A stretch of 5,173 nucleotides of DNA from IMG/VR virus record IMGVR_UViG_2740892270_000017, one strand, 5' to 3'. Below, piece by piece: positions 1-5,173 of the stretch. The notes under the pieces were generated by a model, which ran no database searches, was not told where the DNA came from, and saw nothing but the letters and a program-made list of their open reading frames with translations. Made by a program: the position numbers and the translations under genes. How positions within the stretch are numbered: position 1 is the stretch's first letter; each line of letters opens with the position of its first letter. This DNA is from a virus (taxonomy: Duplodnaviria > Heunggongvirae > Uroviricota > Caudoviricetes).

Positions 1-17
1 ATATTGTAGTTAAGATT

Positions 18-675
18 TTACTTTAAACACTGCTCGGTTATGTATTGCTGAGCACCTTCAAGTTGGGCCTGCATCATTACCAGTCGTTCCCGGAGGGTGA
101 AATAATCCCGTTCAGCGGTGTCTGCCAGTCGGGGGGAGGCTGCATTATCCACGCCGGAGGCGGTGGTGGCTTCACGCACTGACTGACAGACTGCTTTGAT
201 GTGCAACCGACGACGACCAGCGGCAACATCATCACGCAGAGCATCATTTTCAGCTTTCGCATCAGCTAACTCCTTCGTGTATTTTGCATCGAGCGCAGCA
301 ACATCACGCTGACGCATCTGCATGTCAGTAATGGTTGCGTTCGCCAGCTTCAGTTCTCTTGCGTTTTTGTCGCGCTGCTCTTTGTAGGTAATGGCGTTAT
401 CACGGTAATGATTAACAGCCCANNNNNNNNNNNNNNNNNNNNNNNNNNNNNNNNNNNNNNNNNNNNNNNNNNNNNNNNNNNNNNNNNNNNNNNNNNNNNN
501 NNNNNNNNNNNNNNNNNNNNNNNNNNNNNNNNNNNNNNNNNNNNNNNNNNNNNNNNNNNNNNTCGCGCTGCTCTTTGTAGGCGATGGCGTTATCACGGTA
601 ATGATTAACAGCCCACGACAGGCAGACGATGATGCAAATAACCAGAGCGGAGATAATCGCGGTTACCCTGCTCAT
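18..675 (-). CDS. Rz: Rz i-spanin (inner-membrane spanin subunit); reading frame interrupted by N run 423-562 flanked by a 53-bp direct repeat
   Basis: Minus-strand translation 563..675 gives [37 protein letters not shown] (N-terminal TM anchor) and 18..422 gives [29 protein letters not shown]...TEQCLK; both match the lambda/21 Rz protein as I recall it. ATG at 675..673 overlaps the endolysin stop TGA 674..672 (ATGA). Stop TAA at 20..18. The two visible pieces are offset by 193 nt (out of frame), so the exact structure across the gap is unresolved. Confidence 0.8.
77..262 (-). CDS. Rz1: Rz1 o-spanin (outer-membrane lipoprotein spanin subunit), embedded in the +1 frame of Rz
   Basis: 61-aa [64 protein letters not shown]: signal peptide with lipobox VVGC, Thr at +2, proline-rich mature part, wholly inside Rz in another frame. 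This is the classic lambda-type Rz/Rz1 architecture. Confidence 0.85.
370..615. repeat. 53-bp direct repeat (370-422 and 563-615, 2 mismatches) flanking N run 423-562 inside Rz
   Basis: tcgcgctgctctttgtagGTAatggcgttatcacggtaatgattaacagccca (370-422) versus tcgcgctgctctttgtagGCGatggcgttatcacggtaatgattaacagccca (563-615). Both copies encode the [11 protein letters not shown](T/A)YKEQR segment of Rz. Confidence 0.8.
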
Positions 676-1169
676 TGTTGACCCCACAAACAGACTTCAC
701 GCTCAATCTCACGACGGGTCATCAGCCCTTTCCATTGCTTACCGCCAGCATATGTCCAGCGACGTAGCTGATCACATGCGCCTTTGATATCGCCCTGGTT
801 TATTTTGCGAAGAAGCGTCGATGTTCTGAAATTACCAGCACCCACGTTGTAAACGAACGAGTAAAGAGCGCCGCGCGTTGTTTCCGGTATATCGACTTTG
901 ATGTACGGGTTAATTTGTCTGGCGACAGTGGCAAGGTCTTTATTCAAGAGTGTTTTGCATTCTGCTTTGGTATACGTTTTACCGAGCATGATGTCTTTTC
1001 CTGTATGCCCGTGACATACAGTCCATACACCAACAATATCTTTGTATGGTATGTAGCTGACACCTTCCAGACCATCGTTACCACTTGGGCCAGTGATTAA
1101 CACTGATGCTATAGCAATTGCTCCGCCACCAATAGCAGCAGCAACGACTTTTCGTAATGATGGAGGCAT
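672..1169 (-). CDS. R: SAR endolysin (phage-21 R-type lysozyme, GH24 family) with N-terminal signal-anchor-release domain
   Basis: 165-aa [60 protein letters not shown]... has a Gly/Ala-rich weakly hydrophobic N-terminus (SAR domain) followed by Glu35, Asp44 and Thr50 at the positions of the T4-lysozyme-type catalytic triad. Start ATG 1169..1167 overlaps the holin stop TAA 1171..1169 (TAATG). Confidence 0.9.
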
Positions 1170-1384
1170 TATTCACCTCTCGCAGCCTTGCGCTTATCTT
1201 CTTTAATCTTGAAATAAAGGTTTGTCAGGTACGTCAGCAGGCCAAATACCAGACTACCCAGCACACCGATTGCAGCCCACTGTGACGGAGTTACTCTATC
1301 GAGCAACTGTAAAAACCAGTAGCCAGCACTGCCTGCGGAGGTGCCGTAGGCAATGCCTGTTGAAATTTTGTCCATGGATTTCAT
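1169..1384 (-). CDS. S: Class II holin / pinholin (S21-type) with dual-start motif MKSM (antiholin S71 / holin S68)
   Basis: Translation from ATG 1384..1382 gives [71 protein letters not shown] (71 aa), two TMDs and a charged C-terminus. Strong SD GGAGGTGAGG lies directly upstream (minus strand, 1397..1388). A second Met at codon 4 gives the classic dual start. A pinholin paired with a SAR endolysin is the established phage-21 arrangement. Confidence 0.9.
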
Positions 1385-1486
1385 AGCCTCACCTCCGCAC
1401 GGAACGGATGGCATAGTTATTATGTGTAGGCTTTCAGACACATCAATCAGAGCCTTAATTGATATATATGCTGGAGACGATGCAAT

Positions 1487-1510
1487 ATAAAAAGCTCGCC
1501 GTAGCGAGCT
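1487..1510 (-). terminator. Rho-independent terminator (minus strand) upstream of the holin; candidate tR'-like late terminator
   Basis: Plus 1493-1499 agctcgc pairs with 1504-1510 gcgagct (7-bp stem, loop cgta). On the minus strand the stem is followed immediately by TTTTTATATT (1492..1483). It lies about 105 nt upstream of the S start. Confidence 0.6.
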
Positions 1511-1576
1511 AATAAAATGTATTTCTCTGATATTATGTTTATTTGTATTAGCTCAGACTTGACATCACAGGTTTCG

Positions 1577-1603
1577 TATATAGAACATCATCAAATCTGT
1601 CAG
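1577..1603 (-). promoter_or_regulatory. Candidate promoter (possible late promoter pR'-like) between the second lipoprotein gene and the terminator at 1510..1487
   Basis: Minus strand: cTGACA (1603..1598), 15-nt spacer, TATATA (1582..1577). A transcript from here would reach the 1510..1487 terminator after about 70-80 nt, resembling the short pR'/tR' RNA of lambdoid phages. Weak match; no Q-binding site can be identified by eye. Confidence 0.2.
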
Positions 1604-1635
1604 TTTGCTATGAATGAGATATAGTAATTGAAGAG

Positions 1636-2031
1636 CTAACCTCGCATGTCAAAGCCAGATTTCTGAAAATCTCTGTAGACTTCCGGATTGTTGAAGGCCG
1701 GAAATTTGGCTTTATGAGCTGCGGACTTTATCGCTTCGCAATAGGCTTTATCACCGTTACTGGTAGATATTTTTAACGCCGTGCCATCCTGAGAGAATTC
1801 CATATGCAACCTGCATTTTTTCCCTTTCCAGTTATGCGGCTCATCAAGTTTGGCATTAATTGCAGCTCTGATTCCCCGCGCTTGCGCCCCCCATTCATCC
1901 TGATCATCCCAGCGTCCTGAACTGCAACTACCTGTAGCAGTAGTTTTGTGGCAATCTGAAGGGTGTAAAGGTGTGCATCCCGCAACAAAACCGACCCAAA
2001 AAGTCAACATAACGATTTTCTTTAATCCCAC
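1636..2031 (-). CDS. Lipoprotein with divergent TolA C-terminal (domain III)-like domain; paralog of 2182..2610
   Basis: 131-aa ORF, GTG start at 2031..2029 preceded by SD GAGGAG with 6-nt spacing. Signal peptide MGLKKIVMLTFWVGFVAGC with lipobox VAGC, Thr at +2. C-terminal part ...GKKCRLHMEFSQDGTALKISTSNGDKAYCEAIKSAAHKAKFPAFNNPEVYRDFQKSGFD aligns by eye with the TolA-III-like domain of the neighbouring gene (GK.C.L, GD..C, PEVY.F). Stop TAG 1638..1636. Confidence 0.75.
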   Translation of the reverse strand: MGLKKIVMLTFWVGFVAGCTPLHPSDCHKTTATGSCSSGRWDDQDEWGAQARGIRAAINAKLDEPHNWKGKKCRLHMEFSQDGTALKISTSNGDKAYCEAIKSAAHKAKFPAFNNPEVYRDFQKSGFDMRG

Positions 2032-2181
2032 TTCTTGCTCCTCAATCCATTAAAATCTCAGCAATAGTAGTTGTTACGTCCGCCACTGGCTCAGAGCTGA
2101 CTATCCGCTAAATTTAGCTCAGTGCCGTAGCTGTGTCAGAACAAACCTAAGCCGAAACCGTTTATTACAAAACAATAAATA

Positions 2182-2610
2182 TCAGGGTTTAAAATCCAGC
2201 ACCCCATTTTGAAATACTTTATATACTTCCGGCGAAGGGGGGGCAGGTATATCAGCATTCTTTATCGCATTCATCGCTTCACGACATAAATCGAGGTCTC
2301 CACTTTCTCTTTTAACCTCCAGTAGAAGGCCATTCGGGGCCATATGCATTCTCAGTGTACACTCTTTTCCTGAATACTTACTCGCATCCCCGAACTGTTT
2401 TTCGATGGCGCTCTTGATTTGATGGGCATACAGACGGATATCCTCACTAACATCAGAAGTACGTTCAGATGAACTCACATACTGTGTCTCTATTGCTTTA
2501 TCGGAGTAATATGATGTACGGTCATGATAATTTGTCGATACAGCATCAGTGCACCCGATAATAATCCCACTAATAATCAACGTAAGAATTGATGCGCTAC
2601 GAAAACCCAT
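2182..2610 (-). CDS. Lipoprotein with TolA C-terminal (domain III)-like domain; predicted outer-membrane-anchored periplasmic protein
   Basis: 142-aa ORF, ATG 2610..2608 with SD GAGG upstream. Signal peptide MGFRSASILTLIISGIIIGC with lipobox IIGC, Thr at +2. The C-terminal ~85 aa, YAHQIKSAIEKQFGDASKYSGKECTLRMHMAPNGLLLEVKRESGDLDLCREAMNAIKNADIPAPPSPEVYKVFQNGVLDFKP, closely resemble the C-terminus of E. coli TolA as I recall it (...AGQIKSAIESKFYDASSYAGKTCTLRIKLAPDGMLLDIKPEGGDPALCQAALAAAKLAKIPKPPSQAVYEVFKNAPLDFKP), including the conserved Cys pair. Stop TGA 2184..2182. Confidence 0.85.
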   Translation of the reverse strand: MGFRSASILTLIISGIIIGCTDAVSTNYHDRTSYYSDKAIETQYVSSSERTSDVSEDIRLYAHQIKSAIEKQFGDASKYSGKECTLRMHMAPNGLLLEVKRESGDLDLCREAMNAIKNADIPAPPSPEVYKVFQNGVLDFKP

Positions 2611-2639
2611 TTTTCCTCACATATGTCATATAGTAAAGG

Positions 2640-2669
2640 ATTATATATACCGTTGTTTTGGACGCTCAA
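2640..2669 (-). promoter_or_regulatory. Sigma70-like promoter for the TolA-like lipoprotein gene at 2182..2610
   Basis: Minus strand: -35 TTGAGC (2669..2664), 18-nt spacer, -10 TATAAT (2645..2640) inside GTATATATAAT, about 30 nt upstream of the ATG at 2610. Sequence match only. Confidence 0.45.
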
Positions 2670-2774
2670 ACAGCGAATCAGATCAAATAAAACGCACATT
2701 TGTTAACATTTACACAAAGTCTGCGTGGGATATTCTGAAAGAATATCCATAATGTGGAGAGAATCTATTGAAGT

Positions 2775-2877
2775 GCATGGTGCCGGGTGCCTCCCGGTGA
2801 ACAAAATGTTCGTGATACCTGTCGGCGACAGAAAAGGTTAATGGTATCACCCCACCGCACAGGGGGATTCACCATGC
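2775..2877. repeat. Highly structured imperfect palindromic element, ERIC/IRU-like intergenic repeat (tentative)
   Basis: An outer 8-bp stem, gcatggtg (2775-2782) with caccatgc (2870-2877), encloses four hairpins: ccggg/cccgg (2783-2797), gaaca/tgttc (2799-2811), gtgatacc/ggtatcac (2812-2850) and cccc/gggg (2850-2866). The right end GGGGATTCAC (2863-2872) matches the terminal motif of enterobacterial ERIC repeats as I recall it, and GGGGTGA is nearby on the minus strand. Confidence 0.3.
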
Positions 2878-3200
2878 AGGAGTTTTCTTAGCAAACTCAC
2901 TGCGCGCCCGGCAACTCCCAACCACATAAAATGCGGAGTTTGTGGCATTTATGCATATAACTCGCAGGAATTATCTTAAAAAACTGATGTCGATCCGGAT
3001 TAAAAAGAAGCAGGTCATCATCAGATGACTGGAAAAAAGGAAAACAAAAAATACTCATCATACAGTTTTGATTGCAGGGATGAGCCTGCTATGCACAATA
3101 TGCAGAATATAAGCAAGATAAAAATATGCAGGCATATTATTTCGGATCTTGTTATTAACACAACCTTTTTAATAATCATTTGGCATACAATAAACCAGCC

Positions 3201-3227
3201 CAAAAAGAACCGCCTAAACAGGCGGTT
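3201..3227 (-). terminator. Rho-independent terminator-like hairpin (minus-strand orientation)
   Basis: Plus 3208-3214 aaccgcc pairs with 3221-3227 ggcggtt (7-bp stem, 6-nt loop). On the minus strand the stem is followed by CTTTTTGGG (3207..3199). Confidence 0.5.
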
Positions 3228-3481
3228 GGTCAATACAAAGGATGCTTCGTCTTTATTATAGTAATCTGAGGCGTCGGGTGTCTTGTATCAGACAACATAT
3301 TGTCCCGCTAAACAGCGAATTACAAACCACCCTGCAATGATCTCTCATCTCATTTTATATGAGTTGACGACATCAGGATAACGCATCATCAGCCCCTGCC
3401 AAGAAATATCAAAACTCCCGCCAGCAATGTGTTATCACAATATTGTAAAAAAAACACAGCACCGAAACTATAACTGGTCTC

Positions 3482-3490
3482 TGTTATAAT
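3482..3490 (+). promoter_or_regulatory. Extended -10 promoter element TGtTATAAT on the plus strand (convergent with the Q-like gene)
   Basis: Perfect TGnTATAAT at 3482-3490 with an A8 tract 28-35 nt upstream (3447-3454, UP-like). There is no good -35, which extended -10 promoters do not require. The element sits in the 22-bp spacer of a 9-bp inverted repeat, aactggtct (3471-3479) with agaccagtt (3502-3510). Confidence 0.3.
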
Positions 3491-3496
3491 TTGGAG

Positions 3497-3575
3497 CAGA
3501 AAGACCAGTTGCCCAACTAGCAGCATTCTCCCCTGCTTTCCTGACGTAAAAAAACCGCATTAAGCGGTTTTTTTA
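3497..3575 (+). ncRNA. Candidate ~80-nt small RNA from the extended -10 promoter to the bidirectional terminator; antisense to the region just downstream of the Q-like gene
   Basis: Predicted start about 7 nt downstream of the -10 (around 3497); end at the T7 tract of the 3545-3577 hairpin. No ORF with an RBS lies in between. Prediction only. Confidence 0.2.
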
Positions 3576-3577
3576 CG
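3545..3577. terminator. Strong bidirectional intrinsic terminator (perfect 14-bp palindrome) about 80 nt downstream of the Q-like gene
   Basis: cgtaaaaaaaccgc (3545-3558), loop attaa, gcggtttttttacg (3564-3577). The GC core ccgc/gcgg is flanked by A7 on one side and T7 on the other, giving a U-tract after the stem on either strand. Confidence 0.65.
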
Positions 3578-3654
3578 ATGTCCATGTCTGCAATCCGCCT
3601 CGCGATACAGCTTTGCGAAGCATAGCAAAATTGAAGCAGTTTATACGTAAGAAA

Positions 3655-3994
3655 TCAAGCCATTTTCTCAGCAAATGATTCACGCATGGGAATATATAGG
3701 GCATACTCAGCAACAGCTAACCAATTAGCAATCCGTTTTTCGCATGTGCTAAAACACCACTCTGGGTGTGCATCATTTAGCAATTCAGCCATTTTGCGCT
3801 TAGTCATCCCCCGCCCTTCATAGCGTTGCCGGAGAATGCAAATCAATCCTGGATGCTCTGCCAGCACCTCACTTATGACTCGATCAATACATAACGCCTC
3901 TGCATCAGTACAATGCGCCAGCCAGCTCTTTTGCTTGCCGTTGATCATCTCTCGCAAAAACGCTTCCAGCTCAGCTTTCTCTATTCCCGCTTTT
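3655..3994 (-). CDS. Q-like late-gene regulator (putative antiterminator), C-terminal 113 aa visible; N-terminus lies in N run 3995-4215
   Basis: Visible translation ...KAGIEKAELEAFLREMINGKQKSWLAHCTDAEALCIDRVISEVLAEHPGLICILRQRYEGRGMTKRKMAELLNDAHPEWCFSTCEKRIANWLAVAEYALYIPMRESFAEKMA, stop TGA 3657..3655. It is the last gene after the nin-type genes and before the moron/lysis region, which is the Q position in lambdoid phages, and has an HTH-like segment (GMTKRKMAELLN). The assignment rests on synteny; I cannot confirm the family from memory. Confidence 0.45.
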
Positions 3995-4215
3995 NNNNNN
4001 NNNNNNNNNNNNNNNNNNNNNNNNNNNNNNNNNNNNNNNNNNNNNNNNNNNNNNNNNNNNNNNNNNNNNNNNNNNNNNNNNNNNNNNNNNNNNNNNNNNN
4101 NNNNNNNNNNNNNNNNNNNNNNNNNNNNNNNNNNNNNNNNNNNNNNNNNNNNNNNNNNNNNNNNNNNNNNNNNNNNNNNNNNNNNNNNNNNNNNNNNNNN
4201 NNNNNNNNNNNNNNN

Positions 4216-4451
4216 TTCAGCATGCATCAGGCGCAATTCTTCTTTGGTGTAATCGCTGGTTTTTACCCGCCCGTCGATTAGATCGTGGCATGAGCTACAG
4301 GCTATCGCCGCCTGCATATCATGTGGTTTTGTCGCTGTTCCGCACGTCCCCGCCAGCCTGTAATGCGCCAGCACAGAGGTTTCGGGATTGTGATTGCAGT
4401 AGCCAGGGATTCTGATCTGGCACATCTGGCCTTTAGCCGCTTTACGTAAAT
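4216..4451 (-). CDS. YbcO-like (DUF1364) Cys-rich putative nuclease, internal fragment; both ends lie in N runs
   Basis: Visible translation LRKAAKGQMCQIRIPGYCNHNPETSVLAHYRLAGTCGTATKPHDMQAAIACSSCHDLIDGRVKTSDYTKEELRLMHAE resembles E. coli DLP12 YbcO as I recall it (MADLRKAARGRECQVRIPGVCNGNPETSVLAH...IACSACHD...), including the C-x-C...C-x-x-C pattern. The start should be about 3 codons into gap 4452-4672 and the end in gap 3995-4215. Confidence 0.7.
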
Positions 4452-5020
4452 NNNNNNNNNNNNNNNNNNNNNNNNNNNNNNNNNNNNNNNNNNNNNNNNN
4501 NNNNNNNNNNNNNNNNNNNNNNNNNNNNNNNNNNNNNNNNNNNNNNNNNNNNNNNNNNNNNNNNNNNNNNNNNNNNNNNNNNNNNNNNNNNNNNNNNNNN
4601 NNNNNNNNNNNNNNNNNNNNNNNNNNNNNNNNNNNNNNNNNNNNNNNNNNNNNNNNNNNNNNNNNNNNNNNNCGCCGTATCCCGGGTTCTACGAGTCGCA
4701 ACGGTGTTAAGGTATTGCTCTGCGGCATCACTCAGGGCTGGCGTGTGTTCCCGACCAACTGATTCGCACAGGTAATCAACGAAACCAGACAGCAGTTCTC
4801 GTTCGCGAGGCGTGATCGCCCCACCGACCGGAGTCCAGTAATCGAATCCCAGTTGCAGGAGTTTGAAAAAACGCTTGTGGAATGCGTAGTTACGCACACG
4901 CTTAAAGTCTGCGTGTATCCACTCACCTATTTTGATTTGATGCAGAAAATCGCAACTCTCCGGCGTCGCCGGGAGAAGTAAACCAGAAGAGGTTTGTTTG
5001 ACCAGTTGTATATGCGCCAT
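4442..5020 (-). CDS. Lambdoid nin-region protein (possibly YbcN/DUF1367-like); N-terminal 116 aa visible (4673..5020), remainder masked
   Basis: ATG at 5020..5018; visible translation MAHIQLVKQTSSGLLLPATPESCDFLHQIKIGEWIHADFKRVRNYAFHKRFFKLLQLGFDYWTPVGGAITPRERELLSGFVDYLCESVGREHTPALSDAAEQYLNTVATRRTRDTA. If the N run has its true length, the frame ends at TAA 4444..4442 (192 aa), overlapping the expected YbcO-like start. Family assignment is from position next to the YbcO-like gene, not verified. Confidence 0.55.
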   Translation of the reverse strand: MAHIQLVKQTSSGLLLPATPESCDFLHQIKIGEWIHADFKRVRNYAFHKRFFKLLQLGFDYWTPVGGAITPRERELLSGFVDYLCESVGREHTPALSDAAEQYLNTVATRRTRDTAXXXXXXXXXXXXXXXXXXXXXXXXXXXXXXXXXXXXXXXXXXXXXXXXXXXXXXXXXXXXXXXXXXXXXXXXXXFT

Positions 5021-5173
5021 TTCTCAATCTCTCGATGGCGCAGCGCAGCAGATGCCAGTTGTTCAGGCTGACGAATAAAGTATAAATAAACTGGCTATGG
5101 TGTAAAGCCCCACATAGCATGAACAAACACTACATATCAAATAGCTGGTACAAGGATAGAAATACGACACTTA

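What the first reader, a model, noticed from the sequence alone, without database searches (positions are those of the whole stretch)
370..675. Rz interrupted by a gap flanked by two slightly different copies of the same 53-bp Rz segment
Seen in sequence: 370-422 and 563-615 are direct repeats with two substitutions (GTA versus GCG, Thr versus Ala in Rz), 193 nt apart, so out of frame with each other, with N run 423-562 between them. Inference, two possibilities: (a) a scaffolding or collapse artefact in which two contig ends from near-identical lysis cassettes of different lambdoid prophages overlap; (b) a real ~193-bp tandem duplication spanning the R/Rz junction, in which case an intact 154-aa Rz would start at about 482 inside the masked region and the 563..675 piece would be a truncated extra N-terminal fragment. 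The two mismatches favour recombination or collapse between different alleles over a recent duplication.
Basis: partly seen in the sequence, partly recalled or inferred. Interest (0 to 1): 0.45.

Follow-up and report, generated by a model that had tools for sequence, protein, structure and literature searches.

The report
Scaffold-gap false duplication inside prophage Rz
The "interrupted" Rz lysis gene is almost certainly an assembly artefact: two contig ends that overlap by 53 bases were placed on either side of a run of N, so an ordinary intact prophage spanin gene looks duplicated and broken.

Summary
Window 370-422 and 563-615 are a 53-nt direct repeat with two mismatches (TA at 389/390, CG at 582/583), and each copy abuts the N run 423-562.

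It is most likely not a biological feature.
- The three N runs in the window do not keep true length. Against complete E. coli genomes they stand for -53, 247 and 258 bases, so they are scaffold gaps.
- Removing the N run plus one repeat copy (193 nt) makes the window collinear with the best-matching complete genomes listed. It restores a normal 154-aa lambda-type Rz with embedded Rz1.
- Five sister draft assemblies break in the same R/Rz region, but at different positions and with different N lengths.
- A gap-free contig with the same gene neighbourhood has a normal Rz.
- The two contig ends carry different allele types. Contig A's end matches another lambdoid prophage; contig B's end matches a phage-plasmid R-Rz junction. 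Each end stops exactly at a base that separates these types, as expected for graph branch points between paralogous lysis cassettes.
- None of 185 other loci holding this segment has two copies.

One residual oddity is that the R/Rz gap is always over-sized.

Verdict: artefact (about 0.88). Interest is low.

The parts
370..422 (.). Repeat copy 1: the last 53 nt of contig A (window 1-422). Carries TA at 389/390.
   Evidence: 100% identical to the L059/L060-type Rz allele over 318-422.
423..562 (.). Run of 140 N: a scaffold gap placeholder, not 140 real bases.
   Evidence: In complete genomes the two flanks overlap by 53 nt, so the true gap is -53.
563..615 (.). Repeat copy 2: the first 53 nt of contig B (window 563-3994). 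Carries CG at 582/583.
   Evidence: 563-716 is 100% identical to the R-Rz junction of phage-plasmid pG749_3 (L061) and of IMG/VR locus L190.
563..675 (-). Rz (i-spanin) 5' part: codons 1-37 plus 2 nt. The start ATG (675-673) overlaps the R stop codon (ATGA).
18..422 (-). Rz 3' part: codons 21-154 plus the stop codon.
   Evidence: The merged 154-aa protein hits PF03245 Phage_lysis at 181 bits.
77..262 (-). Rz1 (o-spanin lipoprotein), embedded in the +1 frame of Rz.
   Evidence: PF06085 at 69.5 bits; ORF listed.
672..1169 (-). R endolysin (RrrD-type lysozyme), 165 aa.
   Evidence: PF00959. The exact protein is on record in 76 blocks of the collection.
1169..1384 (-). Class II holin (EssD / P21 S type), 71 aa.
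   Evidence: PF04971; annotated essD in EC2.
333..422 (.). Terminal tract of contig A that switches from the EC2 (Rac-type) allele to the L059/L060 allele.
   Evidence: All 7 mismatches of 1-422 to EC2 lie at 333-379. L059 has no mismatch from 318 to 422.
563..858 (.). Terminal tract of contig B that is phage-plasmid (L061) type, apart from a small patch at 717-754. From 859 onward the sequence is EC2 type.
   Evidence: Sister drafts L052 and L055 differ from the window only at 717, 723 and 726.
3995..4215 (.). Second scaffold gap: 221 N standing for 247 real bases in EC2.
4452..4672 (.). Third scaffold gap: 221 N standing for 258 real bases in EC2.

Best explanation
The repeat is a false duplication created by scaffolding. 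The strain carries a Rac-type prophage remnant with the gene order DUF1367, DUF1364, DUF1133/Q-like, two TolA-C-domain genes, S, R, Rz/Rz1, then trkG. It most likely also carries at least one more lambdoid lysis cassette, a phage-plasmid-type R-Rz and probably an L059-like prophage. The conserved R 3' end and Rz 5' half are therefore multi-copy with a few variant sites, and a short-read assembler cannot walk through them. Contig A (from the trkG side) and contig B (from the S-R side) each ran or were extended into this region along a different allele path. Each stopped at a branch point. The ends overlap by 53 nt but differ at two bases, so they were not merged. The scaffolder joined the contigs in the right order and orientation but left a gap of estimated length (140 N) between them. 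The real locus has one uninterrupted 154-aa Rz with embedded Rz1. Shown here: the overlap, the non-length-true N runs, the allele types of the ends, the single-copy state elsewhere, and the variable gaps in sister drafts. Inferred: that paralogous cassettes exist in this particular genome, and which assembly step produced the overshoot.
For: (1) Window 1-1400 spans only 1207 bp (1400 minus 193) in all 30 best complete E. coli genomes listed. The segments map to EC2 with a 53-nt overlap.
(2) The other two N runs (221, 221) stand for 247 and 258 real bases with 100% identical flanks, so N runs here are estimates and not masks.
(3) Merging the ends gives an intact 154-aa Rz (PF03245, 181 bits) with Rz1 (PF06085) embedded.
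(4) The exact-R-protein and Rz-fragment look-ups found sister drafts with an N run in the same R/Rz region: GCA_001256155.1, 100% identical to the window wherever both have bases, plus GCA_001249775.1, GCA_001261195.1, GCA_001255735.1 and GCA_001256935.1. The contig ends and N lengths differ (249, 253, 256, 93, 364). One of them shows an analogous 12-nt overlap across its gap.
(5) L056, a gap-free contig with the same neighbours, has a normal 154-aa Rz directly after R.
(6) Contig A's end at 333-422 is L059/L060 type and contig B's end at 563-716 is L061 phage-plasmid type. L061-type Rz diverges completely from contig A just left of 370, which is exactly where contig B stops. The base after contig A's end (equivalent to 616) is the C/T site that separates L061 from all other alleles compared. 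The sister contig B ends at 584, 617 and 638 also sit next to such sites.
(7) No locus among 185 holding this segment has two copies. No genome contigs locus has two matches of the shared 30-mer. No IMG/VR contig has two copies 118-208 nt apart start-to-start, although more than 120 contigs hold the 30-mer.
(8) This class of artefact is described in the literature. [quoted passage not shown] Another reports that SOAPdenovo2 inserts gaps between overlapping contigs (PMC5368935).
Against: Ordinary gaps in these drafts are sized within about 40 nt of the truth, but the R/Rz gap is over-sized in all six assemblies (+193, +182, +105, +99, +89, +71). I cannot explain this mechanistically without knowing the pipeline. 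The window and its 100%-identical sister agree on about 250-260 nt between the same anchor points. Neither merged Rz protein (Thr32 or Ala32) exists anywhere in the 15-billion-protein collection. No complete genome matches the merged DNA above 96.9%. The true single-copy sequence of this lineage has therefore not been seen directly. The presence of paralogous cassettes in this genome is inferred, not observed.
Confidence: 0.88

Rival explanations
1. A real partial tandem duplication at the R/Rz junction. A phage-plasmid-type R 3' end and Rz 5' fragment would be followed by a second R 3' fragment and a complete Rz, produced by illegitimate recombination between two lysis cassettes. The N run would hide the junction, and the short-read assembler would break there because the two copies are near-identical.
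For: The R/Rz gap is over-sized relative to a single-copy reference in all six draft assemblies. The window and its identical sister L050 agree within 11 nt on the anchor-to-anchor distance. The two copies differ at two bases, which an exact graph overlap would not show. The single-copy merged allele has never been seen.
Against: The excess lengths (71 to 193) are mutually inconsistent for one fixed duplication. N stays near 250 in three sisters although the contig ends move by up to 97 nt, so N does not measure the distance. A different lineage (L051) shows the same kind of overlap across its gap at another position with another apparent period, which points to the pipeline rather than to biology. 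No gap-free sequence anywhere shows two copies. The junction would have to coincide with the exact homology boundary between two Rz types. The other N runs in the same scaffold are demonstrably not length-true.
Confidence: 0.07
2. The locus is single-copy, but it is a genuine chromosomal recombinant. The phage-plasmid-type R 3' end and Rz 5' part would be joined to an L059-type tract and then to EC2-type Rz. Only the last 21 nt of contig B (563-583, including CG) would come from a second element. This is a sub-variant of the artefact reading: the duplication is still false, but the mosaic at 333-858 is real.
For: The sister assembly L050 has the same mosaic and its contig B ends at 584, immediately before the CG/TA site. 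Both contigs run continuously from EC2-type sequence into the patch.
Against: The fine-scale mosaic draws on three allele types. The patch at 717-726 differs among sister drafts. No complete genome matches the merged DNA above 96.9% and the merged Rz protein is absent from the protein collection. All this fits equally well with paralogues being merged by bubble collapse in the assembler.
Confidence: 0.3

Closest known systems
False duplication at a scaffold gap (overlapping contig ends separated by N)
   Same: The repeat copies abut the N run on both sides. Removing the N run plus one copy restores the reference structure. The break lies in a multi-copy region with variant sites. [quoted passage not shown]
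   Different: The two copies differ at 2 of 53 bases because the ends follow different paralogous alleles. That is why no overlap merge happened. The assembler and pipeline are unknown.
Lambda-type two-component spanin Rz/Rz1 in an S-R-Rz/Rz1 lysis cassette
   Same: The merged Rz is 154 aa and matches PF03245. It has an N-terminal hydrophobic segment. Rz1 (PF06085) is embedded in the +1 frame and carries the sequence VVVGC. The Rz start overlaps the R stop codon. The cassette lies downstream of a class II holin and a lysozyme. Background on spanins: PMC5295617 and PMC6139136.
   Different: Nothing functional differs. The apparent interruption is in the assembly and not, as far as can be told, in the gene.
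Rac prophage remnant next to trkG (E. coli K-12 rzpR/rzoR-trkG; gene order from my own knowledge)
   Same: The window is collinear with a locus that ends in Rz followed by trkG and ynaK in strain EC2. A 101-aa 3' fragment of this Rz is called next to trkG in 219 blocks of the collection.
   Different: Here S, R and a full-length Rz are retained, unlike the truncated remnants.

Membership tests
Scaffold-gap false duplication | Both repeat copies directly abut the N run: one ends where it starts, the other starts where it ends. | tested here: met
   Copy 1 ends at 422 and N starts at 423. N ends at 562 and copy 2 starts at 563.
Scaffold-gap false duplication | N runs in the scaffold are placeholders whose length does not equal the real sequence. 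| tested here: met
   N/true lengths are 140/-53, 221/247 and 221/258 against EC2, with 100% identical flanks at the last two gaps.
Scaffold-gap false duplication | Deleting the gap plus one copy restores collinearity with gap-free sequences and an intact gene. | tested here: met
   The span is 1207 bp in all 30 best complete genomes listed. The merged ORF is a 154-aa Rz matching PF03245.
Scaffold-gap false duplication | Independent assemblies of the same locus lack the duplication. | tested here: met
   The gap-free contig L056 has a normal Rz. Sister L050, 100% identical to the window wherever both have bases, has a plain gap without flanking repeat. None of 185 loci has two copies.
Scaffold-gap false duplication | Reads span a single copy, and read depth shows a collapsed repeat. 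| not testable with these tools
   No reads are available and the source assembly was not identified.
Real tandem duplication | Defined sequence between the copies and a novel junction. | not testable with these tools
   The interval is entirely N.
Real tandem duplication | The same structure is reproducible in independent assemblies of the lineage. | tested here: not met
   Sister drafts imply extra lengths of +182, +105, +99, +89 and +71, and their N runs do not track the contig ends.
Lambda-type Rz/Rz1 spanin | i-spanin matching the Rz family, with the o-spanin lipoprotein gene embedded in another frame, downstream of the endolysin. | tested here: met
   PF03245 at 181 bits, PF06085 at 69.5 bits. 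Rz1 (77-262) lies inside Rz (18-675, merged). R lies at 672-1169.

The most novel reading that the evidence does not exclude
The N run hides a genuine recombination joint. A phage-plasmid-type R 3' end and Rz 5' fragment would be fused, by illegitimate recombination, upstream of a second partial R end and a complete chromosomal Rz. That would leave a real partial tandem duplication of roughly 100-190 bp at the R/Rz junction of a Rac-type prophage in this E. coli lineage.
Probability: 0.07. Interest if true: 0.2.

Novelty: not a real feature. Interest (0 to 1): 0.05.

Why it matters
It matters only for data quality. Annotating this scaffold as it stands would give a truncated Rz fragment plus an N-terminally truncated Rz, and would suggest a disrupted spanin or a duplication where the locus is most likely an ordinary intact S-R-Rz/Rz1 cassette. 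The contig ends next to the gap (333-422 and 563-858) may be chimeric with other lysis cassettes of the same genome. The Thr32/Ala32 difference and the local SNP pattern should therefore not be used for typing or for recombination inference.

Tried and rejected
(1) N runs as length-preserving masks of real sequence: rejected, because two of them differ from the true length by 26 and 37 nt with perfectly identical flanks.

(2) Finding the source contig in genome contigs with the shared 30-mer: not found. There were 47 loci, none with two matches, and many are lambda control-DNA contamination.

(3) Finding the merged single-copy allele. No complete E. coli genome exceeds 96.9% over 608 nt. Contig A's end matches at best 97.5% and contig B's end at best 98.7%, the latter on phage-plasmids. 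Neither merged Rz protein is in the 15-billion-protein collection.

(4) Scans for two copies of the 30-mer separated by 88-178 nt in IMG/VR: zero hits, with a positive control of more than 120 single-copy contigs.

(5) Using N-run lengths of sister assemblies to decide between 0 and 193 extra bases: inconclusive. Neither value fits all six, and N does not track the contig ends.

(6) A comprehensive test for a tandem copy in all 5,426 complete E. coli genomes could not be built with the BLAST tool. Only the listed best hits were checked.

Full report
**Observation.** Window 370-422 and 563-615 are a 53-nt direct repeat with 51/53 identity and a start-to-start spacing of 193. No shuffle of the window gives two matches. 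The two mismatches are adjacent: TA at 389/390 and CG at 582/583. Copy 1 ends on the last base before the run of 140 N (423-562), and copy 2 begins on the first base after it. On the minus strand the repeat is Rz codons 21-37 plus 2 nt. The difference is Ile31 (silent) and Thr32 versus Ala32.

**What the N runs are.** The window holds three N runs: 140, 221 and 221. The whole window is collinear, on the minus strand, with a locus present in many complete E. coli genomes, for example strain EC2 (NZ_CP058571.1). The gene order there is DUF1367, DUF1364, DUF1133 (Q-like), two TolA-C-terminal-domain genes, essD, rrrD, rzpD, then trkG and ynaK.
- Segment-by-segment mapping shows that the two 221-N runs stand for 258 and 247 real bases, with 100% identical flanks.
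- The 140-N run stands for -53 bases, meaning the flanks overlap.
- The N runs are therefore scaffold gaps of estimated size, not length-true masks, and the 193-nt spacing has no physical meaning by itself.

**Single copy elsewhere.**
- In all 30 best complete genomes listed, window 1-1400 spans 1207 bp, exactly 193 less.
- Merging the two ends gives an intact 154-aa Rz (PF03245, 181 bits). Rz1 (PF06085) is embedded in it. The Rz start overlaps the stop codon of the R lysozyme (PF00959), which follows a class II holin (PF04971).
- The 30-mer shared by both copies occurs once per locus in 47 loci of the species-representative genome collection.
- It also occurs once per locus in more than 120 IMG/VR contigs.
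- Scans for two copies separated by 88-178 nt found nothing.
- Among 185 loci held locally that contain the 53-nt segment, none has two copies.

**Sister assemblies.** All of them have an N run in the R/Rz region.
- GCA_001256155.1 (L050) is 100% identical to the window wherever both have bases. Its contig ends lie at window-equivalent 323 and 584, with 249 N and no flanking repeat.
- The other sisters end at 259/617 (253 N), 259/638 (256 N) and 325/784 (364 N).
- A more distant lineage (L051) shows an analogous 12-nt overlap across 93 N, with the downstream contig starting in a different allele.
- A gap-free metagenome contig with the same neighbours (L056) has a normal 154-aa Rz directly after R.

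**Allele structure of the two ends.**
- Outside 333-858 the window is virtually identical to EC2. Of 24 mismatches, 22 lie inside that interval.
- Contig A is EC2 type up to 332. It then matches, without mismatch, the Rz of another lambdoid prophage type (L059/L060) up to its end at 422.
- Contig B is EC2 type down to 859. It is then essentially the R-Rz junction of a phage-plasmid type (pG749_3, L061, and IMG/VR locus L190). It is 100% identical to these over 563-716, including CG at 582/583, C616 and A637.
- L061-type Rz becomes unalignable with contig A immediately left of position 370. That is exactly where contig B stops.
- The base that would follow contig A's end (equivalent to 616) is the C/T site that separates L061 from every other allele compared.
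- The sister contig B ends at 584, 617 and 638 also sit next to such discriminating sites.
- This is the signature of assembly-graph branch points between paralogous lysis cassettes.
- E. coli genomes carry a median of 2-3 copies of this region, and up to 15.
- The merged mosaic is not found above 96.9% in any of 5,426 complete genomes. The merged Rz protein, in either version, is absent from the 15-billion-protein collection. This suggests that at least part of the terminal tracts is chimeric.

**Mechanism (inferred).** The conserved R 3' end and Rz 5' half are multi-copy in this strain. The two contigs entered the region along different allele paths and stopped at branch points. They overlap by 53 nt but differ at two bases, so no overlap merge was made. 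The scaffolder joined them correctly in order and orientation and wrote an estimated gap. This class of artefact is documented. [quoted passage not shown] Another reports gaps inserted between overlapping contigs by a short-read scaffolder, and repeat-derived errors at contig ends (PMC5368935).

**What remains unexplained.**
- Ordinary gaps in these drafts are sized to within about 40 nt (excess -37, -26, -1, +12, +29). Their true lengths are curiously uniform (245-258).
- The R/Rz gap is over-sized in all six assemblies (+193, +182, +105, +99, +89, +71).
- A fixed real duplication of 193 bp does not fit these values either.
- In three sisters N stays near 250 although the contig ends move by up to 97 nt. 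N therefore does not measure the distance there.
- A plausible cause is end extension with paralogue reads after gap sizing. This cannot be tested without the reads or the pipeline.
- This is the only point in favour of a real extra segment. I leave about 7% for a genuine partial duplication or recombination joint.

**Comparison and verdict.** The genes are ordinary members of the lambda-type S-R-Rz/Rz1 lysis cassette (spanin background: PMC5295617, PMC6139136). They sit in a Rac-type prophage remnant next to trkG. The "interruption" is best filed as a scaffold-gap false duplication, which is not a biological feature. Interest is low.

Noticed in passing
window 2182-2610 (-) and 1636-2031 (-): Two adjacent small ORFs (142 and 131 aa) have lipoprotein-like N-termini (…IIIGC, …FVAGC) and a TolA C-terminal domain (PF06519; 82.6 and 54.6 bits). 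They sit in the moron position between the Q-like gene and the holin. In EC2 one is annotated as a TolA C-terminal-domain protein and the other as a partial tolA pseudogene. A prophage-encoded decoy of TolA domain III is conceivable, for example against Tol-dependent phages or colicins, but this was not examined.
   Followed up: partly
window 2721-2907 (-): Rfam match to the gammaproteobacterial sRNA STnc100 (RF02076; 86.6 bits against a gathering score of 47). It lies in the roughly 1-kb non-coding stretch between the Q-like gene and the TolA-domain genes.
   Followed up: no
window 18-323 (-); loci L063-L071: The 101-aa 3' fragment of this Rz is called as a gene directly upstream of trkG in 219 blocks of the collection. 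The upstream neighbours vary widely (DUF1627, RecT, DUF3799, SieB, DUF1133). These are many independent deletion variants of Rac-type remnants that all keep the Rz 3' end and trkG.
   Followed up: partly
loci L002-L048: The lambda-type Rz 30-mer occurs in assemblies of many unrelated taxa (Kitasatospora, Cohnella, Flavobacterium, Pedobacter, Enterococcus and MAGs). It is often on contigs of about 3.5 kb or about 48.4-48.5 kb. This looks like lambda control or spike-in DNA contaminating public assemblies.
   Followed up: no
window 3995-4215 and 4452-4672; gaps in L052 and L055: Ordinary scaffold gaps in this batch of drafts fall at different places in different isolates. Yet they all stand for 245-258 real bases, with N runs of 221-274. 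The uniform true size is unexplained.
   Followed up: partly
window 717-726: Sister assemblies that are otherwise identical in R differ from the window only at 717, 723 and 726, where they carry the EC2-type bases. This is a micro-patch of allele switching next to the gap. It is consistent with paralogue mixing, or with very local gene conversion.
   Followed up: partly

What the first reader, a model, noticed from the sequence alone, without database searches (positions are those of the whole stretch)
1636..2031. Second, divergent TolA-III-like lipoprotein paralog immediately downstream (tandem pair)
Seen in sequence: a 131-aa lipoprotein (lipobox VAGC, Thr at +2) whose C-terminal half keeps the TolA-III-like skeleton of the upstream gene (GKKC.L.M, G..L.I, GD...C, PEVY.F) but is much more diverged, and whose mature N-terminus carries an extra Cys-rich acidic segment (CTPLHPSDCHKTTATGSCSSGRWDDQDEW). 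GTG start with a strong SD (GAGGAG, 6-nt spacing). Inference: tandem diverged paralogs suggest either two specificities (different ligands or competitors) or a two-component arrangement; divergence of this kind is common in genes under host-parasite arms-race selection.
Basis: partly seen in the sequence, partly recalled or inferred. Interest (0 to 1): 0.65.

Follow-up and report, generated by a model that had tools for sequence, protein, structure and literature searches.

The report
Conserved TolA-domain lipoprotein on a prophage
The second gene is a real, intact outer-membrane lipoprotein carrying a copy of the TolA tip domain that colicins and filamentous phages use to enter cells; it belongs to an old, strongly conserved enterobacterial family of unknown function and is not a fast-diverging local duplicate of its neighbour.

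Summary
Observation confirmed. Window 1636-2031 (minus strand) encodes a 131-aa lipoprotein. It has a GTG start, a GAGGAG Shine-Dalgarno site 6 nt upstream, lipobox VAGC and Thr at +2.

Residues 46-130 form a TolA domain III:
- Pfam PF06519: 54.6 bits (cut-off 25).
- AlphaFold2 pLDDT above 90.
- Foldseek to E. coli TolAIII (3QDP): rmsd 1.1 Å, TM 0.90.

- Gene B (the finding) is 28% identical to the upstream gene A (2182-2610) and 31% to E. coli TolAIII. Gene A is 59% identical to TolAIII. They belong to separate clades, so they are not a local duplication.
- Gene B is under strong purifying selection. dN/dS is 0.04-0.10, including the Cys-rich linker; gene A's is 0.17-0.30.
- Its orthologues are solitary chromosomal genes in about 40 Enterobacterales species. 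They also sit directly after the nikB relaxase on IncI-type plasmids and pO157.
- A-type genes occur without B in other prophages.

In E. coli prophages, A and B travel as one near-clonal cassette with a promoter-like site and a terminator. It is present in about 780 of 5,426 complete genomes.

No function is published. My best inference (about 0.45) is an outer-membrane-tethered TolA-III surrogate. It would capture TolA ligands such as bacteriocin translocation domains, phage pIII and the TolB N-terminus.

The parts
1636..2031 (-). Gene B CDS: 131 aa, GTG start at 2029-2031, TAG stop at 1636-1638. Stand-alone TolA-III lipoprotein.
   Evidence: Identical or near-identical sequence occurs in about 784 complete E. 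coli records.
2038..2043 (-). Shine-Dalgarno site GAGGAG, 6 nt upstream of the GTG start.
   Evidence: Sequence. The same (G/A)TG position and SD-like site are conserved in the IncI1, pO157, Citrobacter and Enterobacter orthologues.
1978..2031 (-). Lipoprotein signal peptide, residues 1-18 (MGLKKIVMLTFWVGFVAG). The lipobox VAGC ends at Cys19 (codon 1975-1977).
   Evidence: Sequence. In 120 family members the lipobox is mostly VAG/AAG/TAG + C, and the +2 residue is A, S, T, G or V, never Asp.
1897..1977 (-). Mature N-terminal segment, residues 19-45: lipid Cys19, then Cys27 and Cys36, then the acidic/aromatic motif SGRWDDQDEW. Predicted flexible.
   Evidence: C27 and C36 are invariant in alignment A2, which reaches down to 30-42% identity. 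The Cys-x7-Cys-x8-Cys motif is present in 119 of 120 relatives. dN is 0.03-0.08 against dS of at least 0.76. pLDDT is about 50 in both models.
1639..1896 (-). TolA domain III fold, residues 46-131, including the Cys73/Cys98 pair and the C-terminal beta-strand GFDMRG.
   Evidence: Pfam PF06519 54.6 bits. phmmer to PDB TolAIII chains, E = 5e-9. pLDDT above 90. Foldseek to 3QDP: E = 1.9e-8, rmsd 1.1 Å, TM-target 0.90.
1485..1510 (-). Intrinsic-terminator-like hairpin AGCTCGC-TACG-GCGAGCT followed by TTTTTATATT, between gene B and the holin gene.
   Evidence: It lies inside the cassette core that is at least 97% conserved across prophages.
2032..2181 (-). A-B intergenic spacer (150 nt) with a weak promoter-like site (2139-2111).
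   Evidence: Homology with a prophage that has A but not B stops at 2181.
2182..2610 (-). Gene A: 142-aa TolA-III lipoprotein (lipobox IIGC), 59% identical to E. coli TolAIII. Cassette partner of gene B.
2640..2669 (-). Sigma-70 promoter-like site (TTGAGC-18-TATAAT) just upstream of gene A. Candidate cassette promoter.
   Evidence: This is a consensus match only.

Best explanation
Shown: gene B encodes an intact, selectively maintained lipoprotein. It has a lipoprotein signal peptide, no Asp at +2, and therefore should be sorted by Lol to the inner face of the outer membrane. After the lipid-modified Cys comes a 27-residue flexible linker with two further invariant Cys and a conserved acidic/aromatic motif. 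A TolA domain III fold follows. The gene was not made by duplicating its neighbour. It belongs to an old, slowly evolving enterobacterial family that is normally a solitary chromosomal gene. That family has been captured at least twice by mobile elements: behind the nikB relaxase of IncI-type plasmids, and next to gene A in an E. coli lambdoid prophage cassette flanked by a promoter-like site and a terminator-like hairpin.

Inferred: the protein acts as an outer-membrane-tethered surrogate of the TolA tip. Its exposed C-terminal beta-strand would capture, by beta-strand addition, ligands that normally dock on TolA-III. These are the translocation domains of Tol-dependent bacteriocins, the pIII N1 domain of filamentous phages and, more weakly, the TolB N-terminus. 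Capture would happen right where they emerge under the outer membrane, making the carrier cell tolerant to them. In the prophage, genes A and B would be two such traps with different ligand ranges.

The identity and architecture part is about 0.95 likely. The decoy mechanism is about 0.45 likely.
For: Fold and homology.

Start codon and lipobox.

Purifying selection: dN/dS is 0.04-0.10 for the mature protein, linker included. C27, C36, C73 and C98 are invariant.

Separate lineage: B-A 28%, B-TolAIII 31%, A-TolAIII 59%, and the neighbour-joining tree places the B clade apart.

Distribution:
- 42 species-representative genomes of Enterobacter, Citrobacter, Klebsiella, Raoultella, Leclercia, Lelliottia, Kluyvera, Pantoea, Serratia, Erwinia and others. 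No gene A, holin or lysozyme lies nearby, except in the Shigella flexneri locus L018, which carries this same prophage cassette.
- The same non-mobile neighbourhood in four Enterobacter kobei strains and in Citrobacter.
- The plasmid copy lies 68 nt after nikB.

Cassette: the core 1442-2610 is at least 97% identical in 80 IMG/VR prophage loci with differing flanks. A promoter-like site and a terminator bracket it.

Mechanistic plausibility:
- The TolA strand that binds TolB, colicin N and g3p (D418 and K420; abolished by proline substitutions; PMC4339652) is conservatively kept in B: PLDFK becomes GFDMR (alignment).
- The same paper gives KD of about 1 µM for ColN and about 40 µM for TolB. A decoy could therefore intercept toxins with limited disturbance of Tol-Pal.
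- Phage IF1 uses TolA-III as coreceptor (PDB 2X9A, listed), and IncI plasmids carry the B-type gene.
- From my own knowledge (Levengood-Freyermuth, Click and Webster 1993; Click and Webster 1997): periplasmic over-production of free TolAIII makes E. coli tolerant to group A colicins and Ff phage.
Against: There is no experimental datum for this protein or any stand-alone TolA-III lipoprotein in the searchable literature.

The PADLOC defence models do not hit it.

Gene B is only 31% identical to E. coli TolAIII, so binding of E. coli-specific ligands is not assured.

The chromosomal, syntenic, slowly evolving copies in many genera look more like a housekeeping envelope factor than a defence gene, which usually turns over quickly.

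The role of the strongly conserved linker motif is not explained by a simple decoy model.

Promoter and terminator calls are consensus matches only.
Confidence: 0.5

Rival explanations
1. Housekeeping modulator of the cell envelope. The B family would be a normal outer-membrane lipoprotein of many Enterobacterales that binds an endogenous partner (the TolB N-terminus, Pal, CpoB or an unknown protein) through its TolA-III fold and conserved linker motif. It would tune Tol-Pal activity or outer-membrane tethering. The prophage and plasmid copies would simply confer that physiology and have no role against colicins or phages.
For: Solitary, syntenic chromosomal copies occur in about 40 species, with identity roughly tracking taxonomy. 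Purifying selection is very strong, including in the disordered linker, which is typical of a fixed endogenous partner. PADLOC gives no hit.
Against: E. coli K-12 and most E. coli lack the gene, so it is dispensable. Capture by two kinds of mobile element, in the accessory-gene slot and behind a relaxase, suggests a portable benefit of the kind usually linked to competition or infection.
Confidence: 0.25
2. Lysis or release accessory. The pair would be transcribed with the late operon just before the holin gene. By sequestering TolB or competing with TolA, it would loosen the outer membrane at the end of the lytic cycle. This would help lysis, vesicle formation or release of progeny.
For: The pair lies between the Q-like antiterminator and the holin, lysozyme and Rz genes. 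A TolA-annotated gene of prophage CP-933O in EDL933 rose 32-fold on ciprofloxacin induction (PMC11125564). TolA point mutants that lose TolB binding destabilise the outer membrane (PMC4339652).
Against: The same B-type gene is kept in non-phage chromosomal and plasmid settings, where outer-membrane weakening would be harmful. A terminator separates it from the holin gene, and a promoter-like site precedes gene A, which is the layout of a lysogen-expressed accessory gene. The cassette is found with different lysis cassettes.
Confidence: 0.15
3. Obligate two-component pair. A and B would form a heterodimer or act sequentially, so that neither works alone.
For: In E. coli prophages the two are almost always together: 782 versus 784 records at 99% identity or more, and the core is conserved in 80 of 80 IMG/VR loci.
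Against: B is alone on about 515 plasmid records and in about 40 other species. A-type genes are alone in other prophages, with a breakpoint exactly at the stop codon of gene A. The prophage module is near-clonal, so its co-occurrence counts amount to essentially one evolutionary event.
Confidence: 0.07
4. Untranslated or decaying remnant of a tolA fragment.
For: NCBI's PGAP annotation pipeline labels the neighbouring gene A a tolA pseudogene in some records and starts gene B at Met8. A few frameshifted variants of gene B exist in databases (P0067, P0081, P0088).
Against: dN/dS is 0.04-0.10. The ORF is intact in about 784 genomes and in a 696-member protein cluster. The SD site and start codon are conserved across genera. 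The lipobox and four Cys are invariant.
Confidence: 0.03

Closest known systems
E. coli TolA domain III (PDB 3QDP, 1S62, 1TOL, 2X9A; Pfam PF06519)
   Same: Same fold: rmsd 1.1 Å over 84 columns, TM-target 0.90. The two Cys align with the only two Cys of TolAIII. The C-terminal ligand-binding beta-strand is conservatively kept.
   Different: There is no inner-membrane anchor (domain I) and no long helical domain II, so it cannot couple to the TolQR motor. It scores below the full-length TolA cut-offs (53.7 vs 213; 47.2 vs 59.45). It is anchored to the outer membrane by lipid instead. Identity is only 31%. It has an extra Cys-x8-Cys linker.
Upstream gene A of this window (2182-2610) and its E. 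coli prophage relatives
   Same: Same architecture: lipobox, linker and TolA-III domain. Same PHROG 5772. Same cassette.
   Different: 28% identity and a different clade. The A family is restricted to E. coli and Shigella (46 proteins) and evolves 3-6 times faster at the protein level (dN/dS 0.17-0.30). Its linker has no extra Cys. Its domain is acidic (pI 6.1), whereas gene B's is basic (pI 9.4).
Phage-encoded outer-membrane lipoproteins that block entry (T5 Llp, phi80/N15 Cor). Named from my own knowledge.
   Same: Works-like analogy: a small outer-membrane lipoprotein carried by a (pro)phage and proposed to stop incoming agents at the envelope.
   Different: There is no sequence or fold relationship. 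Llp and Cor inactivate the surface receptor FhuA. Here the proposed action is mimicry of a periplasmic coreceptor. Not tested.
Filamentous-phage pIII-mediated immunity and colicin tolerance (pIII occupying TolA). Named from my own knowledge (Boeke, Model and Zinder 1982).
   Same: Same interaction surface (TolA-III with pIII N1) and the same expected outcome: tolerance to Tol-dependent colicins and to superinfection.
   Different: The logic is the mirror image. There the ligand saturates the host receptor. Here an extra copy of the receptor domain would soak up the ligand.
Stand-alone TolA-III lipoproteins in general (short representatives found)
   Same: 72 cluster representatives of 100-170 aa are related to gene B, and 53 of them have a lipobox by a simple pattern. 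This is the same architecture.
   Different: These are uncharacterised. Only the B clade carries the Cys-x7-Cys-x8-Cys motif (11 representatives).

Membership tests
Pfam PF06519 (TolA C-terminal domain) | HMM score above the gathering threshold | tested here: met
   54.6 bits against a cut-off of 25, residues 44-125.
Pfam PF06519 (TolA C-terminal domain) | The alpha/beta fold of TolAIII | tested here: met
   AF2 elements H46-61, E72-79, E85-93, H95-107, H116-122, E124-130 with pLDDT above 90. Foldseek to 3QDP, 2X9A, 3QDR and 1TOL: E = 2e-8 to 3e-7, rmsd 1.1-1.2 Å.
Pfam PF06519 (TolA C-terminal domain) | The conserved Cys pair of the domain | tested here: met
   C73 and C98 are invariant and align with the two Cys of E. 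coli TolAIII. That they form a disulfide is inferred, not shown.
Full-length TolA (NCBIfam NF007065 / TIGR02794 equivalogs) | Whole-protein score above the curated cut-off, implying domains I and II plus tolQRAB-pal operon context | tested here: not met
   53.7 bits against 213, and 47.2 bits against 59.45, matching only the last ~80 of 362-387 model positions. No tolQ, tolR or tolB lies nearby. The PGAP name 'TolA' for these genes is a domain-level label.
Bacterial lipoprotein (Lgt/LspA/Lnt substrate, Lol-sorted to the outer membrane) | Basic n-region, hydrophobic h-region, lipobox [LVI][ASTVI][GAS]C, and no Asp at +2 | tested here: met
   MGLKK-IVMLTFWVGF-VAG-C-T. Across the family the lipobox is VAG/AAG/TAG + C, and +2 is A (105), S (7), T (6), G (1) or V (1).
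Bacterial lipoprotein (Lgt/LspA/Lnt substrate, Lol-sorted to the outer membrane) | Actual lipidation and outer-membrane localisation | not testable with these tools
   Needs globomycin sensitivity, palmitate labelling and membrane fractionation.
Phage 'moron' (independently transcribed accessory cassette inside a late operon) | Own promoter upstream, terminator downstream, and presence or absence between otherwise related phages | tested here: inconclusive
   A promoter-like site at 2669-2640 and a terminator-like hairpin at 1510-1493 are consensus matches only. The cassette core is conserved across different flanks, and gene B is absent from the related prophage L006. No transcript data.
Colicin TolB box (DG[ST]GWSSE, with a distal Trp in ColE9) | Core motif containing the essential Asp, Ser/Thr, Trp and Glu | tested here: not met
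   Gene B's linker reads CSSGRWDDQDEWG. Only the Trp and the acidic character match. The essential Asp and the Glu spacing of GASDGSGWSSENNPW / KGDGTGWSSERG (PMC2821528) are absent. This is a resemblance only.
Known anti-phage defence systems (PADLOC-DB v2) | Match to any defence-protein model | tested here: not met
   0 families at E ≤ 1 for both A and B.

The most novel reading that the evidence does not exclude
Stand-alone TolA-III lipoproteins would be a widespread, unrecognised class of 'coreceptor decoy' immunity. Tethered under the outer membrane, they would intercept the translocation domains of Tol-dependent bacteriocins and the pIII proteins of filamentous phages before these reach TolA. 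The B type sits directly behind the relaxase of IncI-type conjugative plasmids, whose pilus is the primary receptor of IF1-type filamentous phages that use TolA-III as coreceptor. It would therefore be a plasmid self-protection device against pilus-specific phages, and the prophage A+B cassette would be a two-specificity version. A further speculative layer is that the invariant disulfide-looped, Trp-rich acidic linker is a second binding motif (for example for TolB), which would make gene B a bivalent trap.
Probability: 0.3. Interest if true: 0.75.

Novelty: new variant of a known kind. Interest (0 to 1): 0.45.

Why it matters
TolA-III is the shared periplasmic gateway for group A colicins, klebicins and cloacins, and for filamentous phages. 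A naturally occurring, mobile, outer-membrane-tethered copy of that domain has no published function. Yet it is present in about 23% of complete E. coli genomes (1,269 of 5,426: chromosomal prophages in about 780, and plasmids including pO157) and in many other Enterobacterales.

If it is a decoy, it would be a new entry-level immunity mechanism. That would bear on bacteriocin- and phage-based therapeutics and on plasmid ecology. If instead it modulates Tol-Pal, it would be a new accessory factor of a central envelope machine. Both readings can be tested directly with standard colicin and M13/IF1 assays.

The work also corrects annotation:
- Gene A is wrongly flagged as a tolA pseudogene in some records.
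- Gene B is started 7 codons too late.

Tried and rejected
Literature. Seven full-text searches found no paper on prophage-borne, plasmid-borne or stand-alone TolA-III lipoproteins. One search was wasted on prefix matches. I also read a 2025 evolutionary survey of TolA/TonB.

Defence models. PADLOC gave no hit.

Viral structures. BFVD gave nothing at E ≤ 0.001. Only one of 50,697 deposited phage genomes carries the genes.

Structure of the Cys-rich linker. A second AF2 run with a deeper B-clade alignment did not raise confidence; pLDDT stayed near 50. The Cys27-Cys36 disulfide therefore remains an inference from invariance.

TolB-box idea for SGRWDDQDEW. I checked it against the published motifs and rejected it as a membership claim.

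Tandem duplication. Rejected by the identity matrix and tree and by separability of the two genes.

Arms-race divergence. Rejected for gene B by dN/dS. Gene A is faster but still below 1.

Pseudogene. Rejected.

Not attempted:
- An A-B complex model and complexes with TolB, pIII or colicin peptides.
- Checking whether the CP-933O gene of EDL933 is A-type.
Full report
WHAT IS THERE

The window is the late region of a lambdoid prophage, read on the minus strand. The gene order is: a ninB-like gene, DUF1364, a DUF1133 Q-like gene (ending at 3655), about 1 kb without long ORFs, gene A (2182-2610), gene B (1636-2031, the finding), holin, lysozyme, and Rz/Rz1.

Gene B is a 131-codon ORF.
- It starts with GTG at 2029-2031 and ends with TAG at 1636-1638.
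- GAGGAG lies at 2038-2043, six bases upstream of the start.

All factual elements of the observation hold. The only slip is that the last shared motif is PEVY..F, not PEVY.F.

IS THE C-TERMINAL PART TolA-III?

Yes, by four independent routes.
- Pfam PF06519 scores 54.6 bits against a gathering threshold of 25. Gene A scores 82.6.
- phmmer against all PDB chains finds only TolA domain III entries at the top (1S62, 3QDP, 2X9A, 1TOL; E = 5e-9 to 2e-8). The alignment runs from residue 50 to 129 without gaps.
- Two AlphaFold2 models give pLDDT above 90 for residues 46-130, with the TolAIII order of helices and strands.
- Foldseek places the model on E. coli TolAIII: 3QDP at E = 1.9e-8, rmsd 1.1 Å, TM-score 0.90 normalised to the target, 32% identity. 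More distant TolA and TonB C-terminal domains follow.

Gene B is not a TolA orthologue. It matches only the last ~80 positions of the full-length TolA models and scores far below their cut-offs. It has no membrane anchor domain, no helical domain II and no tol operon context.

START CODON AND LIPOPROTEIN NATURE

RefSeq starts the protein at Met8 (124 aa, WP_001348108). Aligning the DNA of orthologues shows three things.
- It is always preceded by a GAGG-type site at the same distance.
- Met8 is Ile in pO157.

The GTG start also supplies the basic n-region (MGLKK) that a signal peptide needs.

In 120 relatives the lipobox is VAG/AAG/TAG + C. The +2 residue is Ala, Ser, Thr, Gly or Val, and never Asp. 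Under the established E. coli sorting rule this predicts transfer by Lol to the outer membrane. Lipidation and localisation themselves are inferred.

THE EXTRA N-TERMINAL SEGMENT

After the lipid Cys19 come Cys27 and Cys36, then SGRWDDQDEW.
- The pattern Cys-x7-Cys-x8-Cys is present in 119 of 120 close relatives. It is also present in representatives down to 30-42% identity.
- C27, C36, C73 and C98 are invariant in that alignment.
- The segment is modelled with low confidence, pLDDT about 50, in both runs.
- Yet its dN is only 0.03-0.08 while dS is 0.76 or saturated.

A conserved but non-globular segment is what a short binding motif, stapled by a Cys27-Cys36 disulfide, would look like. That reading is inference.

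I compared the segment with the colicin TolB box (GASDGSGWSSENNPW in ColE9, KGDGTGWSSERG in ColA; PMC2821528). Only the Trp-rich acidic character is shared and the essential Asp and Glu are not. I do not call it a TolB box.

IS IT A DIVERGING TANDEM DUPLICATE?

No.

Identity and tree. Over the domain, B is 28% identical to A and 31% to E. coli TolAIII, whereas A is 59% identical to TolAIII. A neighbour-joining tree puts the B clade apart from the clade holding A, TolA proper and many other short TolA-III proteins.

Family breadth.
- The B family is broad and tight. There are 370 database clusters, and the best 120 are all 78-99% identical, from Escherichia, Citrobacter, Enterobacter, Klebsiella, Raoultella and Serratia.
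- It is present in 42 species-representative genomes, also including Leclercia, Lelliottia, Kluyvera, Pluralibacter, Buttiauxella, Yokenella, Pantoea, Rouxiella and Erwinia.
- The A family has only 46 clusters. All named ones are E. coli or Shigella, at 65-100% identity.

Selection. dN/dS for mature B is 0.04-0.10. For mature A it is 0.17-0.30. The gene that looks 'more diverged' is thus the older and slower lineage, and the arms-race reading does not fit it.

WHERE ELSE DOES IT LIVE, AND ARE THE TWO ALWAYS TOGETHER?

In complete E. coli genomes:
- Gene B is found in 1,269 of 5,426. 784 records are at 99% identity or more on chromosomes. 515 records are at 80-90%, on plasmids.
- Gene A is found in 898 genomes. 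782 are at 99% or more. About 115 are more diverged, almost all chromosomal.
- The 1.45-kb pair is complete in 771 genomes.

The plasmid copies of gene B are solitary. They lie 68 nt after the nikB relaxase on IncI1/B/O plasmids. On pO157 and other F-type plasmids they lie next to a truncated nikB.

In Enterobacter kobei (four strains, identical neighbourhood of metabolic genes) and in Citrobacter amalonaticus, the gene is a solitary chromosomal gene. In the 42 species representatives there is no A-type gene, holin or lysozyme nearby. The one exception is the Shigella flexneri locus L018, which carries the same prophage cassette.

Conversely, A-type genes sit alone in the Q-to-holin slot of other prophages, after a tRNA cluster. 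In strain M6, homology to the window stops exactly one base after the stop codon of gene A.

So the two genes are separable. Inside E. coli prophages, however, they travel as one unit. In 80 IMG/VR prophage loci the core from 1442 to 2610 is at least 97% identical, while the holin, lysozyme, upstream region and Q gene differ or are replaced. Phage mEp460_ev081 carries the same core next to a different lysis cassette.

Because this unit is near-clonal, its co-occurrence counts essentially one event. It is not evidence of functional dependence.

CASSETTE ANATOMY

- A sigma-70-like site (TTGAGC-18-TATAAT, 2669-2640) precedes gene A.
- A weaker one (2139-2111) precedes gene B.
- A GC-rich hairpin followed by a T-run (1510-1485) follows gene B, before the holin gene.

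This layout suggests an independently expressed accessory cassette ('moron') that Q-modified polymerase would also read through. These are consensus matches and no transcript data are available.

A related hint comes from EDL933. A TolA-annotated gene of prophage CP-933O rose 32-fold after ciprofloxacin (PMC11125564). I did not verify which type that gene is.

HOW IT MOST LIKELY WORKS

Established facts:
- TolB, colicin N and phage g3p-N1 all bind TolAIII by adding a strand to its C-terminal beta-strand.
- Single proline substitutions at D418 or K420 abolish all three interactions.
- ColN binds at about 1 µM and TolB at about 40 µM (PMC4339652).
- Colicin A adds a strand at another edge of the domain (PDB 3QDR; PMC3365938 abstract).
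- Phage IF1 uses TolAIII as coreceptor (PDB 2X9A).

In gene B the corresponding strand is retained with conservative changes: TolA PLDFK becomes B GFDMR, with D418 kept as Asp and K420 as Arg. It is modelled as strand 124-130 with pLDDT of about 90.

From my own knowledge, free TolAIII over-produced in the periplasm makes E. coli tolerant to group A colicins and to Ff phage.

Putting these together, I propose that gene B is a lipid-tethered TolA-III surrogate placed at the inner face of the outer membrane. That is exactly where colicin translocation domains and phage pIII first appear. It would capture them before they reach TolA. The weak TolB affinity of the fold would limit collateral damage to Tol-Pal. 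The location behind the relaxase of IncI-type plasmids, whose pili attract IF1-type phages, fits this idea well, but it is circumstantial.

I put the mechanism at about 0.45. The architecture and evolutionary statements are near-certain.

RIVALS

- Housekeeping envelope modulator (0.25). Favoured by the syntenic chromosomal copies and the very low dN/dS.
- Late-expressed outer-membrane-loosening aid to lysis (0.15). Favoured by position. Disfavoured by the non-phage homes of the gene, the terminator before the holin gene, and the varied lysis cassettes.
- Obligate A-B pair (0.07). Disfavoured by separability.
- Untranslated remnant (0.03). Disfavoured by every conservation measure.

COMPARISON WITH WHAT IS KNOWN, AND NOVELTY

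The protein is annotated in RefSeq as a 'cell envelope integrity TolA C-terminal domain-containing protein' and falls in PHROG 5772 (unknown function). The sequence itself is therefore not new.

The architecture has no characterised member that I could find. Seven literature searches and a 2025 survey of TolA/TonB evolution were negative. PADLOC was negative. There was no viral structural match in BFVD.

An exhaustive profile-free search shows the architecture is common. Of 72 short cluster representatives, 53 have a lipobox by a simple pattern.

I therefore rate it a new variant of a known kind: a known domain in a new topological setting, with an unassigned and testable role.

Interest is moderate at 0.45. 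The specific claim of the finding (a diverging tandem paralog) is largely deflated. The underlying family is a credible lead to an undescribed entry-blocking or Tol-modulating mechanism.

Noticed in passing
window 2721-2907 (minus strand); also L005 4494-7376: There is a full-length Rfam match to the sRNA family STnc100 (RF02076): 86.6 bits against a gathering score of 47, E = 3e-18. It lies between the Q-like gene and gene A. Pieces of the same element recur four to five times in the late region of another prophage (L005).
   Followed up: partly
window 2237-2243 (inside gene A, C7 on the coding strand): A 7-base G/C homopolymer sits in the codons for PAPPSP. Several database variants of gene A (P0129-P0137, P0156; one seen in NCBI assemblies) are frameshifted exactly here, giving ...PAPLRRKYIKYF... 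This could be sequencing error or slipped-strand on/off switching of gene A.
   Followed up: no
L001 9187-9993 (= window 1636-2442): RefSeq/PGAP annotation is inconsistent. Gene A is flagged as a 'tolA pseudogene, missing N-terminus' in many E. coli records, although it is an intact 142-aa lipoprotein gene. Gene B is started at Met8, 7 codons after the conserved GTG/ATG start.
   Followed up: yes
L003 5001-5432, L007 4964-5395, L016, L017: The B-type gene lies 68 nt downstream of the nikB relaxase on IncI1/B/O conjugative plasmids. It lies next to a truncated nikB on pO157 and other F-type plasmids. About 515 E. coli plasmid records have it at about 88% nucleotide identity.
   Followed up: partly
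window 370-422 and 563-615, flanking the N-run 423-562: A 53-base direct repeat (2 mismatches) flanks the first masked stretch, inside the Rz gene. In the matching genome (L001) this sequence is present once, so the window is not colinear with that genome here. Other N-runs are at 3995-4215 and 4452-4672.
   Followed up: partly
window 2611-3654: About 1 kb between the Q-like gene and gene A has no long ORF. It is AT-rich (GC 0.36-0.46). It carries terminator-like hairpins at 3227-3208 and around 3550-3575, right after the Q gene stop. In related prophages this slot holds a tRNA cluster (Ile, Arg, Thr, Gly); here no tRNA is found.
   Followed up: no
literature: PMC11125564 (EDL933 prophage CP-933O, EDL933_2012): A prophage gene described as TolA-type was 32-fold up-regulated by ciprofloxacin in EHEC EDL933. 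The paper calls it a tail fibre protein. It is likely a relative of gene A read from the late operon on induction. Its identity was not verified here.
   Followed up: no
L019 and L020 (8-kb contigs in MAGs labelled Lachnospiraceae and Treponemataceae): These contigs carry nikB (99%) plus the B-type gene (89%). They are almost certainly enterobacterial plasmid fragments mis-binned into unrelated metagenome-assembled genomes.
   Followed up: partly

Follow-up and report, generated by a model that had tools for sequence, protein, structure and literature searches.

Organization of the Prophage Locus

The window analysed here, a whole stretch of 5,173 nucleotides from IMG/VR virus record IMGVR_UViG_2740892270_000017, possesses a two-gene cassette between a DUF1133/Q-like gene, which ends at 3655, and a P21-type holin. 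The upstream gene of the cassette (gene 1) encodes a predicted lipoprotein with a C-terminal TolA domain III (TolA-III), and the downstream one (gene 2) encodes a diverged paralogue. The features of the region are as follows:

1169-1441, minus strand, P21-type holin (PF04971, E 4.5e-35)
1493-1510, minus strand, intrinsic terminator at the end of the two-gene cassette, immediately before the holin (found by scan; hairpin of -13 kcal/mol, z -5.5, then UUUUUAUAU)
1636-2031, minus strand, gene 2, 131-aa paralogous lipoprotein with a diverged TolA-III (PF06519, E 1.3e-14; phrog_5772, E 6.7e-65)
2182-2610, minus strand, gene 1, lipoprotein of 142 aa ending in a TolA domain III (ORF with ATG start; PF06519, PDB and phrog_5772 matches)
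2185-2448, minus strand, globular TolA-III of gene 1, aa 55-142, corresponding to E. coli TolA 334-421 (gapless alignment, Foldseek)
2449-2550, minus strand, gene 1 disordered Ser/Thr/Asp/Tyr-rich linker, aa 21-54 (pLDDT)
2551-2610, minus strand, gene 1 predicted signal peptide and lipobox, aa 1-20, IIGC with Cys20 (read from sequence)
2614-2618, minus strand, Shine-Dalgarno GAGGA, 3 nt 5' of the gene 1 ATG (read from sequence)
2640-2669, minus strand, candidate sigma70 promoter TTGAGC-18 nt-TATAAT (10/12 consensus match)
2721-2907, minus strand, sRNA element of the STnc100 family, 5' of gene 1 (Rfam RF02076, E 3e-18, 86.6 bits with a gathering threshold of 47)
3545-3575, minus strand, A/U-flanked strong hairpin, candidate tR'-type terminator of the late leader (-19.7 kcal/mol, z -5.6)

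The Q-to-S slot to which gene 1 was assigned in the first-pass annotation is borne out by these flanking genes as well as by variant alleles located at the stx position, and the holin, endolysin and Rz/Rz1 set of the prophage is complete. The hairpin at 3545-3575 lies ~80-110 nt 3' of the Q-like gene and, by analogy with lambdoid late-operon architecture, may represent the tR' terminator. No tRNA was found within the window, unlike in the variant loci. The STnc100 copy is devoid of the U-tailed 3' hairpin of the model, and its conserved core coincides with a recurrent mosaic junction at 2801. Gene 1 (42.4% GC) and the two-gene cassette (41.6%) are, as had been noted for gene 1, AT-richer than the holin (48.4%) and lysozyme (46.8%) genes, the difference being modest, and GC3 was 0.36 in gene 1, 0.40 in the lysozyme gene and 0.50 in the holin gene.

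Gene 1 was also thought to have its own sigma70-like promoter. A matching site does exist, and it is located within the module that always accompanies both genes. However, the promoter scan returned 11 sigma70-like sites against 6.2 +/- 2.5 expected by chance, a weak excess over shuffles, and divergent gene 1 alleles have no conserved counterpart of the site, their upstream regions being unrelated except for a 10-nt patch. The candidate promoter is a pattern match that carries no evidence of function.

The mobile unit is the two-gene cassette closed by the strong intrinsic terminator, which usually moves together with the holin in IMG/VR prophages, with recurrent breakpoints at 2801 and ~1168-1182 (the scan covered near-identical copies only and informs module boundaries, not diversity). 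Among relatives, the module is flanked by differing Q-side and endolysin-side sequences, and it is also present in phage mEp460_ev081, behind a different Q. The earlier label 'moron' is reasonable in that the module is mobile between conserved phage genes and is modestly AT-richer, but it needs qualifying: the unit comprises two genes closed by a strong terminator, usually travels with the holin, and has a promoter that is a candidate only.

Gene 1 Product and Its TolA Domain III

The N-terminus of the gene 1 product, MGFRSASILTLIISGIIIGC followed by TDAV, consists of a basic n-region, a hydrophobic core and the motif I-I-G-C, which agrees with the lipobox pattern [LVI][ASTVI][GAS]C. The +2 residue is Thr21, not Asp, and G19-C20-T21 is invariant in all gene 1 homologues, while the remaining signal peptide is variable. 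The first-pass reading of a lipoprotein signal peptide with lipobox IIGC and Thr at +2 is upheld, and the structural reading, a predicted lipoprotein that is exported, carries no signal for inner-membrane retention and tethers a stand-alone TolA domain III, is fully supported. The linker was correctly described as Ser/Thr/Asp-rich (47% of residues 21-54), but it is ~34 aa long instead of ~40 aa, and disorder was predicted up to residue 49 (pLDDT <50, AlphaFold2).

Residues 55-142 align with E. coli TolA 334-421 with 52/88 identical positions (59%) and zero gaps, and Cys84 and Cys109 align with the TolA disulfide pair C363 and C388. These data agree with the ~85-aa C-terminal domain, Cys pair included, that had been aligned with TolA earlier, and the motifs QIKSAIE, CTLR and LDFKP quoted with that alignment are all present in gene 1. 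A profile search and a structure prediction, both suggested earlier as checks, gave concordant results: Pfam PF06519 (TolA C-terminal) matched gene 1 with an E of 2.4e-23 (82.6 bits, the cut-off being 25), and the AlphaFold2 model was superposed on TolA-III chain 2x9a_B with a TM of 0.84 and an rmsd of 2.1 A over 88 columns (Foldseek). Matches to the PDB TolA-III entries 1S62, 3QDP, 2X9A and 1TOL had E values of 5e-28 to 3e-27. The resemblance between gene 1 and TolA-III is confirmed and far beyond chance.

The gene 1 product lacks the N-terminal transmembrane domain I that docks TolQ-TolR, its N-terminus being a predicted cleavable lipoprotein signal peptide, and it also lacks the long Ala/Lys/Glu-rich helical domain II, having 142 aa against 440 aa in authentic Klebsiella TolA. 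The match to NCBIfam NF007065 (107.8 bits, short of its cut-off of 213) covers only profile positions 293-386 of 387, and that to TIGR02794 (75.6 bits, exceeding its cut-off of 59.45) only positions 265-362 of 362; no part of the linker matches TolA domain II in the NCBIfam TolA models. Only TolA and TonB_2 were found by Pfam. Gene 1 is located outside the tolQ-tolR-tolA-tolB-pal cluster, in the interval between the Q-like gene and the holin of a Rac-type prophage. An authentic tolR-tolA-tolB locus was used for comparison. The possibility that gene 1 encodes a genuine paralogue which could substitute for TolA was rejected, as domains I and II are absent.

The TolA similarity is not a new discovery, as the domain is already annotated in RefSeq, Pfam and PHROGs. 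Both genes are named TolA-like in RefSeq and belong over their whole length to PHROG 5772, of unknown function (E of 1.6e-62 and 6.7e-65 for genes 1 and 2, respectively). PGAP calls gene 1 'tolA', probably because the TIGR02794 score exceeds its cut-off, and this RefSeq name is misleading for a 142-aa prophage lipoprotein and needs correcting.

Gene 2

Gene 2, which adjoins gene 1 and has the same architecture, was not noticed in the earlier reading. It starts with GTG, preceded by GAGGAG at 2038-2043, and its product carries the lipobox VAGC with Cys19 and Thr at +2. The PF06519 match reached 54.6 bits against a gathering score of 25. Gene 2 is 29% identical to gene 1 and shares 27/88 positions with TolA-III, with both Cys kept, and its AlphaFold2 model has the same order of helices and strands as the TolA-III fold. 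Two extra Cys (C27 and C35) are present in the tether, in a CxPLxPxxCxK...SC-like pattern that was also found in representatives P0049, P0073, P0131 and P0160. Plasmid copies of gene 2, for example on pO157, have ~88% DNA identity.

Ligand-Binding Surfaces

TolA domain III is needed by all group A colicins and filamentous phages, and F and I pili are the receptors of the TolA-dependent Ff and If1 phages. The usual explanations for resistance to such colicins and phages are loss of the receptor, mutations in tol and cognate immunity proteins. Besides causing the leakiness described below, periplasmic TolA-III, in the 1993 work of Levengood-Freyermuth, reportedly also conferred colicin tolerance.

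The beta3 strand LDFKP of gene 1 is identical to that of TolA, including D418 and K420, and 11/16 positions of the alpha2 helix are kept, while the colicin A box LLDIKP is changed to LLEVKR. Gene 2 and its plasmid relatives keep 4/16 alpha2, 2/8 beta3 and 2/6 colicin A box residues; a Klebsiella plasmid copy keeps 7/8 beta3 positions. In PDB 1TOL, the backbone amides of D418 and K420 hold g3p-N1 (residues in PMC4339652, binding modes in PMC7391070), and proline at D418/K420 abolishes binding of both colicin N and g3p-N1 (PMC4339652). The endogenous TolA-TolB interaction, whose affinity is described as very low (PMC7391070), has a Kd of 40-200 uM, while that of the colicin N translocation domain is ~1-3 uM (PMC4339652). 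According to PMC6195910, which cites Levengood-Freyermuth 1993 and Wan & Baneyx 1998, export of TolA-III into the periplasm is a way to make E. coli leaky. Periplasmic g3p-N1 was shown to sequester TolA, which makes cells resistant to colicin A and lowers phage uptake by 4 logs (PMC10424213).

Distribution and Evolution

Gene 1 is present in 888/5426 complete E. coli genomes (16%) and gene 2 in 1269/5426 (23%), and the copies are nearly identical across these genomes. In addition, 660 Klebsiella plasmids with a lipoprotein TolA-III gene were found in PLSDB. Among the best 150 clusters at 50% identity, 54 of the 80 short representatives (100-170 aa) possess a lipobox, and Asp at +2 occurs in none of them. 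On this sequence evidence, the predicted lipoprotein TolA-III proteins form a large, consistent family on mobile elements, whose sites include prophage Q-to-holin slots, cloacin-type Klebsiella plasmids, IncF/IncI plasmids and chromosomal loci.

In variant prophages, the order Q, methylase, tRNA-Ile/Arg, gene 1 orthologue and nanS-p esterase places the orthologue exactly at the stx position, with nanS-p and other cargo between gene 1 and the lysis genes; the variant occupies this stx-type slot alone. A Salmonella homologue is directly upstream of a holin. On ~10-kb cloacin-type Klebsiella plasmids, the TolA-III lipoprotein gene overlaps by 4 nt a gene for a Sec-exported TonB C-terminal domain, and the pair adjoins the bacteriocin operon. 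Homologues are also carried by pO157 and by IncI1-type plasmids, beside the relaxase and among transfer genes. A genome scan, in which the back-translated patterns were narrow, gave 11 loci. Gene 2 relatives stand beside PARIS or Septu at two of eight chromosomal loci examined, which is weak support for a defence-island association, and no defence-system model of PADLOC-DB v2 matches the gene 1 or gene 2 product. Frameshifted or truncated alleles were observed in P0010 and P0031, and one truncated copy was observed in Leclercia.

The dN/dS of gene 1 against its variant alleles is 0.33-0.40 at a dS of 0.5-0.6, a ratio indicative of purifying selection. Every mobile copy resembles host TolA-III (47-59% identity) more than it resembles its mobile counterparts (37-52%), which fits selection for continued likeness to the host domain but could equally mean independent captures of host tolA. 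A test for the closest host genus was uninformative, since E. coli and Klebsiella TolA-III are 91% identical.

Possible Functions of the TolA-III Lipoproteins

We tentatively propose, at somewhat under even likelihood, that the gene 1 and gene 2 products are outer-membrane-tethered, unenergised TolA-III decoys that intercept Tol-dependent colicins and filamentous-phage g3p. Both proteins would be processed by Sec, Lgt and LspA and delivered by the Lol pathway to the inner leaflet of the outer membrane, from which a flexible tether of ~20-35 residues could extend the stand-alone TolA domain III into the outer periplasm, where invaders would come out of porins. If made in the lysogen, such decoys might bind those segments of the translocation domains of group A colicins that contact TolA, the g3p N1 domain of filamentous phages and, possibly, the N-terminus of TolB after its exposure by colicin. 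This would bring import to a halt, and lysogens or plasmid hosts would tolerate Tol-dependent bacteriocins as well as pilus-specific filamentous phages. The decoy would be unenergised because the missing domains I and II leave no TolQR coupling. Moreover, because TolA-TolB binding is so much weaker than that of colicin N, a modest amount of decoy could block invaders while Tol-Pal is spared.

The architecture itself, a lipobox and disordered linker joined to the TolA-III fold without domains I and II, argues for the decoy, as do the retained ligand surfaces of gene 1 (LDFKP, 11/16 of alpha2). An artificial equivalent, periplasmic TolA-III, works, rendering E. coli leaky (PMC6195910), and the sequestration of TolA by g3p-N1 is the converse case (PMC10424213). 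A function independent of phage lysis is suggested by homologues on bacteriocin plasmids, where they adjoin an exported TonB C-terminal domain, by those on plasmids that encode pili and, in two of the eight chromosomal loci, by neighbouring defence systems; this context strengthens the decoy idea, and the Klebsiella pair would offer one decoy candidate per colicin import route (Tol and Ton). The size and consistency of the family (54/80 short representatives with a lipobox, among the best 150 clusters), mobile copies nearer to host TolA-III than to each other, a dN/dS of 0.3-0.4 at a prevalence of 16-23% of complete E. coli genomes, and a strong terminator after the cassette with a promoter-like site upstream point in the same direction. 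However, neither protein has a PADLOC model, a recognised defence neighbour occurs at only two of the eight chromosomal loci, and the identity pattern of the mobile copies could equally reflect independent tolA captures. The promoter is a consensus match that is unconserved in variant loci, and the genes, lying within the Q-dependent late transcript, may be made mainly in lytic growth. Gene 2 and its plasmid relatives are without most known ligand-surface residues, and the decoy might carry a cost, since overproduced periplasmic TolA-III makes cells leaky. A full-text literature search found no functional study of prophage or plasmid TolA-like lipoproteins, in line with the first-pass remark that no characterised function is known for a protein of the gene 1 type, and that no experiment on a family member was found also weighs against the decoy.

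The main rival is a lysis or Tol-Pal-modulating role, which we consider unlikely, whereby the proteins, made mainly from the Q-antiterminated late transcript, would compete with TolA for the TolB N-terminus at the outer membrane, switch off Tol-Pal and, late in the lytic cycle, loosen the outer membrane for spanin-mediated rupture or increased vesicle release. Such a role would suit genes located between the Q-like gene and the holin, on the late-gene strand and downstream of the candidate tR' hairpin, in a cassette that moves together with the P21-type holin in most related prophages, and a Salmonella homologue likewise directly precedes a holin. Gene 1 keeps the beta3 strand to which TolB binds, and periplasmic TolA-III overproduction leads to outer-membrane leakage (PMC6195910); however, the affinity of TolA for TolB is very low (PMC7391070). 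The strong terminator between the cassette and the holin, the full holin, endolysin and Rz/Rz1 set that the prophage already has, the nanS-p and other cargo that separate gene 1 from the lysis genes in variant prophages, and the close and distant homologues on plasmids and at chromosomal loci without lysis genes all speak against an accessory of lysis.

Quite unlikely is a repurposed binding module, in which the TolA-III/TonB-like fold would be a scaffold for a non-Tol ligand, such as one in conjugative entry exclusion, peptidoglycan, an outer-membrane protein or, if surface-exposed like the lambda Bor lipoprotein, a host factor. Gene 2 and its plasmid relatives keep the fold and disulfide with few known ligand-contact residues, the extra Cys C27 and C35 of the gene 2 tether belong to a pattern common to several representatives, and on an IncI1-type plasmid the gene comes after the relaxase within the transfer genes, a typical location for exclusion lipoproteins (TraT/TrbK). 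Against this, gene 1 keeps the TolA ligand surfaces well, and the Klebsiella plasmid copy, with 7/8 beta3 positions, is paired with a TonB C-terminal domain by a bacteriocin operon, which points to import machinery and not to an unrelated ligand. Highly improbable is a functionless passenger, that is, a decaying host tolA fragment acquired via illegitimate recombination and carried in the variable Q-to-S region. The sequence clearly derives from TolA domain III, and frameshifted or truncated alleles exist (P0010, P0031 and the Leclercia copy), but a lipoprotein signal peptide with an invariant lipobox and a tether have been added, dN/dS is 0.3-0.4 at a dS of 0.5-0.6, the same layout is seen in at least 54 clusters at 50% identity, and near-identical copies are found in 16-23% of E. 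coli genomes.

The decoy reading may be extended to a broader proposal, which is itself rather doubtful: that lipid-tethered TolA-III and the neighbouring exported TonB C-terminal domains are widespread, unrecognised 'import-machinery decoys' on prophages and on colicin and conjugative plasmids. They would provide broad, toxin-independent immunity against Tol- and Ton-dependent bacteriocins and protection against the pilus-specific filamentous phages to which carriers of conjugative plasmids are exposed, with the two tandem prophage copies covering different ligand sets. If decoys of this kind are real, a mobile, natural co-receptor decoy would be a further mechanism of resistance to group A colicins and filamentous phages, and it could help account for the high, broad colicin tolerance in wild E. 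coli. Such a decoy would likewise matter for therapeutics against E. coli and Klebsiella that are based on bacteriocins or phages, given the prevalence of 16-23% and the 660 Klebsiella plasmids. As natural TolA-III variants for Tol-Pal research, these proteins may separate ligand binding from TolB binding.

Comparison with Known Systems

E. coli TolA domain III (PF06519; 1S62, 1TOL, 2X9A and 3QDP/3QDR) shares its fold and disulfide with gene 1, with 59% identity over 88 residues and the alpha2 and beta3 surfaces largely kept. Unlike TolA, the gene 1 product has neither domains I and II nor TolQR coupling, its predicted lipid anchor is in the opposite membrane, and its gene occupies a prophage cargo slot, not the tol-pal operon.

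Cor (phi80, N15 and HK022) and Llp (T5), which act on FhuA, and TraT of F are small outer-membrane lipoproteins of mobile elements that protect the carrier from phages or colicins sharing one entry component. They bind and mask a host receptor, whereas a TolA-III lipoprotein would mimic a co-receptor in the periplasm and attach to the invader, and there is no sequence relationship. In superinfection exclusion by g3p, periplasmic g3p or its N1 domain sequesters TolA, so that the same TolA-III/g3p-N1 interface closes the Tol route (PMC10424213). This is the mirror image of the proposed decoy: there, the ligand titrates the receptor and tol phenotypes arise, whereas the receptor copy encoded by gene 1 would titrate the ligand.

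Recombinant periplasmic TolA-III (Levengood-Freyermuth, Click & Webster 1993; Wan & Baneyx 1998) is likewise a lone exported TolA-III, which competes with native TolA and causes leakiness of the outer membrane (PMC6195910). It is, however, a soluble, overproduced laboratory construct, whereas gene 1 is natural, predicted to be lipid-tethered and 41% diverged from the host domain.

The lambdoid Q-to-S cargo, such as stx1/stx2, nanS-p esterases and the STnc100 and Pas sRNAs, occupies the same slot as gene 1, and the adjacent STnc100 is found as in Stx2 phages. The gene 1 product is a predicted periplasmic lipoprotein for bacterial envelope biology and neither a toxin nor an esterase. The literature search gave just two traces of such genes: a 1,355-bp prophage-specific region of UPEC was tabled as 'TolA protein, hypothetical protein' (PMC6854850), and one Klebsiella cloacin plasmid was noted to carry 'TolA and TolB family proteins' (PMC10269471).

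A putatively lipid-anchored copy of TolA domain III

The product of gene 1, a 142-aa putative lipoprotein, begins with MGFRSASILTLIISGIIIGC followed by T, and its lipobox Cys20 and the Thr at +2 are invariant in homologues though the remaining signal peptide varies, in agreement with the lipoprotein signal peptide proposed in the first-pass annotation. The Ser/Thr/Asp-rich linker described there is also rich in Tyr and is about 34 aa long (residues 21-54) rather than ~40 aa, with disorder predicted up to residue 49 (AlphaFold2). Residues 55-142 form a gapless match to E. coli TolA 334-421 (E 5e-28 to 3e-27, five crystal/NMR entries), with 52/88 positions (59%) identical to TolA domain III (TolA-III), and Cys84 and Cys109 align with the TolA disulfide C363/C388, so that both the similarity to the TolA C-terminal domain and the Cys pair noticed earlier hold. 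Two of the computational checks then suggested gave the same assignment, as PF06519 matches gene 1 with 82.6 bits (gathering score 25) and the gene 1 model fits 2x9a_B, the TolA-III of the If1 g3p complex, with a TM score of 0.84 and an rmsd of 2.1 A. The original observation is confirmed, with linker length and identity value as the only corrections. As well, the dN/dS of 0.33-0.40 between gene 1 alleles indicates purifying selection, and the gene is modestly AT-rich relative to the lysis genes, as had been stated in part (GC 42.4% vs 46.8-48.4%).

Organization of the late region

All recognisable genes of the window lie on the - strand and together make up a lambdoid prophage's region for late control and lysis.

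Features of the window, in gene order
4442-5020, -, DUF1367 gene
after DUF1367, masked stretch, holding a DUF1364 gene in identical genomes
ending at 3655, -, DUF1133/Q-like gene
3545-3575, -, very stable, A/U-flanked, bidirectional-looking hairpin (-19.7 kcal/mol, z -5.6)
3208-3227, -, weaker terminator-like site
between the Q-like gene and gene 1, ~1 kb without long ORFs
2721-2907, -, STnc100 sRNA element (Rfam RF02076; 86.6 bits vs 47)
2669-2640, -, sigma70-like site (10/12 consensus match)
2182-2610, -, gene 1
1636-2031, -, gene 2
1510-1493, -, strong intrinsic terminator (-13 kcal/mol, z -5.5, U-tail)
1169-1441, -, P21-type holin
672-1169, -, lysozyme
after lysozyme, -, Rz with embedded Rz1

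An identical segment is present in phage mEp460_ev081 and in E. coli LD39-1, where it belongs to a Rac-type prophage with recET, racC, kilR, sieB, trkG, and tfaR. In LD39-1, an IS2 splits the lysozyme gene adjoining Rz. In the window, a 53-nt direct repeat of the 5' part of Rz (370-422 and 563-615, 96% identical) flanks the N run 423-562, the first masked stretch, and the Rz reading frame thus shows up twice. The cause may be a join between scaffolds, an insertion hidden by masking, or true duplication.

Gene 2, a diverged paralogue

Another gene built in the same way lies 150 bp downstream of gene 1 and was overlooked in the first-pass annotation. The start of gene 2 is the GTG at 2031, after a GAGGAG Shine-Dalgarno sequence; it gives a proper signal peptide whose n-region is basic (MGLKK...), then the lipobox VAGC with T at +2 and a tether that contains Cys. 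The RefSeq start is an internal ATG (124 aa). The TolA-III of gene 2 is far more diverged (PF06519 E 1.3e-14; 27/88 identical to TolA, and 29% identical to gene 1), and its model has the same order of secondary-structure elements. The two extra Cys of the tether, C27 and C35, lie in a CxPLxPxxCxK...SC-like pattern, which also occurs in several other cluster representatives (P0049, P0073, P0131, and P0160).

Transcription and borders of the cassette

Genes 1 and 2 form a two-gene unit closed by the intrinsic terminator, directly before the holin. The gene 1 promoter claimed earlier does exist as a sigma70-like site; however, the scan gave 11 such matches vs 6.2 +/- 2.5 in shuffled sequence, only about a twofold excess, and the upstream regions of divergent gene 1 alleles, compared for conservation of the site, are unrelated, so that the promoter is a pattern match only. 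The STnc100 element adjoins gene 1 on its upstream side on the same strand, and this copy lacks the U-tailed terminal 3' hairpin of the family model, so that transcripts might run on into gene 1. Further upstream, the hairpin about 80-110 nt past the Q-like gene is a good candidate for tR', and together with the weaker site and the TTGATT and TGCTATGCT motifs right after the Q stop it looks like a pR'/tR' unit. If the hairpin is tR', the cassette also lies within the Q-dependent late transcript.

Among 80 IMG/VR prophage fragments with gene 1, breaks in homology to the window recur at about 1168-1182, where holin and endolysin meet, and at 2801, bordering the conserved core hairpin of STnc100, as if this element linked cargo modules during recombination. 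These breaks delimit a mobile unit consisting of the STnc100 3' half, gene 1, gene 2, the terminator, and the holin. This unit is found before different endolysins, and two or more distinct Q regions precede it.

As proposed earlier, gene 1 lies in the Q-to-S slot, where Stx phages hold their toxin. An allele (67% identical) occurs alone and exactly at the stx position in Stx-phage-like prophages (L099 3001-3869 and L100 3001-3869). The order there is Q, methylase, tRNA-Ile, tRNA-Arg, gene 1 allele, and nanS-p esterase; both loci carry the two tRNAs upstream, and nanS-p lies downstream in L099. A prophage ompC-like porin gene is located between Q and the tRNAs in L099.

Distribution on plasmids, prophages, and chromosomes

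When 1.84 billion cluster representatives were searched with a profile, 636 matched, and 80 of the best 150 are 100-170 aa long. A lipobox lies within the first 40 residues in 54 of these 80 short representatives, none with Asp at +2, indicating that stand-alone TolA-III with a predicted lipid tether is a diverse family. By tblastn, TolA-III-like sequences were found in 1307 PLSDB records (660 Klebsiella, 553 Escherichia), although some listed records are chromosome-sized with authentic tolA.

Klebsiella ColRNAI plasmids of ~10 kb, which carry a cloacin/colicin E3-type bacteriocin with its immunity and lysis proteins, encode a 123-aa lipoprotein TolA-III (lipobox LTAC, PF06519 E 2.4e-24), and the next gene overlaps it by 4 nt; its 121-aa product combines a stand-alone TonB C-terminal domain (PF03544 E 9e-11) with a signal peptide for Sec export. 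For instance, in the 10-kb K. pneumoniae plasmid NZ_CP044260.1 (L004 9206-9939), this pair adjoins the cloacin-type bacteriocin/immunity/lysis operon. The pair, seen in hundreds of PLSDB plasmids, would provide one candidate decoy per colicin import pathway.

Genes of the gene 2 type lie near psiB/psiA/hok in pO157 and, amid transfer genes, directly after a nikB-like relaxase in the IncI1-type plasmid pJNE141411-1 (L101 9001-9432). Two contigs assigned to Lachnospiraceae and Treponemataceae MAGs (L087/L088) have the same relaxase-lipoprotein pair; besides it they carry plasmid genes of enterobacterial type, and one apparently resistance genes, so both are probably mis-binned plasmid contigs. 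In a Salmonella prophage, the lipoprotein is 146 aa long and its gene lies upstream of the holin.

Chromosomal relatives of gene 2 occupy variable loci in Leclercia, Klebsiella indica, Enterobacter, and Raoultella. The relative in K. indica (L093 5737-8774) adjoins a fused AriAB (PARIS; E 1e-180) and a dCMP-deaminase-like gene, and a truncated one in Leclercia adecarboxylata (L091 6064-8171) adjoins Septu PtuA/PtuB, while no recognised defence neighbour was found at six of the eight such loci examined. In three Leclercia genomes the same lipoprotein gene follows the hyc/hyf hydrogenase cluster, and the cargo on its downstream side differs, suggesting an integration hotspot.

Possible function

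The best-supported explanation, though one we hold at slightly less than even confidence and whose functional steps we infer, is that gene 1 supplies a decoy, i.e., an outer-membrane-tethered, unenergised TolA-III that would intercept Tol-dependent colicins and filamentous-phage g3p. The protein has no means of TolQR coupling and is predicted to be tethered to the membrane through which invaders come. This decoy reading is favoured by the same architecture beside a TonB C-terminal domain on bacteriocin plasmids, by presence on plasmids making F or I pili (the TolA-dependent phages Ff and If1 use these pili as receptors), and by independence from lysis genes. As Levengood-Freyermuth et al. reportedly found in 1993, exported TolA-III makes cells colicin-tolerant.

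According to previous studies, TolB, colicin A, colicin N, and g3p-N1 bind the hub TolA-III by beta-strand augmentation, at beta3 and alpha2 for TolB, colicin N, and g3p and at beta2 for colicin A (PMC7391070, PMC4339652). In gene 1, LDFKP of beta3 is identical, including D418 and K420, 11 of 16 alpha2 positions are kept, and the colicin A box reads LLEVKR for LLDIKP, a conservative change. In laboratory constructs, export of TolA-III disturbs the envelope and serves to release periplasmic proteins (PMC6195910). Conversely, g3p-N1 in the periplasm titrates TolA, which makes cells resistant to colicin A and lowers phage uptake by 4 logs (PMC10424213). Because the TolA-TolB contact is weak (40-200 uM; PMC7391070) and the colicin N translocation domain binds TolA-III at about 1-3 uM (PMC4339652), a modest decoy level should favour invader interception over Tol-Pal disruption.

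The main rival, which we consider unlikely, is a late-expressed Tol-Pal inhibitor aiding outer-membrane disruption or vesiculation; genomic position and linkage to the holin would suit it, but homologues on plasmids and chromosomes and the terminator preceding the holin argue against it. Repurposing of the fold for another ligand seems quite improbable overall and is most plausible for gene 2, in which the known ligand surfaces are not conserved. That the genes are decaying fragments is very improbable, as it conflicts with the evidence of selection, with their prevalence, and with the lipoprotein leader that they have acquired.

The decoy hypothesis is sharp, ecologically relevant, and testable by simple assays. 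The exclusion lipoproteins Cor, Llp, and TraT and the titration of TolA by g3p are known mechanisms of this kind; the decoy would copy the co-receptor itself in a mobile, lipid-anchored form and would be a new variant among them.

Annotation and prevalence

The TolA similarity is already known to annotation pipelines, and the gene family is catalogued without a name: both genes belong to PHROG 5772 (function unknown in the database), and a literature search on prophage and plasmid TolA-like proteins found no functional study of the family, consistent with the earlier remark that no function was characterised. PGAP names gene 2 'TolA C-terminal domain-containing protein' and gives gene 1 the symbol tolA, with the product 'cell envelope integrity protein TolA' at the identical RefSeq locus (L001 12733-13161). 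Gene 1 probably receives this name because domain III alone passes the TIGR02794 cut-off, while it fails that of NF007065. The misnaming is systematic and affects hundreds of genomes and plasmids. Orthology of gene 1 to TolA was rejected, as it has neither domain I nor domain II and lies outside the tol-pal cluster. Among 5426 complete E. coli genomes, gene 1 is present in 888 and gene 2 in 1269, and 525 of the gene 2 copies lie on plasmids, at ~88% DNA identity.

Follow-up and report, generated by a model that had tools for sequence, protein, structure and literature searches.

A sigma70-like site, TTGAGC-N18-TATAAT, was identified directly in front of two genes for small lipoproteins that carry the C-terminal domain of TolA, in the late region of an E. 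coli/Shigella lambdoid prophage of the Rac type. Its sequence and setting suggest that it may be a functional sigma70 promoter, driving Q-independent transcription of the two genes at a basal level in the lysogen, with termination at 1510-1493, a reading that we consider quite possible but advance only tentatively. The site is plausibly an ordinary moron promoter, with a cargo more interesting than the promoter itself. The items that are unusual beside it are the lipoproteins with TolA domain III and the STnc100 RNA units as repeated linkers.

The window, the whole stretch of 5,173 nucleotides that was analysed, carries every gene on the minus strand. It was assigned to a Rac-type lambdoid prophage because an identical stretch adjoins trkG in E. 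coli LD39-1, and a Shigella flexneri chromosome also carries an identical copy. The gene order on the minus strand is DUF1367, a partly masked DUF1364-type gene, a DUF1133 Q-like gene, about 1 kb of non-coding DNA, the two lipoprotein genes, and the holin, lysozyme and Rz genes. Phage homologues of the DUF1133 Q-like gene carry the annotation antitermination protein Q. The cargo cassette, flanked by the Q-like gene and the holin gene, lies inside the Q-dependent late operon and consists of an STnc100-family RNA unit without a terminator, a 110-nt AT-rich leader, the two lipoprotein genes and an intrinsic terminator. The main features are the following.

3655..3993, minus strand: 3' part of the DUF1133 Q-like antiterminator gene (DUF1133 E 4e-58; Phage_antitermQ E 6e-5), the remainder being masked by N
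2721..2907, minus strand: STnc100/PasD-family unit (RF02076), 86.6 bits in Rfam (gathering threshold 47), E 3e-18, full model length
2182..2610, minus strand: gene 1, encoding a 142-aa lipoprotein (lipobox IIGC; PF06519 E 2.4e-23; PDB 1s62 E 5e-28; phrog_5772)
1636..2031, minus strand: gene 2, encoding a 131-aa lipoprotein (lipobox VAGC) with a diverged TolA C-terminal domain (Pfam E 1.3e-14)
1493..1510, minus strand: predicted intrinsic terminator between the cassette and the holin gene, AGCTCGCTACGGCGAGC then TTTTTATATT, with a hairpin of -13 kcal/mol (z -2.9) and a U-tract
1169..1384, minus strand: essD-like holin gene of the P21 type, with which the lysis cassette opens
672..1169, minus strand: lysozyme gene, with Rz after it

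Candidate promoter, terminators and the predicted transcript

Re-reading of the minus strand confirmed TTGAGC-N18-TATAAT at 2669..2640, with a score of 10/12 in the promoter scan. The preliminary description had placed this site about 30 nt upstream of the ATG at 2610 and had noted a Shine-Dalgarno sequence after it; both observations hold, with 29 nt between the -10 hexamer and the ATG. The elements of the site are given below.

2664..2669, minus strand: candidate -35 hexamer TTGAGC, matching TTGACA at 4/6 positions with the TTG kept
2646..2663, minus strand: spacer GTCCAAAACAACGGTATA of 18 nt, at the upper end of the 16-18 nt range
2640..2645, minus strand: candidate -10 hexamer TATAAT, 6/6 matches, without a TG extension
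2633..2634, minus strand: predicted transcription start, placed only by the usual distance of 6-7 nt past the -10, which would give a leader of 23-24 nt
2615..2618, minus strand: Shine-Dalgarno-like GAGG, 4 nt 5' of the ATG at 2610

After TATAAT, the minus strand continues with CCTTTACTATATGACATATGT, GAGG (2618-2615), AAAA and the ATG at 2610. The sequence features of a sigma70 site are present, namely a TTG-bearing -35, A2 and T6 in the -10 and a spacer of suitable length. The optimum for sigma70 spacers is 17 nt and 18 nt is suboptimal; a perfect TATAAT with a TTG at 18 nt usually yields measurable activity. The lacUV5 promoter, TTTACA-N18-TATAAT, shares the perfect -10 and the 18-nt spacer, and the geometry of the site is therefore compatible with strong, activator-independent transcription. 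The two differ in the -35, which matches the consensus at 5/6 positions in lacUV5 (TTTACA) and at 4/6 in the candidate site (TTGAGC).

Chance expectations for promoter matches were estimated with dinucleotide-preserving shuffles. A match of at least 10/12 on the correct strand was obtained in 4.8% of shuffles of the 110-nt leader (2611-2720, GC 0.32) and in 6.5% of shuffles of 2611-2760. Over the whole window, 3 matches at 10/12 were found against 1.37 expected (P(>=3)=0.15), and 14 at 9/12 against about 8 to 9 expected (sd about 3). All 3 matches at 10/12 lie on the coding (minus) strand in non-coding DNA. The candidate site ties for the best sigma70-like site of the whole window and is the joint-best on the coding strand between the Q-like and holin genes. 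A chance match at the 5% level is not rare, because about eight gene starts in the window were open to the earlier reader. The motif is thus real and somewhat better than chance; it is mildly improbable as a chance match and not statistically compelling.

Other elements of the leader were also considered. A CRP-like site (TGTGT-N6-TAACA, 2716-2701, 2 mismatches) was rejected, since 2.4 such matches are expected per window. The possibility that the leader from 2723 to 2650 is a relic of an STnc100 5' flank, with the -10 at an insertion junction, was likewise set aside, as a profile of 13 flanks matched it only at E=0.69. No hairpin that would mask the Shine-Dalgarno sequence in long transcripts and be absent from the short one was found (fold z 0.35 to 0.5 against shuffles). 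Elsewhere in the window, a 10/12 promoter-like site, TTTACA-N16-TATACT (5079-5106, minus strand), ends 58 nt upstream of the DUF1367 start at 5020 and may be the promoter for the DUF1367, DUF1364 and Q-like genes.

Three terminator-like hairpins were observed upstream of the cassette, and one weaker promoter-like site inside it.

3546..3576, minus strand: strong tR'-like terminator, GTAAAAAAACCGC-TTAAT-GCGGTTTTTTTAC, -19.7 kcal/mol, z -5.2, just downstream of the Q-like gene
3208..3227, minus strand: second terminator-like hairpin in the interval from the Q-like gene to the cassette
3014..3029, minus strand: third, weaker terminator-like hairpin, z -3.9
2111..2139, minus strand: weaker promoter-like site CTGACA-N17-TAAATT, 9/12, in the 150-nt spacer between the two lipoprotein genes

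The hairpin at 3576-3546 is probably tR'. With three terminator-like hairpins upstream, one terminator downstream and a sigma70-like site in front, the predicted layout of the cassette is that of a textbook moron, whose architecture was reportedly defined by Juhala and Hendrix as genes with their own promoter and their own terminator. The slot is variable, the downstream terminator is predicted, and the base composition differs, at GC 0.36-0.45 over 1400-2800 against 0.47-0.52 in the lysis genes, a modest difference. In an O157-type prophage (L020), the DUF1133 Q-like gene and the same holin family flank TerB, DUF3927 and an esterase.

Were the site active in vivo, transcription would begin near 2634, and a short-leader transcript would span both lipoprotein genes and stop at 1510-1493, so that the repressed prophage could make small amounts of the lipoprotein pair. 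On induction, polymerase modified by Q would arrive from upstream and pass all terminators, and the same genes would be transcribed as late genes. No terminator was predicted between the two lipoprotein genes, which fits a self-contained moron; their co-transcription is a proposal. The 150-nt spacer had been described as having no equally clear promoter; this stands in so far as the best match there is only 9/12, although a promoter-like site is present at 2139-2111.

Two further elements were observed between the Q-like gene and the cassette. An isrK-like match at 3548-3621 (minus strand) is weak and below threshold (21.6 bits, E 0.17); it lies between the Q-like gene and the terminator at 3576-3546, where a short pR'-type transcript is expected. 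Additionally, a 10/12 promoter-like site, AAGACA-N18-TATAAT at 3284-3255 (minus strand), is followed within about 30 nt by the terminator at 3227-3208, and the two could produce an RNA of about 47 nt. No Rfam match was found at 3200-3284 on this strand.

Distribution of the leader and the cassette

A 130-nt query over the leader (2596-2725) was present in 788 of 5426 complete E. coli genomes (about 14%, or about one in seven), and in 779 of these 788 it was at least 99% identical. Furthermore, 80 viral contigs are near-identical, and the genome scan yielded no more than a single Shigella copy and some relatives at 27-32% identity. Because nearly all copies are near-identical, their conservation is uninformative on promoter use. 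Among 86 related, near-identical loci the -10 TATAAT is invariant and the -35 TTGAGC is changed once to TTAAGC and once to TTGAGT; the few leader SNPs are clustered at the -35/spacer boundary.

The cassette is mosaic in its surroundings. Five loci on two prophage backbones share 100% identity from about 2801 to the ATG. The same cassette and leader are found behind two unrelated antiterminators, the DUF1133 type in Rac-like prophages and a 273-aa Antiterm type in Qin/mEp460-like phages, and therefore move as a unit. In 42 of the 86 loci, similarity to the window breaks at 2791-2801, within the conserved STnc100 core, which indicates that the cassette moves with the leader and the 3' half of the RNA unit. 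The linkage of leader and cassette reflects a recombination site, not selection on the promoter.

Divergence that could be informative is scarce, and in the diverged orthologous loci, namely the 91% and the 65-74% alleles, the hexamers were not conserved. The 91%-identical allele (P0007; loci L010-L013) keeps TTGAGC and has TGTAAT as its -10, and the promoter scan gives no match; the gene is intact on many contigs despite this hexamer. The A-to-G change falls at the most critical -10 position and counts against the promoter claim. The 65-74% alleles lie about 280 nt downstream of tRNA genes with leaders unrelated to that of the window, and no equivalent promoter site was found in them, the best being a 9/12 match 130 nt upstream. 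The predicted promoter site is, across these alleles, no conserved trait of the gene family.

Some minor observations were made in the same loci. In IMGVR_UViG_2648501784_000010 (L102, about 83-112), an IS1 end (…AATAAGTTGGAGTCATTACC) lies directly against CGGTATATATAAT, which places IS1 between the candidate -35 and -10 hexamers, and a similar truncation is seen in H140. IS insertions were rejected as a signal, as in six records they lie between gene 2 and holin or far upstream, not around the promoter. In the case of the 74% allele of gene 1 (P0023), found on short metagenomic contigs (L014-L016), the N-terminal part of the protein matches the 65% allele type. The part that was aligned, namely the last 50 nt or so of gene 1 together with the 150-nt spacer and the beginning of gene 2, shows 100% identity with the window. 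This allele looks like a recombinant.

The STnc100 unit and alternative routes of transcription

Directly upstream of the candidate promoter lies an STnc100 unit (2907-2721) that was overlooked in the preliminary description. Compared with canonical copies, which score 120-179 bits, the window copy is low-scoring, and it is probably a related, non-canonical member of the family. Two of its elements bear on the transcription of the cassette.

2885..2914, minus strand: STnc100-type promoter-like motif TTGCCG-N18-TAAGAA, 7/12, a weak version of the family motif
2728..2748, minus strand: AT-rich 3' hairpin of the unit, GGATATTCT-TTC-AGAATATCC then CACGCAGAC, without a U-tract

Canonical copies end with GCCCCTCTCCGGAGGGGC followed by TTTTTT, and the family consensus has a 3' intrinsic terminator made of a GC-rich stem and a U-tract. 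The hairpin at 2748-2728 is not an intrinsic terminator, because it lacks the U-tract, and no terminator was predicted between 2907 and 2610; transcripts begun at the window copy could therefore enter gene 1. A position-fixed TTG[TC]C.-N17/18-TA.... motif is common to 17 distinct STnc100 copies, ending 8-9 nt 5' of ATGGTGAATCC, and the sequence between the hexamers varies among these copies. This motif is a candidate family promoter, and if it is one, the RNA would begin at the base of the main stem, some 30 nt into the Rfam model. The 5' flank of the window copy matches the family profile with an E of 1.3e-13. STnc100 is transcribed in EHEC EDL933, where one copy was seen by Northern blot (PMC5331693), and RpoD binding has been reported at STnc100 promoters in Salmonella LT2 (PMC10794520). 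This prophage RNA family was recently tied to PasD (bioRxiv 10.64898/2026.05.13.724894).

STnc100 units were also observed in tandem, with up to four in one array, in the gap between Q and holin genes of related lambdoid prophages, where they flank cargo such as the nanS-p esterase. Units were located in L019 (2444-3423), L018 (1526-2641), L011 (2704-2877, 3599-3803 and 3854-4061) and L017 (3530-3739). With the cassette breakpoint inside the STnc100 core in 42 of 86 loci, it is as if the units were recombination linkers, and a rather doubtful possibility is that they serve as portable promoter-and-recombination linkers that move such cargo between prophages. In the O157-type prophage L020, the AgvB (anti-GcvB) sRNA gene (2384-2445, plus strand) is convergent with, and abuts, an STnc100 copy (2446-2638, minus strand). 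Another RNA considered was sRNA-17 of E. coli K1, which was RACE-mapped in an mEp460-like prophage (PMC7719688); a reading of its primers and alignment against the window sequence gave no sign of it there.

The STnc100 unit offers an explanation of lysogen transcription that would leave the site at 2669-2640 little or nothing to contribute. Transcription would start at TTGCCG-N18-TAAGAA (2914-2885) and run through the terminator-less STnc100 unit, whose RNA would act as a structured leader of about 270 nt, possibly processed. We regard this as unlikely, though deserving of weight, on sequence grounds. The full-length Rfam match of 86.6 bits, the 3' hairpin without a U-tract and the absence of a predicted terminator from 2907 to 2610 are in line with it, as are the motif fixed in position in the 17 copies, the profile match of the window flank, and the transcription and RpoD binding known for the family in EDL933 and LT2. 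The cassette is, moreover, always accompanied by at least the 3' half of an STnc100 unit, and in the 65-74% alleles, too, the gene follows RNA genes (tRNAs) without an intervening terminator. However, the window motif matches at only 7/12 positions and its -10, TAAGAA, is without the final T; the literature consulted gives no established 5' end for STnc100 RNAs, and a structured leader of 270 nt may be cleaved or Rho-terminated. Initiation at the STnc100 motif and initiation at the sigma70 site are compatible and not mutually exclusive.

A different view is that TTGAGC-N18-TATAAT arose by chance in AT-rich DNA, or is kept silent, and that the two genes appear only in the Q-dependent late transcript after induction; the lipoproteins would then have a lytic-cycle role, such as disturbing Tol-Pal and the outer membrane at the time of lysis. 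H-NS frequently silences acquired DNA that is AT-rich, which counts against promoter use, and the GC of 32% in the leader is typical of H-NS targets. The weak chance estimates (4.8% of leader shuffles; P=0.15 for the window) and the loss of the motif in sister alleles point the same way, and the genes are co-oriented and placed directly between the late promoter region and the holin gene. On the other hand, a perfect TATAAT with a TTG at 18 nt usually shows measurable activity, host-receptor-domain mimics such as Cor and Llp are typically exclusion factors expressed in the lysogen, and the dedicated terminator after the pair and before the holin gene is of the kind that a self-contained unit requires. 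We consider expression restricted to the late transcript improbable rather than remote. The nanS-p gene (z1466), a cargo of the same slot, is among the late genes most strongly induced by norfloxacin, and yet it benefits lysogens (review PMC8065619). Both modes of expression can therefore coexist.

The claim that the lipoprotein pair is expressed in the lysogen from its own promoter consequently survives in part: the moron layout fits it, but the site is unconserved in the family and the STnc100 unit provides a second Q-independent route.

TolA-domain lipoproteins and comparable cargo

The C-terminal 86 residues of the gene 1 product are 60% identical to domain III of E. coli TolA, and the gene 2 product is 34% identical to the same domain. 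Both genes belong to phrog_5772, a family of unknown function, and no PADLOC defence-family match was obtained for the lipoproteins. Gene 2 may start at GTG 2031, preceded by GAGGAG 6 nt upstream, or at ATG 2010 as annotated by PGAP. Domain III is common to both products and E. coli TolA (1s62, 1tol, 3qdp, 2x9a); full-length TolA PDB chains comprise 421-433 aa, in contrast to 142 and 131 aa here. In both products a lipoprotein signal peptide replaces the TolA anchor helix and helical domain II, and the proteins are predicted to be anchored in the outer membrane. The two genes are not TolA orthologues, because neither encodes the membrane anchor helix or the long helical domain II. PGAP annotates gene 1 as 'tolA' in some records and, for an identical sequence, as an N-terminally truncated pseudogene in others. 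Both annotations are misleading, and 'tolA' is a misnomer.

Known morons of lambdoid phages include bor and lom of lambda and gp15 of HK97. The cassette resembles them as an extra block among late genes, with a sigma70-like site before it, a terminator after it, a differing base composition and envelope products, and in that related prophages carry different cargo between the same flanking genes. It differs in having two paralogous genes and an STnc100 unit at its 5' boundary, and in that its expression in the lysogen is only predicted. Cor (phi80, N15 and mEp phages) and Llp (T5) are small lipoproteins that block FhuA and carry no TolA domain. They resemble the present pair as small lipoproteins encoded by phages, with a presumed role at the envelope against colicins or phages that try to enter; unlike the FhuA blockers, the phrog_5772 family has the TolA domain and no known exclusion phenotype. 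In Stx and related prophages, nanS-p cargo occurs together with STnc100/PasD RNAs in the region between Q and holin genes (bioRxiv 10.64898/2026.05.13.724894; PMC10462455). It shares with the present cassette the slot between antiterminator and holin genes, the STnc100 units before it and the flanking DUF1133 Q-like gene and holin family, whereas here the cargo is a TolA-domain lipoprotein pair and the adjoining STnc100 copy lacks the canonical terminator.

The 60% identity to the host domain makes an exclusion role of the lipoproteins a reasonable guess. More specifically, by displaying a near-copy of that domain they might act as periplasmic decoys for invaders that need to take hold of TolA, namely group A colicins and Ff-type filamentous phages, or as modulators of Tol-Pal, which from the domain similarity we rate as rather doubtful; if this were true and expression constitutive in lysogens, they would represent an undescribed class of tolerance or exclusion determinant. 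The activity of the candidate site bears on these readings. If it is active, the TolA-mimic lipoproteins would be lysogenic-conversion genes and not lysis-phase genes, which would direct attention to tolerance of colicins or filamentous phages, or to an altered envelope, in the 14% or so of complete E. coli genomes with the cassette. If it is inactive, both genes would be part of the late programme, and a function close to lysis would gain in likelihood. In either case the promoter itself is routine, and its value lies in being a handle on an uncharacterised, widespread cargo family. A literature search on TolA-like prophage lipoproteins, their accession numbers and transcription starts returned no relevant paper, and neither mapped starts nor reporter results for these genes came to light in it.

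Relatives of gene 2 were additionally observed on conjugative plasmids of the IncI1/B/O type, with more than 600 plasmid records matching. In pHUSEC41-1 (NC_018995.1; L021, 2504-2935), a gene with about 87% DNA identity to gene 2 is located 67 nt downstream of the relaxase gene.
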